Part shown: piece after piece, positions 1-64,000 of the stretch
Layout: the number at the start of each line of letters is the position of its first letter
Position numbering within the stretch: position 1 is the stretch's first letter
Source: an uncultured Caulobacterales bacterium
GTDB lineage: Bacteria; Pseudomonadota; Alphaproteobacteria; Caulobacterales; Maricaulaceae
NCBI GenBank assembly: GCA_937927825.1
Contig: CALFWV010000042.1
Location: 9,980 to 73,979, forward strand
Length of the DNA: 64,000 nucleotides
Reading direction: 5' to 3'
Notes under the pieces: model-generated
The model's database searches: none
Told to the model about the DNA's origin: nothing
What the model saw: only the letters and a program-made list of their open reading frames with translations
Translations under genes and position numbers: made by a program

Positions 1-927
1 TCGGGCCCGCAAATAGGGGTCATTTGCTTTCATCAACCGCGCGCGATGTTCGTTTCTCACGCGTTCGACCGCAGCTTCAGATGTCAAACCCGATGAAACG
101 GCCTCGCGCAATCTTCCGACCCATTTCCGGTCATAGGCAAACATGCGGTAGGTTTCGTAAATTTCTTTTGAGGCCCGCGAGAGAGAGGCCGCCTCCCCTG
201 AAACCATGGCGTCCACACTCGCACGCAGAATTTTGATACCCTCTTCCAAACGGTTCTGTTCGACTGTTATATTCTCAGCCAGAAGGTTTGCAGGCGCAAC
301 AGGCGGTAAATGCAAATGAGCAGACCCTCTAACAAGTCCCGGTGCAAAAGCTTTGCCTTCAAAACGTTCGGGTTTCACAGAAGCGAGCGTGATGCCTTTC
401 AGCGCCGCTTTCTTACCGCCGACACGTTCGTCATCAATGATGATTTCCGCAAGTACCATCGCCACTGTAAGCAAATCTTCGACTTCCGCTTCGTTGAATG
501 TGCGCGATTGCTCGCTTTGGACAACCAAAACACCCAAGGTCCGGCCGCCACGCAAAATCGGGACCGCGAGGAAACTCTTAAACGGGTCTTCACCTGTCTC
601 TGGACGATAAGAAAAAAGCGGATGGGACGGCGCATCGGCTAAATTAAGAGGTCGCGCAGTCAAGGCGACGTGTCCAACCAAACCTTCACCCGGCTTCATA
701 CGCGTTTTGTGGACAGCGGATTTCTTCAGGCCTTCAGTCGCAGAGAGTTCTAGCTCCGCGCCGGGACGCAAAAGATAGATAGAGGCCACACGAACGCGCA
801 TTGAAGACTGAATGGCAACGACGAAATCATCGAGCCGTTCTTGTACCGATTCCGTACCGGCCATGGCCAAACGAATGGCCTGCATCAATTTCGGCGGAGT
901 CGTCTTTATGTCAGCATCCAATGTCAT
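1..927 (-). CDS. ptsP: Phosphoenolpyruvate-protein phosphotransferase EI-Ntr, N-terminal part (GAF domain); runs off the left edge of the window
   Basis: Absent from the ORF track. Manual minus-strand translation from ATG at 927: MTLDADIKTT...IYLLRPGAELELSATEGLKKSAVHKTRMKPGEGLVGHVALTARPLNLADAPSHPLFSYRPETGEDPFKSFLAVPILRGGRTLGVLVVQ...; the window ends at ...KANDPYLRAR. Typical PtsP GAF N-terminus. Confidence 0.92.
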   Translation of the reverse strand, partial: MTLDADIKTTPPKLMQAIRLAMAGTESVQERLDDFVVAIQSSMRVRVASIYLLRPGAELELSATEGLKKSAVHKTRMKPGEGLVGHVALTARPLNLADAPSHPLFSYRPETGEDPFKSFLAVPILRGGRTLGVLVVQSEQSRTFNEAEVEDLLTVAMVLAEIIIDDERVGGKKAALKGITLASVKPERFEGKAFAPGLVRGSAHLHLPPVAPANLLAENITVEQNRLEEGIKILRASVDAMVSGEAASLSRASKEIYETYRMFAYDRKWVGRLREAVSSGLTSEAAVERVRNEHRARLMKANDPYLRAR

Positions 928-1031
928 AACTCTATCTTAGCAGGCTCATCTCCATAAAGCCCGTAAAATTCTGTGCAAATTGGTAAAGCGTCTTTCGCAA
1001 TTCGCTCATCTTTGGGGTTTGAAATAAGAGG

Positions 1032-1613
1032 TTAATTCTCTTGGGTATCGGCGTCATCAATATCTTCAACCGGAGCACTGGTATCTCGGCCCATGACGGG
1101 CTCCTCGATATGAATGATAACTCGGCCCGCTTTTAAATCGACTTTTGGGACGCCAATTTTTGTAAAAGGATGGAAAAAACTATTCTGGTTCTCTGCGGAT
1201 TTACCCGGCTGAATTTCCAACATAGTCCCGGCTCCAAAATCATGGACGCCGCAAATTTTTCCAACACGTTTCCCATCCGTAGATTTCACGTCCAAGCCCA
1301 TCAAATCAGTATAATAGAAATCATCTTCGTCAGCTTCCGGAAATGCGCTGCGCGGAACGAAAAGCTGCGTGCCCTTCATCGCCATTGCCTGCTCACGCGT
1401 TTTAATTTCCGGAGAGCGCATAGTGAAGGCATTATTAATTGGACGGGGATTTTTCGGCGTCAGAATTACGGTCCCGTCCTCCGCCAGAAGCGGGCCATAG
1501 GTTGAAAAATCTTTCGGATTTTGCGTGAAGGACTTTACTTTGACAGCCCCATGTACGCCATGCGCCCCGACGATGATCGCAACGCAGGTCAATGGCTCAT
1601 TCGCCGCGCTCAA
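1032..1613 (-). CDS. rimM: 16S rRNA processing protein RimM
   Basis: [49 protein letters not shown] motifs. The ORF track starts at 1655 inside metK; a TTG at 1613 overlapping the metK TGA (TTGA) is the more plausible start. Confidence 0.93.
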
Positions 1614-2809
1614 AGCAGTGCCTTTATCTCGTCGATTAAATCCACTTTTTCCCAAGAAAACTCACCATCAGGTCCCGGCTCCCGGCCAAAATGACCATAG
1701 GCAGAGCTTGGGGCATATATGGGTTTGTTCAAATCCAGATGCTTCCGAATACCCCGCGGTGTCAAATCCATAATCCGGCGAATAATGTTTTCAATACGAT
1801 CGCCTTTAATCGGGTTATTGTCATCAACATTCACGTAAACCGACGTCGGTGCAGCTACGCCAATCGCATAGCTCACCTGGATTTCCACCCAAGGTGCAAC
1901 GCCTGCGGCAACGAGATTTTTTGCCAAATAGCGCGTTGCATAAGCAGCTGAGCGATCAACCTTTGTGGGGTCTTTGCCGGAAAAAGCCCCGCCGCCATGT
2001 GGAGCCATTCCGCCATAAGTATCGACGATAATTTTACGGCCGGTCAGACCTGCATCTCCGTCCGGTCCGCCAATCACAAATTTGCCTGTAGGGTTGATAT
2101 GATAAATGGTATTATCTGTCAGCCAGCCTGTTGGAAGAACGTCATCAATATAAGGCTTTACCCGTTCCGCAATTGCGCGGCTGTCTAAAGACGCATCCAA
2201 ATGTTGAGTCGACAAAACAATAGCGGTCGCTTCAACCGGGCGGCCGTTGTGATAGCGGACGGTCACTTGCGATTTGCTGTCGGGACCGAGCCAGTCTTGA
2301 CCTTCTGTTTTGCGGGCCTTTGCCAAGCGTTCCAAAATTTTATGCGAGTAATGCACGGGGGCAGGCATGAGCGCGCCCGGGACATCGAGCGACGCGTAGC
2401 CAAACATGATGCCTTGGTCGCCAGCACCCTCTTCCGCGTGGAGCCCGGCTCCGGAGTCAACGCCTTGCGCAATATCGACGCTCTGCGGATGAAGCAACAC
2501 ATCAATATCGGCATGTTTCCAATGAAATCCGTCTTGCTCGTAGCCGATGTCTTTGATGGCTTCGCGGGCCAAGGCTTCGATACGGTCCGGTGTGATAGAC
2601 GTCGGGCCCCGAGTCTCGCCAGCTATGACGACTTTATTGGTTGTTGTCAGCGTTTCAGCCGCGACTCGGACCTGCCAAGGGTCCATGCCTTCTTTGATGG
2701 CTTCGCGAAAATATAGATCTACAATTTCATCCGAAATACGGTCAGCAACTTTATCGGGATGACCTTCCGAAACGGATTCCGATGTAAACTCGTAAGATTG
2801 GCGGCTCAT
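1610..2809 (-). CDS. metK: S-adenosylmethionine synthetase
   Basis: [65 protein letters not shown] signatures; GAGGAG RBS upstream. Confidence 0.99.
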
Positions 2810-2927
2810 GGCTCGCTCCTCAATTTTAAGGCTTGGAGTTTACCCCCGGCCTGAACGGGGGGCTTTTTATTATTCAGAAGAGGTTTCGAACGCTCAGAAA
2901 TTGGACCGTCCTGTTTTTGTCGAAACC

Positions 2928-4337
2928 TTAGTAACGATAATGCTCAGGCTTATACGGACCTTCGGCCTTCACGCCGATATACTCCGCTTGCTCTTGCGTC
3001 ATTTCCGTGAGCTTCACGCCGATCCGTTCCAGATGCAGACGCGCTACTTTCTCGTCCAAATGTTTTGGCAACATATAGACTTTATTCTCATATTTCTTTG
3101 TTTCGGCATGCGCGTCTTCCCACAAATCCATTTGAGCAAGGACTTGGTTGGTAAAGCTGGCGGACATTACAAATGACGGATGGCCCGTCGCATTTCCAAG
3201 ATTTAAGAGGCGACCTTGGGAGAGTAAAATCATCCGATTACCGGAAGGAAATGTAATCATATCAACTTGGTCTTTGATATTCGTCCATTTGTGGTTTTGC
3301 AAAGCCGCCACTTGAATTTCATTGTCAAAGTGACCAATGTTTCCAACAATCGCCATGTCTTTCATTTCGCGCATATGTTCGATGCGGATGACGTCTTTAT
3401 TGCCCGTTGTCGTGACGAAAATATCAGCCGTCGCAACGGTGTCTTCCAGAGTTGTCACTTCGAAGCCATCCATCGCGGCCTGAAGCGCGCAAATTGGGTC
3501 CACTTCGGTGACTTTGACTCGCGCCCCTGCGCCGGCGAGTGAAGCCGCCGAGCCTTTACCGACATCCCCATATCCCAAAACAACGGCGGTTTTACCGGCC
3601 ATCATCGTATCCGTCGCGCGGCGAATGCCGTCGACAAGCGATTCCTTACAGCCATATTTATTATCAAACTTCGACTTTGTGACGGAGTCGTTCACATTAA
3701 TAGCCGGAAACGGCAGCTGCCCTTTTTCAACAAGTTCATAAAGACGGTGAACGCCTGTTGTTGTTTCTTCTGACACGCCTACAATCTGGTCACGCATTTT
3801 CGTAAACCACCCCGGAGACGCCGCCATGCGCTTTTTGATTTGCGCAAAAATCGCCGCTTCTTCTTCGGACCCGGGCTCACCTTCTACCAGCTCCGGCTCG
3901 CCATTTTCGACGCGCGCGCCGAGAAGGATGTAAAGGGTCGCATCCCCGCCATCATCCAAGATAAGATTTGGACCTTCGGGGAATAAGAATGACTTATCAA
4001 GATAATCCCAATGTTCTGTCAGAGATTGACCTTTAATGGCGAAAACAGGCGTTCCGCCCGCTGCAATCGCGGCCGCCGCATGATCCTGTGTCGAGAAAAT
4101 ATTGCAAGAGGCCCAACGAACATCAGCGCCCAAGGCTGTCAGGGTTTCGATCAAAACCGCTGTTTGAATGGTCATGTGCAAAGAGCCGACAATGCGAGCG
4201 CCCTTGAGAGGTTTGCTCTCACCAAATTCCTCGCGCAGGGACATGAGGCCCGGCATTTCGGTTTCGGCGATATCCAATTCCTTTCGCCCGAACTCGGCGA
4301 GGGAAATGTCTTTGACGATATAATCTTGTGCGCTCAT
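2928..4337 (-). CDS. ahcY: Adenosylhomocysteinase (SAH hydrolase)
   Basis: [87 protein letters not shown]. Confidence 0.99.
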
Positions 4338-4422
4338 GATACTGTGTCCTGATAGGTCCGGTCGTCGGGCTGCGTGAGAAGGTTAGGGGCCAATACGCCT
4401 TCCCCCGCGTTTCGTCAACGCG

Positions 4423-4442
4423 ATATAACGTTTTTTTTATAT
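4423..4442. promoter_or_regulatory. 20-bp palindromic operator upstream of ahcY, SahR-like
   Basis: ATATAACGTTTTTTTTATAT (ATATAA...TTATAT arms), 86-105 nt upstream of the ahcY start. Confidence 0.55.
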
Positions 4443-4528
4443 GGCATAAATATCGCTTTAAGTCTTAGAGGACTTGAAAGCAAAGGGCGGGGATATTCCA
4501 CTAGTTTGCAGACACAAACAGACTATCG

Positions 4529-5584
4529 TTGGGCGCAGGGTCTGATAGAGAGACAGCTGTGTCTACTCCGCCTTCACGCCCTGCCGTTTCCGTCATCATT
4601 GTGAATTACAATGCCGGCGAATATCTGCGCCCTTGCGTAGAGAGCTTGCTGACACAGACGCTCCCTGATTTTGAGTGTATTCTTATCGACAATGGCAGCA
4701 CAGATGGGTCATTGCAGACATTACCCGAGTTGGATGAACGGTTTACAATCATTGAGGCCGGTGAGAACCTAGGCTTTGCGGTCGCCAATAACCGCGCAGC
4801 AAAGAAAGCCACTGCGGATTGGCTCGCTTTGCTCAACCCTGACGCATTTGCTCGGCCCGATTGGCTGGAGAAAGGCATGGCGGCGCGCACGCGGCTCCCC
4901 GACACGGCAATGGTCGGCAGCACTCAATATTTGGCCTTGGAGCCCGGCTGCTTTGACGGCTTAGGCGACGAGTATCATGCCTTTGGGATCGCTTGGCGCG
5001 CGGGATTTGGGATGCCCGTCACGGAGGTTCATGACCGCGAGACCTTTGGTCCATGCGGTGCAGGTGCATTTTACGATCGCAGCGTGTTTCAATCTCTTGG
5101 CGGATTTGATGAGCGTTTTTTTTGCTATCATGAGGACGTGGACCTCGCCTTCCGGATGCGTTTGGCTGGATATCGCTGCGTGCAAAGCGCAGACGCCATT
5201 ATAGACCATGTCAGTTCAGCCATTTCCGGCCGGGCCTCTGACTTTGCCGTTTATCATGGAACGCGGAACCGAATTTGGACATTTTTCAACAACATGCCTG
5301 GCCCATTGCTTATGGTTCTAACTGTCCCGCATATTTTATCCAACTTAGCTTTCCTCAGCGTAAGTCTTTTTCGCAAGGGCCGTTTTAAACCGACCTTTCG
5401 CGGTATGCGCCACGGGTTTTTTACACGGCCCAAAAGCCAACTGACAAAGCAACCCAGGCGAGCAAGCTTACCCGCACTTCTCCGCGCTATGGGATGGAAC
5501 CCTTTGAAGGTCGTAAAGCGCGCTCCCGTCAATATTGAACGACTTCCAAATGAAACCGTTTCTGGACGGCGGCAAAATTCCTGA
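4529..5584 (+). CDS. Glycosyltransferase family 2 (rhamnosyltransferase/WbbL-like)
   Basis: VSVIIVNYN, IDNGSTDGS, ENLGFAVANNRAA, LLNPDA, GGFDERFFCYHEDVDLAFR. A GTG at 4559 may be the real start. Confidence 0.9.
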   Translation: MGAGSDRETAVSTPPSRPAVSVIIVNYNAGEYLRPCVESLLTQTLPDFECILIDNGSTDGSLQTLPELDERFTIIEAGENLGFAVANNRAAKKATADWLALLNPDAFARPDWLEKGMAARTRLPDTAMVGSTQYLALEPGCFDGLGDEYHAFGIAWRAGFGMPVTEVHDRETFGPCGAGAFYDRSVFQSLGGFDERFFCYHEDVDLAFRMRLAGYRCVQSADAIIDHVSSAISGRASDFAVYHGTRNRIWTFFNNMPGPLLMVLTVPHILSNLAFLSVSLFRKGRFKPTFRGMRHGFFTRPKSQLTKQPRRASLPALLRAMGWNPLKVVKRAPVNIERLPNETVSGRRQNS

Positions 5585-5630
5585 TAGGAAGTCGCAAGAA
5601 AAATATGCCAAAAATGGCTAAGCAGGACAT

Positions 5631-7355
5631 ATGTACAGTAAACTAACCCGTCGGGGCGTGATGGGATTGACAGCGGGGGCTGGACTGGCCGCCTGCACAG
5701 CGCCGGAGTCTGTCACAGGCAAGAACGCCGCCGTACTAAAAGCGGGGGCCTTTGCCCATGGCGTGGCTTCGGGGGATCCCTTCACAACCAGTGTCCTGCT
5801 TTGGACCCGGGTCTCCACCGAAATTAAGGGTGATGTAGAGGTTCTGTGGAAGATCTCTCGTGACGCTGAATTTAAAGACCTCGCGGGAACAGGCATCTCT
5901 ACAACAAACGCCGCCAGAGATTATTGCGTTAAAGTCATTGCCGAAAATTTAGATCCAGGCCGAACTTATTACTATTGCTTCCACGCCGGCGAGGCGGTCT
6001 CAGAGACAGGCCGGACACGCACCTTGCCAGAGGGGGAAACGAACCGCTTGCGATTTGCCATTGTTTCCTGTGCAAATTGGCAACATGGTTATTTCAACAC
6101 GTATGACGCCATTGCGAAACGCGCCGTCGACCAACCCTATGATGCCATGATTCATCTGGGGGATTATTATTATGAATATGGCGCTCTTGATGCGCCGCGT
6201 TTGCCGGACCGTATTCACGAACCGACCCATGAAATTGTTGAACTTGCCGATTATCGTCAACGTCATGCGCAATACAGGTCTGACGCGGCCCTACAGGCCG
6301 CGACATCAGCCATGCCCTTAATCGCTGTCTGGGACGACCACGAAACAACAAATGATAGCTGGCAGACAGGTGCGCAAAATCACCAACCCGAAACAGAAGG
6401 CAATTGGGAGGAGCGAAAGCAGGCCGCTTTGCGCGCCTATTACGAATGGATGCCAATCCGCGAACCTAAAGCCGGCCGCGTCCGGTCTGATATTTACAGA
6501 AACTTCCGCTTTGGCAATCTCGCAAATTTGACTTGCGTTGAAACCCGCCTCACCGCGCGAGCCGAACCTATCATTGTGGAATCCTATATTGACGAAATTT
6601 CCGCAGAAGGTGGAGCGGATAAATTCCGTAAAGACGTTCTCTACGCACCAAATCGGGAAATGTTTGGCGCGGATCAACAAGCGTTTATCATAAATAATTT
6701 GCGTCAATCGAAAGAGGATGGGGTGACGTGGCGGCTGCTCGCCAACCAAGTTATTATGGGACGCTTACTGACACCGGATTTCTCGCCTTATATTGACGAA
6801 GCCTCATTAGCCCGCATTGAAGTTGATTGGCCGGAAGTTCGCGATTTTCTTACACTCAGTAAACATAATATGCCGCTCTATCCTGACAGTTGGGACGGCT
6901 ACCCCGTTGCCCGCGAAAATTTCTACGCGGCGCTGGATGCGGCGGGACTGAATGACATGTTGGTTCTGACAGGCGATGCGCATGAGTTTTGGGTCAATGA
7001 TTTGACATCGGAAGCCGGCACCAAGCTTGGCATGGAATTCGTGACAAGTTCAGTCTCCTCCGAAACGCTGACTGCTTATTTGGGCGACGGGACAGCAGAC
7101 CATAATCTTTTGGTGACACAGAAAAATCCCGATGCCCGCTATTATAATGCAACGCGCAGCGGCTTTATCGAACTGACCCTTACGGAGAAGAAAGCGGCCG
7201 TGACCATGTTTAATGTCGATACGGTCTTATCCCGCGACTACACCCTGAGTGAAACAGCCAGCTTCACGGTAAAAAAATCCGGCGGCACGTTGAAAGCCAG
7301 TTCGCCCAAAGGTTTATCAGTGACGCAGCGCGCTCTCTTCCATGGCTTAGGATAA
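5631..7355 (+). CDS. phoD: Alkaline phosphatase D family protein (Tat-exported, probable lipoprotein)
   Basis: TRRG twin-arginine signal plus GLAAC lipobox; FAHGVASGDP, HLGDYYYE, WDDHETTND, DSWDGY, LTGDAH motifs. Confidence 0.93.
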   Translation: MYSKLTRRGVMGLTAGAGLAACTAPESVTGKNAAVLKAGAFAHGVASGDPFTTSVLLWTRVSTEIKGDVEVLWKISRDAEFKDLAGTGISTTNAARDYCVKVIAENLDPGRTYYYCFHAGEAVSETGRTRTLPEGETNRLRFAIVSCANWQHGYFNTYDAIAKRAVDQPYDAMIHLGDYYYEYGALDAPRLPDRIHEPTHEIVELADYRQRHAQYRSDAALQAATSAMPLIAVWDDHETTNDSWQTGAQNHQPETEGNWEERKQAALRAYYEWMPIREPKAGRVRSDIYRNFRFGNLANLTCVETRLTARAEPIIVESYIDEISAEGGADKFRKDVLYAPNREMFGADQQAFIINNLRQSKEDGVTWRLLANQVIMGRLLTPDFSPYIDEASLARIEVDWPEVRDFLTLSKHNMPLYPDSWDGYPVARENFYAALDAAGLNDMLVLTGDAHEFWVNDLTSEAGTKLGMEFVTSSVSSETLTAYLGDGTADHNLLVTQKNPDARYYNATRSGFIELTLTEKKAAVTMFNVDTVLSRDYTLSETASFTVKKSGGTLKASSPKGLSVTQRALFHGLG

Positions 7356-8291
7356 TTATTTCGGCAAACCCGGTGTCCCGGATAGATGCGGGTTCTGCGC
7401 GACATAATCCGCTTTGATATGGATGGAGCTTTTGCGAGATCCGTCATGAGACCATCCCGGCGGCGCAAAGAGATATTTCAATCTCTGTCCCATTGTGATT
7501 TTGGGTTTGAACACATCTTTTATTGCGCACCACATCTCGCTGAATGCAATCTTGATAGGGTTATAGCTATCCACATTTTGTACGAGACCATATGTGATTT
7601 TTGTGTCCCGATCCTCGGGCACAAATGTTCCAAACAACTTATCCCAGACAATGAATATCCCGGCATAATTTGAGTCCAAATATTGTGGGTTCGTCCCATG
7701 ATGGACGCGGTGATGGGACGGCGTATTAAAAACAGCCTCAAACCAATGAGGCAGGCGATCAATGGCTTCCGTGTGTATCCAATATTGATACAGCAAATTT
7801 AACGCACCAACGAAACCAAGAAGGAGCGGATGAACCCCCAAGAAAACCAAGGGTGTGGACAGCAGGACAAACCCCGTAAAATGATTGTTCCAAGGTTGTC
7901 GCAGTGCCGTGGAAAGATTGTAAAACTGACTGCTGTGATGGACAACATGGGCCGTCCAAAGCCAGCGTACACGATGTGCTGCGCGATGCTTCCAATAATA
8001 TAAGAAGTCCTGCGCCACGAGAGCTAGAAATATGATTGGTAGGCTTACGCCCCAATCCAATAGGCGAAATTGCCAGGCCCACATCAAAACGGCGAGGCTG
8101 ATGAAACCCATCGCTAAATCGGATGCAAGATTTCCGAACCCCATGAACATTGAGGTCAAAGCGTCTTTGGTTTCATAGGTTCCGGCCAATTTTCCCTTGC
8201 GAACCAACCACCACTCAATCGCAATCGTCAGCACAAATACCGGCGCTGCAAACGCGAGAACCATGGGAAATGAAGGGGCATCAATCGGCAT
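7356..8291 (-). CDS. Sterol desaturase / fatty acid hydroxylase family (alkylglycerol monooxygenase-like)
   Basis: Histidine boxes YYWKHRAAH, HVVHHS, WIHTE, TPSHHRVHHG, NYAGIFIVWDKLFGTF; several TM segments. Confidence 0.9.
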   Translation of the reverse strand: MPIDAPSFPMVLAFAAPVFVLTIAIEWWLVRKGKLAGTYETKDALTSMFMGFGNLASDLAMGFISLAVLMWAWQFRLLDWGVSLPIIFLALVAQDFLYYWKHRAAHRVRWLWTAHVVHHSSQFYNLSTALRQPWNNHFTGFVLLSTPLVFLGVHPLLLGFVGALNLLYQYWIHTEAIDRLPHWFEAVFNTPSHHRVHHGTNPQYLDSNYAGIFIVWDKLFGTFVPEDRDTKITYGLVQNVDSYNPIKIAFSEMWCAIKDVFKPKITMGQRLKYLFAPPGWSHDGSRKSSIHIKADYVAQNPHLSGTPGLPK

Positions 8292-8359
8292 ATGTATAAA
8301 TCCCCCTCTCGCCCCGGCATGTCAATGCGCCATGGCGCGCCTCTTGCGTGCAGGATAGA

Positions 8360-8944
8360 TTATTCCGGCGGGTCAAGAACCTCCACGCGAATTTGCCTCA
8401 CATCAACATAGAGCAACTCCCCGGTTTCCCCCGGCCAAATAGAGGCATGATCAAGGCCTTGCTGAGCGGTTAAAGCGCCCGGACGGAACTCCATTTCATA
8501 ATCTGCCCAGTCAGTGGTCAAGGTCCGTCGCTTCCAACCACTATCCCCGGATCCGGCTGAAAAATATCCGATATCAAATGTCTTCAACGGATTTAGCCTA
8601 GAGGCGCGGGCCGTGACCGTCATACGCAGATTTCGAGTCGCAAAAGCCCGTTCATATTCCGGCCCCAAAGGGGCAAATACACCGGGCCCGGGCGGCAAGC
8701 TATCGCGGGCAGCGGTACTGCTCAAACGCGCATAGGCTGGCTCCCCGCCCGCGGCTGCAACAAACTCAGCTTGGGTGCCGGGTTGGGCCGTCAAACGTAC
8801 CAATTCTTCACCGGACAACGTGTAGCCAAATTTATAAATTTCTGTTTCTGTCAAATCTGCGCGCTCTCCAAATGACAAAGCAAGCGCAATGATACCAGCC
8901 ACAATCAAGGCGGCCAGCGGATAGAAAAATCGGTCTTTCAACAT
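8360..8944 (-). CDS. Hypothetical protein with N-terminal membrane anchor and beta-rich C-terminal domain
   Basis: Hydrophobic FFYPLAALIVAGIIALALSFG followed by an alternating beta-strand pattern; fills the gap cleanly. Confidence 0.75.
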   Translation of the reverse strand: MLKDRFFYPLAALIVAGIIALALSFGERADLTETEIYKFGYTLSGEELVRLTAQPGTQAEFVAAAGGEPAYARLSSTAARDSLPPGPGVFAPLGPEYERAFATRNLRMTVTARASRLNPLKTFDIGYFSAGSGDSGWKRRTLTTDWADYEMEFRPGALTAQQGLDHASIWPGETGELLYVDVRQIRVEVLDPPE

Positions 8945-9058
8945 ATTGCTGCCGAGGGTTAAAAGCTTAATTCAGGGAAGGTTCAGCCATCTGCTATCAT
9001 AACTTGCGAGTGGAGTGCCACAGGATTTACTGTTGGAACACATTATTCGGGAGCCATT

Positions 9059-9613
9059 ATGCCAACCCCAGCTAAAATTACATTTACATGTCTCATCGCG
9101 ACTTGCCTCGCAGGAACAGCCTTTGCTGCACCGCCCGAAGCAAATATGGACGCGGAAATTCTCGCCGAAAAAATAGATGAAAGACTGTCTGACCATAAGG
9201 TCGACATTGCAAAATCTACGGCCAGGTTAAAGCGTAAGCTCGAAAAAGGGCAAGCCAAAGCAGAAGGCGACGTCTCGGAAGAAATTGAAGTCGTGATGGA
9301 TGTGCTGGAAGAGGCTTTTGCCGATGACGGTTTATTCCGCGGCCTCGCCGCGATGTTCAGCGATCTCGCCAGCGATTTAGATGTGGAAACGGATGACGGG
9401 AAAACAACGCTCTCATTTGACGGCGCAAAAATCGGTCAAATTGAACGTCGCAAAAGCCGTGACAGCGAAGACAGCTTTTCTATTTCCGGATTAGGAAAGA
9501 ACCTGACATTTGACCGCGAAACGATTGTCAAGGACGGGAAATCCAAAACCCGTATCGTCATTGATATGGACGGCGAAGATGAGATTGACATCACCTTACC
9601 CCAAATAGATTAA
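9059..9613 (+). CDS. Hypothetical secreted acidic protein
   Basis: Signal peptide ending ...LAGTAFA; D/E-rich mature region; GGAG RBS upstream. Confidence 0.75.
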   Translation: MPTPAKITFTCLIATCLAGTAFAAPPEANMDAEILAEKIDERLSDHKVDIAKSTARLKRKLEKGQAKAEGDVSEEIEVVMDVLEEAFADDGLFRGLAAMFSDLASDLDVETDDGKTTLSFDGAKIGQIERRKSRDSEDSFSISGLGKNLTFDRETIVKDGKSKTRIVIDMDGEDEIDITLPQID

Positions 9614-9624
9614 AGACAAATCGT

Positions 9625-11538
9625 CTAGACTAAAAATAATACGGCGCGCTCATCGGCGCGCTCCCGCAAGGCGCTCCCCAACATATCATTTAATTCGTCA
9701 GTGAAACGATCCGATGCCGCCTCTGCCCAAGCAGTTTGGACCGCCTTTATAAGGTCCGGGCGTTGCTTGTTGACGGCCGAACGCACCCGCCCATCGGTTA
9801 GAATTTGGCGCGCAAGAACCGGAACTTTAGCACTTCGCATTTTCCCGGACAAAGCCTTGCGTCCATATATATATGTCCCGCCCGCCAATGCTCCGCCAAC
9901 GACAATTCCCAATGGGTTGAGAAAGAGCGGCGCAAATAAATTCGCATGCGCCAGAAGGGAACCGATGAGAATGGCAGATAATGTCGTCCCAACAAGGGCC
10001 GTGTCCGACTCCATCGACCCCACATGCGGCATGGCCAGAGACAAGCCTTCCAAATGACGCGAGACATGTTGCGAATCCGTCAGAGACAGGACCATGGCAG
10101 GCAATCCATGATCTCTGCACAGCGGGTCTGTCACGGTTTCAATATCGCGCTGCAACCCCGCAAACCAGACATCAATGACCGGACGCAAAGCCGCCTGTGC
10201 GGCATCGGAGGCGAGCCACGTCGCGACGCGCTTATTGAGTTCAGCCTCAACATCGTCCAAGCTTTTAATCTGACCGTTACGCCAATCCCGGAAGGTTGGC
10301 AAAATACAGGCCTCGGTGATTGCGTCGACCAGGACCGGAGCCAAGGTTCGGCCCAAATCATTGGCAGATTTCTCCGCTTTGACAGAAATGTCTCCGCCGG
10401 GCCGCGTGTGTTTATCCACTTCGGACTTAAAACTCGCATGAAGATATTCAAATCGCCCAAGCCAAGATAGGCCGCGTGCGATTGCAAACTCAGGTTCGGC
10501 CCCGCGAACAACGCGGGCTTTTGGAAAGGCCGATTTCGTGGCCGGCAGAACCAGCGGTAGACGCGACGCGCCGCCGGTCAGTAAGACCGTATCCGGAAAC
10601 GTCCCCTCTTTGTCGCCGCCAAGGTTTTCAACGGTTTCTTTCAACGCATAGTCAAACGCCGTGCGCCAACTATAGCCGTGCAATGCGGCCAGAGGTTTAT
10701 CCAATATGGCCTCTGCATCCGCCTTATCTATCCGGATATCAAAGACGACACCCCTGCCGATGGGCAGACGTTTCAACAATTCAACCGGAACGTCTTCCCC
10801 CGTGAAATACGCCTCCTTCGCTTCCCGGCACCAATATTCCATGATGGGACGGTAATGCGGATATTTTTCAATTAGCGCTTCGATTTTTTTGCGGTCTTTT
10901 TGGCGCGCGAGATTCAACTCAAAAATCTCAGTATCGAGAAGGCCCGACCCCAAAATATTATGTCCGACGTCCTGCGCGTCCAAATCCCGGCAATAGGTAA
11001 AGTCGGTCGTCGAAGACCCGATATCCACGATTAAAACAGACGCCCGCGTGTCTTCAATTGAGAGATAGCCTTGCTCCAAAGCCGTCATCAATGCCGCCCG
11101 GGATTCCGGAACAATCCGAACCGTTTTTAAACCCGATGTATGAAAAACATCTCGGTAGGCTTCACGGTCCTCCGCACTCCACCCGCTCGGGCAACCGACA
11201 ATAAACTGACTATCTTTCGGGCCCAAAATCGTGCCATCCTGTGTCAATCCGTCAATCAAAGCTTGGGTAAACATGAAGGTCGGCACCCTGACCGAGTCCA
11301 AATCCAGCTCTCTGGACTTGAATTTTACCGCCACATTCGCTTGGGGGCCTAAGGCGGCCAAATTCAGCGCATCCACACCAATTTTCACGCCGGACTTATC
11401 CGTTGCGACCGCTGTGACAAAACTCCGCCGTCCCCGCCACTCCAGTATTTCGGGTTCGCGCACAGTTGCCCCAAAAGCCCGGCCCAAAGCTGTTTCGCCG
11501 TGGCCGAGATCAAACCCAATAAATTCCAGATGTTTCAT
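9625..11538 (-). CDS. Atypical Hsp70/actin-fold ATPase with C-terminal helical and hydrophobic region
   Basis: GFDLGHGET (phosphate 1), VGCPSGW, VPESRAAL, IVDIGSSTTDFT (phosphate 2), LGSGLLD, VLLTGGASRLP, EPEFAIARGL match Hsp70 NBD motifs. The ATG at 11538 overlaps the upstream TGA (ATGA); the ORF track start is 11550. Confidence 0.88.
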   Translation of the reverse strand: MKHLEFIGFDLGHGETALGRAFGATVREPEILEWRGRRSFVTAVATDKSGVKIGVDALNLAALGPQANVAVKFKSRELDLDSVRVPTFMFTQALIDGLTQDGTILGPKDSQFIVGCPSGWSAEDREAYRDVFHTSGLKTVRIVPESRAALMTALEQGYLSIEDTRASVLIVDIGSSTTDFTYCRDLDAQDVGHNILGSGLLDTEIFELNLARQKDRKKIEALIEKYPHYRPIMEYWCREAKEAYFTGEDVPVELLKRLPIGRGVVFDIRIDKADAEAILDKPLAALHGYSWRTAFDYALKETVENLGGDKEGTFPDTVLLTGGASRLPLVLPATKSAFPKARVVRGAEPEFAIARGLSWLGRFEYLHASFKSEVDKHTRPGGDISVKAEKSANDLGRTLAPVLVDAITEACILPTFRDWRNGQIKSLDDVEAELNKRVATWLASDAAQAALRPVIDVWFAGLQRDIETVTDPLCRDHGLPAMVLSLTDSQHVSRHLEGLSLAMPHVGSMESDTALVGTTLSAILIGSLLAHANLFAPLFLNPLGIVVGGALAGGTYIYGRKALSGKMRSAKVPVLARQILTDGRVRSAVNKQRPDLIKAVQTAWAEAASDRFTDELNDMLGSALRERADERAVLFLV

Positions 11539-12476
11539 GATCGCACCCAAACAGTCCCGCGGCGCAAGAGGCTTCCGTCTTCGCGCAATAGGGCCGGAGC
11601 CGCCATTTCGATTTTCGGCCCCTCCCCCATGCCGGGTAACTCATCAAAATAATCCGAGGTTTTTTTGGAATATGTAACGACCGACACGCCGCCAGAGCGC
11701 AACAAGCTCGGCAGCTCTTTTTCAATCAATTCCAGCGCAAAATCACTGTCGCCCGCGCTGCCCGCTTCCAACAAGTTCTGCAGCATAGCAGCCAAGCGGG
11801 GCGTATCCGCCCAATGGGTTTGCACCTGCGGTTCGGCCAAGCGCAGTAATATGTGATCAGCCGTTTTCAGGGCGTCTTCGATTTGCCCGATGAGTCCGGG
11901 CGCGTCCAAAGTCAGCCGCGCCTCCGCCTTAAATTGCCGCCCGGTGTGATCTTCCAACGCTGCAGGCGGTTTTGTTCGCGGCAAGAGTGACATGAGCTTT
12001 TTCCAGCGTTTTGGCTCAAGCGTGTGTAACCCGGCCAAAACGGCGGCAGATAAAATGGCAAGCCCTGCGCCTTGTATAAGCCCAACAACAGCCAAAGCTG
12101 CCGCCGCGCCGTAAAATAATGTAGGCCTGCCCAGCACACCTGATACACCGACGGATGGCGTTCCCGTTTCCACATATTTTACGTCTGCGGTAACGGCGCG
12201 GTCTAAAACACCCGCGCCGGATTTGATCACTTCAATCAACCAAAGCCCCGCTTTTTGTAAGGCGGGATCTTCCGTGGTCCGTGCAAAGGCCGCCCCAGTT
12301 CGGTCCAAGACACTGCGTATGGCGCTCACCGTTTGGGCAGAGGAAAGCGCGCCTTCGCCTCTCACGGATAGGGCCTTCTCCAGCGCCGATCGTTCTCGCG
12401 CAAACCCGGGCAAAAGGGACGGGGTCGTCACCTCTGTGCGGGCGAGGTGACCCGGCAATTTCGATAGGCTTTCCAT
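11535..12476 (-). CDS. Membrane protein with C-terminal GrpE-like domain
   Basis: Start MESLSK at 12476; central hydrophobic hairpin LFYGAAAALAVVGLIQGAGLAILSAAVLAGL; C-terminus LLRSGGVSVV...YFDELP...MAAPALLREDGSLLRRGTVWV resembles the GrpE beta-domain. Confidence 0.75.
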   Translation of the reverse strand: MESLSKLPGHLARTEVTTPSLLPGFARERSALEKALSVRGEGALSSAQTVSAIRSVLDRTGAAFARTTEDPALQKAGLWLIEVIKSGAGVLDRAVTADVKYVETGTPSVGVSGVLGRPTLFYGAAAALAVVGLIQGAGLAILSAAVLAGLHTLEPKRWKKLMSLLPRTKPPAALEDHTGRQFKAEARLTLDAPGLIGQIEDALKTADHILLRLAEPQVQTHWADTPRLAAMLQNLLEAGSAGDSDFALELIEKELPSLLRSGGVSVVTYSKKTSDYFDELPGMGEGPKIEMAAPALLREDGSLLRRGTVWVRS

Positions 12477-12615
12477 AAGCTTGGATGTTGGGGGTGGAGG
12501 CGGATGAGTCAAGCCGTGTCGGGCGGTCGCGTTTTCCCGTTCATTTACCGTTGGGTTTTTCGCCAGACACGCATTTGTGCATCGTATTTTCATATTTCAC
12601 GGATTAAATAGCTCT

Positions 12616-14646
12616 ATGTTCCGCATTTCTATTCTCGCCTTATGTTTTTGGCTGACAGCCTGTTTCGCTCATGCGCGGCAAAGCCTGCCCGTAGATACAG
12701 GCAATACAGAAATTATGCTGGTATCAGGACATGACACGGCCCCTCCGGGATCCAAATTCACGGTCGCTCTGCGCTTGGAATTTGAAGGCAACTGGTACAC
12801 TTATTGGCGAAATGCGGGCGATAGCGGGGAGGCGGTCAACATCGTCTGGGATTTACCGGACGGAGTCAGCGCCGGTCCAATTAACTGGCCTGCCCCGAAA
12901 GTTAAAACAGTCGGTCCGATTGTTTCCTATGGTTTGGACGGCGTGACATGGTTACCCGTAGAGATTACGCTGGACGAAACGCTGGACCCCAATCGCCCTA
13001 TCACGTTGAAGGCCCATGTTTATTTTTTAGTTTGCGATACAATTTGTATCCCCGAAGATGGTGCATTGTCGCTGCCCATCGGAATCGGCGCGGTCAAGCG
13101 AAACGAAACCCACGCCGCGCAAATTCAAGCGGCGGAAGCAAAAATTCCAATATCAGGAAATGCGCGCGGCTCTGCAGCTTTAGAGGCCGGAAAAATCGTC
13201 TTCAATATTGTAGATTTACCCAAAGATTTTGAAACGCCCCAACTCTTCCCGCATGCAAACCCCATTATAACACATAGTGACCCGGTCCGCTTTGCACAGG
13301 CCGAGACCGGCGTTCAATTTACCGCCTCGCCAAATTACGGATGGGACAACGGGACACCGGAGAGCTTTGAAGCCACGCTGGTTGCAGCGGACGGACGCGC
13401 CATTGTCGTTCCGATTTCAACAGACATACGCATAGACATTGGGGCTTTGAAACCCACGGGGTCTTCGGCCAATATTGGAATCATCAGTGCGATTTTCGGC
13501 GCGTTCATGGGCGGCCTCATCCTAAATTTGATGCCATGTGTCTTTCCAATTATCTCCCTTAAAGCGCTCTCTCTGGCGAAGACGGCCCATGGAGAGCGAG
13601 GCGCCATTCGCCGAGATGCCTGGGCATACACGGCCGGAGTATTGGTAAGTTTCATCATATTTGCCGTTGTCATTATTAGTTTGATAGCCGCAGGCGGAAC
13701 CGTTGGATGGGGTTTCCAATTGCAATCTCCCTGGTTGGTGGCCTTGCTTTCCCTGCTTCTCTTCGCAATTGGGTTGAATCTGCTAGGCGTTTTTGAGCTA
13801 GGTGGTCGTGTTCAAAATGTCGGCTCAACCCGCCTGGGTGCGGGTGGTCCGACATCCAGTTTTATGACGGGTGTGTTAGCCGTTATCGTTGCAACGCCCT
13901 GCACCGCACCTTTTATGGCGGGTGCAGTGGGCTTTGCATTGGCAAGTTCATCCATCACGACATTACTTGTCTTTTCTGCATTAGGCTTTGGATTTGCCCT
14001 GCCATTTCTGCTCGTCGCATATATTCCGAGGTTGCTAGCGAGCTTACCGAAACCCGGGCCTTGGATGAAAACCTTTCGGCAATTTCTCGCCTTTCCCATG
14101 TTTGCGGCGGCCATTTGGCTGGCTTTAGTTCTGGCCCAACAGGCCGAAGGTGACGGCATGAAAAGACTCCTATATGCCGTACTCGCCTTAAGTTTCGGGA
14201 TTTGGCTCTTGAGTCTGGCCGGACCCTTAAAGAAAATAATTGGCCTCACATCGATAGCCATTGCTGTCGCTTTTCCGGTCACACTCGCGGTCCCTGATGC
14301 CGCAGCCAAGGTCCCGTCTAAACCGTGGTCGGCAGACGCTGTTACCACCGCTCGTGCCGAAAACCGTCCGGTCTTCGTAGATTTTACAGCCGCTTGGTGC
14401 GTGACATGTAAAGTCAATGAAGGGTTGGTTCTCAATCGGAAACGTACCGCGCGGTTATTTGAGCGCACGGACACAGAGTTTCTTATTGCGGATTGGACAA
14501 AGAAGGATGATGTGATTGCAGCAGAGCTAGAGCGTTTTGGCCGGGCCGGCGTTCCGTTATATCTCGTGTATAAACCCGGCGCACAGGACGCGAAAATCTT
14601 ACCGCAAATCCTGACCTATGAGATTTTGAAAGACGCGTTGGAGTAA
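12616..14646 (+). CDS. dsbD: Thiol:disulfide interchange protein DsbD family
   Basis: WYTYWRNAGDSG and VCDTICIP in the N-domain, LNLMPCVFP and ATPCTAPFM in the TM domain, VFVDFTAAWCVTCKVNE thioredoxin domain. Likely start is the ATG at 12616 (ORF track 12577). Confidence 0.93.
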   Translation: MFRISILALCFWLTACFAHARQSLPVDTGNTEIMLVSGHDTAPPGSKFTVALRLEFEGNWYTYWRNAGDSGEAVNIVWDLPDGVSAGPINWPAPKVKTVGPIVSYGLDGVTWLPVEITLDETLDPNRPITLKAHVYFLVCDTICIPEDGALSLPIGIGAVKRNETHAAQIQAAEAKIPISGNARGSAALEAGKIVFNIVDLPKDFETPQLFPHANPIITHSDPVRFAQAETGVQFTASPNYGWDNGTPESFEATLVAADGRAIVVPISTDIRIDIGALKPTGSSANIGIISAIFGAFMGGLILNLMPCVFPIISLKALSLAKTAHGERGAIRRDAWAYTAGVLVSFIIFAVVIISLIAAGGTVGWGFQLQSPWLVALLSLLLFAIGLNLLGVFELGGRVQNVGSTRLGAGGPTSSFMTGVLAVIVATPCTAPFMAGAVGFALASSSITTLLVFSALGFGFALPFLLVAYIPRLLASLPKPGPWMKTFRQFLAFPMFAAAIWLALVLAQQAEGDGMKRLLYAVLALSFGIWLLSLAGPLKKIIGLTSIAIAVAFPVTLAVPDAAAKVPSKPWSADAVTTARAENRPVFVDFTAAWCVTCKVNEGLVLNRKRTARLFERTDTEFLIADWTKKDDVIAAELERFGRAGVPLYLVYKPGAQDAKILPQILTYEILKDALE

Positions 14647-14653
14647 GAAAGGC

Positions 14654-14890
14654 CTATTCAGCGGCCAGTTCAATTTCGATTTCATCTTCTGCTTCATACA
14701 CTAATATATCGGCGGGCTGACAATCGAGCTCCCGGCAAAGCAAATCCAGTGTTGAGAAACGCACCGCCCGCGCTTTACCCGTTTTCAGAATAGATAAATT
14801 GGCCAACGTAATACCAACACGTTCGGCGAGCTCCGTCAGTGACATTTTTCGGTCCAAAAGAACGCGATCGAGATTAACTTTAATAGCCAT
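14654..14890 (-). CDS. XRE/Cro-C1 HTH transcriptional regulator (YozG family)
   Basis: MAIKVNLDRVLLDRKMSLTELAERVGITLANLSILKTGKARAVRFSTLDLLCRELDCQPADIL; coupled to the DUF2975 gene. Confidence 0.93.
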   Translation of the reverse strand: MAIKVNLDRVLLDRKMSLTELAERVGITLANLSILKTGKARAVRFSTLDLLCRELDCQPADILVYEAEDEIEIELAAE

Positions 14891-15420
14891 TAGATTGTCA
14901 GTTCCTGATCGGCCCGAAGGGCTGCGCCGTGGCGAAAGGCTTCAGAAATGACAGCAATCACAAAAATAAAAAACCACGTTCCCAGACGAATATCCAAATG
15001 TGACCCATCCACGCTCTGCCCATCGCCGCCAATGGCGAAGGAAGCAATCATCCGAAAAACTTCCGTCACGGCGAAAATAATCCAAATATTTCGAAGCCGC
15101 GCAATATTCTCAGGTAAGAACGGGTCGCCATGGATAACAGCCTTAACCACGCCGCGCAGTAATTTCAGAACGAAAAACCAGCCGACAGCCACAACCGCGC
15201 CCGCTAAACAGCGTCCCATCAAAGTCATAGGTTCAATTTGTGTCGACGCCTCGGCCAGCAGACTATCTCTAAGTCCGCTAGGAACCGCCATTATAATGGC
15301 CATGATTAACAGCAAAGCAAAAGAAACTCCAAACACCCATTGCGCCACCATAAGCAAGGGGGACAGCAGCTTCGCCATTGGCGTATCCGCTTGCATATTG
15401 ATTTGCGCGTCACTCATCAT
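14890..15420 (-). CDS. DUF2975 family membrane protein
   Basis: Four TM segments, GDPFLPENIARLRNI and C-terminal VISEAFRHGAALRADQELTI. Start ATG at 15420 or 15417 (the ORF track start at 15438 is a TTG inside the operator). Confidence 0.9.
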   Translation of the reverse strand: MMSDAQINMQADTPMAKLLSPLLMVAQWVFGVSFALLLIMAIIMAVPSGLRDSLLAEASTQIEPMTLMGRCLAGAVVAVGWFFVLKLLRGVVKAVIHGDPFLPENIARLRNIWIIFAVTEVFRMIASFAIGGDGQSVDGSHLDIRLGTWFFIFVIAVISEAFRHGAALRADQELTI

Positions 15421-15423
15421 AGA

Positions 15424-15442
15424 ATTATTGATAAACAATAAT
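15424..15442. promoter_or_regulatory. Inverted-repeat operator, probably for the YozG-like regulator
   Basis: ATTATTG-ATAAA-CAATAAT, perfect 7-bp arms 3 nt from the DUF2975 start codon. Confidence 0.6.
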
Positions 15443-15493
15443 CTGATACATGCAAGTATTGCGGACAGAGGGATGGCGGACTAAGGCCCCATC

Positions 15494-16153
15494 ATGACGA
15501 TGACATCCACCCCAAAACAGCGACTCTCACCCGGGCAGAAAATTGTGGTAGCCTCACACAATGAAGGCAAAGTGCGTGAAATTCGTGATCTGCTTCATCC
15601 CTTTGGCTTGGAGACCATAAGCGCGGCAGAGTTAAACTTGCCAGAACCCGATGAAACTGAAACCACATTTTCAGGAAATGCGACATTAAAAGCCGTGGCC
15701 GCGGCAAAAGCGTCCGGGATGCCCGCCCTATCTGATGATAGCGGATTGGCGGTTGATGCACTGAACGGCGAACCGGGAATTTATGCGGCGCGCTGGGCGG
15801 AACTGCCGCGGATAGAGAAAGAGACCTATGGCCAACGCCGTGATTTTGACATGGCCATGTGGCATGTGAATGATAAGCTTGGCGACTCAGAAAACCGTCG
15901 CGCCCGATTTATTTGCGCATTATGCCTCGCTTGGCCGAACGGCGAAACTCATGTCTATGAAGGCACGGTTGAGGGGCAGATGATTTGGCCACCCCGCGGC
16001 GATAAAGGGTTTGGATACGACCCAATGTTCCAACAACTGGGCCAAAAACAAACATTCGCGGAAATTGACCCCGCAGCCAAACATGCCGTCAGTCACCGGG
16101 CTGACGCCTTTGCGAAGTTCTTAGCGGATCAGTTCCCCAACCACCGTGGATAA
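15494..16153 (+). CDS. rdgB: dITP/XTP pyrophosphatase (non-canonical purine NTP pyrophosphatase)
   Basis: [65 protein letters not shown]. Confidence 0.97.
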
Positions 16154-17276
16154 ACTCGCGGTCTATATTCACTGGCCTTATTGCGCGCGCATCTGTCCCT
16201 ATTGTGACTTCAATGTTTATAAACGCCGAGAGGACAATCTCCTCCTGCCCGCGATATTAGCCGACCTTGCTCATTGGCGAGAGCTGTCGGGGCCGCGCGA
16301 GGTGTCGTCTATACATTTCGGCGGCGGGACGCCGTCTTTAATGACTCCCGCTCAAGTTGGCGCCGTGATTCAAACCGTGAGCGCACTCTGGGGGACCTCG
16401 GGGATTGAAATTGCGTTGGAAGCAAACCCCCACGAAATAAACGCGGAAGATTGGCGCGGATACCGAGCCGCGGGGTTAAACCGTCTGTCATTGGGCGTGC
16501 AAAGTTTCCACGATGCGGCGCTTCGGTTTCTGGGCCGGAACCATGATGGTGATACGGCTCGCGCTGCCCTCGACCTTGCGATCGGGATCTTCCCCAGTGT
16601 CTCTGCCGATTTAATTTTCGGATGGGCAGGACAGACCGAAACGAATTTATCCCATGATTTGTCAATTCTGATTGCAGCCGGCGCGCCGCATATTTCGACC
16701 TATCAATTGACCATTGAAGACGGAACAGCCTTTGCCAAGGCGGAAACACGCGGACAAACGCGGACTGTCAGTTCCGATCTCTCCGCCGATTTATATGACC
16801 AAGTTCGACGGACGTTAATGACGTCCGGGTTCGATCATTATGAAGTGTCTAACTTTGCAAAACCCAAACACAGGTCTCGTCATAATCTCGCCTATTGGCA
16901 AGGGTTGGATTATGTGGGCGTCGGTCCAGGTGCCCACGGACGCATAACTTTAAACAACACACGCCATGCGACCGTCGCGCACTTAACCCCCGGCGCCTAT
17001 ACACGCGCAGTTAAAACGACTGGCACTGGAATTGCGAGCCGAGAGAGACTGACGCCATCCGACGCCGCTACAGAATATTTGCTAATGGGCCTGCGAATTG
17101 ATGAGGGAATATCCCTCACCCGATATACGGAATTGGCGGAGGGCCCTCTCAACGCCGCTGAACTTGAGCCTCTCATTAACGATGGATTGCTCCTGAAACA
17201 GGGAGAACGCTTAAGCGCCACTGCGCAGGGGCGATTGGTTCTGAATGCCGTCACGGAGCGATTACTATTGACCTAA
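16146..17276 (+). CDS. hemW: Radical SAM heme chaperone HemW
   Basis: [52 protein letters not shown]; overlaps the rdgB stop. Confidence 0.95.
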
Positions 17277-17279
17277 AAC

Positions 17280-17311
17280 AAAAAAGGCCCCCTGAGTTTC
17301 AGGAGGCCTTT
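17280..17311. terminator. Bidirectional intrinsic terminator between hemW and the outer-membrane protein gene
   Basis: AAAAAAGGCCCCCTGA-GTT-TCAGGAGGCCTTT between convergent genes. Confidence 0.8.
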
Positions 17312-17331
17312 CAAATCGAGTTTGCGAAGAT

Positions 17332-17949
17332 TTAGAACTTTACGGTTCCGCCAATGCTCGCCGCGACATAGCCCGCTTCAACCAAATCTCTTGTATTATA
17401 GCCGGTGATGTCTGCCCGCAGACCAACATTATCCGTAAAATAATAGGTTCCGCCTACGCCGGCGACGAAACCGTCAGAGGTGAGCTCTTCGTTAAACGCC
17501 AGCTGACCTCCAGTGTTAGGATTGAAAACCTGTCCACCGACTTCCACCTTGCTGGAGTGATACCCCGCGCGGATAAAGACATCGAAGTTTTCGCCGGGTT
17601 TGCGGAGAATGCCAAAAACGGAAGTTTGAGAGGCAACGCCGAGCGAAAGGCCGTCTTCTTCAATCTCAGAGAGACCTTGTCCCAGTTCTACTTCAGCGCC
17701 AAAATACTTATATTTTACCCCTGCACGGAAATACGCTGCAAATGTTGAGTCGCTCACAACGGTTGTTCGGCCATCTGAATCCGAGAACTGAGCCGTTGCG
17801 ACGTTCGCGTCAGCATAGACATGCCACTCTTTTGGTTTTTTAGGCGTAACGACTTCTTCATCCATAATGACGTCGTCCTGTGCAAATGCATACATTGGCG
17901 CAGAGATAAAGCTGCACACTGCAGCACTGGCAATGAGTAGGTTTTTCAT
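17332..17949 (-). CDS. Outer membrane beta-barrel protein (OmpA-like 8-strand porin family)
   Basis: Signal peptide ...APMYAFA; alternating strands, VAGVGGTYYFTDNVGLRADITGY; C-terminal ...GGTVKF ending in aromatic Phe. Confidence 0.88.
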   Translation of the reverse strand: MKNLLIASAAVCSFISAPMYAFAQDDVIMDEEVVTPKKPKEWHVYADANVATAQFSDSDGRTTVVSDSTFAAYFRAGVKYKYFGAEVELGQGLSEIEEDGLSLGVASQTSVFGILRKPGENFDVFIRAGYHSSKVEVGGQVFNPNTGGQLAFNEELTSDGFVAGVGGTYYFTDNVGLRADITGYNTRDLVEAGYVAASIGGTVKF

Positions 17950-18114
17950 GTTTCCCCCTTGAAATAAGAGAGGGGTGATAAAGGAGAAAATACAAAAAAA
18001 AAGAGTAAATTTTTGAAAAACGGGTATTTTTCAAAATACAGTTTAAACTACTGCTTAGACCACAAAAAAGCCGAGCACATTGGCCCGGCAAATTTTTCGC
18101 AATTTTAACGCAGG

Positions 18115-18660
18115 TTAATTGTTCTTGGGCGCAAGAACCATCGTCATCAGACGACCTTCTGTTTTGGGTTCAAACTCGACTTTGCAATCCTCAGCAAAAT
18201 CTTCTTTGACGCGGGCCAATAAATCCATGCCGCGGTCCATATGCGCCATTTCACGGCCTCGAAAACGGACAGTAACTTTGACTTTATCGCCACGATCAAA
18301 AAATTTCCGCATCGCTTTGGTTTTCACCCCATAGTCATGCACGTCGATATTCGGACGCATTTTGATTTCTTTCAGCGCCTGTGTGCGCTGGTTCTTACGA
18401 TTTGCGGCCTTTTTCTTTTGGTTTTCAAAGCGCATCTTACCGTAATCCAACACTTTACAAACAGGTGTTAGGCCAGGGGCGACTTCGACGAGATCAAGTC
18501 CGGCGTCACGGGCGGCGGCTAAAGCTTCGCTGAGAGGGACAGTCCCTCGTTTTTCACCATCGGCCAAGATGAGCAGGACATTATCGGCGGTAATGTCGCG
18601 GTTAATGCGCGGGCCTTTGGGTTTTTTGGCGGGTTGGGCCGAGAGGGGTCTTCTAGCGAT
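18115..18660 (-). CDS. infC: Translation initiation factor IF-3, non-AUG (ATC) start
   Basis: [59 protein letters not shown]-7nt-ATC at 18660 opens (M)ARRPL. Confidence 0.96.
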
Positions 18661-18752
18661 TGGGGTTCTCCTGAGGTTATGACAATCGAGTGGTGTTAAG
18701 CCGCGATATGGCGGTTTTATGCCGCATTTACAAGGGAAACCGCCCAAAAACC

Positions 18753-19856
18753 CTAAGGTTTAAATAAATCCCTATAGACACTTAAAAGGGCTGTTTGCAG
18801 CGCGGCTTTCGAATATTGCTGGCCAATCCTATCCCGTGCGCCGCTCAATCCGGTTAAGTCATCCACCCGGCCAATGGCATCAGCCAAAACCTTCGCATCG
18901 CCCGGCGGGGTTCGCCATCCGGTGACGCCGTCAACCACCACCTCTACAGCGCCGCCGTGGTCAGCCGCAATCACAGGCCTACCCATCGCTTGCGCCTCCG
19001 CAGCCGTGCGGCCAAAGGCTTCCGGATCTGTCGACGGACAAATGACGACATCCGCGGCCAGATATGCGGCGGCAACATCGGAATCATGCCCCGGGATATG
19101 AACGCGGGACCCCAGGTTAAGCGCGTTGGCCTGCGCCCTCAACTCCGCCACATATTCATCTCGGCCTTGTGGGTCCCCCAGCAAAACAAGATGCGTATCA
19201 ACAGATAAATGTGACAAAGCTTCGATAGCAACGGACTGTCCCTTCCAGCGGGTCAGTCGGCCAGGAAGTAACACAAGTCTAGCCTCGGGCGGCACGCCCC
19301 AACGCGCGCGCCGGGCCACAGCGCTATCTGCAGAAAGTCGGGCGGGATTAAAAACTTCCATATCCACGCCGCGCGGAATCACGACGATTTTATGCGGATC
19401 AGTGCCATGTTCGCGAATGATATGCTCGCATGTAAAGTTCGAATTCGCGATGATGATATCACCTTTTGCCATCACCGAATTATAACCGCGCTTAAGCGCC
19501 CATTTCGCGTTATAAACCCCATGATAAGTTGTGACGAAAGGGACCCGTTCGGCCCGCGCCGCAAACATTGCGGGCCAAGCGGGTGCGCGAGACCGAGCAT
19601 GGACAATATCAATATTATGCTCAGCAATCAGCCGTCGGACACCCGCAATCCGCCAGGGAACAGAGAGGATATTCTTCGATCCAATCGCTGCCGTATGATG
19701 GACTCCGCCCAATGCTACTAACTCAGCTGTGAGCCGACCGCCATTTGAGAGCACATGCGCGCCATGGCCATTTGCGACCAAAACCTCGACCGTTTCTAAA
19801 ACAGTCCGTTCAACACCTCCGGCATTGAGGTCCGGCAAAATTTGCAGCACATTCAT
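18753..19856 (-). CDS. Glycosyltransferase family 4
   Basis: [49 protein letters not shown]. Confidence 0.93.
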
Positions 19857-19885
19857 AAATCTCTCTTAGCCTAATCGGAATCATA

Positions 19886-20620
19886 ATGCCCGACTTTCTA
19901 ACAACTGCGGACAATGAAAAAATTGCCTATAAAAAGTCGGACGGAGAAGGTCCGACCTTAATTTGGTGCGGGGGCCTGAAATCCGATATGGAAGGCTCTA
20001 AAGCCGTGCATCTCCACGGCTGGGCAAAGGCACGCGGACAGGCTTTTATCCGATTTGACTATTTCGGGCACGGTAAAAGTAGCGGGGCATTTATAGACGG
20101 GACGATGTCCCGTTGGGCCGCCGATATAAAATGCGTTCGGGATGAATTATGTGACGGCCCCGTTATTTTGATTGGCTCGTCAATGGGGGGCTGGGCTGCA
20201 CTTTTGGCCGCTATCGCCAACACGCCGCGTGTTGCAGGATTAGTTCTGATAAATCCGGCGCCTGATTTCACTGAAAAATTAACGGTCGCCGGATGGACAG
20301 CAGCACAGATCAAAGCGCTTGAAGATGACGGTGTGGTATATGAGCCGTCAGGCTATGACGAACCCTATGCCTATTCCAAAGCCTTGATAGAAGATGGGCG
20401 TGCGCGGCAAATCTTAGATATGCCAATCCCGCTGACCTGCCCCATTCGGATTTTGCAGGGTTATGAAGATAGTGTTGTGCCATGGGCCCATTCCAAACGG
20501 CTCATCGATATGCTGACATCCAAAGACCTGACATATACATTGGTAGCAGGCGGGGACCATAGCCTCTCGCGGGAAGGCGATTTGAAGCTGATAGAAACCG
20601 CAATTGAGTCTCTCCTCTAA
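19886..20620 (+). CDS. Alpha/beta hydrolase (ABHD10-like)
   Basis: RFDYFGHGKSSG, LIGSSMGG nucleophile elbow, LQGYEDSVVP, GGDHSLSR. Confidence 0.92.
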   Translation: MPDFLTTADNEKIAYKKSDGEGPTLIWCGGLKSDMEGSKAVHLHGWAKARGQAFIRFDYFGHGKSSGAFIDGTMSRWAADIKCVRDELCDGPVILIGSSMGGWAALLAAIANTPRVAGLVLINPAPDFTEKLTVAGWTAAQIKALEDDGVVYEPSGYDEPYAYSKALIEDGRARQILDMPIPLTCPIRILQGYEDSVVPWAHSKRLIDMLTSKDLTYTLVAGGDHSLSREGDLKLIETAIESLL

Positions 20621-21519
20621 TGGTCACCCCCCTCAATAAACGTCCTCGTTCAGGTCCCTATTCTGGATTAAACGCGCGCTCGGCTAAACGGTTTTTAACG
20701 CAAGCTTTTTCGGAAGCGGGCATTCCTTTTGCCGAGGACGACGCGCTCGAGATTGTTTTGGCAGCGACAGGCTTTGACAAAATAGCCCTCATGCTGCGCG
20801 GAACGGAATTCCTGACGCCCGAGGTATTTGAGACAATTCAGTCATATATGACGCGCCGCCTGTCCGGGGAACCTGTTGATCATATTTTAGGCTGGCGCGA
20901 GTTTTATGGGCGTCGGTTCAAAATTTCAGGAGATGTTTTGTCCCCACGCGCGGATACCGAACCCTTGGTGCGCGGCGCACTATCTCGATTAGAAAAAACA
21001 GCGCGGCCCATCTTACTGGACATGGGGACAGGCAGCGGCGCAATTGGGTTAACGCTGCTGGCTGAATTACCGGAGGCCGATTTACTGGCAACGGATATTT
21101 CCGAAGCCGCTCTAAAAATCGCCAAAGAAAATGCGGCAACGCTGCATGTGAAAGACCGTGCAGAATTTCTATTAGGCGGATGGTGGGACGCCGTCCCCGA
21201 AAATCTGACCTTTGATATGATACTCTCGAATCCGCCCTATATAACGAATGCCGCGATGGAAACATTAGAAACAGAGGTTGTCCGTTATGACCCTGATTTG
21301 GCGCTTCGGGGAGGTCCCGATGGATTGGACGCGTACAGGGCAATAATTGCAACGGCGCCGCTCCGTTTGAAGTGCGGTGGGTGGCTGGGCCTGGAGATAG
21401 GGTTTGACCAAGGGCACGAACTCAAAGTGCTCTTAAATTCAGGGTCTTGGGAGAATATTACGATCGACAAAGACTTGGGTGGGCTGGACCGTGTAGTCTG
21501 GGCTCGGAAAGCCGATTGA
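20620..21519 (+). CDS. prmC: Peptide chain release factor N5-glutamine methyltransferase
   Basis: RRLSGEPVDHILGWREFYG, VLSPRADTE, LDMGTGSGAI, SNPPYI, ALRGGPDGLDAYR, LEIGFDQ. Confidence 0.97.
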   Translation: MVTPLNKRPRSGPYSGLNARSAKRFLTQAFSEAGIPFAEDDALEIVLAATGFDKIALMLRGTEFLTPEVFETIQSYMTRRLSGEPVDHILGWREFYGRRFKISGDVLSPRADTEPLVRGALSRLEKTARPILLDMGTGSGAIGLTLLAELPEADLLATDISEAALKIAKENAATLHVKDRAEFLLGGWWDAVPENLTFDMILSNPPYITNAAMETLETEVVRYDPDLALRGGPDGLDAYRAIIATAPLRLKCGGWLGLEIGFDQGHELKVLLNSGSWENITIDKDLGGLDRVVWARKAD

Positions 21520-21700
21520 ATTGAGGTGAAAAACTGCTTTGCATAGGCCTCGGGCTTTGCTAGGCGAATTCTGCAGTTTTGAACGTTCGAGACCTAAACG
21601 ACGCGAACGCCGCTGCTATAGCCGACAGATCCGGGGCCTTTGCACGACTTTCCGTGTGTTTGGATGCCCTGCCAGCTGTCACTCCATTTGAGGAAGACCG

Positions 21701-22327
21701 ATGAAGCGTCAACGCGGCCGTAATCGCAATAAAAATACTAATCGTAACAGTAATCATAATAATCACAATCGGTCCATGGATAGCCAAGGTCCCGGTGTGA
21801 AAGTACGCGGCAATGCGTCCACAATTTATGAAAAATACACAACCCTCGCGCGGGATGCCAAAATGGGCGGAAGCCGGGTCAATGCTGAAAACTTGCTGCA
21901 ACATGCAGAGCATTATCTCCGCTTGATGAATGTCCAAGAAGCCGCGAAGCGCGAAGCGCAAGAAGCGCGCGAAAAAGCAGAGGCTGAACGGGCCGCCCGC
22001 CGTGCCGAACGCGGGGAGACGGATGGAGAGGATGACGGCGACGATAATCGCAATACTCGCCGGAATAATAACCGGAACCACAATAATCGCCGAGATCGTG
22101 ACGATTCTAATGCCTCCGAAAGTAAGACGCCTGAAGGCAAGTCTGACGCCCCTGCGGAATTGGATGTGATCGAGCCGCAAGCCGATATCCCAAAGGCAAA
22201 ATCTTCTGAAGACAACACTAAACCAAAAGCCAAAAAGGCCGAAACAGGTGACGCAGAAGACGCCCCCAAGCGTCGCCGTAAAGCGCCGGCGCGCAAATCG
22301 GAAGACGCGGTTGAGGCCGCCGAATAG
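21701..22327 (+). CDS. DUF4167 domain protein
   Basis: MKRQRGRN...MDSQGPGVKVRGNASTIYEKYTTLARDA...AENLLQHAEHYLR; usual position between prmC and clpB. Confidence 0.92.
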   Translation: MKRQRGRNRNKNTNRNSNHNNHNRSMDSQGPGVKVRGNASTIYEKYTTLARDAKMGGSRVNAENLLQHAEHYLRLMNVQEAAKREAQEAREKAEAERAARRAERGETDGEDDGDDNRNTRRNNNRNHNNRRDRDDSNASESKTPEGKSDAPAELDVIEPQADIPKAKSSEDNTKPKAKKAETGDAEDAPKRRRKAPARKSEDAVEAAE

Positions 22328-22372
22328 TTGATCTCTGAAACGCCGCGTCTGTCACTGGTGACGCGGCTGCAT

Positions 22373-22400
22373 CTTGAAGAGTAAGACTGAATTCCTATCT
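22373..22400 (+). promoter_or_regulatory. RpoH (sigma32) heat-shock promoter of clpB
   Basis: CTTGAA-N15-CCTATCT, 56 nt upstream of the clpB ATG. Confidence 0.7.
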
Positions 22401-22456
22401 CGGACAGGAAAGCGGGCGTGACGCGCCCCAATTAAATTCCTTACCGAGGTCATAGA

Positions 22457-25030
22457 ATGGACATTCAAGCCTACACTCAACGCGCGCGGAGCGTGATACA
22501 GGCGGCGCAAACAGAAGCCGTTACCCGCGACCATCAACAACTTGTGCCCGCCCATATTTTACGCAGCCTACTGCATGAAGACGGCGGCTTACCCCGTAAT
22601 CTCGTAAAAATGGCGGGAACATCGCCCGATGCGGTTGATACGGCGGTCAATCAAACCCTGAACAAATTACCAAAAGTCGAAGGGGGATCGGGTCTGTCCT
22701 TGTCTAAAGCTGCGACGAAAGTCTTTGCAGTAGCAGAGAAAACAGCCAAAGACGCTGGCGACGCCTTTGTCACCCTTGAACGTCTCTTACTGGCGACGGT
22801 TACAAATGCGGATAAAGATTTGCGCGGCGCCCTTTCCACGTCCGGATTAGATGCAAAAAGGCTAGGCGAAGCCATTGCCTCCGTACGCTCCGACGACCCC
22901 GTAACCTCCGATGCCGCCGAGGATCAATATGAGGCCCTCTCCAAATATGCGCGTGATTTGACACAGGCCGCGCGGGACGGAAAGCTTGATCCCGTCATTG
23001 GACGGGACGAAGAAATTCGGCGAACGCTGCAAGTTCTCTCCCGGCGATCAAAAAACAACCCGCTTCTGATTGGTGAACCCGGAGTCGGAAAAACTGCGAT
23101 TGCCGAAGGCTTGGCCGTGCGTATCGTCTCCGGCGATGTGCCGGAATCTGTGCGGGAGAAGAGATTACTCGCACTGGATATGGGTGCACTCATAGCAGGC
23201 GCAAAATATCGCGGAGAGTTCGAGGAGCGGCTCAAAGCCGTGTTAAAAGAAATTGAGAAGGCCGACGGCCGAATCATTCTCTTCATCGACGAAATTCACA
23301 CATTGGTCGGCGCGGGCAAAGGCGACGGCGCGATGGATGCAGCCAACCTTCTAAAGCCTGCGCTCGCGCGCGGAGAACTTCATTGTATCGGCGCGACAAC
23401 ACTGGACGAGTATCGCAAACATTTAGAAAAAGACGCGGCCCTCGCGCGGCGTTTCCTGACCGTCTTTGTGACGGAGCCCACGGTAGAAGATACGATTTCT
23501 ATTCTGCGAGGTCTCAAAGATAAATATGAAGTCCATCACGGAATTCGTATCTCAGACGCGGCCATTGTATCTGCCGCGCAATTATCCAATCGCTATATCA
23601 CGGACCGCTTCCTGCCTGACAAGGCCATTGATTTGATGGACGAAGCCGCAAGTCGATTGCGGATGCAAGTCGACAGCAAGCCTGAAGCGCTGGATGAAAT
23701 TGACCGCCGCATTGTGCAATTGCGCATTGAGGTAGAAGCCCTGAAGAAAGAAAAAGATACGGCGTCAAAAACACGTTTGGAAAAACGTCAAGCTGAAATA
23801 GATGACTTGCAATCCCAATCCGATGAAATGACGTCAAGCTGGCAGGCTGAGAAAGCTAAACTTGCCAGTGCCACAAATATTGTCGAGGATTTAGACCGCG
23901 CCCGGTTTGAATTACAAGACGCGGTGCGGCGCGGTGACTATGAAACGGCGGGCCGTTTGCAACATGAGGACATCCCCGCATTGGAAGCCAAAGCTGCCGA
24001 GCTGGAAAAACGATCAGATGAGCCGAGCCTCGCGAGTGAAACCGTTACAGCGGAAACTATCGCAAATGTTGTGTCCCGTTGGACGGGCGTGCCCGTGGAA
24101 AAAATGCTGGAAGGCGAACGGGAAAAACTGCTCTCTATGGAAAGCGTTTTGGGCGCACGGGTTGTCGGACAGGAACGCGCCGTGGAGGCCGTGTCCGACG
24201 CGGTGCGCCGCGCGCGCGCCGGACTGCGCGATCCGCAACGTCCCATTGGCAGCTTTATGTTCCTTGGCCCAACGGGTGTCGGTAAAACCGAACTGACCAA
24301 AGCGCTTGCCGAATTCATGTTTGATGACGACCAAGCCATCACCCGGATGGATATGTCCGAATATATGGAGAAACATTCCGTTGCCCGCATGATCGGAGCA
24401 CCGCCCGGCTATGTGGGATATGATGAAGGCGGGGCATTGACAGAGGCCGTCCGCCGCCGCCCTTATCAGGTGGTTTTATTTGACGAAGTTGAGAAGGCCC
24501 ATCCGGATGTCTTTAATATCTTGCTGCAAGTTTTAGATGATGGACGCCTAACGGACGGTCAAGGCCGCACGGTTGACTTCCGCAACACACTTATCATCAT
24601 GACGTCCAATATTGGGGCGCAGCACCTGCTCAATCTCGCTGATGGAGATAATGTTCAGGCGGCAAAAGTGGGCGTAATGGCTGAGGTAAATGCGCATTTC
24701 CGCCCGGAGTTTTTGAACCGCATTGATGAAATTTTGCTGTTCGAAAGGTTGAAACCCGAACATATGGGCGCGATTGTCGATATTCAAATGCGACGATTGC
24801 AGGGCTGGTTGAAAGACAAGCAAATCACCGTCGAATTATCGAATGCGGCGCGGGAACATCTCGCCAAGGCAGGTTATGATCCAAGTTTTGGTGCGCGTCC
24901 GCTTAAACGGGTCATCCAAAAATTGGTGCAGGATGAACTGGCCCGCGAACTTCTGGGTGGTCGCATTGCCGATGGGGATACAGTTAAAGTCAACGCGGCG
25001 GGCGGGAAAATCCGAGTCAGCGTCGGCTAA
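22457..25030 (+). CDS. clpB: ATP-dependent chaperone ClpB
   Basis: Two AAA+ modules ([15 protein letters not shown]; [18 protein letters not shown]), coiled-coil middle domain, FGARPLKR. Confidence 0.99.
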
Positions 25031-25033
25031 CAA

Positions 25034-25097
25034 TTTGGGATGTAAGGTTTCGTAATCCTGCATCCCAAAAAAAAAGCGGCCCCGAAGGGCCGCTTTT
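25034..25097. terminator. Tandem hairpins / bidirectional terminator after clpB
   Basis: TTTGGGATG...CATCCCAAA (25034-25069), then AAAAGCGGCCC-GAA-GGGCCGCTTTT (25072-25097). Confidence 0.8.
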
Positions 25098-25117
25098 ATA
25101 AATTTTAGAGCTGTTGA

Positions 25118-25843
25118 TTATGTCTTAGGTCCGGGTTTCTTACGCGGGGTCCCGTCTTTTTTCAGCAAATTACCGTCCTTATCGCGCGGGATTTTTGTAC
25201 CGGGCTTCGGACCGCGTTTTCCGGTTGTAGAAGATTTCGGTGCCGTCGTTTTGTTTTTCGATCCCGCGGGACGACCGCGCTTCTTGGGTGCAGAGGGTTC
25301 CAAAGTTTTGACAGGGGTTGGGTCATCCGCAGGATTTGGGACACTGCCCTTGCCCATAATTTTTTCTGTCTGAGTTTTTTCAGCAGAAGATTTATCCAAA
25401 CCTGTTTTTTCGCGAACCGACGCCGTGGCCGCCTTCGCCTTGCCTGAAACACTCTCGCCGATTTCACCAACATTATCCCGCATGGTCTTTGTCGCCTCGC
25501 GTGTCCGCGCGGCTGCAAGCTCAGCGGCCTTGCGCGCTTCCAAAACCGGATCAATATCAGCCAGTTCAGATTTCCCGCCATCGGGGGAAAGGTTGTCGTT
25601 AATGCGGAAGACCGCAACGGCCAGCTCGCTCAACAAACGAATAAGCACGAGAGCAAAAAGAATAGAGATGAAAAACTGAACAAAGCTTATGACCGATGCC
25701 AGAGGTCCAAGCGAAATTGACTTCAACGCCGTGGAAAAGAAGCCCAGTCCCCACGTAATCAACGCCAGCCAGAAAAACGGTACAATGAGTTTTTCTTTGA
25801 ATAATTTTTCAAAAGAAAAAAAGAAGTTTAGAAGATTTTTCAT
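25118..25843 (-). CDS. DUF4282-like membrane protein with basic low-complexity tail containing an AT-hook-like motif
   Basis: N-terminal FFFSFEKLFKEKLIVPFFWLAL...LIRLLSELAVAVFRINDNL; tail KKRGRPAGSKNK...GKRGPKPG...RKKPGPKT. Confidence 0.82.
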   Translation of the reverse strand: MKNLLNFFFSFEKLFKEKLIVPFFWLALITWGLGFFSTALKSISLGPLASVISFVQFFISILFALVLIRLLSELAVAVFRINDNLSPDGGKSELADIDPVLEARKAAELAAARTREATKTMRDNVGEIGESVSGKAKAATASVREKTGLDKSSAEKTQTEKIMGKGSVPNPADDPTPVKTLEPSAPKKRGRPAGSKNKTTAPKSSTTGKRGPKPGTKIPRDKDGNLLKKDGTPRKKPGPKT

Positions 25844-25852
25844 GAGGGTCCC

Positions 25853-25878
25853 GAATTTATATCAAGAATTTATATCAA
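25853..25878. repeat. Perfect 13-bp tandem direct repeat upstream of the DUF4282 gene
   Basis: GAATTTATATCAA GAATTTATATCAA. Confidence 0.9.
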
Positions 25879-25962
25879 TTCGAGACCGTAACTATCTTCA
25901 ATTTGGCGTCGCTGCAACCCAAGGATTCGGCCGTGGTTTCTGTGATATTAAAACAGTATAAA

Positions 25963-27441
25963 TTATTCAGGAAGCGCCGCAGTGGAAACAGCACCGCTAA
26001 TTTGCGGTGACGGAGACAGCGTTTCCGATTGGGCCCTCATCTTTTCAATTTTTGTCCGTTGCGTTTTGAACGCGGGATACTGATCCTTCGACAAAGGTTT
26101 TCCGGATAGCTGTGACAGGCGGCGCGGGTTTATCTTTTTCCCATGGTGAATGACTTCATAGTGTAAATGCGGTCCGGTCGAGCGGCCCGTTGTCCCAACA
26201 TAACCGATGACTTGGTCTTGTTTGACGTAAGCTCCCGCTCTGACGCCGCGCGCAAATCCCTTTAAATGAGCATAGGCTGTTTTATAGCCATCCGTGTGGC
26301 GGATACGGATATAATTTCCAAAGCTGCCATAACGGTTCGCGCGTTCAACCGTACCGGAACCGGCGGCTAAAACAGGTGTGCCGCGCGGTGCCGCAAAATC
26401 AACGCCTGTATGCATTTTACGATATCCCAAAATCGGATGTTTACGGCGGCCGTAGGAGGAAGACAGACGCGCACCATGTACGGGGGTTGCTCGCAATTTA
26501 CGTTTCGCTGTTTTGCCGTCAGCATCGTAAAAATTCTCGCGACCCTTTTCATCTTCAAAGAGCCAATATTCTGATGTTTTTCCGCGCGGAGAAAAAGAGG
26601 TATAGAGCAAATCGCCCGCTTTGACGATCTCGCCTTTTTGATCGCGCGCAACTTCAAAAAACATTTCGAACGCATCGCCCGGCTGGATATCGCGCTGAAA
26701 ATCGACGGAGTATTCATAGATATTTGCGAATTGCACGACGACCTTATCCGGCGCACCCAATCGGGTTGCGTCAACATAAAGCGAATTTTCAACCGTCGCT
26801 TTCACGCCAATCGTTTCATATTTGAACTCTGCCGCAATTTTTCGCGCCGCGTAGCTCTCCCCGGCGCGGTCAACAAAAACCGTCGTTTCGACGTTGGGTT
26901 TGAATGTGAGATGATCGAGGGTCTCACCCGAAAAATGTAAGTTAAAATTCTGACCGGCGCGTAAATTACGCGGTTTATAAACTTCACCAAAGGCTTGGGT
27001 GACGCGGTACGCCTGTTGTCCGGTCAAGCCATTGCGTTGCAGAAGCGGTCCAAGATTGTCACCGGGGTTTAGCGTGACAGTTTTAACGGACGTATTGGCC
27101 GTGAAATCAGAATCCAGTCCCATGTCAAAACGCGAAATATCGAGCGAGGGCACAGAGGTCATCTGAACATCGGGTTCAACCGCATCAGCTTGACCTTTGG
27201 GAAAAGCAATGATGCCTGCAATGCCTATGACCGCGGCAGCGGCGAGAAAGCGGTGGCGATTTTGTTTTGGAATGACAGTATGTCGAAACCGAGCAAACGC
27301 GTCCACACGTTCGTGCAAGGCACTCATTGCGCTTTGCGGGTCTGCGTCCGATTGCAGCGCAGCCTCAATGTGATTTTTATCAGTCATAATTACTTGCCCG
27401 GCACGCGTCTCAAAATAGAGATTTCCCACTGCGTGTCTCAT
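25963..27441 (-). CDS. M23 family metallo-endopeptidase (MepM/OapA-like peptidoglycan hydrolase)
   Basis: TM anchor, LysM-like LNPGDNLG, SSSYGRRKHPILG..MHTGVDFAAPRGTP, YAHL, GRSTGPHLHYEV. Start may be MTDKN (27387). Confidence 0.93.
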   Translation of the reverse strand: MRHAVGNLYFETRAGQVIMTDKNHIEAALQSDADPQSAMSALHERVDAFARFRHTVIPKQNRHRFLAAAAVIGIAGIIAFPKGQADAVEPDVQMTSVPSLDISRFDMGLDSDFTANTSVKTVTLNPGDNLGPLLQRNGLTGQQAYRVTQAFGEVYKPRNLRAGQNFNLHFSGETLDHLTFKPNVETTVFVDRAGESYAARKIAAEFKYETIGVKATVENSLYVDATRLGAPDKVVVQFANIYEYSVDFQRDIQPGDAFEMFFEVARDQKGEIVKAGDLLYTSFSPRGKTSEYWLFEDEKGRENFYDADGKTAKRKLRATPVHGARLSSSYGRRKHPILGYRKMHTGVDFAAPRGTPVLAAGSGTVERANRYGSFGNYIRIRHTDGYKTAYAHLKGFARGVRAGAYVKQDQVIGYVGTTGRSTGPHLHYEVIHHGKKINPRRLSQLSGKPLSKDQYPAFKTQRTKIEKMRAQSETLSPSPQISGAVSTAALPE

Positions 27442-27576
27442 GCCCCCATTTTCCCTAAATCAGGGTTAACGCATTCTTATATGACCTGTAAACTGACCGA
27501 TTTGTAAGGGTTGGTTTTGTTGGTCTTAAGACAGAAGGTCCTCTATGCCTAATGCGTAGGAGGTCGAGCCATTTCT

Positions 27577-30500
27577 GTGCAAGACAAAAATTCAGTTAGG
27601 CCAAAGCCCGCTGCCCGCGAAAAGCGCTGGTTTACCCGCTGGTGGGCTTGGTGCCTGTGGCTGCTACTCACCCTGATTTTGATAGCGTTTACCGTCGGTC
27701 TTTGGGTGTGGACACAGCGTTACGCCTTGATGGAAGATCTGGTGGTTGACGCTTTGGCAGAGTCCGGATTCGATGCGGATTTGGATATTGTTTCCGTTGG
27801 CCGCACCCAAGCCAGAGTTAAAGATATTCGGGTCAGGCAAGGCGGTGAAGAGTTGATACATATTGAGAACCTACAAGCGGATTACATTTGGCCGGATATT
27901 CGCGAGCGAAAACTCAAACGCCTCCAACTTGAAGGCGCGACGGGGCGGCTGCGCCTTGGCGAAGATTGGAAACCGGCGGAGAGCTGGATTCAAAATTTGT
28001 TGAGCGGAGGCATCGATGATGGCGGCGAGAGCGGTGGGTTTCCGGAAAACGGTATACGCCTGACTGACGGCAGACTCATCTTGAGCTCCCCTCTTGGCAA
28101 GGCGACATTATATATCGACGGAGAGGCTCCAACGAAAACGGACTTCACCTCTGAAATTACACTCGCGCCGTCCGATCTGTCCTACGCAGGATATTCCGCA
28201 AAAGGGGCCGGTTTCGTTGCCTTAGAGAAAACAGGCGGAGAACTGCGCATTATCGGGCAAGCCCAAACCGCCGCGCTTTCAAATTCCCGGCTCGACATCA
28301 CCGATGCAGATTTGCAACTGGACGGGACGCTTAATTTGGAAACCCTATCATATGCGGGGAGCGCCTCTCTGGATGGTCAAACTCTGTCGAGCGACCTCTT
28401 TGCGTCAGGGCCGGCACGTTTGGGTTGGGACGGCAAAATTTCTCCGCGCGGTCAAATAAATGCGTCCGGTACATGGAGCGTCTCGGCGCAAAATGCGCGT
28501 TCGCCGCGTCCGGCCCGCGCAGCAGAGGTTGCAGAAACCCTGTCGCTTTTCCCGGCCTTCAGTAAAGTTCCGGTCACGGAACATTACGCCGCGCAAATGC
28601 GGGACACTGTCTTTGATTTTATCATGGGATCGGACGTCGCAGGTCAAGGAAACCTGATCTATGGCCCCGAAGGGTTTACCGTGAGTCCTGTGGGCACCGT
28701 AAACATCAAATCTACACGTAATGCGTTAAGCCTACGGCCACGCATAGGGCAAGATTTCTATGTCTATGATGCAGATCGTAAAAACATTTCCGCTCGCATG
28801 AACGGCGTATTTGACAAACCTGTTGGCCTAACACTGACGGATATTCAGCTCGATGCGGCCTCGGAAAATGGCATTAGCTTAAACGGTATCAAGGCCTTTT
28901 CTGCGCGTGTGACAACGCGGGCGGATTGGCGCACACAAAGTGCGGAGGGGCGGCCCGTCCGCTTGGGTCCGCTAGATGCGTCTTTGCGTTATGACGCTGC
29001 CAAGACGCCCAGACGGCTGAGCGTTACAACGGCGCTGGATTATGATGGAGAGTTACCCGGTGGATCCGTCGAGCGTTTAAATTTGGACGGACGGTTGGAT
29101 GTTCGCCTTTATCAATCACAGCAAGTTTTGGATTTCACGCCAAAACCCGGCACGCGTGTCACACTAAACGCGTTGGAAACGCCGACGAGGTGGCGAGGCG
29201 AGGATATAAGTTTCACCCTTCCGCGCACCCCGAATCTATTCACACGCACCGCCGACTCTTCGGTTTTAGCGGCGACGCTGAGCGAGGCGGATTTCACGCT
29301 TATACATCCTCCAACCGAGACGGCGGCAGAACAGAGATTAGACATTCAATCCGCTGCCATGACATTAAACGGGACGCTATTTCCCAATGCCACGCAAGAT
29401 TGGACCGTTGATTTTACGACTGTCGAGTATGCCAGTGACACATTGCCGGGACCGGGGACAATCGCCACGGCCGAGCAAGCGGTCCTGACCGCAAAACTGG
29501 CGTCTGGACAGCCCCCGCAGATTACATTGGACAGTCCTTCTATTACAGCAGAGACGCCTCTGGTGCGCTTATCCAATATAGGTTTCAGCCTTGGCGGCAC
29601 GCCCGATACTTACAGCGTCCAACATAAGGGCGGCACAATCAATGTCATCGGGTCAGCCTTTGCCCCGACGGCCGCAGCCGCGGGACTTGCGAGCTTCCCG
29701 GCCGATGGAAACATAAATTTCGCAGACGGCACCTTTAGCGGCACCGCCGGTCTTCGCGTTGCAAAGGCCAATAACGCGGCCGTCAATGTTGATTACACCT
29801 ATCGGCGCGGCGCAGGCACAGCCGATATTGATATTCCATCCATCCTATTCACACCAAAAGGTCTGCAACCCCAAGCCCTCATCCCTGCCTTTCGCGGGAA
29901 GGTCGCCCGGGTCGAAGGGGAAGCGAGAGCCAGGCTAAAACTCAGTTTCGCCGATGGCGTCATTACGGACTCCAGTGGAACAGTCCAGCTCGTCGACATG
30001 GCGGTTGGCACCGCGCCCGGTCCGATTGAAGGTCTGAACACGACGTTGCGGTTCGCCTCGCTTTTCCCTGTGCAGACCGATGGGCAGCAAACCCTGACCA
30101 TGAAGAGTTTCAATCCGGGCTTCCCGTTGGAGAACGGCATTGTCGCATTCAATCTCGTTCCCGAGGGTGTGCAGGTCGATACTGCGACTTGGCCGTTTGG
30201 CAAGGGGGCCTTCGCCCTGGACCCATTCACTTGGGTCTATGCGGCAGAAGAAAACCGCGTCACGATGCGGGTGAAGGACATCGCCCTGAGCGATTTTCTA
30301 AATAATTTCGGGAATAAAAAAATCGAAGCCACCGGTAATGTAGTCGGCGTGTTCCCAATTGTCGTTCGCGGTATTGACGTTTTGATTGAAAAAGGCCGGA
30401 TATCTGTGCCGGATGGCGGCGTCATAAAATATGATCCCGGTCCCGGCGTTCCCGCCTATAGCGAAGCCGAAGCCATTAAAGTTCTGCGCGAAAAACGAAC

Positions 30501-30780
30501 GAACGAATATGCCGCGCTGGCGCAGGATGCCTTGCGAGAGTTTCGCTACCGAGAGCTGAGCGCCTCTCTCGACGGGCCGATAAATGGAGACGTTGAAATT
30601 GGTCTGGTTTTTGATGGATCCAACAGCAAGGTTTTAAACCGCCAACCTTTCCGCTTTGACGTCACGGTTAAAGGTGAGCTCTTTAACATTATACGAAGTT
30701 TTAATTCCAATGCGCAGGTTAAATCTGAAATTTTACGCCAGAACGGGAAATTGCCGGAAGGAACCGTAATCGGGCAATAA
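27577..30780 (+). CDS. ydbH: YdbH family AsmA-like intermembrane phospholipid transport protein
   Basis: N-terminal TM, long beta-taco-like sequence, C-terminal FNPGFPLENG, ATGNVVGVFPI, ALREFRYRELSASLDG, RFDVTVKGEL. Confidence 0.85.
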   Translation: MQDKNSVRPKPAAREKRWFTRWWAWCLWLLLTLILIAFTVGLWVWTQRYALMEDLVVDALAESGFDADLDIVSVGRTQARVKDIRVRQGGEELIHIENLQADYIWPDIRERKLKRLQLEGATGRLRLGEDWKPAESWIQNLLSGGIDDGGESGGFPENGIRLTDGRLILSSPLGKATLYIDGEAPTKTDFTSEITLAPSDLSYAGYSAKGAGFVALEKTGGELRIIGQAQTAALSNSRLDITDADLQLDGTLNLETLSYAGSASLDGQTLSSDLFASGPARLGWDGKISPRGQINASGTWSVSAQNARSPRPARAAEVAETLSLFPAFSKVPVTEHYAAQMRDTVFDFIMGSDVAGQGNLIYGPEGFTVSPVGTVNIKSTRNALSLRPRIGQDFYVYDADRKNISARMNGVFDKPVGLTLTDIQLDAASENGISLNGIKAFSARVTTRADWRTQSAEGRPVRLGPLDASLRYDAAKTPRRLSVTTALDYDGELPGGSVERLNLDGRLDVRLYQSQQVLDFTPKPGTRVTLNALETPTRWRGEDISFTLPRTPNLFTRTADSSVLAATLSEADFTLIHPPTETAAEQRLDIQSAAMTLNGTLFPNATQDWTVDFTTVEYASDTLPGPGTIATAEQAVLTAKLASGQPPQITLDSPSITAETPLVRLSNIGFSLGGTPDTYSVQHKGGTINVIGSAFAPTAAAAGLASFPADGNINFADGTFSGTAGLRVAKANNAAVNVDYTYRRGAGTADIDIPSILFTPKGLQPQALIPAFRGKVARVEGEARARLKLSFADGVITDSSGTVQLVDMAVGTAPGPIEGLNTTLRFASLFPVQTDGQQTLTMKSFNPGFPLENGIVAFNLVPEGVQVDTATWPFGKGAFALDPFTWVYAAEENRVTMRVKDIALSDFLNNFGNKKIEATGNVVGVFPIVVRGIDVLIEKGRISVPDGGVIKYDPGPGVPAYSEAEAIKVLREKRTNEYAALAQDALREFRYRELSASLDGPINGDVEIGLVFDGSNSKVLNRQPFRFDVTVKGELFNIIRSFNSNAQVKSEILRQNGKLPEGTVIGQ

Positions 30781-30789
30781 ACACCTTGT

Positions 30790-31476
30790 CTAACCGGGGC
30801 CGGAGCTGTTCGGCGCGCTGGTCCCGATAACATCATCCGCAACGAAGGCATTATCTCTGCGTTCCTGACCAAATGTCCCCATGGGACCATGACCGGGGAC
30901 GAAGCGCATCTCATTCCCGAGCGGCCAGAGTTTTTCGGTAATTGAATTTAATAATTGTTGGTGATTACCCTTTGGGAAATCCGTACGTCCAATGGATCCC
31001 CGAAATAATACATCGCCAACAAAAGCGATTTTCATATCTGCATTGTAAATCACGACGTGGCCGGGCGTATGGCCGGGCGTATGCAGCACATTGAATTTTA
31101 CACCGGACAGTTCGAGCACATCGCCGTCTACAAGATAACGGTCGGGCACGACGGCGCGGCCCATACCGGGGTGCCCATATTGCGCCCATTGGTCGGAGAT
31201 ACCATCCATCCAAAACTGGTCATCTTTATGTGGGCCGATGACTGAAACGCCGAGTGTTTCGCGCAATTCATCCGCGCCGCCCGCATGATCCAAATGTCCA
31301 TGGGTCAGCCACATTTCTTTCAATGTGATGCCCATGTTATCCAGTGTCTCTTTCAAGCGGACCGCTTCCCCGCCCGGGTCTATGAGCACGCCCTCTTTCG
31401 TGTCGACATCATATAGCAAAGAGCAATTTTGCTGAAATGGGGTAACAGGGAGAAGTTTAAGATCGAGGCGGGCCAT
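30790..31476 (-). CDS. MBL-fold metallo-hydrolase (YcbL/GloC, glyoxalase II-like)
   Basis: PVTPFQQNCSL, WLTHGHLDHAGG, HTPGHTPGH, GDVLFRGSIGRTDFP, PGHGP. Start MARLD at 31476. Confidence 0.93.
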   Translation of the reverse strand: MARLDLKLLPVTPFQQNCSLLYDVDTKEGVLIDPGGEAVRLKETLDNMGITLKEMWLTHGHLDHAGGADELRETLGVSVIGPHKDDQFWMDGISDQWAQYGHPGMGRAVVPDRYLVDGDVLELSGVKFNVLHTPGHTPGHVVIYNADMKIAFVGDVLFRGSIGRTDFPKGNHQQLLNSITEKLWPLGNEMRFVPGHGPMGTFGQERRDNAFVADDVIGTSAPNSSGPG

Positions 31477-31550
31477 AAGGTTTATCTGTGTTGGTTCCGG
31501 CGGCGGGTCAAGACCCGGTCTTCCGGGTCCGGATAAGATCATCCGCGTAA

Positions 31551-31594
31551 CTGTGACACATGTTTCATATCGGTGTCACGTTCCTGTCACATCG
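31551..31594 (+). promoter_or_regulatory. Pho box array (four 11-bp-phased repeats)
   Basis: CTGTGAC-ACAT / GTTTCAT-ATCG / GTGTCAC-GTTC / CTGTCAC-ATCG; exact 11-nt period matching the PhoB CTGTCA(T/C) direct repeat. Confidence 0.72.
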
Positions 31595-31624
31595 AAGCTG
31601 CAACACAGAGCTCATATACTCTGA

Positions 31625-31729
31625 TTGCCAAAGTCCTTCTCTTTCCCGGAAGCTGACTTTGTAAACTAGGCCGCTCCGCAAAGACCCCCTTTCCCCTTGG
31701 TTTTGTCTCGCGGAGCGGCCCTTTTTTTT
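31625..31729 (+). ncRNA. Candidate small RNA 1 (two hairpins with CU-rich loops, intrinsic terminator)
   Basis: CAAAGTC/GACTTTG stem with loop TCTTTCCCG; 11-bp GGCCGCTCCGC/GCGGAGCGGCC stem with CCCCCTTTCCCCTT loop, followed by CTTTTTTTT; no credible ORF. The 5' end is approximate. Confidence 0.68.
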
Positions 31730-31809
31730 GGCTCTGCTCAAATATGAACCCTTTGTCATAAACTGGAAAAGGTCCCGACAGGTTAAGGATGTCATTTGTA
31801 ATTCATACG

Positions 31810-31911
31810 GTCCGTTGGCTGCGGTGATACCTCCCCCAACCCAGCACTGACAGCGTAAAGGCGGCCCAGATTGAAAAGACCCGCATTGGCATATCCGATG
31901 TGGGTCTTTTT
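31810..31911 (+). ncRNA. Candidate small RNA 2 (CCUCCCCC loop hairpin plus terminator)
   Basis: GCTGCGGTG/CACTG-A-CAGC stem with loop ATACCTCCCCCAACCCAG, then terminator AAAAGACCCGCATTGG-CATAT-CCGATGTGGGTCTTTTT. The 5' end is approximate. Confidence 0.55.
31874..31911. terminator. Bidirectional intrinsic terminator (candidate sRNA2 and ABC1 kinase gene)
   Basis: 12-bp stem flanked by A4 and T5. Confidence 0.82.
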
Positions 31912-31943
31912 GCATTCAGTCGACCCCAACATAAAATATTATT

Positions 31944-33272
31944 TTACATAGCCAGATGATCCCGGATTAACTGAGCAACATTAATGCGTGCCCGTAATCG
32001 CGTCGCGAGCATATACATCCCGCCCAATTTCCGTTGAAGGAACACAGTTTCCGCCGGAGGCACGTGCCAAAGCTCCCGATTTCCGGCGATTTCCATGCCC
32101 CTATCGCGCAAATCCGTCGCTATTGAATTACTGCCAAAATCAAAATCCTCATCCCGGCTCAGCGGTGCGACTGACATTGCAATCATATCGCTGATAATGT
32201 CGCGCGGTTCGCCGGATATGTCGGCGGGGATGAGGCCCATTTTTGCAATATGGGTCATGATGTTTTCGACATTTCCGGATAGGCAGGTTTCCATCAATTG
32301 GCGATATTCGGCCGATAACCCTTCGCTAATTTCGCGCGTGGCCCCAAAGTCCAACAGTACGATTTGTTCCCTTTCGTCATTATATCGGTAATTTGCGAAA
32401 TTCGGGTCGGTCTGCATGAGCTTAAACTCAAATAATTCACGCAAGGTCAGAGACATGAGCAGATAAACGATGCGGTCTCTCACCTCTTGCGGCGCGTCCA
32501 TCATCGCCTCAATCGGGCGGCTTTCGATATAGGACATGGCCAGCACTTTGTCGGTCGATAGCGCCTCATAATAGTGCGGCACTTGAAAATCATCCTCAGC
32601 CGACAATAAAGCTCCGAAGCGGCAGAGGTAATCCGCCTCGCGAATATAATCCGCTTCCTGGTGAAGCTGGCTGCGTCCTTCTTCAATAATGGGTTTGACG
32701 TTCATTGACGCGGGCACAAGGCCCGATATCTTCAGAAGGGCGGCGACATTTTTGACGTCGCTATCGATGCTCTCACGCACGCCAGGATATTGGACTTTGA
32801 TTGCGACATCGGCGCCATCGGGCAAAATGGCGCGATGAACCTGCCCGATTGACGCGGCTGCAATCGGACGCGTTTGGAAATGTTCAAACCGGGTAAGCCA
32901 ATCCTCGCCCCATTCGGACTTAAGGACTTTGGCCAATTGGGTCGCCGGCATATGTTGCGCGCTGGCCCTTAAGCGCGCGAGAATATCTGCGAGCTCTTTA
33001 GGCAGAAAATCTCCGCTATCCATGGAAATCATCTGACCGATTTTCATCGCCGCGCCGCGCATATTGGAAAGCTGCTGCGTGAGCTTCATGGCATTAGCCG
33101 GCGTCAGGAATAGGTCAGACGCTTTCGGGCGCTTCCCGCTGGCGAATTGCTTTGCGCCGTTCAGAGCCACATTGCCGGCAATACCCGCCGCCATACCGCC
33201 CAATCCCGCAAGCCGGGAGAGCCGCCGGGACGGAACCGCACGCCCGTCATCCTTGCCTGTATGATCACTCAT
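31944..33272 (-). CDS. ABC1/AarF/UbiB family atypical kinase (COQ8/ADCK3-like)
   Basis: MRGAAMKIGQMIS (KxGQ), PIAAASIGQVHRA, VAIKVQYPGV, MQTDPNFANY, LLDFGATRE. Confidence 0.93.
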   Translation of the reverse strand: MSDHTGKDDGRAVPSRRLSRLAGLGGMAAGIAGNVALNGAKQFASGKRPKASDLFLTPANAMKLTQQLSNMRGAAMKIGQMISMDSGDFLPKELADILARLRASAQHMPATQLAKVLKSEWGEDWLTRFEHFQTRPIAAASIGQVHRAILPDGADVAIKVQYPGVRESIDSDVKNVAALLKISGLVPASMNVKPIIEEGRSQLHQEADYIREADYLCRFGALLSAEDDFQVPHYYEALSTDKVLAMSYIESRPIEAMMDAPQEVRDRIVYLLMSLTLRELFEFKLMQTDPNFANYRYNDEREQIVLLDFGATREISEGLSAEYRQLMETCLSGNVENIMTHIAKMGLIPADISGEPRDIISDMIAMSVAPLSRDEDFDFGSNSIATDLRDRGMEIAGNRELWHVPPAETVFLQRKLGGMYMLATRLRARINVAQLIRDHLAM

Positions 33273-33362
33273 GGATCTAACCTCTATGCCGCGCCCAGCA
33301 TAAACTTCCGCGAGCGCTCTTTGTCTACGTCTTAAGCTCCCTCGCAGCTTTATGTGGTGGGA

Positions 33363-34772
33363 TTAAGATGAGTTTTGGGTGATTTCCAGCTCTGTCTGTT
33401 GCGCCTGAAACAAGTCTGCATGTTTCGCAACAAAGGCTTCAAGCGTATCAAAAAATTTGAGAATATCATCGGCCTCATTCGTCGCGTTAATCGTGACGAG
33501 ACGAATAAATGTGTCGAGCCCGAAGGATCCATAGCCCACTAATAACTCGGATTTTTCATAGAGTAACGTGCAGAGTTTTTCAGCCGGAACGTCCTTATAA
33601 TTAAAACAAATTGAGACGGAGTCATCGACGCTATAGTCCGTATAATCAGGATGATTTCGAATATAATCGCGAGCGACATCAGCCAGTGCAAATTGTTTAT
33701 CAACGATAGCCTCAAGTCCCTTTGTCCCGACACTTTTCCAAAGCACCCAGAGTTTCAGCGCGTCATTCCTGCGGCCACATTGCAGCGACATTTTCCCGAG
33801 ATTAAAGTCATCATGATCGGTTTGGTAAAGATAGCTCGCATCATTTGAGAAGGAGTCATAAAGATGCTGTTTATCTTTTACGACAATCAAAGAACAACCC
33901 AGCGGCGTTCCCAGCATTTTATGCGCATTGAGCGTGAACGAATCCACCTCCTCTACGCCGTCAATTAAATGCTTATATTTTTCGCTCAGAATAACGGAGC
34001 CGCAATAGGCCCCGTCAACATGGAGCCAGATATTAAACGCTTTTGCGACGACGCTGGCGGCGCGGATATCATCAAACGCCCCCAAAACAGTTGTTCCCGC
34101 CGTGCAGTTAATCAACACCGGGTGAAGGCCATTTGCAATATCGGTCTCGATTGTTTCGCGTAAAATTGCCGTATCCATACGGCCCTTCGCATCAGTCGCA
34201 ATTTTCCGAACATTGTCTCGGCCAATTCCGGCGAAAGCAGCATTTTTGGGTGTGCTGTAATGGCTTTCGGCAGACGTGTAGACCGTCATGCGGTGATGAA
34301 CGCCTACATGGCGCGTTGTCTCATTATAGGCATCGCGCGCCATGAGCATACCCATGAAATTTGTCATTGATCCGCCGGGGGCCAAAGTGCCATCGGACGC
34401 AGCGTCCCAGCCAATCCTGTCACAAATTTCGCGCAAAACGGCTTTCTCAACACCGATTTGCGGACCTGCGGCCTTATAGGTGTACATGCTGTTATTGAGG
34501 ATAACCGACAACAAATCCCCGAGGATAGCTTTGTCCTGACGCCCGCCAAAAAGTTGATTGAAAAACGCGTTGGTCGCGGTGCGCGGGGTCGTAAAAATGA
34601 GATCTTTGAGAGACGCCTCCAGCTCCGCCGCGGTAATACCGTCCTCTTGAAGTTTGAGGTCAAGACGGTCGTAAAGCTTGGCCGACGGAATATATTCGGC
34701 GACGGGCTGTTCCGCTTCGTCCGCCAATAAGTCCCCCACCAAACGATCAAAAATCTCTAAAGCTTTTTCCAT
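33363..34772 (-). CDS. Group II PLP-dependent decarboxylase (GAD/CSAD/ADC-like)
   Basis: FFNQLFGG, PGGSMTNFMG, SHYSTPKNAA, TAGTTVLGAFD, WLHVDGAYCG, NAHKMLG (PLP lysine), SLQCGRRNDALKLW. Start MEKALE at 34772 (ORF track 34829). Confidence 0.9.
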   Translation of the reverse strand: MEKALEIFDRLVGDLLADEAEQPVAEYIPSAKLYDRLDLKLQEDGITAAELEASLKDLIFTTPRTATNAFFNQLFGGRQDKAILGDLLSVILNNSMYTYKAAGPQIGVEKAVLREICDRIGWDAASDGTLAPGGSMTNFMGMLMARDAYNETTRHVGVHHRMTVYTSAESHYSTPKNAAFAGIGRDNVRKIATDAKGRMDTAILRETIETDIANGLHPVLINCTAGTTVLGAFDDIRAASVVAKAFNIWLHVDGAYCGSVILSEKYKHLIDGVEEVDSFTLNAHKMLGTPLGCSLIVVKDKQHLYDSFSNDASYLYQTDHDDFNLGKMSLQCGRRNDALKLWVLWKSVGTKGLEAIVDKQFALADVARDYIRNHPDYTDYSVDDSVSICFNYKDVPAEKLCTLLYEKSELLVGYGSFGLDTFIRLVTINATNEADDILKFFDTLEAFVAKHADLFQAQQTELEITQNSS

Positions 34773-34797
34773 ATTTGGCGGCGTCCTAACTATCCGG

Positions 34798-35130
34798 TTA
34801 ATCGTCTTGTTTTGAGAGTATCGTTCCATGTCGAGCTTTTGAATAAACGACAGCTCCCTTTAAGAGCAATGCAGCGGCACTCAAAAGACAAAACATCGCA
34901 AGCAGAGTTCCGAAGGCCAGATATAACACCCTCAATAGGGTACGATTTACCGGTTCCGAAAATTTCAAATTCAACCAGAGAAGACATAGTCCGCCGCCCG
35001 CAAAATAAATAAAGCACACGATTTTAGTGAACTGCGGATTTTGACTCGCAACGCTCAAAGGAGATAGATGCCCGAGGGGTCTAAAAACCGACCAGCCGTC
35101 AGTTGTATTCACAAAGACGGGCGGCCACAT
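34798..35130 (-). CDS. Possible small two-TM membrane protein (about 110 aa)
   Basis: ATG 5 nt after the hisS stop; hydrophobic IVCFIYFAGGGLCLLWLNL and VLYLAFGTLLAMFCLLSAAALLLKGAVVY; fills the hisS-decarboxylase gap. Confidence 0.45.
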   Translation of the reverse strand: MWPPVFVNTTDGWSVFRPLGHLSPLSVASQNPQFTKIVCFIYFAGGGLCLLWLNLKFSEPVNRTLLRVLYLAFGTLLAMFCLLSAAALLLKGAVVYSKARHGTILSKQDD

Positions 35131-35135
35131 CCGGC

Positions 35136-36620
35136 TTAACCCGCCAGCATCGCCTTGACCGCCGCAACCCATTTTCCGCGCGAGACGGTTTCTTGGGCGG
35201 GGCGGGAGGACTTCCATTCTTCATTGGATTCAATCGCGGCAGCGGCTTTTGCGCCCTCATATAAATCTTTTAACGTGACCTGACCCGCGTCCATTTCATC
35301 GCTGCCCATGAGGACAGCAACTTGCGCATTGCGGCGGTCGGCATATTTCATCTGTTTCGTGACATTGCCGGACCCGACAAAGACTTCGGCGCGAATACCG
35401 GCTTTGTGAAGTTCGCCCGCAAGTTTGAAATACTCGCCCATCAGGCCTTTATCAAAAGCGCAAATAATCACGGGAGGTTTCACAGAGGATTCCAGCGCGT
35501 CCATCCGCTCCAGCGCGGTGAGGAAACGCGACACGCCAAAGCTAAACCCTGTCGCAGGGACGGCTTGGCCGCGAAAGCGCGAGACCAAATCATCATAGCG
35601 GCCACCGCCGCCAACAGAGCCAATCCGCACGGGACGGCCTTTGCGGTCTTTGATTTCAGTGAGAAGTTCCGCTTCAAAAACAGGGCCGGTATAATAACCA
35701 AGGCCGCGCACAATTGATGTGTCATAGCTGACGCGGTCATTGCCAAATCCAACGGCATTTAAAATCGTGTCAATCTGAATGAGTTCTTTTACCCCGTCCA
35801 GACCGCGTTCCGATGTGCCCATTAACCCTTCAAGGGTGCGGATTGTATCGGCGCGGTTTTCAGTCGAGGCCGTGGTGAAACCGAGGACCGCTTTAATGCC
35901 CGCCGCGCCGAGTTTTGCGCCGTCCGTATAATCGCCGCTCTCGTCTTCGCGTCCCTCGCCGAGCAGGGCTTCCACACCTGCCGCGCCGAGACGATCAAGC
36001 TTATCAATCGCGCGCAAAACTTGCAGGCGTTGTTCTGCCCCCGCTTCCGTATTGGGCACGCCGGAGGATTCCAAAATTCCGTCCAGCAATTTGCGATTAT
36101 TTACGCGGATAGTATATTGCCCGTCGCGCAGGCCCGCCGCACGCATGACCTCTGCCGCCAGCATAATTATTTCCGCATCTGCGGCCGGACCGGCTGCGCC
36201 AACACTATCTGCGTCGCATTGCGTAAATTCGCGGAAACGGCCCGGTCCCGGTTTTTCATTGCGGTACACACTGCCCGCTTGATACCGGCGGTAAGGTTTG
36301 GCGAGAGCATCATAATTTTCAGCAACAAAACGCGCGAGCGGCGCAGTCAAATCATAGCGCAGGCTCATCCATTGTTCGTCATCATCCTGCAGGGCAAAGA
36401 CACCCGTATTTGGCCGATCATCATCGGGCAGGAATTTCCCCAATACATCGGCAAATTCAAAGGCCGGCGTCTGGAGCGGCTCGAATCCGTGCATGTCATA
36501 AACGGAAAACGCCGCCTCAATGAGACGCGCTTCGGCGCGCAGGACATTAGAGCTGCGATCTTCAAATCCGCGCGGACGGCGGGCTTTAGGACGAAAGGGC
36601 TTGTTTTTCTTTTTAGACAT
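35136..36620 (-). CDS. hisS: Histidine--tRNA ligase
   Basis: ARRPRGFED, LRYDLTAPLARF, YRNEKPGPGRFREFTQCDAD, RGLGYYTGPVFE, GGGGRYDDL, GFSFGVSR, KQMKYADRR. Confidence 0.98.
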   Translation of the reverse strand: MSKKKNKPFRPKARRPRGFEDRSSNVLRAEARLIEAAFSVYDMHGFEPLQTPAFEFADVLGKFLPDDDRPNTGVFALQDDDEQWMSLRYDLTAPLARFVAENYDALAKPYRRYQAGSVYRNEKPGPGRFREFTQCDADSVGAAGPAADAEIIMLAAEVMRAAGLRDGQYTIRVNNRKLLDGILESSGVPNTEAGAEQRLQVLRAIDKLDRLGAAGVEALLGEGREDESGDYTDGAKLGAAGIKAVLGFTTASTENRADTIRTLEGLMGTSERGLDGVKELIQIDTILNAVGFGNDRVSYDTSIVRGLGYYTGPVFEAELLTEIKDRKGRPVRIGSVGGGGRYDDLVSRFRGQAVPATGFSFGVSRFLTALERMDALESSVKPPVIICAFDKGLMGEYFKLAGELHKAGIRAEVFVGSGNVTKQMKYADRRNAQVAVLMGSDEMDAGQVTLKDLYEGAKAAAAIESNEEWKSSRPAQETVSRGKWVAAVKAMLAG

Positions 36621-36688
36621 GTCCGCCTCCTAATGCGCTAGGCCGCAAGAGGAAAGACCCCATTGACGCTCACCACTGCCGGGATTGA

Positions 36689-37282
36689 TTATTTCCGGTA
36701 AGCCCGTGTGATAATCACCGTGTCTTTTAGGATTTGCCCCCGGGTGACGGCTTCATCTGAGTTCGCAGCTGTTTCCATGGCCTGAATAGCGCGCGCGACG
36801 TCGAGACCTTTGGTGACGCGGGCAAAAGTCGCGTAGCCCTGCCCGTCCGGATTTCGCGACCCGCCCGTATCCAGAAAATCATTATTCCCAATATTGATAA
36901 AGAAATAAGCCGCGCTCCCCGTACCGGGCTCAAGCCGTGCAATCGCGACCGCGCCGTCCCGATTGCTGATACCTGTGTCCGTTGTCAGCTCATGCGCGAT
37001 GGGTCCGCCAACCATGTCCTGATCCAAACGTCCGCCTTGGATAAGGCTCATCCCCATTTCGCGCGGGTCATTATCCGCCCGCACAACGCGGTAAAACCCC
37101 TGCCCGTCATAAAGACCGCCATCGACATAGCGCAGGAAGTCCCCCGCGCTGATGGGAGCCTTGTCCGGATAGACGGTAATTTCAATCGGGCCCGCTGTCG
37201 TCTCGAGCACAATTACGGGCAGCTCCGTCTGCGGCGTGCAAGCCATACCCAATAGCCCCAAACTTAAAATCCAGTGTTTCAT
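36689..37282 (-). CDS. Cyclophilin-type peptidyl-prolyl cis-trans isomerase, lipoprotein
   Basis: LLGMAC lipobox; YPDKAPISAGDFLRYV..GLYDG..FYRVV, IQGG, FFINIGNNDFLD, GYATFARV. Start MKHW at 37282. Confidence 0.9.
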   Translation of the reverse strand: MKHWILSLGLLGMACTPQTELPVIVLETTAGPIEITVYPDKAPISAGDFLRYVDGGLYDGQGFYRVVRADNDPREMGMSLIQGGRLDQDMVGGPIAHELTTDTGISNRDGAVAIARLEPGTGSAAYFFINIGNNDFLDTGGSRNPDGQGYATFARVTKGLDVARAIQAMETAANSDEAVTRGQILKDTVIITRAYRK

Positions 37283-37370
37283 GAATACTAGATGAACCTT
37301 GGGGCGCCTCGTGTCGAGATATTCAGACACCATTCAGACGGCCAAACTTAGTGAGGATGTAAGGTCGCTG

Positions 37371-37500
37371 GCGTACACATCTGGGGGGATGAACGCAGGC
37401 GGCCTGGGCAGGTTGAGTGGCACTGGTTGCCCCCTAAGCCGTTCCCTGCCCGCCTATGCCTGTTTCGTAGAAATTTACGTTTGAGCCCCCTGCTGTAGGC
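37371..37500. ncRNA. Candidate rod-shaped structured RNA between pgi and the cyclophilin gene
   Basis: Nested complementary segments GCGTACA/TGTAGGC, GGGGG/CCCCC, ATGAACGCAGGC/GCCTGTTTCGT, GGC/GCC, GGGCAGG/CCTGCCC, with a 17-nt AT-rich one-sided bubble. Confidence 0.4.
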
Positions 37501-37577
37501 AGTCTTTACTCCAATAAACCTCCGGCTTGGCCGCGAACGACGTTTTGAGCGGGTAACTCATAAAATTGGGCAGACCT

Positions 37578-39137
37578 TTACTTCACCAGTCCCATCAACG
37601 CCGTTGTAGACGGATCATGGTCGCCCGCTGCTCCCGCGGCCATCTCCAACAGAATAGTCTCAGCCAGCACTTTACCAAGCTCCACGCCCCATTGGTCAAA
37701 ACTATTCACGTTCCAAATGATGCCTTGGACAAAGGTTTTATGCTCATAAAGCGCAATTAAGTGTCCGAGCGCATTTGGGGATAATTCATCCAAAGTAATC
37801 GTCGTCGATGGACGATTGCCCGGGAAGGTCTTTTGCGGGGCAAGCGCGTCAATATCAGCGCGGGCCGCATTTTCCTTGCGCACAACAGCCTCGTCTTTTC
37901 CGAGCATCAAAGCTTCGGATTGCGCGAAACAATTGGCGAGCAGGGCCGCGTGATGTGCGGGGCGATTTTCGTGATCTGTTAACACAGCGACAAAATCAAC
38001 AGGCGCGCCGCCATAGCGGCCTTCGCTTGGCCCTTGATGCAGCCATTGAAAAAAGGCGTGCTGGCCATTTGTACCTTCATCGCCCCAAATGACCGGACAG
38101 GTTAGTGTTGTGGCATCGCCATCACGTGTTGCGGATTTACCGTTACTCTCCATTTCCAACTGTTGCAGGAAGGCTGAGAATTTCCGCAAACGACGCGCAT
38201 AAGGAATGACGGCCTGAGAGCCATAACCCAAACCGTTTCGATTCCAAATGCCAACAAGCGCCATCATGACGGGCAGATTTTCCTGCAAAGGTTGGTCCCG
38301 GAAATGCAAATCCATGGCTTTCGCGCCGTCCAGAAAATCACTGAACACATCGGGACCGTAGGCGATTTGCAAAGACAGGCCGACAGCGGACCAAACGGAA
38401 TAACGTCCGCCAACCCAATCCCAAAAATCAAAGATATTTTCCGGCGCGATCCCAAAATCAACAGCACGGTCGCGGTTGGCTGTCACGGCAATCATATTCG
38501 TGCCGCCATATTGGCCGAGCCAGTCCCGAACGCTTTCACCGTTCATTTTGGTTTCTTGTGTGCCGAAAGATTTCGACACAACCACAGCTAATGTTTCCGC
38601 CGGGTTCAGCCCTTTGATGGCGTCATTCACCGACGCACCATCTACGTTTTCAGCAAATCGGAGCGTCAAGCTTTGTTCAGCCCGAGCCTCAAACGCATCC
38701 GCGACAAGACGCGGGCCGAGGTCCGACCCGCCAATGCCGATATGGACAATATTTTTGAATTTGCCGTCAGCGCGAAGGGCATTGGCGTAATCGGCCATAC
38801 GCGTGCGCATCTCTGCGACTTCTTTTTGATTTTCGGCTGTCCCGCCGACGCCGCGCAAAGCCATATGCAGGACTGCGCGATCTTCGGATGTATTGACCCG
38901 TTCGCCGGAAAAGAGTTTCGCGCGCCATTCCTCCAAATCACATTTCGCAGCGAGGTCCAGCAGCGCGTCCAGGGCTTTGCCGTCCAGCGCCTGTTTCGAA
39001 AAATCCGCTCGCAAGGGACCTTCACGCATAACGAAACGCGAGAGGCGATTTGGCTCAGCATCAAAGAGAGACGCGATAGAAATATCGCGGTCCGCTTCCG
39101 ATGCGAGGGTGGAGAGAAAATTATGCCGGTTCGTCAT
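37578..39137 (-). CDS. pgi: Glucose-6-phosphate isomerase
   Basis: VHIGIGGSDLGP, VVSKSFGTQET, FWDWVGGRYSVWSAVG, QQLEMESNGK, GTNGQHAFFQWLHQG, NSFDQWGVELGK. Start MTNRH at 39137. Confidence 0.98.
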   Translation of the reverse strand: MTNRHNFLSTLASEADRDISIASLFDAEPNRLSRFVMREGPLRADFSKQALDGKALDALLDLAAKCDLEEWRAKLFSGERVNTSEDRAVLHMALRGVGGTAENQKEVAEMRTRMADYANALRADGKFKNIVHIGIGGSDLGPRLVADAFEARAEQSLTLRFAENVDGASVNDAIKGLNPAETLAVVVSKSFGTQETKMNGESVRDWLGQYGGTNMIAVTANRDRAVDFGIAPENIFDFWDWVGGRYSVWSAVGLSLQIAYGPDVFSDFLDGAKAMDLHFRDQPLQENLPVMMALVGIWNRNGLGYGSQAVIPYARRLRKFSAFLQQLEMESNGKSATRDGDATTLTCPVIWGDEGTNGQHAFFQWLHQGPSEGRYGGAPVDFVAVLTDHENRPAHHAALLANCFAQSEALMLGKDEAVVRKENAARADIDALAPQKTFPGNRPSTTITLDELSPNALGHLIALYEHKTFVQGIIWNVNSFDQWGVELGKVLAETILLEMAAGAAGDHDPSTTALMGLVK

Positions 39138-39189
39138 TGTATAATCCTGAGAAGTCGTCCCCCGCCGTGAGAGCGGGAAACGCGTGCCG

Positions 39190-39903
39190 TTATCTAATCG
39201 CAGCTTGTTGTAACTCACACAACTCGCCAATGCCTTTGACGGCAAGGCGCGTCAGTTCATTCATTTCATCTGCTGTAAAGGGGGTATCTTCAGCGCTGGC
39301 TTGGACTTCGATGATGCCGCCCTTATCGGTCAGGACGAAATTGGCATCCGCTTGAGCGGCGCTGTCTTCCGTATATTCCAAATCCAGACGACAGTCGCCA
39401 TCGACAATACCGCAGCTCACAGCCGCCATATTGGCGAACATTGGGTTTTCCGTCAGTTCTCCGTCTGTCACAAGTTTTTCGCAGGCCAGCCAGAGCGCGA
39501 CCCAGCCGCCGGAAATTGACGCCGTCCGCGTTCCGCCATCGGCTTGCATCACGTCGCAATCGACAATGATTTGCCGTTCGCCCAATTTTTCCAAATCAAT
39601 CACGGCACGTAAGGATCGGCCAATGAGGCGGGAAATTTCAATGGTCCGACCGCTTTGCTTTCCGCGTGCCGCTTCGCGAGAATTGCGCGTGTGTGTTGAC
39701 CGCGGCAGCATACCATATTCTGCCGTGACCCAACCGCGCCCTTTGCCTTTCAGCCAACGCGGGACGCCCGCATCAATTGACGCCGTACAGAGCACATGTG
39801 TCCCGCCGAATTTTACAAGGCAGGATCCTTCCGCATAGGCATTTGCGCCGGCTTCAAAAGAAACATGGCGAAGTTGGTCGAAAGCACGGTCATTGGGGCG
39901 CAT
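39190..39903 (-). CDS. rph: Ribonuclease PH
   Basis: [67 protein letters not shown]. Confidence 0.98.
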
Positions 39904-39937
39904 GGGAAATCCTATATGTTTTCAAATCTTATTGAGG

Positions 39938-40618
39938 TCAAAGTCTGGTAAATTTAAAATAATGGCACGGCCGGCCTTCGCGTCCGGCTTTGGCCTCGTA
40001 ACGCGTGCCGGGCCAATCCTCGCCGCGCACCCGCCAATCGGAGTTTTTAGTCTGGGTGAAGCCCCAGCCGCCCCCCTTACCATCAGGAAACCTTTTGAGG
40101 CGTGAGAGCGTCCAGTCGACATAGTGAATAATATCACTGGCAAAGCGCAGCTCTCCACCAGGTTTCAAAACGCGGTGAAGCTCCCCAATAAATTTTGTCC
40201 GTAAGAGACGCCGCTTATGATGGCGGAGCTTTGGCCAGGGATCCGGGAATAGAATAAATATTTTCGAGAGAGACGCGTCGGGCAGAGCTTCAAGTAAGTC
40301 CCGGACGTCACCATGATGCAAAGACAGGTTTTTCAACGTCGCATCATGGGCACCGCGTACGGCTTTCGCCACGCCGTTCAAAAAGGGTTCCGCGCCAACG
40401 AGATGTATGTCGGGATGATGCTCTGCCTGCCACAACATATGTTCCGCGCCGCCGAAACCGATTTCAAGCCACAGCTCTCCCGTCGGCAAAGACGCATCCA
40501 TATCCCATTTCAGCTGCGCGAAGGTCTTATCCCAAATCGCTTGCATATGGGGCGACAGGTTACGACCCTTGGCCCGGCCAAAGGTTCGGAATTTATCAGT
40601 TTCGCGGTCGAAGCTCAT
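39938..40618 (-). CDS. trmB: tRNA (guanine-N7)-methyltransferase
   Basis: WLEIGFGGAEH, GAEPFLNGV, LFPDPWPKLRHHKRRL, RFASDIIHY, TRYEAKA. Confidence 0.97.
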   Translation of the reverse strand: MSFDRETDKFRTFGRAKGRNLSPHMQAIWDKTFAQLKWDMDASLPTGELWLEIGFGGAEHMLWQAEHHPDIHLVGAEPFLNGVAKAVRGAHDATLKNLSLHHGDVRDLLEALPDASLSKIFILFPDPWPKLRHHKRRLLRTKFIGELHRVLKPGGELRFASDIIHYVDWTLSRLKRFPDGKGGGWGFTQTKNSDWRVRGEDWPGTRYEAKAGREGRPCHYFKFTRL

Positions 40619-40657
40619 GGCCGCGCCTATAGGCGGCGCGGCGCAAACTATAAAGTG

Positions 40658-41092
40658 CTATTCGTCTTGATTATCACCCAGAGAGCGGGCGAGTTCCAGA
40701 ATTTGGCGACGGACAGCTTTGTTTTTGATTTTCAACACAGCTTTGGCGAGGCTGACCCCATCCGTCGAATTGATGAATTCATAGACAATCGGCGACTGAT
40801 CCGGTGTTTCGGACAAAAGCGCTGAGCTTTCAGATTGCCCGCCATATTCCGTTGATAAACCATCGTAGAAAAAACTGACCGGCACATCGAGAACTTCGGA
40901 GAGTTTCCAAAGGCGACTGGCCCCAATACGGTTTGCACCCCGTTCGTATTTTTGAACTTGCTGAAAGGTGACGCCCAACTGCTCACCAAGTTTTTCCTGA
41001 CTTAATCGCAGAATTTTACGACGTAATCTTACGCGTGCGCCCACATGCACATCCACCGGATTCGGTGACCGTGGGCCAAGTTTCTCACTCAT
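40658..41092 (-). CDS. XRE-family HTH transcriptional regulator
   Basis: PNPVDVHVGARVRLRR..LSQEKLGEQLGVTFQQVQKYERGANRIGASRL. Start MSEKL at 41092. Confidence 0.95.
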   Translation of the reverse strand: MSEKLGPRSPNPVDVHVGARVRLRRKILRLSQEKLGEQLGVTFQQVQKYERGANRIGASRLWKLSEVLDVPVSFFYDGLSTEYGGQSESSALLSETPDQSPIVYEFINSTDGVSLAKAVLKIKNKAVRRQILELARSLGDNQDE

Positions 41093-41181
41093 TTTTTTCC
41101 CATCTACGTTCGGTGCCTGACGACAAGCGCCCATGGTGCCCCCACCAAAAGAAGTCGAACGTGTATTTAAGTTATCGTAAA

Positions 41182-42771
41182 TCAGCCACGTGGTCCCACA
41201 CCGCGACGGCTAACAAGCGGTATTATGACGCATATTAACAAACTTATCAATAGCAACGCCAAATCGATAAACTTAATATTTCCATTAAATTTTAGAGGCT
41301 TAAGCAAGGGAGTGTCTATATACTGTGTTTTTTGAGTCACAACCTGTCCGTGAATTCTGCCATAAGGGTCAATTTGGGCGCTTATTCCGTTTGAAGCGGC
41401 GCGGATAATCGGAAGACCCGTTTCAATCGCGCGGTAGCGGGCAATATTCGCATGCTGCGCCGGTCCGGCACTTTTCCCGAACCACGCATCATTAGATTGG
41501 TTTAGTATAAATTCCGCCGGGGTCCCATCCCCGCTCGGTGTGAGTCCGGGAAAGGCGACCTCATAGCAAAGCTGTGGCGACAGGCGGGGCAGTCCCGGAA
41601 AATCGGCGAGGCGCTTTTCTTTTGCGGGAGAGATAGAGGCCAGATTTGTAGAAATCAGCGGAAATTGCACATCATCAAACCAATCCATAAAGGGGATATG
41701 TTCGCCAAAGGCCACGAGTTTCCGTTTGCGGTTGGCGCCCGCAACGGCTGGGATGCCGTTTGGATCAAATGTAATGGCGACAGATACGTTGTAATAGCGC
41801 TGACGCCCCTGTTCCATCTCCGTCTGGAGCGAGTTCATCAACCAAACCGGCGGCGTCGCGTCATCTTGGGCCAGCAAGCCCCCAACCGCATTTAGCAAAT
41901 CGGGATCATCCATCGCCGGGCCATAAAACCCGCGCACGGCGCCTTCCGGCCAGACAAGATGCGTGACCTCTTTAATCCCGGGTTTGATACTGGCGATAAT
42001 GAAATCATTGGTAATCGCGACCGAACTATTTTGGTCCATCATGTCTGATTGTTTAAACGGCACAGAGACGATGCGCATGTTTATATTCGGCTGATAGTCC
42101 AGCGCTGCGCTTGAGAGACGCAGATGTCCAATTCCGTAGAAGACAAGAATTGGGACAGCCGCCAAAATCATAGGCCAACGCTTTTCCCGCCAGAAAATGG
42201 CTTGCCCCAAAGCCGCCGCGACCATCAGGACCAAAGCCGACAAACCATACGCCCCAATCCAGCGGGCAATTTGCGAGGGTCGCGATCCGGCTTCAAAAAT
42301 ATAGGCCGGCAGATTCCAAGGAAACCCACCGAAAATATGCCCCCGTGTCAGCTCTGCCAGGATGAAGGCGGCTGCAAATGCCAGCACGGCCAAAAACCCG
42401 GACAGCTTTGCCCGCGCAAGAAAGGCCCCGGCCAGCCCCCAAAACACAGCAAGCAAGAGCGCGAGCCCCGCCACCATAAATGGCATGATTGGAATAAATT
42501 CTGGACCGCGTTCAACAAAGGCCGAGCCAACCCAAAAGGTGCCGGCCGCAAAATATCCCAAAGCCCACCACATGCCGGCGGAAAATCCGCGCCGCCCGGG
42601 GCGCTGGGCTTCGGCGGCCCATTGCAGCCGCCCGAACAAACAGGCCAGAGAAATGAGCGTGATTGGCCAAAAATGAAAAGGCGCGTGCCCCAAAACAGCC
42701 AGCGCGCCTAACAGCAGCCCAACACCGCGTCCGGCCCACCCGTCGGTACGAAGTATCAACGGAGCCTGCAT
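41182..42771 (-). CDS. lnt: Apolipoprotein N-acyltransferase
   Basis: GGFPWNL, LVWPEGA, RKRKLVAFGEHIP, QLCYEVAFP, NQSNDAWFG, QHANIARYRAIETG. Confidence 0.96.
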   Translation of the reverse strand: MQAPLILRTDGWAGRGVGLLLGALAVLGHAPFHFWPITLISLACLFGRLQWAAEAQRPGRRGFSAGMWWALGYFAAGTFWVGSAFVERGPEFIPIMPFMVAGLALLLAVFWGLAGAFLARAKLSGFLAVLAFAAAFILAELTRGHIFGGFPWNLPAYIFEAGSRPSQIARWIGAYGLSALVLMVAAALGQAIFWREKRWPMILAAVPILVFYGIGHLRLSSAALDYQPNINMRIVSVPFKQSDMMDQNSSVAITNDFIIASIKPGIKEVTHLVWPEGAVRGFYGPAMDDPDLLNAVGGLLAQDDATPPVWLMNSLQTEMEQGRQRYYNVSVAITFDPNGIPAVAGANRKRKLVAFGEHIPFMDWFDDVQFPLISTNLASISPAKEKRLADFPGLPRLSPQLCYEVAFPGLTPSGDGTPAEFILNQSNDAWFGKSAGPAQHANIARYRAIETGLPIIRAASNGISAQIDPYGRIHGQVVTQKTQYIDTPLLKPLKFNGNIKFIDLALLLISLLICVIIPLVSRRGVGPRG

Positions 42772-43731
42772 TTAGGAGGTCTGTTTAGGCGCGGCCGGGT
42801 CTGCTGCCCCGCCTTCAACTGTCTTTTTGGCGACCTTCTTATCTATCGACTCCAGTGGCTTTCGTTTCGTATCCGCAATACGCAAACGTTTCACACGGCG
42901 CGAGTCGGCATCCATGACTTCAAATTCCACACCCGAAGCATGGCGGATAATTTCACCGCGCTCCGGCACGCGGCCCGCCAGAGTAAATATCAATCCGCCC
43001 AGCGTATCGACATCATCTTCTTCGTCAGGAGTCGCGAAATCCCGGCCCATCGTTTTTTCAAAATCATCAATAAGGACCCGCGCATCGGCCTCCCAAACAG
43101 AGCGTCCATTCTTGCCGGTCACGATTTGAACTTCGGGCTCTTGCTCGTCATGTTCATCATCAATATCGCCGACAATGGTTTCAATCAGATCTTCAATCGT
43201 GACCAACCCATCCGTACCGCCATATTCATCGACCACAACCGCCATGTGAATGCGCCGTCCTTGCATCCGCCGCAGCAGATCCTGCGCCAGCATGGAAGGC
43301 GGGACAAAGAGGACTTCGCGCCGGATATATTGGAGCACCTTTTTCGCCGGATAGGTTTTATTTGTGCGCCCTTTTGCATCCAACATGAGGTAGGGCAGTA
43401 AGTCTTTAATATGGACCATGCCCGTCGGCTCATCCAAAGTATCCTTATAAACCGGCAAACGCGAATGCCCGGCAACCTTAAATGCGGCGGAGAGTTCTGT
43501 CAGCGTTGCGCCGCTATCCACGGCGACGATATCAGCGCGCGGGACCATAACGTCATCCACCCGCAAACGGTGAAAGCGCTCTGCGGCGTTTACCATACGG
43601 CGCTGTGACAAATCAGACGCTTTCGGCGTCGTCGGCACATGCGGCTCGGGGCGTTTGAGAAGGTCACGCAAGCGGCGCTTTGGCGGCAATGCGGGCGGGA
43701 TGTCGTCGGTCATGATAAGATTAGTCGTCAC
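42772..43731 (-). CDS. corC: CBS-domain hemolysin/CorC family protein
   Basis: [55 protein letters not shown], CorC C-terminal domain. Confidence 0.93.
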
Positions 43732-44167
43732 TCACCTGATAAGGGTTGTCAATGCCTAGGGTCGCCAGAGCCGCAATTTCAATAGATTCCATCTCCGCAG
43801 CCGCTGCCTCTTCCACATGGTCGAACCCCTGTAGATGTAGCCAGCCATGGATGATAAGATGGGTCACATGCGCTTCAAAGGTGACGCCCTTCTCCAGCGC
43901 CTCTCGCGCCACGGTTTCCCGCGCCAAAATAATGTCACCTAAAAGCGGTCCGGTTTGCGGAAAGGACAACACATTGGTCGGCGCATCTTTCCCCCGATAA
44001 TCACGGTTCAAAACCTGCACCTGCGCATCATCGGATAACACCAGCGACAACTCACCCGCCCGCCTATCTTCCAGCTGCGCCGCAGCGCTCGCAACGGCCG
44101 CCTGCGCAAGGTCTAAGCAGTCAGCCCAGCCTCCGGCTTGAACGGCAATGTCGATGGGATGTTTCAT
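43721..44167 (-). CDS. ybeY: rRNA maturation endoribonuclease YbeY
   Basis: LNRDYRGKDAPTNVLSFP, LGDIIL, HLIIHGWLHLQGFDH. Start MKHPI at 44167. Confidence 0.96.
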   Translation of the reverse strand: MKHPIDIAVQAGGWADCLDLAQAAVASAAAQLEDRRAGELSLVLSDDAQVQVLNRDYRGKDAPTNVLSFPQTGPLLGDIILARETVAREALEKGVTFEAHVTHLIIHGWLHLQGFDHVEEAAAAEMESIEIAALATLGIDNPYQVSDD

Positions 44168-44401
44168 GGCGGGGGCCATAGGCGGTGTCAGCAGCTTTGG
44201 GAAGGGGCAGCGATGAAACATTTGCGCCTTTGCCATTTCGGTGAAGGGCCAAGCCGGTTTGTTTCACATGGCCGCTGAAACCCAATGCGCATTGGATAAT
44301 TTTAATCTTGCGGAATGAGCTTTAGAGTTAGTCGACTTTAATCTATATGAGGTTTAAATTCGCGGGCTCGATACAGCAGCTCATTTTCAGAGGGACACGC
44401 A

Positions 44402-46585
44402 ATGCGACTTAACATTTCTATCCGTAAGGTTTTACTTGGAACCACCGCTGCACTGGTACTCGCTGGCTGCGACGCAGCCAATCAACCCGCGACGGAGACA
44501 AAAGATATGGCGGATCAGACGGACATTCAGGTCGCAAAAAGTGCAACCGACAACACGGTTTTACAGCCTTGGACCGGCCCATATGACGGCGTGCCGGCCT
44601 GGGACGAAATCAAAGTGTCTGATTTCCCGGAAGCGTTCCAAGTGACGATGGATAAGGTCAAAGCAGAAGTAAACGCTATTCGTGATAACCCCGAGCCTCC
44701 CACATTTCAAAACTTCACGGAGCCTATGGAGCTTGCCGGAAGCAGTGCAAATGAGCTTTTCGCCATCTGGGGCGTACATTCCAGTAATCTTTCCAATGCC
44801 GAAGTCCGCGAAATTCAGGGCGAATGGCTGCCAAAGGTCTCTGCCTTTTTTAACGAGCTGACATTGGACCCAAAACTACTGGAAAAAACAAAAGCCGTTT
44901 ATGACACGCGTGCCAGCGCAGATCTGGACGCACAGCAGTTGCGGCTCGTGGAGCGCAATTATGAAGAACTGGTCCGAAACGGCGCCTTATTGGAAGGCGC
45001 CGAGAAGGAAAAGCTCATCGCGCTGAATACTGAATTGTCGAAACAATTTAATACGTTTTCGAATAAGGTCCTCGCGGATGAGGAAACCTATATTTTTCTC
45101 ACCGACACAGCAGACTTGGCCGGGTTATCGGATAGTTTTGTTGCCTCAATCAAGGCCGCCGCGGAAGCCCAAGGCAAAGAAGGGTGGGCGCTGAAAAACA
45201 CGCGCTCTGTGATGCAGCCTTTCTTGCAAAATTCGACCCGTCGGGATTTGCGCGAGAAAGTCTATAACGCCTATATCAATCGCGGTGACAATGGTGACGC
45301 AAATGACACCAATGCAACCATCGCAAAAATTCTGGACATTCGAGCGGAGCGCGCGAAGTTGCTAGGCTTTAAAACGCATGCACATTACCGCATGGCCGAC
45401 ACGATGGCGAAAGAGCCGGAGGTCGCGATGGATTTAATGATGCAAGTCTGGCCCGCTGCCGTGGCACGGGTCAAAGAAGAAGTCGCGGATATGCAAGCGG
45501 TCGCAGATACCGAAAATGCCAACATAACTATTGCGCCATGGGATTACCGTTTCTACGCGGAAAAGGTTCGCAAGGCGAAATATGATCTCGATGCCGCGGA
45601 AATTAAACCTTATTTCAAGCTCGATAATATGGTCGATGCCATGTTTGATGCCGCAGGCAAACTTTACGGCATGACCTTCACAGATAACACAGGCAGCGTT
45701 CCGGTGTTTGATCCCGAAGTCCGGACCTTTGAGGTAAAACGCGGGGACAAACTCATTGGGCTTTTTTATCTCGATAATTTTGCGCGAGAGGGAAAGCGGT
45801 CCGGCGCTTGGATGACAACCTATCGTAGCCGATATGATTTGGGCGGGAAGAACCGCTATGTTTTGGCCTCCAACAATAATAATTTTGTCAAAGGCGGAGA
45901 CGGAGAGCCAACGCTTATCAGCCTAGATGATGCAACAACACTGTTTCACGAATTTGGTCATGCGCTGCATTATCTGAATTATGATATTAAATATCCGGGC
46001 CTCGGCGGCACGCCGCGGGACTTTGTCGAATATCCCAGCCAAGTGAACGAGAACTGGCTCCTGACCCGTTACGTTTTGGACAATTATGCAAAACATGCGG
46101 AGACCGGAAAGCCGATGCCTCAGGCACTGGTCGACAAAATTAATACCTCCAAAACTTTCAATGAGGGATTCGCGACAGTCGAATATCTATCCAGTGCCAT
46201 TGTCGATATGAAACTTCATAATCGGGCAAAGCCTGTGACTAACGTCGATAAATTTGAGCACGAAACGCTAACTGAAATCGGTATGCCGAAAGAGATTGTG
46301 ATGCGTCATCGCCTTCCGCAATTTAATCACCTGTTCTCATCAGACGCCTATTCGGCGGGCTATTATAGCTACCTCTGGTCCGAGACAATGGATGCGGATA
46401 CTTGGGCTGCATTTGAAGAAGCCGGAAGCCCTTGGGACAAAGATACCGCAGAAGCGTTCCGCTCAATTATCATGTCGACAGCGAATGAGACCGACCGCAA
46501 GGACGCCTATCGCGCGTTCCGTGGACGCGACCCGGAAGTTAAATATATTTTGCGAAAGCGCGGCTTCCCGGTTCCAAACGAATAA
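44402..46585 (+). CDS. dcp: M3 family metallopeptidase (peptidyl-dipeptidase Dcp-like), lipoprotein
   Basis: VLAGC lipobox; REGKRSGAWM, TLFHEFGHALH, RDFVEYPSQVNENW, YSAGYYSYLWSE. Confidence 0.93.
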   Translation: MRLNISIRKVLLGTTAALVLAGCDAANQPATETKDMADQTDIQVAKSATDNTVLQPWTGPYDGVPAWDEIKVSDFPEAFQVTMDKVKAEVNAIRDNPEPPTFQNFTEPMELAGSSANELFAIWGVHSSNLSNAEVREIQGEWLPKVSAFFNELTLDPKLLEKTKAVYDTRASADLDAQQLRLVERNYEELVRNGALLEGAEKEKLIALNTELSKQFNTFSNKVLADEETYIFLTDTADLAGLSDSFVASIKAAAEAQGKEGWALKNTRSVMQPFLQNSTRRDLREKVYNAYINRGDNGDANDTNATIAKILDIRAERAKLLGFKTHAHYRMADTMAKEPEVAMDLMMQVWPAAVARVKEEVADMQAVADTENANITIAPWDYRFYAEKVRKAKYDLDAAEIKPYFKLDNMVDAMFDAAGKLYGMTFTDNTGSVPVFDPEVRTFEVKRGDKLIGLFYLDNFAREGKRSGAWMTTYRSRYDLGGKNRYVLASNNNNFVKGGDGEPTLISLDDATTLFHEFGHALHYLNYDIKYPGLGGTPRDFVEYPSQVNENWLLTRYVLDNYAKHAETGKPMPQALVDKINTSKTFNEGFATVEYLSSAIVDMKLHNRAKPVTNVDKFEHETLTEIGMPKEIVMRHRLPQFNHLFSSDAYSAGYYSYLWSETMDADTWAAFEEAGSPWDKDTAEAFRSIIMSTANETDRKDAYRAFRGRDPEVKYILRKRGFPVPNE

Positions 46586-46656
46586 GGCCGCATTGGCCGC
46601 GCGGCTTTAACGTTTTCTCTCTTCCCGCGCGGGCCTGCCCGCGCTAACGCGGGGTT

Positions 46657-48129
46657 ATGGAAAATACGTTTGGATTTCTCTCTTTGCTTCCGCCGATTTT
46701 GGCGATTGGATTGGCGCTTTGGTCGCGGCAGGTCTTTTTGGCGCTCTTCTTGGGTATTGCCTCCGGGTTTTTGATCCTCGGGGGCGGGAATCCGCTGGAG
46801 GGGGCAATGCTGACGATGGGCGGGTTTGTCGCCGTCTTCGAGAGCAATTATAATACAGAGATTATCATTTTCACCCTGCTGATTGGCGCGCTTATCGCGC
46901 TCATCCAACGCGCGGGCGGGGTTGAGGGATTTGTCAATCGCGTGCTGGACTGGCTGCAACGTAAAGCCGCCAGCGCGGACGGAAAAGGCCAGCGCAAGCG
47001 GGTAGAGCTCCTCGCTGTCTTGACCGGCGTTCTGATATTTGTGGAGAGCAATATTTCCACGCTGACGGTTGGTACACTCTATCGGCCCGTCACGGATGAG
47101 CTGAAAATTCCACGCGAGAAACTGGCCTATATTGCGGACAGCACCTGCGCACCGATTTGCATTCTCATTCCGCTGAATGCGTGGGGCGCTTATATTTTGG
47201 GCCTCTTGGGGGAACAAAATATGGAAAGCCCGATGTCAACGCTGGTTGGGGCCGTGGCGTTGAACTTCTATCCGATGCTGGCCATTGCTATCGTTGTCTT
47301 CGTGATTTTATCAGGCCGGGATGTCGGCGAAATGAAACGCGCGGAAGCCCGCGCGACCGAGCATGGCAAAATCCTTCGTGATGGCGCCGTGCCAATGATT
47401 GCAGGTGAAATCACGATGATGAACGCCAAAGCAGGCGCGACGCCAAAAGCGCGGAATATGATATTCCCGCTCGCGGCGCTCATCATTTTGATGCCTATTT
47501 TCATGCTCTACACAGGATGGAGTTCAGACGGTGACAATGGTTTATTCCAACTCGCCGACCGCGCCTCCGGATCGAAATCCGTGCTCTATTCTGTTTGCGG
47601 CGCAATCCTTGTCGCGATGGTTTTGAACAAATCCCAGGGTATCATGGGCGTGCGGGAAATGGTCGATGTCGTGCTGAAAGGGATGTCAGGCATGTTGCCG
47701 CTCGCGCTGCTTATGGTCTTCGCCTTTGCCCTTGGAAATCTATGCGGCGATTTGGGCACAGGGCAATATGTGGCGGAGGTTGCCAAACCATTCCTCTCGC
47801 CCGCACTTGTCCCTGCGCTAATTTTCCTCATCAGCGGGTTCATTGCCTTCTCCACAGGGACCAGTTGGGGAACCTTTGCCATCATGATTGCCATTGCAGT
47901 TCCGCTCGCGCAAGGCCTTGATACGAATGTGACCTTAGCGGTTGCGGCGGCGCTGGGCGGCGGCGTGTTCGGGGACCATTGCAGCCCGACATCCGATACA
48001 TCCATCATCACATCTATGGCGACCGCAAGTGACCATATCGACCATGTCAGAACGCAGCTCCCCTATGCCCTCATCGGCGGGGCCATCACGACGGGGCTTT
48101 ATTTAATTCTGGGAGTCATTGGTGTTTAA
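46657..48129 (+). CDS. Na+/H+ antiporter NhaC family / amino-acid transporter
   Basis: SLLPPILAIGLAL, REKLAYIADST, AFSTGTSWGTFAIM, GGVFGDHCSPTSDTSI..ATASDHIDHVRTQLPYA. Confidence 0.9.
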   Translation: MENTFGFLSLLPPILAIGLALWSRQVFLALFLGIASGFLILGGGNPLEGAMLTMGGFVAVFESNYNTEIIIFTLLIGALIALIQRAGGVEGFVNRVLDWLQRKAASADGKGQRKRVELLAVLTGVLIFVESNISTLTVGTLYRPVTDELKIPREKLAYIADSTCAPICILIPLNAWGAYILGLLGEQNMESPMSTLVGAVALNFYPMLAIAIVVFVILSGRDVGEMKRAEARATEHGKILRDGAVPMIAGEITMMNAKAGATPKARNMIFPLAALIILMPIFMLYTGWSSDGDNGLFQLADRASGSKSVLYSVCGAILVAMVLNKSQGIMGVREMVDVVLKGMSGMLPLALLMVFAFALGNLCGDLGTGQYVAEVAKPFLSPALVPALIFLISGFIAFSTGTSWGTFAIMIAIAVPLAQGLDTNVTLAVAAALGGGVFGDHCSPTSDTSIITSMATASDHIDHVRTQLPYALIGGAITTGLYLILGVIGV

Positions 48130-49387
48130 ATATCTTGGGATTTTAGCCGTAGGTTTAAGCGCCTGCACCGCGGCTGCCGGCCCCGCCGCGCAAAACCATC
48201 TCGGCATTGAATATGCCGTGGCAGAACGCTGGCAATTACCCGTGCTCAACACAGATTGGAAACGCGCCGCGCCCTTTGACGCGATGGGTCCCGCCTGTCC
48301 GCAAGACGGGCAAGCCGTTATGAAAGAGGACTGCCTGTTCCTGAATGTCTTCACGCCCGGCGATACGAAAAATGCACCTGTGTTGGTTTGGTTTCACGGC
48401 GGCGGATTTCGCGCCGGGTCGGGCGGAGACGGACCCAAGACCTTTGTAAATGACGGCGTGGTGGTGGTCACATTTAATTACCGCTTGGGAAAGCTCGGCT
48501 TTCACGATTGGGCAGGATGGGATGAAGGTAACCCGCGTAATTTCGGGCAAGCTGATATGGTGGCCGCGCTGGATTGGGTTCAAGCCAACATTGCCCAATT
48601 TGGCGGCGACCCAAAAAATGTGACCCTCGCAGGACATAGCGCCGGTGGCATGGGAGTGCAGTTGATGCTGACCGACACACGCGCCAAGGGGAAATTTGCG
48701 CGGGCATGGACGCATGCAGGATATGGTTCATGGCCTTTCCCCAAAGCCTTTAACCCCAGTCCTGAAATCCGCGCCCGCATTCGCTACCGCGCATTGGAAA
48801 CGGCGCGCCCGGCAGACCAAATCGTCGCGCAGACGCCATTTTTCCACCTTCCCTATATTGACGCACCGCACTTATCTGAACAACCCAACAGGCTCTGGGC
48901 GAAAGGATATGTCGCAGACGTCCCCATTGTCACGGGGTGGAACTCCTATGACGGTGCGGGGACCTTGGGCGGCGCTGGTTTTTCGGTCGAAGACTTCATA
49001 AAGCGCATAGACAGCGACGAGATTCGCGCCGCCTATGGAGCTGATTTCGCCGTGTCGGACACCCAAGCAGCCCAACGGATTTTCGGCGATATGCGCTATG
49101 GCGTGTCGAGCCTCGAGCTCGCTGACCAAGGAAATGGCTGGAGTTTCTATTACGACGACCGGCAAGCGGGCGCGCCGGGTGCCTATCACGGACAGCAATA
49201 TGATAGTTTATTTGGGGGCGCAGAGTCTGATTTTCGGGAGGCCCTTTCCCAATTTATTCAAACCGGAAACCCGGGTTGGGACCTTGATGAAATCGGGCTA
49301 TTTTCGCCCGAATTGACATCCCAATCCAACGCCCTGTCTGATGCAAAGCGAGCCGCCCTGATATCCGCTTTAGAGGCAATAAAATGA
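48119..49387 (+). CDS. Type-B carboxylesterase, secreted
   Basis: EDCLFLNVFTP, VWFHGGGF, FNYRLGKLGF, FGGDPKNVTLAGHSAGG (catalytic Ser), AYHG. Confidence 0.9.
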   Translation: MVFKYLGILAVGLSACTAAAGPAAQNHLGIEYAVAERWQLPVLNTDWKRAAPFDAMGPACPQDGQAVMKEDCLFLNVFTPGDTKNAPVLVWFHGGGFRAGSGGDGPKTFVNDGVVVVTFNYRLGKLGFHDWAGWDEGNPRNFGQADMVAALDWVQANIAQFGGDPKNVTLAGHSAGGMGVQLMLTDTRAKGKFARAWTHAGYGSWPFPKAFNPSPEIRARIRYRALETARPADQIVAQTPFFHLPYIDAPHLSEQPNRLWAKGYVADVPIVTGWNSYDGAGTLGGAGFSVEDFIKRIDSDEIRAAYGADFAVSDTQAAQRIFGDMRYGVSSLELADQGNGWSFYYDDRQAGAPGAYHGQQYDSLFGGAESDFREALSQFIQTGNPGWDLDEIGLFSPELTSQSNALSDAKRAALISALEAIK

Positions 49388-49818
49388 TGAAGTCCTGTCT
49401 TACGTCGAGCGTTCTATTTCTTTCGACCTGCGCCGCAGACGCGCAAGACGTCAGACCCAATGTAGCGGGCGAGTGGGCGAATGAGCGCGGCTCCTCTGTC
49501 ACATTTGTGGAAACGGACGGCGTATTATCCGGTTATTATAACACGCGGCTCGGCAATCCTGACCCTGCGTCGCGCTTTCCTTTGACCGGATTTATTGAAG
49601 GGGACCAAGTGACATTTACGGTCAATTTCAAGGGCTATGGCAGCCTCACAAGTTGGACCGGGCAAATTAGTGAGGATGAGGATGGGGCTTATATCCGGAC
49701 GCTTTGGCATCTCACACGCGATGTTTTGGATGCAGAAGAAGAGGCGGATTTGTGGTCATCCATCATTGCGGGATCTGCCAATTTTCGCCCCGTGGAACCC
49801 GCTATAGACGCTAAGTGA
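49384..49818 (+). CDS. Avidin/streptavidin family protein, secreted
   Basis: GEWANERGS, LSGYYNT, FPLTG, VTFTVNF, SLTSWTGQ, IRTLWHL, WSSIIAGSANF follow the avidin eight-strand barrel pattern; ATGA overlap with the esterase. Confidence 0.9.
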   Translation: MMKSCLTSSVLFLSTCAADAQDVRPNVAGEWANERGSSVTFVETDGVLSGYYNTRLGNPDPASRFPLTGFIEGDQVTFTVNFKGYGSLTSWTGQISEDEDGAYIRTLWHLTRDVLDAEEEADLWSSIIAGSANFRPVEPAIDAK

Positions 49819-50296
49819 AATCCTTAACCGCCCTCGGCGCGACATAGCGCGCCACAAACACACCCACTATCATGCTGGCGATGACGGCAATCAGCGAGGC
49901 TTTTGTGATATCGACAAAGGCATAAAGACCCGCATCGATGGACGTCGGTATGGCAGAAAACAAAGCGGTAAAAAAATTATCTGTTGTGTTTTGATAGGCA
50001 GAAAATGTGCCCGTTTTTAAATTCGCCAAAAAGGCCGGCAGCGGGATAATCGTAACGGCTGTACAAAATCCGGCCATCGCTCCGCGCGGGATACTGTCCT
50101 TTTTCAAATGAGTGACCGTCCAAAATATGAAACTGATAAGGGATGTACTGACGGCGATTAGAACCGCAATCTTCAAAACATCAGCGAGTAGATCCGCTTC
50201 GCCGCCCAAGACCTGCAGGGTTATCGCCATACAAAATGTTGTCGCGAAAAGCGTCATGAGTATTGTAAATAAGCGGCGTTGAGAAAGCGTTTTCAT
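49811..50296 (-). CDS. Hypothetical membrane protein (about 4 TM)
   Basis: Four long hydrophobic segments; fills the gap downstream of dnaJ. Confidence 0.7.
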   Translation of the reverse strand: MKTLSQRRLFTILMTLFATTFCMAITLQVLGGEADLLADVLKIAVLIAVSTSLISFIFWTVTHLKKDSIPRGAMAGFCTAVTIIPLPAFLANLKTGTFSAYQNTTDNFFTALFSAIPTSIDAGLYAFVDITKASLIAVIASMIVGVFVARYVAPRAVKDFT

Positions 50297-50447
50297 ATGC
50301 GGTTTTGATCCATTTAAACATCAGTATGAATATCCGGCGTAGGCCGAGAGGACGCTCAATCAATACGGGCCGTGCCAATCCAGAGCAACGCAATCATATC
50401 GCTATGATTTCTGCGCGGTTTTCCCGCCCCGCCATTTCCGATTGGAA

Positions 50448-51614
50448 TCAGTCAACCAAACCATCCCAGAAAGACTTCGCCTTATCAAAGAAATTTCGGC
50501 TTTGCGGCGATTCAGAATGGGTGCCACCTTCTAACGCAAATTCTTCGAGAAGCTCTTTCTGGCGCTTGGTCAGGCCGGACGGCGTCTCCACCGCAAGCTC
50601 GATATACATGTCGCCGCGTTTGTCAGAGCGTAGGACACTCATCCCTTTACCGCGTAAGCGCAGGCGTTTTCCGGTTTGACTGCCGTCGCTGACTTTGATC
50701 TTTGACCGTCCGCCATCAATGGTCGGAATTTCAATGTCACCGCCGAGCGCAGCCGTCGTCATGGGCACAGGGGCGCGGCAGAACAGGTTCGCGCCGTCGC
50801 GTTCGAAAAGGTCATGCGGTTTAACGCTAACGAAAATATAAAGATCGCCGCGCTGCGTCCCGCCGCTCGCCCCGCGTCGGGGCGCGGCATCGCCTTGGCC
50901 CGTCAGGCGGATGCGCGTACCGTCCTCGACACCCGCCGGAATGGATACATCGAGTTCTGTTTCTTGGCGCGTCTGGCCAACACCGTCGCAAGATGTGCAG
51001 GGGTTTGAGACATATTCACCCTGCCCGCCGCAGGTTGGACAGGCGCGTTCCATTTGGAAAAACCCTTGCTGCGTACGCACGCGCCCTTGTCCGGCGCAGG
51101 TTGAACAGGTTTCAACACTCGCCCCCGGTTCCGCGCCCATACCATCACAGCGCTCGCAATCTTCCGCAATCGGTACGGTGATATCAATGTCTTTCCCGGC
51201 GAAAGCTTCCTCAAGCGTGATTTCAAGCTCATAGCGAAGGTCGGAGCCGCGCTGTACGGTTTGACGTTGACGCCGTCCACCGCCGCCAAACATATCGGCA
51301 AATCCGCCGCCGCCCGCGCCGCCGCCAAAAATCTGGCTGAAAATATCATTGAAATCCTGGAAGCCGCCAGCACCACCCGCGCCGCCGCCCTCAAAGGCCG
51401 CATGGCCCATCCGGTCATAGGCTGCGCGTTTCTGCTCGTCCGAGAGAATACCGTAAGCCTCATTAAGTTCTTTGAACCGCGCTTCGGCTTTAGGGTCATC
51501 GGGATGCCGATCAGGATGGCATTCCATGGCCTTCTTGCGGAAGGCCGACTTCATCGTTTTGGCATCAGCGTTTTTAGCTACGCCGAGCGTCTCATAATAA
51601 TCTCGTTTTGACAT
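50448..51614 (-). CDS. dnaJ: Chaperone DnaJ
   Basis: [11 protein letters not shown] motif, G/F-rich linker, four CxxCxGxG repeats. Confidence 0.99.
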
Positions 51615-52457
51615 TTAAGTCTGGTCCCGTTTTCGCACGACAACATTCATGCGTGTGCGTGTAGTTATCAAATAGTCATGCGCCTGCACCAGTTCAATGA
51701 GCGGCGCGGCAGATGTGTCATCCACTTCTAAGATCATCATAAGTGGATGAAGGGTCGCTGGAGCCTGTTCAAAAAATTGAGACAGGACAGGTAAATCTTG
51801 GCCTTCGATATCCAGCTTTAGGGCGTCAATACGGTCAATTTTTGCGCCCTCACAGAGTTGGAGTAACGTCACGGCTTGAACCGCTTCGCCGCTGGCCGCA
51901 ATTTGACCCTCGCCGCGATTACCACCGCCGTCGGACAGAAACACGTCACCGACATGGGTTGAGATTGCCGAACGAATGACCTCAACATGGGCGTCAGATG
52001 CCGCCGCATTCACGGCCAATCGCGTACCCATTTCAGAACTCGGTTCGACCGCAATCAATCGAATGTCACGATCGGATTTAGCCGCATAGGCATTGGCGAA
52101 GAGTGAATATAGTCCGACATTTGCGCCGATATCTAAGAATATGAATGGGGACGAACTGGATCGGATTATCGCAGTCTGCAGAGCATCTCGTTCCGCCGCA
52201 TCCCATATTTGCACACCGCAAAGCGCGCGTTTTTCACATCGATTGGTCGACGGATATAGACGCGCTTTAACACCGGGCGCGACGGCGACATCGAAGGGTT
52301 CTGGCAGGCCGCGAATAGCTTGTTTACGGCAAAGGCTAATGGTCCAACGGCCTATTCTATCTTGCCCCATCAGGCGCGCAGAAAACCGTCTCGCTTCACG
52401 GTTCGGTGGAAGCGCGTAATGCCCAAAGGGCGGGTCGATATGTGTGATGTTCCCCAT
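51615..52457 (-). CDS. FkbM family SAM-dependent methyltransferase
   Basis: FLDIGANVGLYSL, IAVEPS, IDALKLDIEG. Confidence 0.9.
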   Translation of the reverse strand: MGNITHIDPPFGHYALPPNREARRFSARLMGQDRIGRWTISLCRKQAIRGLPEPFDVAVAPGVKARLYPSTNRCEKRALCGVQIWDAAERDALQTAIIRSSSSPFIFLDIGANVGLYSLFANAYAAKSDRDIRLIAVEPSSEMGTRLAVNAAASDAHVEVIRSAISTHVGDVFLSDGGGNRGEGQIAASGEAVQAVTLLQLCEGAKIDRIDALKLDIEGQDLPVLSQFFEQAPATLHPLMMILEVDDTSAAPLIELVQAHDYLITTRTRMNVVVRKRDQT

Positions 52458-52460
52458 TTG

Positions 52461-52490
52461 AAAAAGGCCCCGCGTGAGACACGCGGAGCC
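52461..52490 (-). terminator. Intrinsic terminator after dnaK
   Basis: Minus strand GGCTCCGCGTG-TCT-CACGCGGGGCC-TTTTT. Confidence 0.8.
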
Positions 52491-52516
52491 CTCAATCTCG
52501 TTAGACGCGCCGCAGC

Positions 52517-54427
52517 TTACGCAACGTTTTCGTCGTCAACATCTTCAAATTCAGCATCGACAACATCGTCGTCATCATCGGCTTGATCCGCTTGTGACGC
52601 CGGACCGGTATCTGCGTCTGCGGCGGCATTTTCATACATGCTTTGTCCGACTTTCATCAGCGCTGCAGACAGGACCTGAACCTTATCGACGATAAGCGCC
52701 GTGTCTTCGCCTTCGGAAACGTCTTTGGCTTCCGCGAGGGCTTCCTCGACAGCGACCTTGTCTTCCTCAGAAATCGCATCTGCGTGCTCTTTCAGGTCTG
52801 ACTCGGCCTTATGGATCATGGCTTCGGCTTGGTTCTTGGCTTCGACCAGCTCGCGGCGGGCTTTATCGCCTTCCGCATTGGCTTCAGCGTCTTTGACCAT
52901 CGCTTCGATATCTTCATCGCTTAGGCCGCCGCTGGCTTGGATACGGATTTGTTGTTCCTTACCGGTGGCATTATCTTTGGCCGACACGTTCACAATACCA
53001 TTGGCATCAATGTCAAAAGTCACTTCGATTTGCGGCATGCCCCGCGGTGCGGGCGGAATACCAACCAAGTCAAACTGACCAAGAAGTTTATTATCGGCCG
53101 CCATTTCGCGTTCGCCTTGGCTGACCTTAATCGTCACAGCAGACTGATTATCTGTCGCGGTTGAATAGACCTGAGACTTCTTCGTCGGAATGGTTGTGTT
53201 GCGGTCAATCATGCGTGTGAACAACCCGCCTTCGGTCTCAATACCAAGGGACAATGGTGTCACGTCCAGCAAGAGAACGTCTTTGACATCGCCCTGCAAA
53301 ACACCGGCCTGGATAGCGGCGCCCATGGCCACAACCTCATCGGGGTTCACACCCTTATGCGGCTCTTTACCGAAGTATTTTGTCACAGCCGCCTGAACAG
53401 CCGGCATACGCGTCATGCCGCCGACGAGAACAACGTCATCAATATCAGCGGCCGTTAACCCTGCATCCGCAATCGCTTTTTTGATTGGCGCGATGGTGCG
53501 CTTGATAAGATCATCGACAAGCTTCTCCAGCTTGGCGCGGGACAATTTCATGTTCAAATGTTTCGGGCCGGTCGCATCTGCCGTGATGAAGGGGAGGTTC
53601 ACTTCATAAGACGAGGCTGTGGACAGCTCTTTTTTGGCTTTCTCGGCTTCTTCGCGCAAACGCTGAAGGGCAAGTTTGTCTTTCTTAAGATCAATCGCAT
53701 TGTCTTTTTTGAACTCATCCGCAAAATATTCAACGATACGCATATCGAAGTCTTCCCCGCCGAGGAATGTATCGCCATTCGTGGATTTCACTTCAAAAAC
53801 GCCGTCTCCGATTTCAAGAACGGACACGTCAAATGTACCGCCGCCAAGATCGTAAACCGCAATCGTTTTGCCGTCTTCTTTATTCATGCCGTAAGCCAGC
53901 GCTGCCGCTGTCGGCTCGTTGATAATACGCAGAACTTCGAGACCGGCAATTTTACCGGCATCTTTTGTCGCCTGACGCTGAGCATCATTAAAATAGGCCG
54001 GAACCGTAATCACAGCCTGGGTGACTGTCGCGCCGAGATAATCCTCGGCCGTTTCTTTCATCTTCGTCAATGTCATGGCGGAGATTTCAGCCGGGGAAAG
54101 TTCCTTGTCACGGCCCTGAACATAGGCGTCGCCGCCGCGACCTTTGACGATTTTATAAGGGACGAGTTTGGCGTCCTTCTTAATGGCCGGATCTGTAAAT
54201 GGACGTCCGATAAGGCGTTTCACCGCGAAATATGTATGTTCCGGGTTCGTCACCGCTTGGCGTTTCGCGGGCGTGCCGATGAGGCGCTCGCCATCCTCGG
54301 TAAAGGCCACAACAGACGGGGTGGTCCGTTGACCTTCCGCGTTTTCAATAACTTTTGGCGTATCGCCATCCATGACCGCAACACAGGAGTTTGTGGTGCC
54401 TAGGTCAATGCCAATCACTTTAGACAT
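52517..54427 (-). CDS. dnaK: Chaperone DnaK (canonical Hsp70)
   Basis: [61 protein letters not shown], acidic C-terminus VVDAEFEDV. Confidence 0.99.
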
Positions 54428-54539
54428 GTATCATGCTCCAAATTGGGGGCAGGCCCGTTTGCGGCACCTGCGTAAACTATATTAAGACTGAGAGGTTCAA
54501 ACGCTACGTAAAGCGCGCGTTGAACCCCTTTCCAGCCCG

Positions 54540-54567
54540 ATATGGGGCGGCAAGACAGACTCGCAAG
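54540..54567 (-). promoter_or_regulatory. RpoH (sigma32) promoter of dnaK
   Basis: Minus strand CTTGCG-N14-CCCCATAT. Confidence 0.72.
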
Positions 54568-54692
54568 GGCAAAAATAGGGTTTTTTCACTCTAACGTAAA
54601 TTTATGGGAGCCTCCGCCGAATTCCGAACTTACTTAAAATTCACTGTCAAATTGTCAGGTGCGCCTTACACGCGTTGAGAGGGGAGCCACAC

Positions 54693-56135
54693 ATGACGAC
54701 AATATCCTATGTAAAACACGGATTTTTGGCGCTGATCCTTTTGATTTTGGCCGCATGTTCGCCGGAAGACGGCGTTCAAAGTCAAGTGCGGGACCAGGAT
54801 TCGCTGGCTCCTTTTTCCCTTACACTGTCAGAACGGGGTAATGGCGCATGGCGTTTTACGGTGGATTTGTCAGAACCGCAGAATGCCTTGATTTTTTCTC
54901 GGTCGCGGCATGATTACAGAACCAGTAGCTATCAATCCCTGTCAGCAGGCGCCAGGTTGGAGCGGATTGGCGGGTTTGACACAATTCTATTCGACCCCGG
55001 CGTGATGCGCGCCAGTTTTGAAATCACGCCGTTTACCGAAACATTACCCGGCACATACACCCCTTTCATTCCCTTTAGCGACGGCGGACAGGCCGTTTAT
55101 CTGGGGGCGTTTGAATTACTGCGAGTCGCAGACGTTCAAGCCGTCACGGATTTAAATGGCAACTTGGATGCTTGGGACGGTGAACAATTCGATATTCCAG
55201 TGCACCTCAAGACCCGAAATTCCGTCCTACTGGACGGCGCGGTCCACTCAGGCAGCGCGAAAGCCATCGTCAATGGAAACGGACCCTATGCCTATTTGGG
55301 TCCAACCCCGCTGGTCGAAGGCAAAAGTTTTTCCGGCGTCATGGACCCGGGACTGCCGCAATGGCTGATGGACGGTTTCGACGAAGACCTCGCCCGCATC
55401 TTCGCCGCGCTGGAAGAGGGTTTCGGCCGCAGCCTGAAAACCAAGGCGACCATCATGTTCGCATTTAGAGGATATGAGACAGAAGGCTTTTCCAATACGG
55501 GCGGCGTTCTGGACGGCGGATTGATGGTGTTGGAAACATCCGGCGATGCGATGCGCGAGCCAAATGATCGATTGCGGGGCTATCTCGAATGGTTCCTTAC
55601 CCATGAAGCCACCCATCTTTTTCAACATTCGGGGGAGCTTCGCTATGCGGATAAATCTGATAGCTGGATCACGGAAGGCGGCGCAAATGCCGTCACTCAT
55701 CATTTGGCAGATAAGCTAAACACGATGCCGAATGACATTATCCAAGGACGCTATCAAAACGCCTTCGATTATTGTGTGGCCTCAATCAAAGGCACCTCTA
55801 TGGCGGAAATTACAAATCGTAATGATCAATCGCATTACGACTGCGGTGATTTTATCTTTCGTATCTCGGATGCGGCGCTGCCGGACTCTGACCTTTTCGA
55901 TATTTGGGAAGCGCTGCTGGTCCAAGCGGAGGCAGAAAATGAATATGACACGGCTAAATATTTCGCCGCTCTGCGGGCGCTGGGCGTGGACGAGGACATT
56001 GTGACGCGAATGGAAGCTTTCGTAGCCGGACCAGTCATTGACCCTGCGGCGGAGTTAAGCGCGATGATGGACGACGTCGGCATTATAGCCGAAGTTGACA
56101 GCGAAACCCTGAAATCCATTCAATTTCCGAATTAG
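54693..56135 (+). CDS. Putative gluzincin metallopeptidase lipoprotein (M1/M61-like)
   Basis: ILAAC lipobox; FLTHEATHLFQ (HExxH) and a downstream WITEG Glu ligand. RBS GAGGGGAG before ATG 54693. Confidence 0.75.
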   Translation: MTTISYVKHGFLALILLILAACSPEDGVQSQVRDQDSLAPFSLTLSERGNGAWRFTVDLSEPQNALIFSRSRHDYRTSSYQSLSAGARLERIGGFDTILFDPGVMRASFEITPFTETLPGTYTPFIPFSDGGQAVYLGAFELLRVADVQAVTDLNGNLDAWDGEQFDIPVHLKTRNSVLLDGAVHSGSAKAIVNGNGPYAYLGPTPLVEGKSFSGVMDPGLPQWLMDGFDEDLARIFAALEEGFGRSLKTKATIMFAFRGYETEGFSNTGGVLDGGLMVLETSGDAMREPNDRLRGYLEWFLTHEATHLFQHSGELRYADKSDSWITEGGANAVTHHLADKLNTMPNDIIQGRYQNAFDYCVASIKGTSMAEITNRNDQSHYDCGDFIFRISDAALPDSDLFDIWEALLVQAEAENEYDTAKYFAALRALGVDEDIVTRMEAFVAGPVIDPAAELSAMMDDVGIIAEVDSETLKSIQFPN

Positions 56136-56138
56136 AGC

Positions 56139-56810
56139 CTAGCTCGCCTGCACACGAAAATGCCCCGTAATGCGGTGATCAAACAGCATGTCGCTTTCTT
56201 CCACGCCGCCGCCAATATTGTGAATGATAAGGGGGGTGCCATCCGCTGAGAGGCGGTCCGAGACGATGCCGATATGCGGCAAGCCTCCGCTGCCCATATT
56301 GCCGTCCAATCGCCAACTCACAATATCACCGGGTTTGTAGTCCGAAGGGTCTCGCGTAATCGGAATACTGTGTCCGGCACGGGTGAAATAGGTTTCCAAA
56401 TTCGGGACACGGCGATGGTCGATATTTTTATCCGTCCGGATGTGGCTCCATGTCGTTGGATATGTCCCAAAGTTCGCCTTCATGTCTTCATGCACGGCTT
56501 TCTGCAGATCGAAATCATAGGCCTTGCGTAAGGACCGAATAACCACATCCGTACAAACGCCCATGGTCGCCGGCACATCCCCGCCGGGATAATCAAGCGC
56601 AACATATCTGCCGTCATAAATCACGAGGGATTTCAGCCGATCGCGAGCCGCTCTCACAAGAGGCTTGGCTGTTTCGGGCACCCCCACCACCTGTGCTGCG
56701 ACCCCCGCGCGCGGTTGTACAGGCTCCGCCGATGCGACTTTATCTTGCGCGGTGACGGGACCACACCCGGCGAAAGAGAGACACAACAGGCCAAGAGAGA
56801 TAAAACGCAT
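56139..56810 (-). CDS. DUF1287 (YijF-like) lipoprotein
   Basis: FAGC lipobox; YDGRYVALDYPGGDVP..GVCTDVVIRSLR, DKNIDHRRVPNL, PHIGIVSD, IIHNIGGG. Confidence 0.9.
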   Translation of the reverse strand: MRFISLGLLCLSFAGCGPVTAQDKVASAEPVQPRAGVAAQVVGVPETAKPLVRAARDRLKSLVIYDGRYVALDYPGGDVPATMGVCTDVVIRSLRKAYDFDLQKAVHEDMKANFGTYPTTWSHIRTDKNIDHRRVPNLETYFTRAGHSIPITRDPSDYKPGDIVSWRLDGNMGSGGLPHIGIVSDRLSADGTPLIIHNIGGGVEESDMLFDHRITGHFRVQAS

Positions 56811-56930
56811 AAATGTTATTAAATCACATAATTGGAGCTGTGTACAGATGATCTCCCAAAAGGTCTAAATTAGGATTGAGGCAATATGTGGACTGGACTC
56901 GGCCAAAACCGCGACCCACATCACGGTCTT

Positions 56931-57554
56931 ATGACAAAATCTAATTCGCCCGCTCCGCCGGGGTTCAAACATCTCCCCCTGTATTTCTCGCCGGAAGAAC
57001 AGGCCGAATTAATTGCCTGCGTGAAAACGGGAACGCAGACCGCGCCGTTTTTTCAACCAACCATGCCGCGAACGGGGACGCCACTATCCGTCGTTATGAG
57101 TAATTTTGGGACGCTGGGCTGGGTTACAGACCGCGAGGACGGATATCGCTATCAGGCTGCGCATCCCAAAACCGGTGAAGCTTGGCCGCCCTTGCCGGAT
57201 TTACTCATCAAGCTTTGGCAAGACGTGAGCGACTGGCCCGACCTGCCCGAAGCCTGCCTGATTAATTGGTATCGCGAGGGATCAAAAATGGGCGCACATG
57301 TGGACCGAGATGAGCTCGCCGTGAACGCACCCGTCGTGTCTGTCAGCCTCGGCGATCCGGCGATGTTCCGCATTGGCGGGCCAAAGCGCGGCGGGCCTAC
57401 CCATGGTATAAAATTGATGAGCGGCGATGTCGTTGTCATGGGCGGGGCCTCGCGGCAGTGCTACCACAGCGTCTCGAAAATCTATTTAGGAGAAAGCGCG
57501 CTGGTCCCGAAAGGCGGGCGGATAAACCTGACGATGCGGCGCGTGAACCCCTAG
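56931..57554 (+). CDS. alkB: Alpha-ketoglutarate-dependent dioxygenase, AlkB family
   Basis: ACLINWY...MGAHVDRDE (HxD), VVSVSLG, CYHSV, RINLTMRR. Start MTKS at 56931. Confidence 0.88.
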   Translation: MTKSNSPAPPGFKHLPLYFSPEEQAELIACVKTGTQTAPFFQPTMPRTGTPLSVVMSNFGTLGWVTDREDGYRYQAAHPKTGEAWPPLPDLLIKLWQDVSDWPDLPEACLINWYREGSKMGAHVDRDELAVNAPVVSVSLGDPAMFRIGGPKRGGPTHGIKLMSGDVVVMGGASRQCYHSVSKIYLGESALVPKGGRINLTMRRVNP

Positions 57555-57602
57555 ACGCCGCCCCCTTGACCCCTTCGGCTAAACAGCCCAAAGGCGCGCG
57601 CC

Positions 57603-57854
57603 ATGACCTTGTCTACCCCTACACTTCCCGATGTAATCGGCTTGATTGGTGTTCTCATCATCTTAATCACCTATGGCGCACTGACCCTTGAAAAGATGGA
57701 CCCAAAGGGTTGGCGCTATAGCGCGGGTAATGGCCTCGGCGCGGTGCTTATTCTCATCTCACTCTATTTCAGTTTTAACCTTGCCAGCTTCGTTATCGAA
57801 ATCGCATGGCTGGCGATTAGCGGTTTTGGCTTGTGGAAAGCGTGGCGGCGTTAG
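57603..57854 (+). CDS. Small membrane protein, CBU_0592 family
   Basis: DVIGLIGVLIILITY...YSAGNGLGAVLILISL..FNLASFVIEIAWLAIS. Confidence 0.82.
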   Translation: MTLSTPTLPDVIGLIGVLIILITYGALTLEKMDPKGWRYSAGNGLGAVLILISLYFSFNLASFVIEIAWLAISGFGLWKAWRR

Positions 57855-57925
57855 ATACTCAAATACTGAAATGCGCGCCTCTCGGTTTTCTATAAAAGCG
57901 TGCTAATTATACTCGGACGCAATCT

Positions 57926-59206
57926 ATGACACTCTTTACCCCCCTCACCTTGCCCAATGGCGTCACCGTTCAGAACCGGCTGTGCAAAGCCGCGATGGAG
58001 GAGAATATGGCCGAAGCGGGACAGGTTCCGGGGACGGCGCTTATCAATCTTTACACGGCGTGGTCCAATGCAGCGGCCGCCGCTAACGCAGGCCCGGGGA
58101 TTATTCTGTCCGGCAATGTCATGGTCGATCCGACGGCCATGACGGGGCCGGGCGGCGTGGTTTTGGAAGCGGGAACGTTGGACGACCCAACCACGCGAAC
58201 ACAATTTGAGACCTGGGCCAAAACCGGACAGGCTGGCGGGTCCAAATTCGTCATGCAAATTTCCCATCCCGGGCGGCAGGTCTTTGCGAATATGGGGACA
58301 CAGCCCGTCTCGGCCTCTGATACAAAAGTCAATTTGGAAGGCATGGCGAGCAAGATGTTCACCGACGCGCGCGCCCTGACCGAGGATGAAATACGCGGGC
58401 TCATCCGCCGCTTTGCGGAAACGGCGCTCGCCGCGCAGGCCGCCGGCTTTGACGGCGTGCAGGTTCACGCCGCGCATGGCTATCTGGTTGCGCAATTTCT
58501 GTCGCCGCTGACCAATTTGCGCGAGGACGCCTGGGGCGGATTGCTGGAAAACCGTGCCCGTTTCTTGCTGGAAATTATTCGCGCGATCCGGGACCGCGTG
58601 AATGCTGATTTTATTGTGGGCGTGAAATTAAATAGCGCAGATTTCCAACGCGGCGGATTTGACGTGGCCGACTCAGAGCAGGTTGTGGACTGGCTCAATG
58701 CAGAAGCCGTGGATTTCATCGAAATCTCTGGCGGAAGTTACGAAAGCGCCGCCATGATGGGCAATTCAGAAGATGGCCGCGTTGAAAGGTCGACAGAAAA
58801 ACGCGAGCTCTTCTTTTTTGATTTTGCCAAACGTATTTCCGAAACCGCCAATATGCCGGTCATGGTCACCGGCGGCGTCACAAAACGTAGTACGGCCGAG
58901 ATGGCACTCGATGAAGCCGGCGTGGACATGGTCGGGATTGGGCGGGCCTTTGCCTATAACCCGACACTGGTTGCAGATTGGCGCGAGGGTGACGCCCTGC
59001 AGATCACAATTGGCCGCGCGGGATGGAAGGACAAGGCGATGGGCTCCCTCGCGGGGATGGCGATGACAAAGCAACAGCTTTACCGGCTGGGCGACGGCCT
59101 CACTGTAAAGCGCAAACAAAATGCTTTGCTCGCTCTCATCGGACAGCAAATAAAAACCGCAAAATTGACGAAGCGATATAAGGCTTGGCTCGACGCCAAA
59201 GATTAA
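57926..59206 (+). CDS. NADH:flavin oxidoreductase / old yellow enzyme family
   Basis: NRLCKAAMEE, MQISHPGRQ, GFDGVQVHAAHGYLVAQFLSPLTNLREDAWGG, GVKLNSADFQRGG. Confidence 0.94.
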   Translation: MTLFTPLTLPNGVTVQNRLCKAAMEENMAEAGQVPGTALINLYTAWSNAAAAANAGPGIILSGNVMVDPTAMTGPGGVVLEAGTLDDPTTRTQFETWAKTGQAGGSKFVMQISHPGRQVFANMGTQPVSASDTKVNLEGMASKMFTDARALTEDEIRGLIRRFAETALAAQAAGFDGVQVHAAHGYLVAQFLSPLTNLREDAWGGLLENRARFLLEIIRAIRDRVNADFIVGVKLNSADFQRGGFDVADSEQVVDWLNAEAVDFIEISGGSYESAAMMGNSEDGRVERSTEKRELFFFDFAKRISETANMPVMVTGGVTKRSTAEMALDEAGVDMVGIGRAFAYNPTLVADWREGDALQITIGRAGWKDKAMGSLAGMAMTKQQLYRLGDGLTVKRKQNALLALIGQQIKTAKLTKRYKAWLDAKD

Positions 59207-59289
59207 ATTATTTATGATTTCCTAACCATAATTTGAAATCGGATTTTTGCCATTATCGCCTAGCCTGACATCAGGGAGCGACCGGGCAT

Positions 59290-60144
59290 ATGAGCAATGA
59301 TTTTGATATTCGGGATTTCCGAAACGCAGGCAAAGCGGAAGAAGGTGTCACTGCGGAAAAGAGTAACCGCGGTTTTTATACGCTCGTGATTTCCATTCCC
59401 GTCTTCGCGGCCCTCGCGGGGCTGGGCTATAAACCGCTTATGAATCTTCGCGGCAATAATCTTGATGCCGCGCAGACCGCGCAAGCGGAATATGAAGCCG
59501 AACGCCGCGCAAATAATCCCCTATATGCCCTCAGAAACCCAAAAAAAAACGCGGATGGATTGATCGATCCAAACACAATGTTTGGCACAGGCGGAGCGCC
59601 TTCGCCTGAAGCCAAAGCGCGCAGAGATATAATGAAACGGGCTTTGAGCCCGGAAGAATTCCTCAACCGTGTAGATGCAAAACTCCATGGTTTTAGCGAG
59701 CTGCGGATGGAAACTCTCAAATATGAGAGAGTGATGTCCGCTTTATCGACCTGCGGTTATGCAGATCTGCGGAATTTTTATATTCGTCAAAACAAAGCGC
59801 AATATGAAAAGTTACAAGCGGTTCTGGACGAGGCGAAGGCGGCTAGATCGGCCATAAGAGCCGTCGAGCAAGAGAAGCATGCCAAGAAGGCCGAGAAGCA
59901 TTTCAATCAAATGAAGAATATCGAAACGAAAGGTCAGGCTCTTGCTTTTGTAGCAAGCGGTGGCGCGGGTCGTCACATGGACGCCGTCGGTGGTTTTAGC
60001 GCCATGTCCGGTATGATGGGAGATGGGGTTTCATATAAGATTCGTAAGCGCAAACAAGGCTACGGTAAGAGAGGTTGCAGCCGTGTTCGAACCATCATTC
60101 AAAGCGGTTCGATGAAGATCAAACCGAATGTCGGCTTGAAGTAA
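59290..60144 (+). CDS. Hypothetical protein, single N-terminal TM, helical
   Basis: GFYTLVISIPVFAALAGLGY anchor; long open frame with GGGAG RBS; no family recognised. Confidence 0.75.
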   Translation: MSNDFDIRDFRNAGKAEEGVTAEKSNRGFYTLVISIPVFAALAGLGYKPLMNLRGNNLDAAQTAQAEYEAERRANNPLYALRNPKKNADGLIDPNTMFGTGGAPSPEAKARRDIMKRALSPEEFLNRVDAKLHGFSELRMETLKYERVMSALSTCGYADLRNFYIRQNKAQYEKLQAVLDEAKAARSAIRAVEQEKHAKKAEKHFNQMKNIETKGQALAFVASGGAGRHMDAVGGFSAMSGMMGDGVSYKIRKRKQGYGKRGCSRVRTIIQSGSMKIKPNVGLK

Positions 60145-60170
60145 AACCTAAACGCCCGCACAAATGCCCC

Positions 60171-60719
60171 GTGACGGAAAATAGAAAATTTCATTTAGAA
60201 ACAGAACGTCTGTTCCTGTCGCCTTGGCTGATGTCAGATAGGGCCCTCCTTATCGGATTATACGCGGACCCGCTCGCCAGTCGTGATTTTGGACGAACCT
60301 TACGCCCGGATGAGTCCGAGAAAACTTTTGAAAAATATCTTACCGCTTTTTCGGCTTATGGTTTCACGCGCTGGAAACTCGCCCTGAAAGACGGAACCTT
60401 TATCGGCACAACGGGCGTGATGCGCGTTATCAATCATCAAGCGCTCGGCACGCATGATGAAATTGGGTGGCGTTTGCTGCCCGCATTTTGGGGCCATGGC
60501 TATGCGACAGAGGCCGCCCGCGCGGCACAAGCGGATGCACAGGGACGGTGCGGTTTACGGGATATTTTGACCTATACCGCGCCCGATAACCCTGCATCTG
60601 AAGCCGTGATGAAACGCTTAGGATATTTACGCGCCCCTGAAAGAGATTTTTCCGCACGCTATTCTACCGTCGTGGGCCTGTGGCACGGCCGGGTCTGGAG
60701 GGTGCCAAATCCGAACTGA
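60171..60719 (+). CDS. GNAT family N-acetyltransferase (RimJ/RimL-like)
   Basis: LETERLFLSPW, EIGWRLLPAFWGHGYATEAARA, NPASEAVMKRLG. GTG start at 60171 is likely. Confidence 0.9.
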   Translation: MTENRKFHLETERLFLSPWLMSDRALLIGLYADPLASRDFGRTLRPDESEKTFEKYLTAFSAYGFTRWKLALKDGTFIGTTGVMRVINHQALGTHDEIGWRLLPAFWGHGYATEAARAAQADAQGRCGLRDILTYTAPDNPASEAVMKRLGYLRAPERDFSARYSTVVGLWHGRVWRVPNPN

Positions 60720-60725
60720 GATAAG

Positions 60726-61214
60726 CTAGAATTTCGTTCCACCCTTCATTTGGCCCCCGCGCCAAATCATCAATAAAAGCGCGGACACCCAAACGCCGCA
60801 TGCCATGAAAAACAGTAAAGGCCCTTCCGCTAAAATGCTTTGGCCATCTGCGCTCCATTCCGTTGGGGTATGAATGCCGAGCGGCGTAAAGAGATGGAAA
60901 ACAATCGCGCCGCTCATCACGCCAAAGGCGATGAGCGCGCCCAGAAACTGACTGCGTGCAGCATTGCGCGGTGATTTTTTGACCGTGAAAATCAAAGGCA
61001 TTATTAGGACCAAAAGACTGGATGCTAATTCCGCCAATCCAATGACCCATGGTCCGGCGGGATAAAACAATCCAATCCCTGACCAATCTTTTAATGTCGT
61101 AAAGATATGCTGCGGCGTCGGATGTCCCGTGAATTTAAACCGCAAACTATCAACGAAAATTATCGTTATATAGAGGGCAATCGCCCAGCTCGCATATTTC
61201 ATTATTTTTGACAT
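60726..61214 (-). CDS. DoxX-like membrane protein
   Basis: FVDSLRFKFTG..QHIF, GPWVIGLAELASSLL, MSGAIVFHLFTPLGI. Start MSKIMK at 61214. Confidence 0.8.
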   Translation of the reverse strand: MSKIMKYASWAIALYITIIFVDSLRFKFTGHPTPQHIFTTLKDWSGIGLFYPAGPWVIGLAELASSLLVLIMPLIFTVKKSPRNAARSQFLGALIAFGVMSGAIVFHLFTPLGIHTPTEWSADGQSILAEGPLLFFMACGVWVSALLLMIWRGGQMKGGTKF

Positions 61215-61275
61215 AATCTCTCTCCGGGGCTCGCGGCAGATTGTCCCACCTGCTGCGTTCAAGTCAAAGGAATTC

Positions 61276-61301
61276 GGAACAGTTTCGGGTGAAAGTCCGT
61301 T
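61276..61301 (+). promoter_or_regulatory. EcfG/sigmaT general-stress promoter
   Basis: GGAAC-N17-CGTT, 33 nt upstream of the general-stress protein ATG. Confidence 0.72.
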
Positions 61302-61334
61302 ATTATGCCGTAATTGGTAAATTTGGAGAGACAC

Positions 61335-61847
61335 ATGACCGATATGAACGCTTTTAAAAAGAACCCTCAAAAACATCTGCTGGAACAGCTGTCTGAGGCG
61401 CGCTGCGTCATGCTTGGCTCTCCTAATCCGTCTGAGCATATGCAACCTATGTCCCCGCAATTAGATGAGGACCTTATCGAAAATCATGCGGGTACGGTTT
61501 ATTTTTATTCAGACCGAAGTTCGGATTTAGGCAAGGCTGTTCTCGCGAATCCGACATATGTGATGATGACCTATATGACCAAGGATTATCAAACCTGCGC
61601 GAATGGATATTTGTCCGCCGTAACAGAAAGCGGATTGGTCGAACGGTTTTGGAACCCCATTGTCGCCAGCTGGTACCCCGGCGGAACGACCGATGAAAAT
61701 ATGCTGATGTTGAAGTTCGAAATCAGGGAGGCCGCAATCTGGGCCAGCTCCGGCAATCCGCTGAATTTTCTCTATGAAACGGCGAAAGCCAATCTGACCG
61801 ATACGACACCCGACGTTGGCGGACGCGCCCATATCAAAGTCGCGTAA
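61335..61847 (+). CDS. Pyridoxamine 5'-phosphate oxidase-like / general stress protein 26 family
   Basis: CVMLG...HMQPMSPQ, VERFWNPIVASWYPGG..DENMLMLKF...AIWAS. GGAGAG RBS before ATG 61335. Confidence 0.88.
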   Translation: MTDMNAFKKNPQKHLLEQLSEARCVMLGSPNPSEHMQPMSPQLDEDLIENHAGTVYFYSDRSSDLGKAVLANPTYVMMTYMTKDYQTCANGYLSAVTESGLVERFWNPIVASWYPGGTTDENMLMLKFEIREAAIWASSGNPLNFLYETAKANLTDTTPDVGGRAHIKVA

Positions 61848-61885
61848 GGACTATAAATTGAGTGGATCAACGCCCACTCCAATGT

Positions 61886-61921
61886 GCAAAACCCGGCCCG
61901 CTCTGCGCGCTGGGTTTTCGC
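61886..61921 (+). terminator. Intrinsic terminator after the general stress gene
   Basis: AAAACCCGGC-CCGCTCTGCGC-GCTGGGTTTT. Confidence 0.65.
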
Positions 61922-62714
61922 ATTTTATGGGAAAACACCGCCTCCCGTCTTGGGTTAAACCGGGCGAAATCCAAACGTACAAATTTATATCCTCGTTTTG
62001 CGGCCCCGAATTGGGATACAAAATTTCATAATTTCAATCGCTTATAAAAAACCCGAAAAGATGCATCTGCACTTTAGGTTTTGTCCCGCATATTTACGCT
62101 TGTCTTCTTCCACAGGGCGGTCAGGTGCACATTGACTAGGTGCAGTTCTGTTTGATGAGGTATCGAAAATTTGGAGAAGCTTACCCATTTTTCGATGCTT
62201 TGTTTTAAAAGAAATAGAAATGCACGACCGGGAAGAAGCGGCGCTTGTCATTGGAACTTTGGGGGTGATGTCCCAGCGGCTTGGGTGGCCTATCGCGAGC
62301 TTATTAGGTCTCGACTACCTAGTCAGTTGATTTCTGCTTTACAGAAATAAACGAATCGGTAGCGCAAAAGGCGTCGTCGTGTGGGGCTCTCTGACAATAA
62401 GTGCATTTTCTGTTTAACAGGAATTGCACCAGTTGGGAAGGCTCAAAGCATTCGCATATCGCATTCACATTCGCAGAGCCTAACCACCCACACGAACATC
62501 CCTTCTAATTTTAAAACTGAGAGACAACGGAACGACAGAGAGAAACGAAATGAGATAAGACCAAACATATGTCATCCCGCATCGCTGTTTGTTTCGTCAA
62601 ACAACCAACAAAGCGAAGATGCGAGACCTATCGCATATAAAATCAAGCTTTCGTTCAAAGTCGGCAGGTCCCGGGCTAAAGGTCGGGAGGACATTGGGCG
62701 ATATATGTCATGCC

Positions 62715-63491
62715 CTAAAGCACCGTGCCTTCAACTTCGGTCTCAAGCTCTTTGAGACGGTCTTTCACGACCTTTAGCTCCGGATATAAACGGTTCGCTT
62801 CGCGGTAGGCCTCCAGCGCGTCGTCGGGTCGGTTTAGGACCTCAAACACATTGCCCAAGGTCCAGAGCGTGTAAAAATGGCGCGGTTCTAATGTCAGCGT
62901 TTTCAGGCTTTCGTTCAGCGCGCGGTTATATTGTTTTTGCGTCAGGGCCAATCGGGCTGATCGCGCCCAAGCCTCCGCGAAGTCCGGCGAGAGATCCACG
63001 GCATGATTATACATTTTCCGTGCGAGGTCCGGGTCGCCTTTTGCGCTCGCCTCTGACCCGCGCCGTAAAAGAAGATTGACAGAGGCAGAGCCGCTTTCCA
63101 TCCAAATCGCTACGATTTCTTCTGCAACGAGATTGGCGCTTTCCTCATCTTCTCGCTCGGCCAGCTTTACGAAAAGATCATCCAGCCGCGCGGTGCGTTC
63201 AGCCTTTGGTGAGAGTTTTGAATAATCCGGTGCGAGCGCTTCCGGAACAACATCCTCGCCCTCTATTTTTCCGGACTCGCCGGATAGAGACCCCTCATCC
63301 GCTGCGTCTTGATCTGCCGTATCCTCGTTTGGGGCAGGGGCAGGCTTAATTTTCAAGCGCTCCGGTATTGTCTGCGGAGCGGGGAGAGGGTCAGGTTCGG
63401 GTAAAACCTGCGCGGCCGCGGAAATCGGCATCGCAAGAAACAGGGGCGCGAAAAGCCAGGCTGTGAGAATTATACGCATCTTTGATAGCAT
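62715..63491 (-). CDS. Tetratricopeptide repeat protein, probably secreted
   Basis: Signal ...MPISAAAQ, Pro-rich linker, RLDDLFVKL, IWMESGSASVNLL, PDFAEAWARSA, LEPRHFYTLWTLG. Start is ATG 63491 or 63479. Confidence 0.85.
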   Translation of the reverse strand: MLSKMRIILTAWLFAPLFLAMPISAAAQVLPEPDPLPAPQTIPERLKIKPAPAPNEDTADQDAADEGSLSGESGKIEGEDVVPEALAPDYSKLSPKAERTARLDDLFVKLAEREDEESANLVAEEIVAIWMESGSASVNLLLRRGSEASAKGDPDLARKMYNHAVDLSPDFAEAWARSARLALTQKQYNRALNESLKTLTLEPRHFYTLWTLGNVFEVLNRPDDALEAYREANRLYPELKVVKDRLKELETEVEGTVL

Positions 63492-63586
63492 GAGGCCCCT
63501 CGCCATCTCTGGCAAGGGGCCTCATGTAAACTTTCAGTTAGGTCCAGACGAACTGTGCAACAGACCGTCATGTCCCAACGAAGGGG

Positions 63587-63712
63587 TTAGCCCTGACGCG
63601 CTTTAAAGCGAGGGTCAGTCTTGTTGATCACGTAAAGACGGCCCTTGCGACGAACGATTTGGCAATCGCGATGGCGGCCCTTTAGCGATTTCAGCGAGCT
63701 ACGAACTTTCAT
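63587..63712 (-). CDS. rpmJ: 50S ribosomal protein L36, zinc-independent (C-minus, YkgO-type)
   Basis: Below the ORF-track size cutoff. Manual translation: [41 protein letters not shown]. Confidence 0.97.
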
Positions 63713-64000
63713 GGCGATGCCTTCATCAATTAGGTTGAATTCGAACGCGGCGTATAGGGGCGGTTTAGCAAGCTGTCAACGCGGGAACTGTGGACTCATA
63801 ACGCCCCCTCTAATGCGGAAAAGACCTGGGTTTAAAACGGCAACGCCAGACAAAAACCCTCAGACGCCGATACACGCAGCGAGGACGGGATGGGTCTTTC
63901 CCCCGTGCAAGGTCCAGAATTTTTTACCGGAACCGTCTGAAGTCTTGAATGTCACTTCGGACGAAACCTATGAAACGTCTTAACACGGATTAACCATCTT

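Follow-up and report, generated by a model that had tools for sequence, protein, structure and literature searches.

Gene 1 and gene 2, two adjacent genes of an uncultured Caulobacterales bacterium, encode a pair of proteins that, on balance, we think form a self-contained, membrane-bound ATP switch with a dedicated exchange factor, which would do its work on the membrane itself or on a membrane-embedded target. Hsp70 is known as a chaperone that binds clients, with J-proteins and exchange factors controlling its cycle; GrpE is its nucleotide-exchange factor. This pair appears to have kept the engine and an exchange-factor-like partner, whereas it has neither the client-binding half nor a J-protein, and both of its members appear to be fixed in the membrane. 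Direct support exists for the domain identities, the catalytic residues, two hydrophobic hairpins, the obligate pairing, and the lack of a third conserved gene.

Both genes are encoded on the minus strand, as are the parts of them and the promoter elements described below, and coordinates are those of the window, i.e., the whole 64,000-nucleotide stretch of DNA that was analysed. Gene 1 (11535..12476, stop codon included) codes for a 313-aa membrane protein, the GrpE-like partner, and gene 2 (9625..11538, stop codon included) for a 637-aa Hsp70-like membrane ATPase. The ATGA stop/start overlap that the initial annotation had described is present at 11535..11538; gene 1 ends in GTG CGA TCA TGA, and the ATG embedded there is the start of gene 2. 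In relatives, the two genes likewise overlap or are separated by short gaps. The same annotation had placed the canonical chaperone genes elsewhere in the window, and all three could be located, DnaK at 52517-54427, DnaJ at 50448-51614 and ClpB at 22457-25030; the canonical GrpE of the genome is on another contig (G000:C35). The neighbours of the pair in the window are housekeeping-type genes, coding for DsbD, PhoD and a fatty-acid hydroxylase.

Upstream of gene 1 there is a conserved -35-like element, CTTGACTC (12506..12513), with [CT]TTGAC found in 63 of 76 related loci, followed by a conserved -10-like element, CCCAACAT (12485..12492), 8 nt before the ATG, as judged from the window sequence and the consensus of the related loci, CTTGACTC-N13-CCCnACAT-N7-ATG (n=76). 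The distance of only 7-8 nt between this conserved promoter and the ATG (12476) favours that codon as the start of gene 1 over a longer ORF beginning at 12593, and the gene 1 mRNA is predicted to be leaderless or nearly so. Heat-shock control was considered: CTTGACTC-N13-CCCRACAT fits the sigma-32 and the alphaproteobacterial sigma-70 consensus about equally, and the two fits are also about equal for the -10-like element when the sigma-32 -10 element upstream of dnaK, CCCCATAT, is used in the comparison.

The head of gene 2 (residues 6-365, 10444..11523) is, by sequence comparison, a complete Hsp70-type nucleotide-binding domain with intact catalytic residues. Positions 9-365 of the family profile align to positions 3-379 of DnaK with E=5e-13, so that all four subdomains, including IIB, are covered, and all 60 PDB matches listed for this profile are Hsp70s. 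The Pfam HSP70 model (PF00012) matches gene 2 with 30 bits (cut-off 20.6), aligning residues 105-357 to profile positions 129-368. Invariant in the gene 2 family are D10, F73-K74, E145-S-R-A-A, D172-x-G-S-S-x-T-D179, T321-G-G-x-x-R326 and E348-P-E. The residues that were checked, as counterparts of DnaK D8, K70, E171, D194, T199 and D201 and of the GGxxR adenosine motif, are D10, K72/K74, E145, D172, T177, D179 and T321-G-G-x-x-R326, and these are invariant or nearly so in relatives down to 29% identity. The full set of Hsp70 nucleotide-binding motifs that had been read from the translated ORF is thus confirmed.

An ASKHA-type head could also belong to a polymer-forming protein, and we considered that gene 2 may form a membrane-associated filament in the manner of MreB, FtsA, ParM or PilM, with gene 1 serving as a membrane adaptor of the PilN or ZipA kind and its likeness to GrpE being convergent or too remote to have functional meaning. 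Gene 2 does give weak local matches to MreB_Mbl, PRTRC_D, a ParM-like PHROG and a PilM-like model, and the GrpE similarity of gene 1 is only moderate. However, these actin-like families stay below their cut-offs (MreB_Mbl with 23.2 bits vs 27, PRTRC_D with 39 vs 215, PilM-like with E=0.013), the best MreB match in a single-sequence search has E=0.007, the full-length profile match is to the four-subdomain nucleotide-binding domains of Hsp70s, actin, MreB and ParM are absent among the 60 listed PDB hits, and gene 1 resembles GrpE, rather than PilN or ZipA, in its highest-ranking structural matches (see below). We therefore consider a filament of this kind very unlikely.

Beyond residue 365, the family profile of gene 2 has no sequence match in PDB or Pfam. 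This region of about 270 aa begins with a middle segment without database matches (residues 366-510, 10009..10443), in which P414, W419, W458, P472 and P480 are conserved. It is followed by the hydrophobic hairpin that the initial annotation had noticed (residues 511-556, 9871..10008), which is indeed a conserved hydrophobic stretch of about 46 residues with an N/G-P-x-G turn, P542 being invariant and G544 nearly so. The C-terminal tail (residues 557-637, 9628..9870) is basic beside the membrane and contains the invariant R577.

Another possibility is that the pair is a specialised chaperone, in which the C-terminal region of gene 2 would be a new client-binding domain and the two proteins would fold, insert or extract particular membrane proteins, perhaps borrowing the DnaJ of the cell. 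The type of the head, which is that of Hsp70 and not of actin, agrees with this, as do the GrpE-like partner, the canonical DnaJ encoded in the genome, and the membrane location of both proteins, which would bring them close to clients of this kind. On the other hand, no Hsp70 substrate-binding domain or lid is matched in gene 2, the Pfam HSP70 match stopping at position 368 of the 599 in the profile; no hydrophobic interdomain linker of the DnaK type is apparent after the nucleotide-binding domain on reading the sequence; and there is no linked J-domain gene at any locus examined. We regard the chaperone function as unlikely.

Gene 1 matched no model in Pfam, NCBIfam, PADLOC or PHROG, and no dynamin or GTPase match was seen in either protein in Pfam and NCBIfam. 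The N-terminal domain of gene 1 (about residues 20-104, 12165..12419) is modelled by AlphaFold as three helices and a β-hairpin, with pLDDT of 84-95 across residues 21-90, and has no significant structural match. Next comes a single hydrophobic stretch of 33-36 residues (about residues 117-152, 12021..12128) with a central Q-G turn, in which Q135 and G132 are conserved, and with a strongly basic C-terminal flank (KRWKK...RTK). The transmembrane hairpin proposed initially can be recognised in this stretch and its turn, and in distant relatives the same position is occupied by two clear transmembrane helices; AlphaFold drew the stretch as one helix with pLDDT of about 60. It is best described as a putative hairpin, with one long helix as the alternative. 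Basic residues are found beside the presumed cytoplasmic side of both hairpins, in gene 1 and in gene 2. For gene 1, the positive-inside rule would place the C-terminal domain in the cytoplasm.

The C-terminal domain of gene 1 (residues 185-313, 11538..11924) consists of three helices followed by a small β-domain, and two independent approaches, structural comparison of the modelled domain and profile-profile comparison, agree in supporting its resemblance to GrpE. When the model of the whole protein was compared by Foldseek, weak helical-bundle matches were returned and GrpE was absent, the signal being diluted by the flexibly arranged domains of that model; the C-terminal domain was therefore modelled alone. 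In that model, which has pLDDT of 90.8, the GrpE fold, i.e., a helical pair and then a small β-domain, is predicted to be present. Among 350,542 PDB chains, its top three Foldseek matches are 3a6m_B, 4ani_A and 3a6m_A, all of them GrpE (E=0.012-0.08, probability 0.92-0.99; 3a6m_B is the best, with E=0.012 and probability 0.99), and human GrpEL1 ranks eighth; the matches are modest, with TM of 0.40-0.46 and rmsd of 8-14 A. The structural similarity to GrpE on which the original proposal for gene 1 hinged is thus found in the best PDB matches of the domain. Over the same region, hhalign of the gene 1 family profile against 31 GrpE sequences gave P=9e-5 to 1.3e-4, i.e., about 1e-4, at a probability of 54-59%, which is suggestive but below the usual level of proof. 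The real score was 37, the maximum in 120 column or block shuffles was 24, and two reversed profiles scored about 20. The extended alignment is collinear over the helices and the β-domain, and for the helices two different registers relative to GrpE were obtained. The Pfam GrpE model (PF01025) did not match gene 1 at E<=1 or any of 59 relatives at E<=0.01, and no GrpE chain was recovered when the sequences in PDB were searched by HMM, with either gene 1 or its family as the query.

Gene 1 and gene 2 form an obligate pair in a fixed order. Gene 1 is located directly upstream of gene 2 in 79 of 80 related genome loci, and the same is true of loci that were retrieved by gene 2 alone (18 of 18 close ones, and 51 of 52 distant metagenome loci with 29-36% identity); conversely, the pair is intact at the loci of all five distant gene 1 relatives (5/5). 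Clustering of the flanking ORFs revealed no third conserved partner, yielding recurrent antisense shadow ORFs only, and no J-domain gene was seen in any neighbourhood examined, the only dnaJ of the window being that of the canonical dnaK operon. These observations fit the early description of an additional, self-contained module without a J-protein; further partners such as dynamin or J-domain genes were looked for in the neighbourhoods, and none was recurrent. The gene 1 family profile matches 388 clusters at 50% identity (E<=1e-3), patchily spread across bacteria, and the pair has been kept together from alphaproteobacteria to cyanobacteria. In the host family, it occurs in nearly every genome of 8 of the 26 genera, in a single copy and with 60-90% identity, and it is absent from 400 other Pseudomonadota. 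Since it is single-copy, vertically kept at this level of identity in eight genera, and preceded by a conserved promoter, the sequence data indicate that the pair serves a selected cellular function. Cultured carriers suitable for genetics include Hellea balneolensis DSM 19091, Litorimonas cladophorae KCTC 23968 and Algimonas ampicilliniresistens NBRC 108219.

The patchy distribution of the 388 clusters could also be expected of an anti-phage or conflict module, in which the membrane-inserted ATPase would be an effector that stays dormant until a trigger makes it damage or depolarise the membrane, with gene 1 as its regulator or sensor. A conjugative Calothrix plasmid carries one copy of the pair, with integrase genes on both sides; one distant copy shares an operon of overlapping genes with those for an AAA+ ATPase and a WD40 protein, and adjoins Trypco1 and trypsin-TPR genes that are typical of conflict systems; and divergent Hsp70-GrpE sets are known from GTPase-centred conflict systems (PMC7159879). 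Yet this plasmid is the only carrier among 72,556 plasmids, no relative was confirmed among 2.9 million viral contigs, and neither protein matches any known defence system, with no family in PADLOC-DB 2.0 at E<=1 for gene 1 or gene 2. No fused effector domains were found among 59 gene 1 relatives, and no Pfam domains turned up in unusually long gene 1 relatives; sampled relatives of gene 2 are of uniform length, about 640-680 aa. The neighbours in the window are of the housekeeping type, and the pair is present in nearly every genome of the eight genera. For this clade, such a phyletic pattern is not what a mobile defence system of the usual kind would show, and we believe that a conflict function is quite unlikely.

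The reading that we prefer, a membrane-bound switch, can be laid out as follows. Gene 2 would be an ATPase with a cytoplasmic, catalytically intact Hsp70-type head, in which the substrate-binding domain has been replaced by the region of about 270 residues, whose helical hairpin would be embedded in the inner membrane. The membrane hairpin of gene 1 would hold the GrpE-like domain at the cytoplasmic face, where, by analogy with GrpE on DnaK, it may bind lobes IB and IIB of the gene 2 head, open the cleft and release ADP. The controlled step would then be nucleotide exchange instead of J-protein-stimulated hydrolysis, and the part of gene 2 coupled to the ATP/ADP cycle would be its membrane-inserted C-terminal region, in place of a client-binding domain. 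The output would be the shaping, repair or maintenance of the membrane, or an action on a membrane-embedded target, rather than general protein folding; the outputs named in the initial annotation, i.e., membrane remodelling, envelope quality control and phage defence, are conceivable. We infer the physical binding of gene 1 to gene 2, the exchange activity, the topology and the output.

A more specific, and clearly more speculative, suggestion is that the pair represents an undescribed class of bacterial membrane machines, in which an Hsp70-type ATPase head, in place of a dynamin GTPase, drives a stalk-and-hairpin membrane module and is timed by a co-anchored, GrpE-derived exchange factor. 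Dynamin-like proteins would then have an analogue that is powered by ATP and gated by an exchange factor. If that is true, it would be an Hsp70-GrpE engine working without clients or J-proteins. More generally, if the GrpE-like domain acts on the head, then the Hsp70-GrpE engine has found a second use, as a membrane switch in its own right, and the pair may offer a tractable two-protein system for asking what the Hsp70 nucleotide cycle does without clients.

The pair shares with canonical DnaK/GrpE the four-subdomain head with all catalytic residues (gene 2), the C-terminal helices and small β-domain of gene 1, which resemble GrpE in the fold search and, suggestively, in the profile comparison, and the adjacency of the genes, as is seen in many dnaK operons. 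Unlike DnaK, gene 2 lacks the substrate-binding domain, the lid and the DnaK-type linker, and has no linked J-protein; unlike GrpE, gene 1 has an extra N-terminal helical domain, appears to lack the long N-terminal coiled coil, and does not reach the Pfam GrpE model; and both proteins have predicted membrane hairpins. A separate canonical DnaK/DnaJ/GrpE set is kept by the same genome. Among the ATPases of the Hsp70 family, bacterial members that are atypical or NBD-only, such as YegD and HscC, likewise do not follow the domain layout of DnaK, and gene 2 weakly matches the YegD model NF008673 (18 bits, cut-off 331). YegD and HscC are soluble and are not known to have a GrpE-like membrane partner.

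No characterised system matched the pair and no published description of it was found, in agreement with its initial designation as undescribed; the literature searches yielded only GTPase-linked Hsp70/GrpE conflict systems and cyanobacterial DLP-DnaK neighbourhoods, both differently arranged. In the former, the GAP1-N2 systems, Hsp70-GrpE sets are found outside the housekeeping operon, and some of the Hsp70s have no peptide-binding domain; these systems, most of them from Actinobacteria and Firmicutes, have a GTPase core with FNIII, DnaJ or TPR partners (Kaur et al. 2020, PMC7159879). The present pair is similar in that it consists of extra, divergent Hsp70- and GrpE-like genes away from the housekeeping operon, and different in that there is no conserved GTPase or other third gene and both proteins are apparently membrane-anchored. 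In the latter, the 'chaperone group' of cyanobacterial DLPs, a gene with a DnaK domain is located downstream (PMC5827413). Gene 2 differs from bacterial dynamin-like proteins (BDLP, DynA, SynDLP) in that its head is an Hsp70-type ATPase and not a GTPase, and no dynamin gene is nearby; what it has in common with them is that a head which hydrolyses nucleotides is combined with a long region bearing a putative membrane-inserting hairpin, or 'paddle', and the shared working idea would be that of nucleotide-driven action on the membrane.

Gene 1 (11535-12476, minus strand, 313 aa counted from the ATG at 12476) and gene 2 (9625-11538, minus strand, 637 aa) meet at the junction ...GTG CGA TCA TGA AAC..., where the ATGA at 11535-11538 belongs to both the stop and the start, in agreement with the overlap seen in the initial annotation. 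Their nearest homologues come from Litorimonas, Algimonas, Hellea and Robiginitomaculum. A [CT]TTGAC box precedes gene 1 in 63 of 76 related loci (L032-L111), within the consensus CTTGACTC-N13-CCCnACAT (CCCRACAT)-N7-ATG, whose elements end 7-8 nt before the ATG. In the window the two promoter-like elements lie on the minus strand at 12506-12513 and 12485-12492, with the ATG 8 nt downstream. The start at 12476 is supported by these conserved elements just before it, and the spacing suggests that the mRNA of gene 1 is leaderless or nearly so. The motif resembles the alphaproteobacterial sigma-70 promoter and the sigma-32 promoters of dnaK and clpB about equally; the latter two have sigma-32-type promoters at 54528-54570 (minus strand, CTTGCGA-N13-CCCCATAT) and 22372-22400 (plus strand, CTTGAAG-N14-CCTATCT). 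The canonical dnaK (52517-54427, 900 bits to Pfam HSP70), dnaJ (50448-51614) and clpB (22457-25030) were all located elsewhere in the window, as had been stated, and the only canonical grpE that the assembly has is on a different contig.

Each protein of the pair has a single long hydrophobic stretch in a Kyte-Doolittle scan, at residues ~117-152 of gene 1 and ~511-556 of gene 2, with a basic flank on the cytoplasm side. Both stretches contain a conserved central turn: in gene 1 it is Q135/G132, and gene 2 has N/G-P-x-G, where P542 is invariant. This fits the hydrophobic hairpins claimed for the two proteins.

The head of gene 2 is of the Hsp70 type. The protein scores 30 bits against Pfam HSP70, above the curated cut-off of 20.6, and stays under the cut-off of MreB_Mbl; partial weak matches to DnaK, MreB, PRTRC_D, YegD and PilM-like models of NCBIfam are all far under theirs. 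A profile built from close gene 2 relatives and six relatives at 28-34% identity aligns at positions 9-365 with the whole nucleotide-binding domain of DnaK (3-379, E=5e-13), and all 60 of the PDB matches listed for it are Hsp70s (DnaK, BiP, mortalin, Hsc70, Ssb). The equivalents of DnaK D8, K70, E171, D194, T199 and D201 and of the GGxxR adenosine motif are strictly or almost strictly conserved in the family; in gene 2 the catalytic and nucleotide-site residues are D10, K72/K74, E145, D172, T177, D179 and T321-G-G-x-x-R326. The full set of Hsp70 nucleotide-binding motifs read earlier from the sequence is therefore present. Beyond residue 365, comparison with Pfam and PDB gives no match, and the beta-sandwich and lid are absent. 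This region has conserved positions (P414, W419, W458, P472, P480, P542, R577) and is therefore a real, constrained domain. Judged by its sequence, gene 2 is a predicted Hsp70-type ATPase without the client-binding half.

Any relationship of gene 1 to GrpE is remote. Gene 1 has no match in Pfam, NCBIfam, PADLOC or PHROG, none of 59 relatives matches PF01025 (GrpE), and HMM searches of PDB sequences with gene 1 and its family found no GrpE. The full-length AlphaFold model (pLDDT 77) falls into three parts. Three helices and a beta hairpin make up the N-terminal domain, the hydrophobic segment comes next, and the C-terminal unit runs from a long helix through two shorter ones into a beta domain of ~50 residues, in the same order as in GrpE. 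Foldseek with this whole model found nothing. We modelled residues 185-313 alone, from a 41-sequence alignment including five distant relatives (pLDDT 90.8), and the first three matches among 350,542 PDB chains were all GrpE: Thermus thermophilus 3a6m_B (E=0.012, probability 0.99), Geobacillus kaustophilus 4ani_A (E=0.03, probability 0.92) and 3a6m_A (E=0.079, probability 0.95), with human GrpEL1 (9bls_C) at rank 8. TM-scores of these GrpE matches are modest (0.40-0.46) and the rmsd is large, which may be partly due to setting a monomeric model against GrpE, a dimer with extended helices.

For a profile-profile comparison, 124 aligned C-terminal domains of the gene 1 family were set against 31 GrpE sequences from Pseudomonadota genomes. 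hhalign gave P=1.3e-4 (probability 54%); with -M 50 it gave P=9e-5 (probability 59%) at a score of 37. Control scores were about 20 for each of two reversed profiles, at most 18 in 60 column shuffles and at most 24 in 60 six-column block shuffles. The extended alignment is collinear, and matches the LxLxQxLLEA helix of the gene 1 family with the LLPVxDNLERAL helix of GrpE, ...L..L...GI.vV with ...L...L.khGV..I, and the strand G.LLRRG...V with the strand GRLLRPAMV.V. Local alignment with a shallower gene 1 profile places GrpE DNLERA on another helix, so that two registers are possible for the helical part. The two unrelated methods agree on the GrpE family and on the register of the beta domain, and the GrpE-like C-terminus proposed at the outset fares well: the domain is probably a remote homologue or derivative of GrpE. 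Five contigs from other Pseudomonadota (G030:C89, G038:C133, G026:C32, G002:C84 and G034:C200, as genome:contig) encode a second divergent GrpE paralogue, scoring 61-68 bits vs ~160-190 for the housekeeping copy.

In nearly every locus examined, the two genes occur together. Searching from gene 1, we found gene 2 directly 3' in 79 of 80 genome loci, the lone exception being truncated at the edge of its contig. Five distant gene 1 relatives (~20-25% identity) are each followed by a gene of 642-682 aa; all five of these align over the full length with gene 2 at 29-34% identity, and three have faint or weak HSP70/MreB Pfam matches. An independent metagenome scan from gene 2 returned 80 loci; among those with enough upstream sequence, a gene 1-family ORF is immediately upstream on the same strand in 18/18 close loci and in 51/52 distant loci (29-36% identity). 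At 50% identity, the 76 full-length gene 2 relatives of these loci form 11 clusters or more, and the G+C of the loci spans 37-73%. Clustering of all flanking ORFs at distant loci recovered, besides gene 2 (in 59 loci) and gene 1 (in 51), only antisense shadow ORFs; no third family occurs in more than ~5 loci, and no conserved J-domain, GTPase or other partner was found, which bears out the suggestion of a self-contained two-gene module without a J-protein. The pair is obligate and self-contained, and its products are very probably functional partners.

In one distant metagenome copy (L115, 1735-9025) the pair closes an operon of four overlapping genes, after a double-AAA+ ATPase (869 aa) and a WD40 protein (557 aa), in a conflict-system-like setting with Trypco1 and a giant trypsin-TPR protein nearby. 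At locus L146 (2845-4944) the gene 1-family match lies within a stop-to-stop ORF of ~700 aa instead of the usual ~300, the extra part having no recognisable Pfam domain.

In the host's GTDB family, gene 2 was found in 34 of 81 genomes, which belong to 8 of the 26 genera. Nearly all genomes of these 8 genera carry it, with one match each in almost every case (62-74% identity). It is absent from 400 other Pseudomonadota genomes at E<=1e-30. A search with the gene 1 profile gave no hit in 200 other alphaproteobacterial or in 300 other Pseudomonadota genomes, both counts being lower bounds given the few candidates scored per genome. One plasmid in 72,556 carries the pair. A named case outside Pseudomonadota is Calothrix brevissima NIES-22 plasmid 2 (AP018209), where the gene 2 homologue is 31% identical across its full length and its upstream neighbour matches the gene 1 family with probability 99.4%. 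This copy (L118, AP018209.1 9838-12743) is on a conjugative plasmid between phage-integrase-family genes, both members of the pair being annotated as hypothetical proteins. The picture is of a sporadic module that entered the Litorimonas-Hellea-Algimonas-Robiginitomaculum lineage and was then retained vertically under purifying selection.

Neighbours in the window are ordinary: DsbD, PhoD phosphatase, fatty-acid hydroxylase and an HTH_26/DUF2975 pair. Conserved neighbours downstream are a 194-aa hypothetical with an apparent N-terminal membrane anchor (8360-8944, minus strand; 43 of 52 full-flank loci) and an acidic 184-aa hypothetical with an apparent signal peptide (9059-9613, plus strand; 28 of 52), both without Pfam or PHROG match and not seen around distant copies. 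On the upstream side, genes such as DsbD lack this conservation (6 of 52). The HTH_26 + DUF2975 cassette (14654-15438, minus strand), 2-3 kb upstream of the pair, is also found at a very distant locus (L114, 2353-3174); this is probably coincidence, since only 6 of 52 close loci have the cassette.

On balance we favour, as the best-supported reading of the whole, an ATP switch that is bound to the membrane and served by its own exchange factor. The head of gene 2 would be a competent Hsp70 ATPase; the GrpE-like domain of gene 1, on the same side of the membrane, would act as a putative exchange factor that opens the cleft of the head and releases ADP. Because there is no client-binding domain, the ATP/ADP cycle would be relayed to the membrane-inserted C-terminal region of gene 2, and the favoured output is an effect on the membrane itself or on some target embedded in it; a dynamin-like membrane-machine role is rather unlikely. 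A main rival makes the pair a defence or conflict effector, as the integrases flanking the Calothrix copy and the AAA+/WD40 operon beside Trypco1/trypsin-TPR genes would suggest, but the pair behaves as a core gene set in this clade, matches no PADLOC model and has no confirmed relative in the IMG/VR viral contigs searched. Two other main rivals read the same proteins differently: the constrained region after the head could be a new client-binding domain of a specialised chaperone, or gene 2 could form an actin-like membrane filament with gene 1 as a non-catalytic adaptor. The interpretation given initially is supported: the pairing, the Hsp70 head and the GrpE likeness stand, and the switch function is what we infer from them.

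A full-text literature search found no description of such a two-gene membrane pair, which appears to be undescribed in the searchable literature. GAP1-N2 GTPase conflict systems are known to include additional Hsp70/GrpE genes (PMC7159879), and DnaK-domain genes adjoin those of cyanobacterial dynamin-like proteins (PMC5827413); unlike both, the pair is two-gene, GTPase-free and membrane-anchored. The closest known system is DnaK-GrpE, from which the pair differs in having no substrate-binding domain and no J-protein, in its two membrane anchors, and in a partner that has diverged beyond the reach of the GrpE family model. The finding is real: a putative Hsp70-GrpE engine built in a new way, membrane-bound, client-less and J-less.

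Follow-up and report, generated by a model that had tools for sequence, protein, structure and literature searches.

Sequence comparison shows that a genuine gene for a structured and conserved non-coding RNA occupies positions ~31614 to 31729 on the plus strand of the window, by which we mean the whole 64,000-nucleotide stretch of DNA analysed. With moderate confidence we read it as an independent gene for a PhoB-activated, trans-acting small RNA (sRNA) of the anti-Shine-Dalgarno type, whose loops would block ribosome-binding sites. The features on which this reading is built are collected in Table 1.

Table 1. Predicted features of the sRNA locus and of the second sRNA gene downstream.
Feature	Position	Strand	Details and basis
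Four Pho half-sites (two Pho boxes)	31552..31590	+	TGTGAC 31552, TTTCAT 31563, TGTCAC 31574, TGTCAC 31585
Inferred -10 hexamer	31602..31607	+	AACACA, 11 nt past the last half-site
Predicted sRNA transcript	31614..31729	+	~116 nt; 5' end inferred; a start at 31625 would mean 105 nt
Hairpin 1	31629..31661	+	apical loop CUUUCCC at 31641-31647; fold and covariation
Hairpin 2 (terminator stem)	31669..31720	+	G-C-rich 11-bp base and inner helix; fold and covariation
U8 tract, intrinsic terminator	31722..31729	+	one C between hairpin 2 and U8
Second-sRNA promoter element	31753..31798	+	TTGTCAT / TGGAAAA / CCGACAG in 11-bp phase, 11 nt, CATTTG
Second sRNA gene	31805..31915	+	loop AUACCUCCCCCAACCCAG, terminator 31873-31911; fold and conservation

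The folding energy of the unit was compared with that of shuffled sequences of the same dinucleotide content. RNAfold gave a minimum free energy of -40.3 kcal/mol for 31629-31729 (+), as against -23.6 +/- 3.5 kcal/mol for 200 dinucleotide shuffles, none of which was as stable (z = -4.72). Hairpin 1 has a stem of 12 bp with a single 2-nt bulge, and its loop reads UCUUUCCCG if the closing U-G is counted as unpaired. The base of hairpin 2, formed by GGCCGCUCCGC and GCGGAGCGGCC, consists of 11 consecutive pairs, G-C in 10 of the 11, and above it the inner helix closes an exposed C/U-rich apical region, CCCCCUUUCCCCUU (31685-31698). A simple terminator scan left hairpin 2 unflagged because the loop limit of that scan is 8 nt. 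An earlier reading of this DNA, made from the sequence only, had described two hairpins with CU-rich loops, the 11-bp stem with its 10 G-C pairs and the U8 run, all of which are borne out by sequence and fold.

That sequence-only reading had also named a homolog search with covariation as a check on the candidate. The search came out in favour of the unit: at least 15 further species of the same GTDB genus (Algimonas-like, Caulobacterales) carry the sRNA gene, and compensatory (both-side) changes were found in 21 of 30 pairs in a model-guided alignment of 10 species, an alignment that leans towards the model. DNA BLAST recovered only two homologs, more were obtained with a covariance model made from three sequences and then rebuilt, and diverged copies were added by reading the loci around a second sRNA gene that lies downstream. 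The covariance model matches the window over 31620-31732 with 120 bits, and a search with it found the sRNA to be single-copy in its own genome. The combination of sRNA and Pho boxes was found only within one Caulobacterales genus.

Each homolog, when folded alone, gives the same layout. An optional 5' mini-hairpin and a C-rich single strand precede hairpin 1 with its C/U-rich loop; then come the linker AAACUGG, the long hairpin 2, whose apical region is C/U-rich, and a run of U. A single-stranded ACCCC stretch is present towards the 5' end in most relatives. The run of T residues after hairpin 2 lies on the plus strand of the homologs, with none on the minus strand. In some relatives (AAAUUUUCU) the U tract has a length of just 4-5, which makes read-through possible there. 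In the same 10-species alignment, with its lean towards the model, 89% of the cells were paired, as against 35-40% when the partners were slid by 1-3 columns, and 0 of 500 shuffles reached the observed values. The compensatory pairs were found in hairpin 1 (10/13) and in both the basal (7/11) and the inner (4/6) helix of hairpin 2. A MAFFT alignment made from sequence only likewise yielded the basal stem of hairpin 2, in which 7 of the 12 pairs were compensatory. While the stems vary, the C/U-rich core of the loops (e.g. CUUUCCC, CUUCCCC) stays and remains single-stranded, which is the pattern that would be expected for a base-pairing seed.

Several other matches were set aside. L012, L016, L017, and L018 were rejected as terminator-type false positives, and the membership of L015 (genome G156) is doubtful, its Pho-like boxes lying too near the hairpin for a normal promoter. 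Weak order-level covariance matches outside the genus (L142-L145 and L147; 30-39 bits, in other genera and a neighbouring family) were not counted as members. These matches have two hairpins with C/U-rich apical loops, e.g. CACUCCCCUGUCCCUCG and CCCCCUCGUUUCCUCCCGG, and no Pho boxes, and those examined in detail seem to be located where coding regions end; either distant kinship or convergence among 3'-UTR sRNAs may account for them. Another sRNA-like hairpin, with a sigma-70-like promoter and no Pho boxes, is shared by two relatives, L151 (G017:C4:574056-574142) and L152 (G018:C73:8273-8358) being homologous to each other; its loop reads CUCUCCCCUCCCUCG in G017 and UUCUCCCUCCCUUG in G018, and the window's genome yielded no counterpart. 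Several C/U-loop sRNAs seem to be present in the genus.

The gene neighbourhood and the coding potential of the unit were examined next to its structure. The upstream neighbour, a gene for an MBL-fold hydrolase, is divergent and the downstream neighbour, a gene for an ABC1 kinase, is convergent; the unit is therefore neither the 5' leader nor the 3' UTR of a protein gene. No conserved ORF was seen when the sequences from the window, G017, and G018 were compared, the short frames being a TTG frame of 14 codons in the window and an ATG frame of 37 codons in G017. The unit thus combines what is looked for in the gene of a trans-acting base-pairing sRNA: its own predicted promoter, an intrinsic terminator, a conserved structure, and no conserved ORF seen. 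On the minus strand upstream of the hydrolase gene, within 31507-31537, a -35-like TTGACC is kept across relatives and forms part of a small hairpin (GACCCGG AAGA CCGGGTC); this element probably serves the hydrolase gene as a housekeeping promoter of its own.

The Pho boxes that the sequence-only reading had pointed out proved to be the best-scoring array of the genome, with four half-sites in exact 11-bp phase directly upstream of the sRNA. For this comparison four TGTCAY-like hexamers at 11-bp spacing were scored at every position of the 2.55-Mb genome; the array scored 22/24 and was the sole one to reach 20/24, a level reached by no array in three shuffled genomes. Perfect TGTCAY-N5-TGTCAY boxes occur just twice genome-wide, once within the sRNA array and once ahead of a gene for a TonB-dependent receptor. 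This second perfect box, TGTCATAACACTGTCAT (C138:12316-12332), lies 55 nt upstream of the receptor-like gene, which its position makes a likely member of the Pho regulon. Among the homologs, the Pho array is present with the RNA in every carrier examined, bar the doubtful L015, and in G021 a much-diverged RNA stands behind textbook boxes (CTGTCAT-N4-CTGTCAT-N4-CTGTCAA) followed by TATATA. The second sRNA and the gene for the hydrolase are retained in two relatives, G015 and G007, that have neither the first sRNA nor the boxes. The boxes are thus absent together with the RNA while the hydrolase is kept, which indicates that they belong to the RNA and not to the hydrolase.

The position of the transcription start was estimated from the homologous promoters. 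At the offset of the -10 element these carry AAGTAT, AAGATT, AAAGAG, AAGAAA, AAATAG, AATACA, TATACA, or CATAGA; the A at the second position is invariant across 10 homologous promoters, and the TATATA of G021 follows a 9-nt spacer. The inferred -10 of the window is weak, and a CAUAC motif is conserved 6-7 nt after it. Because of the aligned -10 hexamers and this conserved motif, transcription likely starts near 31614 and not at 31625. A -10 of TATACT and a start at 31625 had been proposed previously, and comparison with the homologous and pst promoters suggests that both are probably about 11 nt off. The earlier placement of a unit of ~105 nt directly after the Pho boxes accordingly holds for its position and not for its start, which likely lies ~11 nt further upstream.

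We also compared the array with the promoters of the pst operon, the canonical PhoB target, in Caulobacter as well (PMC10294691). The pst promoters of 10 relatives have TGTCAT/TGTCAC half-sites on the coding strand, as in the sRNA array, and a -10-like hexamer, CATAGC/CTTAGC, ~11 nt past the last half-site, the same offset as that of the predicted -10 of the sRNA. The pst promoter of the window's own genome reads CTGTCAT..TTGTCAC..TTGTCAT on the coding strand, with a poor hexamer at the -10 offset. The sRNA array shares its half-site, its strand sense, and its spacing to the putative -10 with the pst operon promoters of the genus. At least two direct TGTCA-type repeats with an 11-bp period on the non-template strand, the signature by which a Pho promoter is recognized, are found here, and the assignment of the sRNA promoter as a predicted Pho-regulon promoter is well supported at the level of sequence. 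The genome encodes PhoB, whose score of 334 bits exceeds the curated cut-off, as well as Hfq, together with at least six other full-length OmpR-family regulators. The phoB gene lies on contig C159 directly after a histidine-kinase-like gene, probably phoR. The pst locus (C117:6780-12884) comprises a porin-like gene, pstS, pstC, pstA, pstB, and phoU, with the Pho boxes ahead of the porin gene, and a second PhoU-domain gene is found on C82.

The second sRNA gene forms a tandem with the first, on the same strand and with ~75 nt between them. Its nested stems present the C-rich loop given in Table 1, and this structure is kept in the aligned relatives. Scores of 65-113 bits were obtained with a covariance model of the second sRNA (R3) in 15 genomes, all from the genus and the window's own among them; two of the 15 are without the first sRNA. 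There was no Rfam match for the second sRNA. The promoter element of the second sRNA is kept in all relatives, including those two, with the consensus TTGTCAT / TGGAcAA / cTGACAG, 11 nt, CAnnnn. This is PhoB-type geometry with differing second and third heptamers, and a response regulator other than that of the first sRNA may act on this promoter. Assignments of the element as a sigma-54 or EcfG promoter, or as a minus-strand Pho promoter that drives the hydrolase mRNA or an antisense transcript, were rejected on spacing or consensus. A search for further copies of the element in the genome yielded nothing interpretable, and an exact-pattern scan with the core of the second sRNA (16 specified bases) was too unspecific, giving mostly chance matches.

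In the mechanism that we propose, phosphorylated PhoB would bind the two Pho boxes at low phosphate, standing in for a -35 element, and would recruit RNA polymerase to the weak -10. Transcription would stop at hairpin 2 and the U8 tract, giving an RNA of ~116 nt whose exposed, unpaired C/U-rich segments are the hairpin 1 loop, the apical part of hairpin 2 and, for most relatives, the 5' ACCCC stretch. These segments would pair with G/A-rich ribosome-binding sites of the GGGGAAAG or GGGAGAG type and thereby repress translation from a number of mRNAs under phosphate starvation, with Hfq probably occupying the terminator and the U tail. The anti-Shine-Dalgarno mode of action is suggested by the loop sequences and by analogy with alphaproteobacterial sRNAs. 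Shine-Dalgarno sequences of the types named are frequent in the genome, so that many mRNAs are potential partners. Neither RNAduplex, run against ~18,700 candidate start regions, nor a motif scan found a specific conserved target, both being noisy because G/A-rich Shine-Dalgarno sequences are common in the genome. The best pairing, with the amtB ribosome-binding site CAGGGGAAAGCAUAUG, received no support: the site is conserved in close carriers and equally so in two relatives that are without the sRNA, and it is a generic Shine-Dalgarno sequence.

Alternative explanations concern both the signal that drives the gene and the gene that the boxes serve. The RNA gene could be real and its boxes read by another response regulator of the OmpR/PhoB family, so that the signal would not be phosphate. 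In its favour are the six or more further full-length OmpR-family regulators of the genome and the promoter of the second sRNA, which, with the same three-heptamer geometry and other heptamers (TGGAcAA, cTGACAG), demonstrates that related sites exist; however, the TGTCAY half-site, the strand on which it reads, and how far it stands from the putative -10 are as in the pst promoters of the window's genome and of 10 relatives, and we regard this alternative as unlikely. It is very improbable that the Pho boxes control the divergent MBL-fold hydrolase, with the hairpins being incidental structure or a stray terminator. The boxes do lie within ~75-110 bp of the hydrolase start codon at 31478, but they point away from that gene, which has its conserved TTGACC element closer to the start and is kept without the boxes where the RNA is absent, and the covariation indicates selection on the RNA structure itself.

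Two further alternatives accept PhoB control or the RNA gene and assign the product another role. The unit could act as a leader or attenuator, in which case Pho transcripts would pass hairpin 2 into the second sRNA, making the output of the latter phosphate-dependent or producing a longer two-domain RNA. This would fit with the location of the second sRNA a short distance downstream on the same strand and with the short U tract of several relatives. The second sRNA, however, has its own strongly conserved promoter element and occurs without the first in G015 and G007; moreover, the terminator of the window is strong and the loops of the first sRNA are conserved in their own right, leaving a low probability for read-through as the function. 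The RNA could also be a decoy, using its C/U-rich loops as a sponge for a G-rich sRNA or as a protein binder and not for pairing with ribosome-binding sites. That no specific mRNA target emerged from the scans is in keeping with such a role, and Caulobacter has a known sponge RNA, CrfA (PMC12559287). On the other side, no G-rich partner RNA was seen, and the translation-repressing sRNAs of Alphaproteobacteria usually have several C/U-rich loops as their seeds; we consider the decoy role quite improbable. A PhoB-activated sRNA acting on ribosome-binding sites remains our preferred reading.

We put forward more tentatively, as a possibility that we rate somewhat below even, that the sRNA is the founding member of an undescribed family of PhoB-activated riboregulators in marine Caulobacterales. 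Paired with the second, C-rich sRNA, it would make up a tandem module with two inputs, by which the translation of mRNAs for transporters and the envelope would be retuned once phosphate is exhausted. If this is true, the tandem module would give the Pho regulon its RNA arm, something not firmly established in Proteobacteria. The OmpR, PhoP, and CpxR two-component systems have well-known sRNA arms. PhoB-dependent sRNAs are barely documented in the literature searched, and the sRNA described here is absent from Rfam and from that literature. The lineage is a marine oligotroph, for which phosphate limitation is ecologically central, and a cleanly delimited sRNA gene behind the strongest Pho-box array of the genome makes the question directly testable.

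Comparison with known RNA families supported the claim of the sequence-only reading that the unit matches no described family. The Rfam search that it had suggested as a check gave nothing above threshold: with Rfam 15 at the gathering score, there were no matches in the whole window or in 14 homologous loci. At E <= 10 just two families, MmgR and sX13, cover the unit, with 19 and 13 bits respectively. Membership in MmgR (suhB; RF00519) was rejected: the score, 19.1 bits (E = 0.16), falls short of the gathering score of 41 bits, the match depends largely on the terminator and requires an insertion of 33 nt, and hairpin 1 is not accommodated. The likeness to MmgR, also known as alpha-r8, is that of an alphaproteobacterial sRNA in which a C/U-rich stretch is followed by a G-C-rich terminator. 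AbcR1/AbcR2 of the Rhizobiales and the cuckoo RNAs (CcsR / alpha-r14) are short stand-alone sRNAs whose C/U-rich motifs pair with ribosome-binding sites; they have at least two single-stranded motifs, often in tandem, and a terminator hairpin at the end. The sRNA differs from them in its regulator, as indicated by the Pho boxes, and in its motif, which is CUUUCCCC here and CCUCCUCCC there, and the AbcR and cuckoo families were absent among the Rfam matches even at E <= 10.

Within the same bacterial order, the C-rich-loop sRNAs AbnZ and ChvR of Caulobacter crescentus offer a parallel, although no sequence likeness to either was detected. AbnZ carries its activity in C-rich hairpin loops, represses translation of tamAB, and is 3' UTR-derived and Hfq-independent (PMC11724286); ChvR is likewise described as Hfq-independent (PMC6237742). 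No PhoB-controlled sRNA was reported in the passages of the Caulobacter sRNA literature consulted, those on AbnZ and ChvR included. Phosphate-responsive sRNAs of S. meliloti are known through transcriptomics, and a 2026 review of signal-responsive sRNAs cites PhoS alone for phosphate starvation, with PhoB unmentioned. PhoS of Bacillus is a phosphate-responsive RNA from the phoPR 3' UTR (PMC11522486), sRNA132 of Haloferax is a phosphate-responsive sRNA (PMC6560208), and EsrL of E. coli is disputed, PhoB binding at esrL not having been reproduced by ChIP-seq in K-12 (PMC10294691). What the sRNA would have in common with these three is a place in the phosphate response as its RNA arm, with transcription linked to the two-component regulator for phosphate, whereas the organisms, sequences, and architectures are unrelated. 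By analogy, the kind of RNA is most likely a familiar one, that of the two-component-driven, C/U-rich anti-Shine-Dalgarno sRNAs of Alphaproteobacteria.

Follow-up and report, generated by a model that had tools for sequence, protein, structure and literature searches.

A cysteine sulfinate decarboxylase-type gene, probably horizontally acquired and without a detected dioxygenase partner, in an uncultured Caulobacterales bacterium

What does a decarboxylase of the cysteine sulfinate decarboxylase (CSAD) type do in a bacterium whose genome shows no source of its substrate? Enzymes of this type, which complete taurine synthesis in animals and bacteria and are normally supplied by a cysteine dioxygenase, have been known in bacteria since 2013; PMC8153620 credits both the selectivity motif and a recombinant CSAD from Synechococcus PCC 7335 to Agnello et al. 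2013. Bacterial synthesis of taurine and hypotaurine is considered sporadic (PMC10356861). The gene studied here lies in a stretch of 64,000 nucleotides (the window) from an uncultured marine Caulobacterales bacterium. A first-pass annotation had read it as a CSAD-like PLP decarboxylase serving either taurine synthesis or a PanD-independent beta-alanine route, and had proposed looking for panD and cdo in the genome and analysing phylogeny and codon usage. The host genome (G000) comprises 2.55 Mb in 220 contigs and is 92% complete, so that absences from it are no proof.

The decarboxylase gene is the sole PF00282 gene of this genome. Its longest open reading frame, 33363..34829 on the minus strand, has 488 codons, and the ATG at 34772 is M20 of that frame. 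Sequence comparison supports this ATG, which gives 469 residues, as a better start than 34829, because homologues begin at the same MEKALEIF and the TAGGA upstream is conserved (it is kept in the syntenic loci L020, L022 and L023). The features of the gene are the following:

33363..34772, minus strand: coding sequence of a group II PLP-dependent decarboxylase of CSAD type, 469 aa (PF00282, 1.5e-69)
33918..33920, minus strand: codon of the PLP-binding lysine K285 (NAHK), invariant in 120/120 close homologues
34482..34550, minus strand: codons of the selectivity motif F75-x19-S95-x-Y97 (469-aa numbering)
34784..34788, minus strand: TAGGA, a Shine-Dalgarno-like (ribosome-binding-like) site 11 nt 5' of the ATG at 34772, read from the sequence

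A search for known RNAs or riboswitches near the gene gave no Rfam match in 31000-37600 at E<=1. A single TAA met in some relatives was rejected as a sign of pseudogenisation; it is their natural stop, the query being longer C-terminally.

The PF00282 match reaches 235 bits against a 27-bit cut-off and covers profile positions 7-375 of 375. Among solved structures the ranking is headed by mouse CSAD (6zek, 3.3e-74), human CSAD (2jis, 5e-73) and GADL1 (6enz, 1.7e-71); the GAD65/67 structures score below these (1e-62 to 1e-65), and solved DABA, aromatic and histidine decarboxylases reach 1e-47 or worse. The string NQLF-GGRQDKAILGDLLSVILNN-S-M-Y, with the key residues F75, S95 and Y97, is found in the protein, and in a HMMER alignment to solved structures these three residues share columns with F/S/Y of mouse and human CSAD. 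The F-x19-S-x-Y pattern noticed earlier is thus in register with the animal motif. The background that had accompanied it was right for CSAD (F-S-Y) and for GAD65 and GAD67, which have S/N/F in the same columns, but it had also ascribed F-S-Y to GADL1, and the mouse protein has Y-S-Y.

The paper on the structure of mouse CSAD (bioRxiv 10.1101/2020.09.25.308866) likewise gives Tyr, not Phe, as the first motif residue of GADL1. According to it, Phe94 of CSAD matters specifically for the binding of cysteine sulfinate and keeps glutamate out. Weak turnover of aspartate by both CSAD and GADL1 is reported as well, so that cysteine sulfinate and aspartate are not told apart by the motif alone. Our list of catalytic residues was taken from the same paper, where a stacking His, a PLP Lys, a loop Tyr and a carboxylate Arg are named for the mouse enzyme. 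Their counterparts H171, K285, Y314 and R424 (the last for the alpha-carboxylate), together with D253, the aspartate at the pyridine nitrogen, are all present in the window protein and near-invariant across 250 aligned relatives, being invariant in 120 close homologues and kept in 129 of 130 distant representatives. The motif itself reads F-S-Y in 91 of the 120 close homologues and F-S-A in the other 29. The animal enzymes (6ZEK, mouse; 2JIS, human) therefore resemble the window protein in their group II PLP type, in the NQLF...S.Y motif and in the PLP Lys, stacking His, Asp, loop Tyr and carboxylate Arg. They differ in length, the window protein (469 aa) being shorter N-terminally than animal CSAD (about 493-520), and the HMMER alignment to CSAD covers just the first ~390 of its 469 residues. 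These comparisons support its assignment to the CSAD type.

The strongest arguments that the orthologous family acts on cysteine sulfinate come from gene adjacency and from a gene fusion. A scan of one genome per prokaryote species, in which flanking open reading frames were clustered, yielded 61 orthologous loci with 57-87% identity. They fall in two phyla: Alphaproteobacteria, with Litorimonas, Algimonas, Hellea, Robiginitomaculum, a Hyphomonas MAG, Maricaulaceae and Kordiimonas, and Bacteroidota, with Chitinophagaceae, Saprospiraceae, Flavobacteriaceae, Crocinitomicaceae, Vicingaceae, Salibacter, Phaeocystidibacter and Aureisphaera. At 23 of the 61 loci, every one from Bacteroidota, a divergent gene for cysteine dioxygenase (CDO) lies 100-200 bp upstream of the decarboxylase; its product of 170-200 aa is a type I enzyme (PF05995 CDO_I, 4e-21 and 1e-19). 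A sodium:solute symporter (SSF) gene follows 4-160 bp downstream at 14 of the 61. The nearest representative in a library clustered at 50%, P0125, joins both domains in 634 aa (CDO_I at 14-162, decarboxylase at 217-578); its decarboxylase part is 58% identical to the 469-aa protein, and the fusion is one open reading frame in two separate assemblies. The CSAD-type assignment made earlier from the motif is hence backed by the genomic context of its orthologues. The bacterial CDO and CSAD route to taurine, as described for Synechococcus sp. PCC 7335 and marine bacteria, uses the same enzyme type and motif, and the marine Bacteroidota orthologues (57-80% identity) are exactly such a CDO and CSAD module, often with the SSF symporter.

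Two further contexts were seen in Bacteroidota. The fusion gene lies on a contig from Bacteroidota at L084:5001-6905, and also in L085. Its 5' end overlaps the 3' end of an OsmC gene, and MsrA and SelO are near, a neighbourhood that indicates an oxidative-stress context. At L041:5079-7849 and 12 similar Flavobacteriaceae loci without CDO, an HTH_3 regulator and a 133-aa protein without Pfam family lie directly upstream, and mscL is convergent just downstream of the decarboxylase; an osmolyte context is possible for these mscL-flanked copies.

Compared with the Bacteroidota module, the one in the window genome is incomplete, as it is in seven other alphaproteobacterial carriers. The first-pass annotation had correctly stated that no CDO gene is adjacent. 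None was found elsewhere in the 92%-complete genome either, whether by PF05995 or by tblastn with two Bacteroidota CDOs, nor was CDO_I above cut-off in the seven further alphaproteobacterial carriers, four of which are cultured strains. No alphaproteobacterial locus has CDO near the decarboxylase. Among the Flavobacteriaceae carriers checked, CDO is absent from two and lies elsewhere in the genome of one. Cysteate synthase was considered as a substrate source in the host, but TIGR03844 has no match in its 92%-complete genome. With neither CDO nor cysteate synthase found, the host genome offers no visible endogenous source of the substrate.

The fate of the product was followed in the same way. 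A catabolic funnel towards Xsc was set aside, no Xsc above cut-off being found in the host genome or in five other carriers, which have acetolactate-synthase-like paralogues only. For the partners seen in relatives (SSF symporter, sulfotransferase, aminotransferase, 133-aa protein, TseH and DUF6695) tblastn found no orthologues in the host genome, the best matches being paralogues of 24-28% identity. Taurine-amide glycolipids have been reported in Henriciella. The decarboxylase gene occurs in 0/120 genomes from the order's other families, and the taurine-amide lipid therefore does not depend on it; we set this link aside, keeping it as a distant option.

The position of the gene in its chromosome also bears on its origin. 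It occupies a variable slot between two anchors, together with a kinase gene:

30790..31542, minus strand: MBL-fold hydrolase, downstream anchor of the slot (PF00753)
31944..33272, minus strand: ABC1/UbiB-type atypical kinase, 91 nt downstream of the decarboxylase and on the same strand (PF03109, 1.2e-60)
35136..36620, minus strand: hisS, upstream anchor of the slot (TIGR00442, 368 bits against a 287-bit cut-off)

The identity of hisS in five congeners is 76-93%. The distance from hisS to the MBL-fold gene, 3.6 kb here, is 1.0-1.2 kb in two congeners (G075, G015) and 4.1 kb, with unrelated genes, in a third (G090). The slot corresponds to window positions 31542-35136, and a counterpart lies at L011:5097-9217. 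In Litorimonas cladophorae the slot is occupied, in place of decarboxylase and ABC1 kinase, by a redoxin, a cytochrome c and two proteins that match no Pfam family. The kinase follows the decarboxylase solely at the window locus, L020 and L077, and the L. cladophorae orthologue of the kinase (67% identity) lies on another contig than the decarboxylase. The two genes share the slot, any link in function between them being conjectural. The MBL-fold protein scores best among NCBIfam models with GloB (92 bits, below cut-off) and reaches 48 bits with the sulfur transferase/dioxygenase Blh model; by these matches it could be a persulfide-dioxygenase-like enzyme. Relatives that lack the decarboxylase also have its gene beside hisS, so that a connection with the decarboxylase is improbable. 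Two further open reading frames on the minus strand are doubtful. The one at 31565-31915 (116 aa), between the kinase and the MBL-fold gene, is probably not a gene, because it has no Pfam or NCBIfam match and its codon-usage score is in the 1st percentile. The other, at 34798-35217 (139 aa), fills the 363-bp spacer between hisS and the decarboxylase and overlaps the end of hisS; it is probably spurious, as its translation is hydrophobic and of low complexity.

The alphaproteobacterial copies stand in at least eight mutually different genomic arrangements, which include hisS-MBL (the window and five MAGs), pepP-ssb, hrcA/grpE and an aminotransferase neighbour. At L015:8517-11345 in L. cladophorae, an islet of thymidine kinase, decarboxylase and a convergent Sulfotransfer_1 gene lies between ylxR/infB and nusA/rimP. 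The gene was found in 11 of 200 other genomes of the family: in 7 of 18 from the same genus, in 4 of 31 from three other genera, and in none from 22 genera. In L. cladophorae, where hisS, decarboxylase and ABC1 kinase are on three separate contigs, hisS is 93% and the decarboxylase 77% identical to its counterpart in the window. The window protein shares 79-80% identity with copies from Chitinophagaceae, whose contigs have a GC content of 35-38%. In a quick maximum-likelihood tree, with SH-aLRT as the measure of support, the alphaproteobacterial copies form a single clade (SH-aLRT 97), nested among CDO-linked Bacteroidota with Chitinophagaceae nearest. Horizontal spread of the gene is thus well supported. 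As a monophyletic Bacteroidota was not rejected by the AU test (p = 0.305), a donor in that phylum is suggested and no more firmly stated.

Horizontal acquisition had first been proposed on the ground that the gene looked AT-richer than its neighbours. The proposal stands, but on the evidence of distribution, slot, contexts and cross-phylum identity and not of composition. The gene is indeed AT-richer, with a GC content of 0.484 against 0.53-0.56 in its neighbours, but mildly so (6.5th percentile of 983 long open reading frames; median 0.531, SD 0.030), and the difference is absent from synonymous sites: GC3 is 0.523 (23rd percentile) and the codon-usage score lies at the 89th percentile. Codon positions one and two carry the AT-richness, which thus reflects the amino-acid make-up of the protein and does not mark a recent import. 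Of the two analyses proposed at the outset, codon usage hence proved ordinary, while the phylogeny, by nesting the alphaproteobacterial clade among Bacteroidota, agrees with transfer.

Between the window copy and eight CDO-less alphaproteobacterial copies, dN/dS is 0.04-0.07 (about 0.05) with a saturated dS of >=1.5. The low ratio indicates a functional gene under purifying selection, and a dS at or beyond 1.5 means that, measured by synonymous change, its arrival was no recent event. Every Bacteroidota copy among the 61 loci has Y as third motif residue, whereas 10 of the 23 alphaproteobacterial ones have A; on the tree the change from Y97 to A is required four times, always within the CDO-less clade. 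This pattern hints that selection on the pocket in that clade may differ from that in the CDO-linked copies. A more distant relative of F-S-A type was also met in marine Flavobacteriales (P0275, of the P0126 cluster, at L086:5001-7367); its operon contains TseH-like (PF25218) and DUF6695 genes but lacks CDO. The F-S-A decarboxylases of this cluster are abundant in ocean metagenomes, being listed in 130 blocks of the collection, and the operon may represent another route or substrate.

From these data we hold, with moderate confidence, that the product of the gene is probably an active decarboxylase of cysteine sulfinate/cysteate, a CSAD-family enzyme (EC 4.1.1.29 type) whose substrate we infer from its relatives, and that the gene is a horizontally acquired orphan. 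In the proposed mechanism a short acidic amino acid would form an external aldimine with the PLP carried by K285, and the pocket of F75, S95 and Y97 would fit a three-carbon sulfinate or sulfonate side chain and exclude glutamate. CO2 would leave, and the intermediate would be protonated by Y314 of the mobile loop, giving hypotaurine from 3-sulfino-L-alanine or taurine from L-cysteate. Horizontal transfer, probably out of Bacteroidota, would have brought the gene into the hisS-MBL slot without that of the dioxygenase. Because the decarboxylase is an orphan in the host genome, its substrate would have to come from outside the cell or by an unrecognised route; these bacteria are found on kelp and red algae, both of high sulfonate content. 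As no Xsc was found in the host or in the five other carriers, the product would more likely be retained as a solute or antioxidant, or incorporated into another molecule, than broken down.

Other readings of the gene were weighed against this one. Hosts without CDO might have adopted another short acidic or polar amino acid as substrate, perhaps a sulfonated one of algal origin that is not cysteate, and CSAD would then denote ancestry only. Eight alphaproteobacterial carriers in which CDO was not found fit such a shift, and strong purifying selection implies that some function is kept; we judge it unlikely but grant it some weight, since the four independent changes from Y97 to A are exclusive to the CDO-less clade and the F-S-A relative of marine Flavobacteriales keeps TseH/DUF6695 thiol-enzyme genes and not CDO. 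The window copy, however, retains the full F-S-Y and every other pocket and catalytic residue, it is 79% identical to CDO-linked Chitinophagaceae copies, and no conserved partner gene points to another substrate. That the gene is a decaying relic of a transferred one, with no present function, is hardly credible. Its patchy distribution suggests frequent loss and its pathway partner is missing, but the reading frame is intact with all catalytic residues kept, dN/dS is about 0.05 (at saturated dS), and codon usage is well adapted.

The beta-alanine route would make the protein a PLP-dependent aspartate 1-decarboxylase like insect ADC and mammalian GADL1, which belong to the same subfamily (GADL1 6ENZ, 1.7e-71). 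CSAD-family enzymes do use aspartate to some degree (bioRxiv 10.1101/2020.09.25.308866; PMC10594873), so that weak activity of this kind would be expected of the window protein by analogy, and homologues carry the JGI label 'sulfinoalanine decarboxylase/aspartate 1-decarboxylase'. A PanD-independent route nevertheless finds no support in the genome itself, which has a normal pyruvoyl panD (166 bits). Among 41 Kordiimonadaceae, panD occurs in 4/5 carriers of the decarboxylase and in 26/36 non-carriers. Both genes are found together in L. cladophorae, A. arctica and Aureisphaera galaxeae, whereas Kordiimonas aquimaris (G153) and a Hellea MAG (G159), which also carry the decarboxylase, showed no panD. 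The two genes thus have no complementary distribution, which leaves a replacement of PanD without support. At the position where GADL1 has Tyr the protein shares the Phe of CSAD, and the window genome data give no sign of the beta-alanine role of GADL1 and insect ADC. PanP, the Vibrio-type PLP aspartate decarboxylase, belongs to the same Pfam family, but the window protein is not a member of that group (TIGR03799, 134.5 bits against a 606.1-bit cut-off), and its orthologues are linked to CDO and not to pantothenate genes. We regard aspartate as the main substrate as improbable, somewhat more so than the shift to another substrate. Far less probable still is that the motif misleads and the enzyme decarboxylates glutamate, diaminobutyrate or aromatic amino acids. 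None of the NCBIfam equivalog models is passed by the protein, and the top match by score is indeed the L-2,4-diaminobutyrate decarboxylase model (NF052646), but at 176.5 bits against a 900-bit cut-off; the model of GadB-type GAD (TIGR01788) gives 19.5 bits where the cut-off is 380, the protein lacks the S-N-F motif of GAD, and solved DABA and aromatic decarboxylases lie at 1e-47 or worse against 3e-74 for CSAD. The search for panD and cdo proposed at the outset therefore found the former in the genome and, at 92% completeness, not the latter.

A wider scenario can be put forward, which we consider speculative and rather doubtful as a whole. Robiginitomaculaceae and Kordiimonadaceae may have taken the decarboxylase half of a Bacteroidota cysteine-to-hypotaurine module and may run it without CDO, either on sulfonated or sulfinated amino acids of their algal hosts or on a new substrate. 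The change from Y97 to A would then represent an ongoing shift in specificity, and the product would serve as a solute, an antioxidant or the head group of a taurine-amide glycolipid.

While the enzyme type is known, the new element is a CDO-less, selectively maintained orphan copy in algal-surface Alphaproteobacteria. The decarboxylase moves between phyla alone and is under strong selection in genomes without visible synthesis of its textbook substrate. A pipeline that annotates 'taurine biosynthesis' on the strength of the decarboxylase alone would therefore over-call the pathway. Several cultured carriers exist, among them Litorimonas cladophorae KCTC 23968, Algimonas arctica KCTC 32513 and Kordiimonas aquimaris JCM 16665. 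In the sea, taurine and hypotaurine are among the main currencies in which organic sulfur is cycled. If cysteate or sulfinate derived from the host alga is used, the gene would be a small piece of the sulfur exchange between alga and epiphyte; if its specificity has shifted, the Y/A position would offer a ready-made natural experiment on the selectivity motif.

Follow-up and report, generated by a model that had tools for sequence, protein, structure and literature searches.

The window is the whole stretch of DNA that was analyzed, 64,000 nucleotides from an uncultured Caulobacterales bacterium (genome G000). Three genes in it lie on the same strand with end-to-start overlaps and encode, in order, an NhaC-family transporter, a carboxylesterase and an avidin; the positions of their open reading frames were checked. 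The features of the locus are listed below.

44402-46585: M3 peptidase gene (Dcp-like, lipobox LAGC), upstream of the transporter gene
46587..46605, + strand: GC-rich hairpin followed by a T-rich run, read from the sequence; the same inverted repeat was flagged by a terminator scan
46621..46649, + strand: promoter-like motif CTTCCC-N16-GCTAACG, ending 8 nt 5' of the transporter ATG
46657..48129, + strand: transporter, NhaC superfamily, Tet(35)-like subgroup, 490 aa, PF03553
48119..49387, + strand: esterase, type-B carboxylesterase lipoprotein, 422 aa, PF00135
49384..49818, + strand: avidin, exported avidin/streptavidin-family protein, 144 aa, PF01382

Layout and boundaries of the unit

The esterase gene begins at a TTG (48119) or alternatively a GTG (48122), with an 11-nt overlap with the end of the transporter gene, and it meets the avidin gene in an ATGA at 49384-49387. 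An earlier note on this DNA had described these overlaps (48119/48129 and the ATGA), and the reading frames were found to be exactly as claimed. In related loci that have a two-gene form (approximately 20), the end of the transporter gene and the start of the avidin gene share 8-14 nt; in the three-gene form the two overlaps are 8-20 nt and 4-8 nt. Because the same overlaps of 4-20 nt recur in approximately 30 orthologous loci, they are not due to chance. The gene layout supports the prediction of a single, tightly coupled transcription unit of transporter, esterase and avidin.

The hairpin with its T-rich run, and then the promoter-like motif, lie between the M3 peptidase gene and the transporter gene. 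The hairpin probably ends the peptidase gene and so would be the 5' boundary of the unit. At least 14 orthologous loci had the GCTAACG element, or its variants GCTTAACG and GCTATCG, at a constant spacing from the start codon, and we take the whole motif to be similar to the Caulobacter-type -10 element GCTANAWC. None of the 41 loci searched had a BioR-type TTATNNATAA operator upstream of the transporter, and positions 46300-50500 had no riboswitch or other known RNA matching Rfam at E ≤1. The M3 peptidase was considered as a component of the system and rejected, as it was absent at the locus in every other genome examined and adjoined the transporter only in the source genome. The lipoprotein peptidase that the earlier note placed upstream of the operon does have that position and a lipobox, but it is a species-specific neighbor with its own apparent terminator and not part of the unit.

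The encoded proteins

The transporter matched PF03553 with 176.6 bits (cut-off 23) over residues 168-487, and a weaker Pfam match was to the related DcuC carrier family. Its scores were below every NCBIfam equivalog cut-off, including those for NhaC proper (TIGR00931; 48 bits, cut-off 370), Tet(35) (NF000013; 167 bits, cut-off 750) and ArcD (NF052307; 39 bits, cut-off 650). By these profile scores the transporter is classed as a member of the NhaC superfamily but as none of these three types. Members of the superfamily transport diverse organic substrates. A literature search returned nothing relevant on NhaC proteins with biotin or avidin, or on NhaC transporters assisted by binding proteins.

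The avidin matched PF01382 with 67 bits (cut-off 24) over profile positions 1-115 of 116. Its AlphaFold model (pLDDT 90.4, eight strands) is that of a predicted eight-stranded antiparallel beta-barrel, and the top Foldseek matches were all streptavidin, avidin or xenavidin, with target TM values of 0.75-0.83. The streptavidin contacts present are N23, S27, Y43, S45 (as T), N49, S88, T90, W92, W108 and W120; those changed are L25 (to Arg), W79 (to Phe) and D128 (to Ala), so that the contact set is incomplete although the ureido-binding triad and 3 of the 4 contact Trp residues are retained. Invariant throughout the avidin clade are N23, S27 and Y43 (ureido oxygen), T90 (thiophene), S88, N49 (carboxylate), W92, W108 and W120. 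The Asp128 position holds Ala or Ser in all 22 clade members, whereas 28 of 40 more remote relatives have Asp there. In streptavidin, the D128A mutation costs 4.4 kcal/mol (PMC4888747). The avidin also has a signal peptide with a lipobox-like LSTC, and the lipobox Cys is found in most orthologs, which argues for a cell-bound rather than a released protein.

The protein shares with other bacterial avidins (streptavidin, rhizavidin, hoefavidin, shwanavidin and others) the beta-barrel, the PF01382 domain, an N-terminal export signal and most biotin-contact residues, including the equivalent of the inter-subunit Trp120. It differs from them in belonging to a clade with Ala or Ser at Asp128 and a lipobox Cys in most members, in a gene that is translationally coupled to a transporter, and in tracking the absence of bioB.

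The esterase matched PF00135 with 190.6 bits, far over the curated cut-off, and carries a lipobox (LSAC), an oxyanion motif HGGG (H93-G96) and a Ser174/Asp278/His357 triad. The motif, the triad residues and the lipobox residues were invariant in 9 orthologs. Its closest solved relative was PnbA (E 2e-37), with an alignment that extends until just short of the PnbA acid residue; on our reading of that alignment, the acid and His of the esterase would correspond to PnbA E310 and H399. With PnbA and other type-B carboxylesterases it shares HGGG, the GxSxG nucleophile, the acid, the His and an N-terminal disulfide Cys pair. Unlike them, it is approximately 70 residues shorter, anchored as a lipoprotein and encoded within a transporter-avidin operon, its nucleophile motif is GHSAGG rather than GESAGG, and its acid is Asp rather than Glu. 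Because of the lipoprotein signal peptide, the esterase is expected to act outside the cytoplasm. The earlier description of a secreted carboxylesterase thus held, with export and a lipobox Cys predicted for the esterase and the avidin alike. A pimelate derivative had also been suggested as the ligand, and nothing points to one: the esterase is an exported type-B carboxylesterase and not of the BioH type, and no BioH model was among its NCBIfam matches.

Conservation and biotin genotype

The transporter and avidin genes stood side by side in each of the 26 avidin-bearing congeners that were examined (14 and 12 in two sets, all of the genus Litorimonas/Hellea), with avidin identities of 46-83%. 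They were also adjacent in genus-level metagenome-assembled genomes (MAGs), in further metagenome contigs and in the sister genus Robiginitomaculum, where the flanks are different. The linkage, which the earlier note had marked for a check of neighborhood conservation, therefore extends well beyond the source genome. The relatives G064 and G068 carried the avidin gene and the transporter ortholog at separate loci; the neighbors of these unlinked transporter orthologs (MatE, AI-2E transporter, FemAB-like and SnoaL-like genes) were uninformative. The related-locus search used a narrow avidin alignment, and avidins outside the clade were sampled through the genome search only.

The esterase was not the fixed part of the system that it had been taken to be. 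Of the 26 avidin-bearing congeners that were examined, 5 carried it, or about one species in five, as did 3 MAG loci, two of which are probably the same species as counted genomes; decaying remnants were seen in metagenome contigs (L092 and L094). Four Robiginitomaculum-type loci had a PvdQ-like acylase upstream of the pair. The hydrolase that the pair recruited differs between lineages: it is a carboxylesterase in Litorimonas/Hellea and a PvdQ-like acylase in Robiginitomaculum. Judged by gene order, the conserved unit is a two-gene operon of transporter then avidin, to which the esterase is accessory.

Biotin genes were searched for in the source genome and its relatives. The biotin ligase BirA is present in the source genome and neither bioB nor bioD was found there, so the host, a marine bacterium, needs biotin and cannot make it. 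This assembly is 92% complete, and absent genes may have escaped assembly, although the genotype is the same in complete congeners. BioY (PF02632) was not found in 10 genomes, among them the source genome and complete congeners, and E. coli BioP/YigM had no match in the source genome or in 4 high-quality congeners. Three EamA-family transporters in the source genome are possible unrecognized biotin carriers. An EamA transporter encoded next to the G064 avidin has an 82%-identical ortholog in the source genome. That neighbor was tried as a BioP ortholog and is a remote relative only (27% identity over 157 residues, pairwise E 0.001). A TonB-dependent receptor near the same avidin (locus L064) is of the siderophore type, is separated from it by a gene for a small basic protein, and is probably unrelated.

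Of 48 congeners, 29 had avidin and no bioB, 7 had both, 11 had bioB and no avidin, and 1 had neither. The last is a 73% complete genome that holds an avidin fragment. A DnaK and DnaJ tree puts the loss of avidin at 4 separate points, all in lineages with bioB; four independent losses are too few for a sign test (p 0.25). The locus was otherwise syntenic in congeners that lack avidin. Likewise, neither bioB nor BioY was found in five genomes from other genera that carry an avidin of this clade. The connection with biotin that had been proposed is therefore backed by a genus-wide pattern in which avidin is kept wherever bioB is missing. At the level of the class there was no link between avidin and auxotrophy, with bioB in 4 of 10 avidin carriers compared to 151 of 401 sampled Alphaproteobacteria (a background that includes two unpublished genomes, G100 and G274, both with bioB, on neither of which any conclusion rests), and no NhaC gene was found beside those class-level avidins. 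Orthologs of the transporter were found in 45 of the 48 congeners, and were retained in all examined genomes that had lost avidin and in the three with both bioB and bioD. The transporter is kept without avidin; it therefore works without avidin and could carry something else.

Possible role in biotin acquisition

Seawater biotin ranges from <1.2 pM to 700 pM, and approximately half of aquatic bacteria are unable to make it (PMC9561691). Within the genus, avidin was absent only where bioB was present, and because of this the data suggest that the avidin scavenges biotin rather than withholding it from competitors. The reading that we favor, to which we give about an even chance, is that the transporter-avidin operon is a module for high-affinity biotin capture and uptake in auxotrophs. 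The avidin would capture biotin in the periplasm or at the cell surface from picomolar seawater levels, and the co-translated transporter would carry it across the inner membrane. The change of Asp128 to Ala or Ser across the clade may weaken binding enough for release. Where biotin is bound through an ester or amide, as in biocytin or biotinyl peptides, it could be released by the esterase or, in Robiginitomaculum, by the PvdQ-like acylase. The analysis shows directly how the genes are arranged and coupled and how far this is conserved, as well as the export signals, the fold and pocket residues of the avidin, the intact esterase triad, the auxotrophic genotype and the pattern of avidin loss. 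What we infer is that biotin is the ligand, that the avidin passes it on, that the NhaC protein is its transporter and that the esterase cuts a biotin conjugate. Put most specifically, with the avidin as a lipoprotein that scavenges biotin for a secondary carrier of NhaC type, and with hydrolases as optional additions that release biotin from conjugates, the proposal is a more tentative one, a little short of an even chance.

On the classical view of avidins, the protein would instead withhold biotin from competitors or grazers, with the transporter an unrelated housekeeping carrier whose promoter the avidin gene merely uses. The near-universal presence of the transporter in the genus whatever the biotin genotype, its persistence after avidin loss and the unlinked genes of G064 and G068 are all consistent with this, as are the lack of a general avidin-auxotrophy link in the class and a published survey of bacterial avidins that found no clear association with particular pathways or functions and uninformative gene context (PMC8033661). 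However, by sequestering biotin a strict auxotroph that has no known importer would deprive itself of the vitamin, and the loss of avidin only where bioB is present is the opposite of what a weapon predicts. The lipobox Cys in most orthologs suggests that the protein is not released, the Asp128 carboxylate is gone across the clade, and the stop-start overlap is preserved in approximately 30 loci. We consider withholding unlikely.

A periplasmic store or buffer for biotin, with import by another carrier such as an EamA protein and the NhaC protein moving an unrelated solute, would explain the bioB pattern equally well. It also fits the retention of the transporter without avidin and the EamA gene beside the G064 avidin with its close ortholog in the source genome. 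However, the resemblance of that EamA protein to E. coli BioP is no more than remote, and storage leaves unexplained why NhaC coupling at the level of translation is kept across two genera and through the insertion of a third gene; we regard it as quite improbable. The ligand might also be something other than biotin, a small carboxylate or ureido compound, with the altered pocket reflecting a changed specificity. Such a ligand would be in keeping with the three changed contacts (L25 to R, W79 to F and D128 to A), with the diversity of NhaC-superfamily substrates and with the finding of no biotin regulatory element upstream, but the contacts to the ureido oxygen, thiophene and carboxylate and 3 of the 4 contact Trp residues are invariant in the clade, and the link with bioB absence is specific to biotin. 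Of this explanation we are very doubtful.

The proposed capture and uptake module has partial parallels among known systems. DctM, TctA and NhaC are all placed in the ion-transporter superfamily. TRAP (DctPQM) and TTT (TctABC) systems follow the same logic, and the likeness is one of logic only, in that an extracytoplasmic high-affinity binder is encoded with an ion-coupled carrier; here, in contrast, the binder has an avidin fold and is not DctP or TctC, the carrier is of NhaC type (Pfam Na_H_antiporter), and the carrier is retained in species without the binder, so that any dependence is not obligate. BtuG, a Bacteroides surface lipoprotein, binds vitamin B12 very tightly on behalf of the BtuB receptor. 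By analogy, the avidin would likewise be a lipid-anchored, very high-affinity vitamin binder serving acquisition and not sequestration, although fold, vitamin and partner differ, with BtuG delivering to a TonB-dependent outer-membrane receptor and the avidin, as proposed, to an inner-membrane carrier. BioY (an ECF S-component) and BioP/YigM (EamA family) have the role proposed here, uptake of exogenous biotin by an auxotroph, whereas the NhaC protein comes from an unrelated family.

On the role of bacterial avidins, the one systematic survey, cited above, found no informative gene context (PMC8033661). Many aquatic bacteria that require biotin, the source organism included, have no recognizable biotin importer. 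The hypothesis of a conserved, translationally coupled operon in which avidin is dispensable only where biotin synthase is present is testable in culturable Litorimonas and Hellea species, and a natural avidin clade without the Asp128 carboxylate may supply reversible biotin binders. If the capture and uptake reading is true, bacterial avidins would have a nutritional rather than an antibiotic physiological role, and the pair would add a third kind to the bacterial biotin importers and be the first case of an NhaC-family transporter assisted by a binding protein.

Gene layout and conservation within the genus

The transporter, esterase and avidin genes belong to a run of four plus-strand genes between two housekeeping pairs.

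Features around the transporter-avidin unit
42772-44236, minus strand: corC-ybeY housekeeping pair, left flank of the four plus-strand genes
44402-46585, plus strand: M3 peptidyl-dipeptidase-like (Dcp-like) lipoprotein, between ybeY and the transporter gene
46657-48129, plus strand: NhaC-superfamily transporter
48119-49387, plus strand: type-B carboxylesterase
49384-49818, plus strand: avidin-family protein
49811-50296, minus strand: 161-aa multi-pass membrane protein, encoded convergently and overlapping the avidin stop by 8 nt
50448-54427, minus strand: dnaJ-dnaK housekeeping pair, right flank of the four plus-strand genes
51615-52457, minus strand: FkbM-type methyltransferase gene, between dnaJ and dnaK

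The gene overlaps described in the earlier note were exact, with 11 nt shared at the transporter/esterase junction and ATGA at the esterase/avidin junction. A hairpin and then a T-rich run lie 3' of the peptidase gene, and the motif CTTCCC-N16-GCTAACG has its 3' end 8 nt upstream of the transporter ATG, with the GCTAACG part at that distance in no fewer than 14 orthologous loci. Therefore, the transcription unit most likely begins at the transporter, and the M3 peptidase, which was absent from this locus in every other genome examined, is most likely a separate gene. Gene content between ybeY and the transporter is apparently variable, with approximately 3 kb of other DNA there in L046/L053. 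The 161-aa membrane protein had no Pfam or NCBIfam match; many congeners have its gene in this place (29-70% identity), as do 6 of the 8 avidin-lacking loci examined. The FkbM-type gene, an unusual interruption of dnaK-dnaJ, was found in most but not all congeners.

We compared 34 loci drawn from a set of 48 genomes, one per species, in the genus (Litorimonas/Hellea). The avidin gene was directly 3' of the transporter in 26 of 26 avidin-bearing congeners examined, and eight others had the same synteny with avidin cleanly missing. About 20 loci of the two-gene form have an avidin gene that begins 8-14 nt before the transporter gene ends; the three-gene form has overlaps at both junctions. An esterase between transporter and avidin was found in the source genome of the window (G000), in G017, G002, G023 and G055, and in three loci from metagenome-assembled genomes, two of which may, by identity, be conspecific with G023 and G045. 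These loci are scattered across all three major clades of the genus. Two metagenome contigs with a 90% identical transporter hold only an esterase remnant of about 100 codons in the slot, and other genes occupy it elsewhere, namely a 214-aa lipoprotein (L066:5373-6017) and a 428-aa ORF (L043:6005-7830). The first residues of the former, VFKYL, are like the N-terminus of the window esterase. Given this spread, the remnants and the replacement genes, the esterase is thus an old yet dispensable accessory. The three-gene operon proposed earlier holds for its transporter-avidin core, which is conserved well beyond the window's genome, and not for the esterase as a fixed part, which is an optional third gene.

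Avidin, esterase and transporter proteins

Avidin, esterase and transporter are all new representatives of known protein families. The avidin scored 67 bits against PF01382, and its predicted structure is an eight-stranded barrel (pLDDT 90.4) closest to streptavidin, avidin and xenavidin (target TM 0.75-0.83). Alignment to streptavidin showed that the ureido-oxygen contacts N23, S27 and Y43, the carboxylate contacts N49 and S88, and T90, W92, W108 and inter-subunit W120 are preserved; S45 is Thr, and L25, W79 and D128 are replaced by Arg, Phe and Ala, respectively. Position 128 was Ala in 11 and Ser in 11 of the 22 sequences sharing 45% identity or more with the window avidin, whereas 28 of 40 more distant relatives had Asp; D128 replacement is the defining mark of this clade. 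The top PDB sequence matches included 1sws/1swt, entries of the engineered D128A mutant of streptavidin, whose aligned sequence has Ala at position 128. D128A costs streptavidin 4.4 kcal/mol of binding energy (PMC4888747). The avidin begins with a signal peptide containing LSTC; in orthologs the corresponding site is mostly a canonical lipobox (e.g., LSAC, LLAC or LGGC), with plain Ala-x-Ala cleavage sites in a minority, and the avidin is therefore predicted to be exported and usually lipid-anchored.

The esterase, whose closest solved relative is B. subtilis PnbA, has the lipobox LSAC, an HGGG oxyanion motif, a GHSAGG nucleophile, Asp278, His357 and a Cys pair, none of which varied among nine orthologs. 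It looks catalytically competent, with its predicted site of action outside the cytoplasm. The transporter falls in the NhaC superfamily and scored far under the equivalog cut-offs for NhaC, Tet(35) and ArcD. A second NhaC-family paralog, 36% identical, is at G000:C46:890-2290.

Biotin genes and avidin across genomes

The biotin ligase BirA was found in G000 (92% complete), and searches of this genome found no bioB, bioD, BioY or homolog of E. coli BioP/YigM. Congeners with complete chromosomes had the same genotype. Of the 48 genomes of the genus, 18 had bioB and 3 had bioD; only G003, G004 and G006 had both, and no bioD was seen in 15 of the 18 bioB carriers. By gene content, most bioB carriers would be of the bioB-only type able to use dethiobiotin, a genotype described for marine dethiobiotin users (PMC9561691).

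Avidin and bioB in the 48 congeners
Avidin present, bioB absent: 29
Avidin present, bioB present: 7
Avidin absent, bioB absent: 1
Avidin absent, bioB present: 11

The sole congener lacking both is 73% complete and holds an avidin fragment. For genomes at least 90% complete, the respective numbers were 18, 6, 0 and 6. Naive Fisher tests, which ignore kinship among genomes, gave p = 1e-5 for all 48 and p = 0.0016 for the more complete set. A DnaK+DnaJ tree placed four separate avidin losses, every one in a bioB-bearing lineage; the chance of this is about 0.02 if losses were random with 37% bioB carriers, and four pairs are too few for significance in a sign test. Outside the genus, neither bioB nor BioY was found in any of five possibly incomplete genomes with this avidin clade. 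The setting of the avidin varies there. It adjoins an EamA transporter in G064 and is 3' of mgtE in G067 and G068. Seven gammaproteobacterial loci (L062:4803-7669, L069, L101-L103, L107, L108) carry the same avidin clade (56-59% identical) 3' of an Abhydrolase_6 alpha/beta hydrolase with weak BioH-like matches and no visible signal peptide, facing a GPH/MFS_2 transporter.

Biotin scavenging and other readings

The best-supported explanation of the transporter-avidin operon is that it lets auxotrophs scavenge biotin, a reading that we hold, from gene content and context, with about even confidence. Locking biotin away is no gain for a strict auxotroph unless it can be recovered. Avidin is kept exactly where biotin must be external and is dispensable where dethiobiotin conversion or biotin synthesis is possible, which argues for acquisition rather than antibiosis. 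A lipid-anchored avidin translationally coupled to a carrier would fit a capture-and-import module, and the missing Asp128 carboxylate should raise the off-rate, in line with such a module. Repeated recruitment of exported hydrolases would also fit. In four Robiginitomaculum-type loci (L070:2068-6447, L071, L106, L110), transporter (53-54% identity) and then avidin lie in a different chromosomal context, always with a same-strand penicillin-amidase/PvdQ-like acylase bearing an N-terminal membrane anchor 5' of the pair; two hydrolases unrelated to each other, the esterase in the window's genus and this acylase, have been recruited to the pair. That the esterase acts on biotin esters or amides is an idea from gene context.

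Several observations count against scavenging. No association of avidin with bioB absence was found for the family at large in sampled Alphaproteobacteria, nor any NhaC gene beside those avidins. No biotin-responsive element (BioR-type operator or riboswitch) was found near the unit, which weakens the biotin reading. In G064 and G068, the transporter ortholog is at a locus separate from avidin, which counts against capture and import. Moreover, the transporter was kept in all examined avidin-lacking genomes and in three probable prototrophs; it therefore works without avidin and may carry another solute. Alternatively, the three EamA-family carriers of G000 could be unrecognised biotin importers. 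One EamA transporter (G000:C101:10669-11568) is 82% identical to that adjoining avidin in L064.

A systematic survey of bacterial avidins noted no clear pathway association (PMC8033661). We found nothing on NhaC with biotin or avidin, and the searchable literature bore out the claim that no system with this combination has been described. In logic only, TRAP and TTT binding-protein-dependent secondary transport resemble the avidin-transporter pair, and the vitamin-capturing lipoprotein BtuG resembles the lipid-anchored avidin; membership in these systems was ruled out by fold and family.

The scavenging hypothesis is open to trial in cultured Litorimonas and Hellea strains. Biotin in seawater is in the low picomolar range (PMC9561691), which would give a capture-and-import system a clear use.

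Follow-up and report, generated by a model that had tools for sequence, protein, structure and literature searches.

The transporter–esterase–avidin locus

Three overlapping genes occupy the forward strand of the locus within the window, by which we mean the whole 64,000-nucleotide stretch of DNA that was analyzed: a gene for a secondary transporter of the NhaC family, similar to Tet(35) (46657..48129, +, 490 aa), a gene for a type-B carboxylesterase (48119..49387, +, 422 aa), and an avidin-family gene (49384..49818, +, 144 aa plus stop). Assignment of the transporter is based on NCBIfam and on the Pfam matches of its orthologues: the NCBIfam models for Tet(35) and NhaC score 167 bits and 48 bits, respectively, both far below their cut-offs, and the Pfam family Na_H_antiporter is found in the orthologues. 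The esterase matches Pfam COesterase with 190.6 bits, carries both a lipobox (LSAC) and a nucleophile motif (GHSAG), and has p-nitrobenzyl esterase as its nearest solved relative (residues 37–276). The end of the transporter gene overlaps the start of the esterase gene by 11 nt, while the esterase stop codon and the avidin start codon overlap by 4 nt (ATGA at 49384–49387), and the ribosome-binding site of the avidin gene, GAGG, is located 7 nt upstream of its ATG within the end of the esterase gene. Because of these overlaps, co-transcription of transporter, esterase, and avidin in the window is well supported. A scan for promoters and terminators yielded nothing decisive, and a search for the BioR operator (TTATMKATAA) before the operon returned only a match with one mismatch that overlaps the transporter start codon; BioR-type matches amount to 30 in total versus 19 expected by chance. 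The sole exact BioR box, at 15425, precedes rdgB/hemW-like genes and is regarded as a chance occurrence.

The avidin gene is genuine and its product is an avidin-type protein. The Pfam profile Avidin (PF01382) matches residues 26–134 with an E-value of 2.4e-18 and 67 bits (cut-off 24), thereby spanning profile positions 1–115 of 116. The NCBIfam streptavidin model reaches only 36 bits, well short of its cut-off of 300, and consequently the protein is not streptavidin itself. An AF2 model calculated with 52 relatives as input has a mean pLDDT of 86 and consists of eight strands; a Foldseek comparison of this model with the PDB retrieves streptavidin, avidin, xenavidin, AVR4, shwanavidin, wilavidin, and rhizavidin, all with a probability of 1.00, and the top 50 matches reach target-normalised TM-scores (TMt) of 0.70–0.87. 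A preceding sequence-only reading had placed an avidin homologue at 49384–49818 and had named an AlphaFold model as a suitable check; profile match, PDB alignments, and predicted structure bear out this assignment. Biotin is the predicted ligand.

The first codons of the gene (49384..49431, +) read as an export signal, i.e., a hydrophobic N-terminus ending in a lipobox-like LSTC motif with a conserved cysteine. This residue, Cys16 (codon 49429–49431), lies in the context ...FLSTC-AADAQD, and most of 120 relatives likewise combine a hydrophobic N-terminus with a cysteine in the pattern L-[ST]-[AST]-C. The motif takes the form LSAC, LTAC, LLAC, or SSC in most relatives, and the cysteine is missing from a few of them. 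In the window protein, threonine at position −1 of L-S-T-C falls outside the usual pattern [LVI][ASTVI][GAS]C. For this reason, we grade export with lipid anchoring via Cys16 as probable only; alternatively, signal peptidase I may cleave behind residue 20, the last of A-D-A. The earlier claim of a cysteine-free mature chain depends on this choice as well: it is true for a signal peptidase I cut behind ADA only, since with the lipobox in use Cys16 would be the lipidated first residue.

The biotin pocket and the residue at position 132

The substitution that sets the window protein apart is found in the last-strand motif G130-S131-A132-N133-F134 (49771..49785, +), which was examined by gap-free alignment to PDB sequences and by column counts. 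A phmmer search of the PDB sequences matches streptavidin, xenavidin, and avidin, and places D-L-W-S-S-I-I-A-G-S-A-N-F-R-P-V on N-A-W-K-S-T-L-V-G-H-D-T-F-T-K-V of streptavidin without a gap: W124 corresponds to W120, G130 to G126, S131 to H127, A132 to D128, N133 to T129, and F134 to F130. Since the alignment from W124 to F134 on W120 to F130 of streptavidin contains no gap, GSANF lies on GHDTF and Ala132 (codon GCC, 49777–49779) takes the position of streptavidin Asp128, which is Asn118 in avidin and Asp107 in bradavidin. MAFFT alignment with 136 diverse family representatives yields columns identical to those of phmmer. A register shift that would instead place Asn133 in the pocket is unlikely: W124, G130, and F134 are invariant and align with no gap between them, and residue 133 differs widely across the clade (N/K/T/V/Q/H/S/E/D).

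The remaining contacts to biotin are retained. The triad around the ureido oxygen is preserved, with N33, S37, and Y52 corresponding to N23, S27, and Y43 of streptavidin; so are the Ser/Thr contacts to the ring and the carboxylate (T54 at S45, S87 at S88, T89 at T90) and the aromatic cage (W91 at W92, W108 at W108, W124 at W120), including the inter-subunit tryptophan. Only the Asp/Asn on the last strand, which accepts a hydrogen bond from a ureido N–H, is absent: it is alanine in the query and serine or alanine across the clade. W31, N33, S37, Y52, T54, F82, S87, T89, W91, W108, L110, W124, G130, and F134 are invariant in the 52 relatives with at least 55% identity, which indicates that the pocket is strongly constrained and that the Asp-less state is itself maintained.

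These columns largely agree with the sequence-only reading, which had derived from a manual alignment to chicken avidin that the equivalents of N33, S37, Y52, T54, T89, W108, and W124 are kept, that a tryptophan stands where streptavidin has W92, and that alanine occupies the ureido-contact position; the automated alignments place each of these residues accordingly. Its further remark that avidin W70 is replaced by phenylalanine is accurate as an observation, F82 being located in the column of streptavidin W79 and avidin W70, although the replacement is not unusual, as phenylalanine is the family majority in this column (F 76, W 53 among the 136 representatives). The proposal of an altered specificity, in contrast, finds no positive support, all other biotin contacts being invariant in the 52 relatives. 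Moreover, the protein had been treated as a single odd case, and it is in fact one of about 180 natural members of a Ser/Ala clade.

This clade was delineated by a large protein search, which returned 181 relatives with Litorimonas species and Hellea balneolensis as named sources. In all 181, position 132 is alanine or serine and never aspartate: near relatives read GSANF, GNATF, or GPAVF, more distant ones GASDF, GASEF, or GASTF. With Asp-type avidins as the root, a tree of 88 sequences that includes 82 clade rows places serine as the ancestral residue of the clade and alanine in one derived subclade that includes the window, with one or two reversals. None of the 82 clade rows has an aspartate at this position, which the window gene could regain by one base change (GCC to GAC). 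Within the family as a whole, represented by one sequence per 50%-identity cluster, the D128 column of the 136 representatives contains D 88, S 23, N 9, A 6, T 3, G 3, and Q 1, and most of the Ser/Ala cases are the nearest relatives of the window's clade. Asp/Asn at this position is thus typical of avidins, though not universal, and what is new here is a natural avidin lineage with Ser/Ala at position 128.

Comparison with characterized proteins places this lineage more precisely. The tetramers streptavidin (D128), chicken avidin (N118), bradavidin (D107), and xenavidin (N117) share with the query the fold, the Asn/Ser/Tyr triad, the aromatic cage, and the inter-subunit tryptophan; they carry Asp/Asn where the query has alanine, and the query differs from them further by shorter 4–5 and 5–6 loops and by its lipobox-like motif. 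The putative avidin of Hellea balneolensis (WP_084169061.1) belongs to the same Ser/Ala clade, is about 60% identical to the query, and is encoded at the same locus beside an NhaC-family gene and dnaJ, but it has serine (GASDF) rather than alanine, and no esterase gene separates the Hellea transporter and avidin genes. Laitinen et al. 2021 include the protein among the putative avidins of their supplement; their survey contains nothing on the D128 position, on transporters, or on auxotrophy.

The likely consequence of the substitution can be gauged from engineered streptavidins that have alanine at the identical position in an otherwise streptavidin-type pocket, namely D128A (PDB 1SWS/1SWT) and S45A/D128A (1MEP). 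They are about 30% identical to the query, and D128A-type structures rank among its best streptavidin matches because the alanine is shared. According to PMC4888747, which quotes Hyre et al., the D128A exchange costs 4.4 kcal/mol as determined by ITC. By simple arithmetic, this corresponds to about a thousand-fold, i.e., a shift from about 1e-14 M to a Kd around 1e-11 M; since the loss is only of this size, very tight binding would remain, and the term "reversible", when applied to such a protein, is a relative one. Weaker and more reversible binding of biotin by the window avidin is thus a fair expectation. Biotin concentrations in seawater range from below 1.2 pM to 700 pM (PMC9561691), and if the window avidin behaved like D128A, it would still bind biotin at picomolar levels in seawater while releasing it far faster. 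The D128A figure is not simply transferable, however, since compensating changes may have accumulated in the natural protein over time, possible examples being Arg35 at the position of L25 and the shorter loops.

Avidin and biotin synthesis within the family

The physiology, i.e., the way in which the clade tracks the loss of biotin synthesis, is more informative than a view of the single protein. The window's genome, an assembly of 220 contigs with 92% completeness, encodes birA (118.8 bits, exceeding its cut-off of 83), and searches of it for the biosynthetic genes gave at best 33 bits for bioB (cut-off 225), 228 bits for bioA (cut-off 405), and no match for bioD or for the importer BioY. 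The same pattern of biotin genes is seen in three relatives with complete genomes (G034, G016, G027). The host uses biotin, as is evident from birA, and cannot synthesize it, as none of bioB, bioA, and bioD was found.

Across 61 genomes of the family, an avidin of the Ser/Ala clade is present in 16, counting the window's own (an unrelated Asp-type avidin in G032 and G049 is not among these), and bioB exceeds the cut-off in 33. The two hardly ever coincide: 15 genomes have avidin and no bioB, a single one (G011) has both, 32 have bioB and no avidin, and 13 have neither. BioY is missing in 58 of the 61 genomes, including every avidin-bearing one, and the three that possess it are all bioB-positive and avidin-less; co-occurrence of these avidins with a bioMNY-type importer was accordingly looked for and not found (BioY in 0 of 16). 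In a DnaK tree, the inner clade of 25 genomes comprises 15 with avidin and no bioB, one with both, six with bioB and no avidin, and three with neither, two of the latter being incomplete (75% and 83%). Five sister contrasts in this tree oppose avidin-bearing, bioB-less genomes to avidin-less, bioB-bearing ones: G022 versus G058, G037 versus G030 and G047, G053 and G036 versus G015, the trio of genus g26 versus G004, and G034 versus G051. No contrast points in the opposite direction. A sign test on independent pairs for avidin versus bioB is not significant (p 0.125–0.25); as it draws on three or four informative pairs only, the pattern is consistent but statistically unestablished.

Near-exclusive alternation of avidin and bioB inside one family is a new observation, and it amounts to a natural experiment in which, among close relatives of one seaweed-associated marine family, avidin takes the place of biotin synthase and vice versa. 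It is specific to the window's clade. A general rule by which avidin would mark the loss of bioB is unsupported across 401 Alphaproteobacteria: 10 of these genomes have an avidin of whatever kind, and outside the clade 4 of 9 avidin-bearing genomes have bioB, versus a background of 38%.

A probable role in biotin capture, storage, and release

Because avidin is found almost only in those relatives that are unable to make biotin, capture and holding of a scarce vitamin is its most likely function. Our preferred reading, to which we assign a probability of roughly 0.6, is that the window gene encodes a cell-bound protein, putatively a lipoprotein, by which an auxotroph captures and stores biotin and from which biotin is more easily released, rather than a protein that starves competitors. 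In mechanistic terms, an exported and probably lipid-anchored avidin barrel of eight strands would bind biotin with one of the two hydrogen bond acceptors for the ureido nitrogens replaced at the Asp128/Asn118 position, by serine in the ancestor and by alanine in the window's subclade. Located in the envelope, such an avidin would capture and hold biotin, which is picomolar in seawater, and, with the contact gone, biotin would dissociate fast enough to be handed on to an importer in the inner membrane, possibly the co-transcribed NhaC-family permease. The contact abandoned by the clade is the very one that, when lost, is known to accelerate the release of biotin.

A storage role is already known in kind from rhizavidin, the secreted avidin of Rhizobium etli CFN42: this organism is likewise a biotin-auxotrophic alphaproteobacterium, and the underlying logic matches the distribution relative to bioB described above. 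The biotin complex of rhizavidin is among the Foldseek matches, with about 25% identity to the query. Unlike the query, rhizavidin presumably keeps an aspartate at the D128 position. While rhizavidin co-occurs with bioMNY transport genes in Rhizobium, BioY is absent in the window's genome; moreover, neither a lipobox nor an overlap with a transporter gene is reported for rhizavidin, whereas the window avidin has both the lipobox-like LSTC and the gene overlaps. Knockout of rhizavidin in R. etli CFN42 results in a faster decay of growth on subculture, which is rescued by biotin (PMC8914248), and Vargas-Lagunas et al. proposed from this that rhizavidin captures and conserves biotin (PMC8914248; so cited in PMC9666465). 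As to the role of bacterial avidins in general, the main survey proposes defence, and this single knockout study suggests biotin storage; the capture-and-release idea would be directly testable in culturable strains of the clade.

A possible extension is that avidin and NhaC-family permease, with or without the esterase, constitute a dedicated biotin uptake system in which the weakened avidin serves as substrate-binding protein. In addition to the overlapping stop and start codons and the general lack of BioY, the conserved gene order speaks for such an arrangement: of the 16 family genomes with avidin, 11 have an orthologue of the transporter beside it, and Litorimonas sp. WD9-15 and metagenome contigs likewise show the order transporter–(esterase)–avidin, with the transporter gene overlapping the avidin gene directly in Hellea. 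The avidin lipobox is new, as is the association with an NhaC-family gene in organisms that lack BioY, and a connection between avidins and NhaC-type transporters was not found in the literature searched. However, all linked cases are located at one syntenic site beside dnaJ–dnaK, and owing to this single shared site the order may be merely inherited. Between transporter and dnaJ, several genomes carry avidin alone, the window carries esterase and avidin, G042 carries the esterase and a 24-residue avidin remnant, and G051 and G004 carry neither avidin nor esterase and have a reverse-strand ORF in the gap. An obligatory pairing is refuted by avidins at other sites, namely behind mgtE in genus g26 and behind rbfA in G025. 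Furthermore, orthologues of the permease persist in genomes that have bioB and no avidin, and several bioB-less family genomes lack both the permease and BioY, so that another biotin importer must exist. No member of the NhaC family is known to work with a binding protein. A dedicated uptake system is an unlikely description of the locus, and we are similarly doubtful about the specific scenario in which a lipid-anchored, weakened avidin passes picomolar biotin to the NhaC-family transporter and the esterase frees biotin from esters in some lineages. If the uptake route were nevertheless real, it would put the avidin fold to a physiological use not described before and would add a new family of biotin importers. 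The NhaC-family gene is a candidate importer for auxotrophs without BioY.

Two further explanations are less probable still. According to the first, the protein is a classical avidin that deprives competitors or grazers of biotin, the Ser/Ala change being neutral. A survey of bacterial avidins favors roles in defence and competition (PMC8033661), binding by D128A streptavidin is still extremely tight (PMC4888747), and the rest of the pocket is intact in the window protein. Nevertheless, defence fits poorly because the producers need external biotin, because the lipobox suggests a cell-bound protein, and because aspartate is persistently avoided: without biotin synthesis, the producers would starve as well, a conserved lipobox argues against release, and aspartate was regained in none of the clade rows even though one base change suffices. 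The phenotype of the rhizavidin knockout, too, points to conservation of biotin (PMC8914248). We consider this explanation improbable.

The second explanation, in which the actual ligand is a biotin conjugate, ester, or analogue that is processed by the exported esterase, would account for the lost contact by a changed ureido side of the ligand. It draws on the overlap of the esterase gene with the avidin gene in the window and in several relatives, and on the fact that the sole lost contact is directed to a ureido N–H. On the other hand, only part of the relatives have the esterase between transporter and avidin, and it is missing at many clade loci; Hellea is one of several cases in which avidin comes immediately after the transporter. 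All residues that contact biotin at its ureido oxygen, its sulfur, or its carboxylate end are invariant, and desthiobiotin would be useless to a cell without bioB. The presence of the esterase does not track alanine versus serine either, as the esterase-containing loci of G045, G027, and G054 encode serine, and we accordingly rejected it as an explanation for the choice of residue. A ligand of this kind thus appears about as improbable as a function in defence.

Irrespective of their function in the cell, the natural Ser/Ala-128 sequences, about 180 in number, combine a compact barrel with the lack of any cysteine beyond the signal peptide, and are candidates for biotin binders that would be tight and yet releasable.

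Loss and variants of the avidin locus in related genomes

In one genome of the same family (G042), a remnant of only 24 residues lies between the esterase gene and dnaJ (L028:2964-3035). Its sequence matches that of the clade avidin, the Ser/Ala-type family to which the window protein belongs, over the avidin's C-terminal third, with 62% identity to the Ser-type protein of Hellea balneolensis (E 1e-5), and the esterase gene immediately before it is intact. A deletion removed the avidin from this genome, which lacks the biotin synthase gene bioB as well. In the three genomes of genus g26 (L011:2441-4371, L014:3887-6103 and L025:2508-4372), the clade avidin gene is immediately preceded by the magnesium-transporter gene mgtE; after it, on the opposite strand, come the genes that encode DsbD, SapC and an AhpC/redoxin-like protein.

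An Asp-type avidin, about 30% identical and distinct from the clade avidin, is encoded in two genomes of genus g10 (G032 and G049; L010:3939-4388 and L012), both of which are devoid of bioB. It carries the motif GSDIF or GSDVF and a phenylalanine at the W120 position; its gene adjoins that of a PLP-dependent decarboxylase and is not close to the NhaC-family gene.

Genes flanking the window avidin

The window carboxylesterase (48119-49387, plus strand) falls approximately 70–100 residues below the typical length of type-B carboxylesterases, its likeness to these enzymes is confined to the first 280 residues, and its motif reads GHSAG instead of the usual GESAG. On the other side, the last 8 bases of the avidin gene are overlapped by a convergent gene (49811-50296, minus strand) for a predicted membrane protein of 161 residues, which yielded no match in Pfam or NCBIfam. 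Weak homologues of this protein occupy the same place before dnaJ in three genomes (G037, G022 and G004).

Candidate regulatory elements

The alphaproteobacterial BioR box TTATTGATAA has a sole exact match within the window, at 15425-15434. This site is some 60 nt upstream of a Ham1/RdgB-like gene, after which comes one for a HemN-like radical-SAM protein; neither gene has a link to biotin, and the match probably arose by chance. The 71-nt gap separating the M3 peptidase gene from the transporter gene is filled by a GC-rich inverted repeat (46586-46656; GCCGCATTGGCCGCGCGGC, then CCCGCGCGGGCCTGCCCGCGC), which may serve as terminator of the former or as regulator of the latter.
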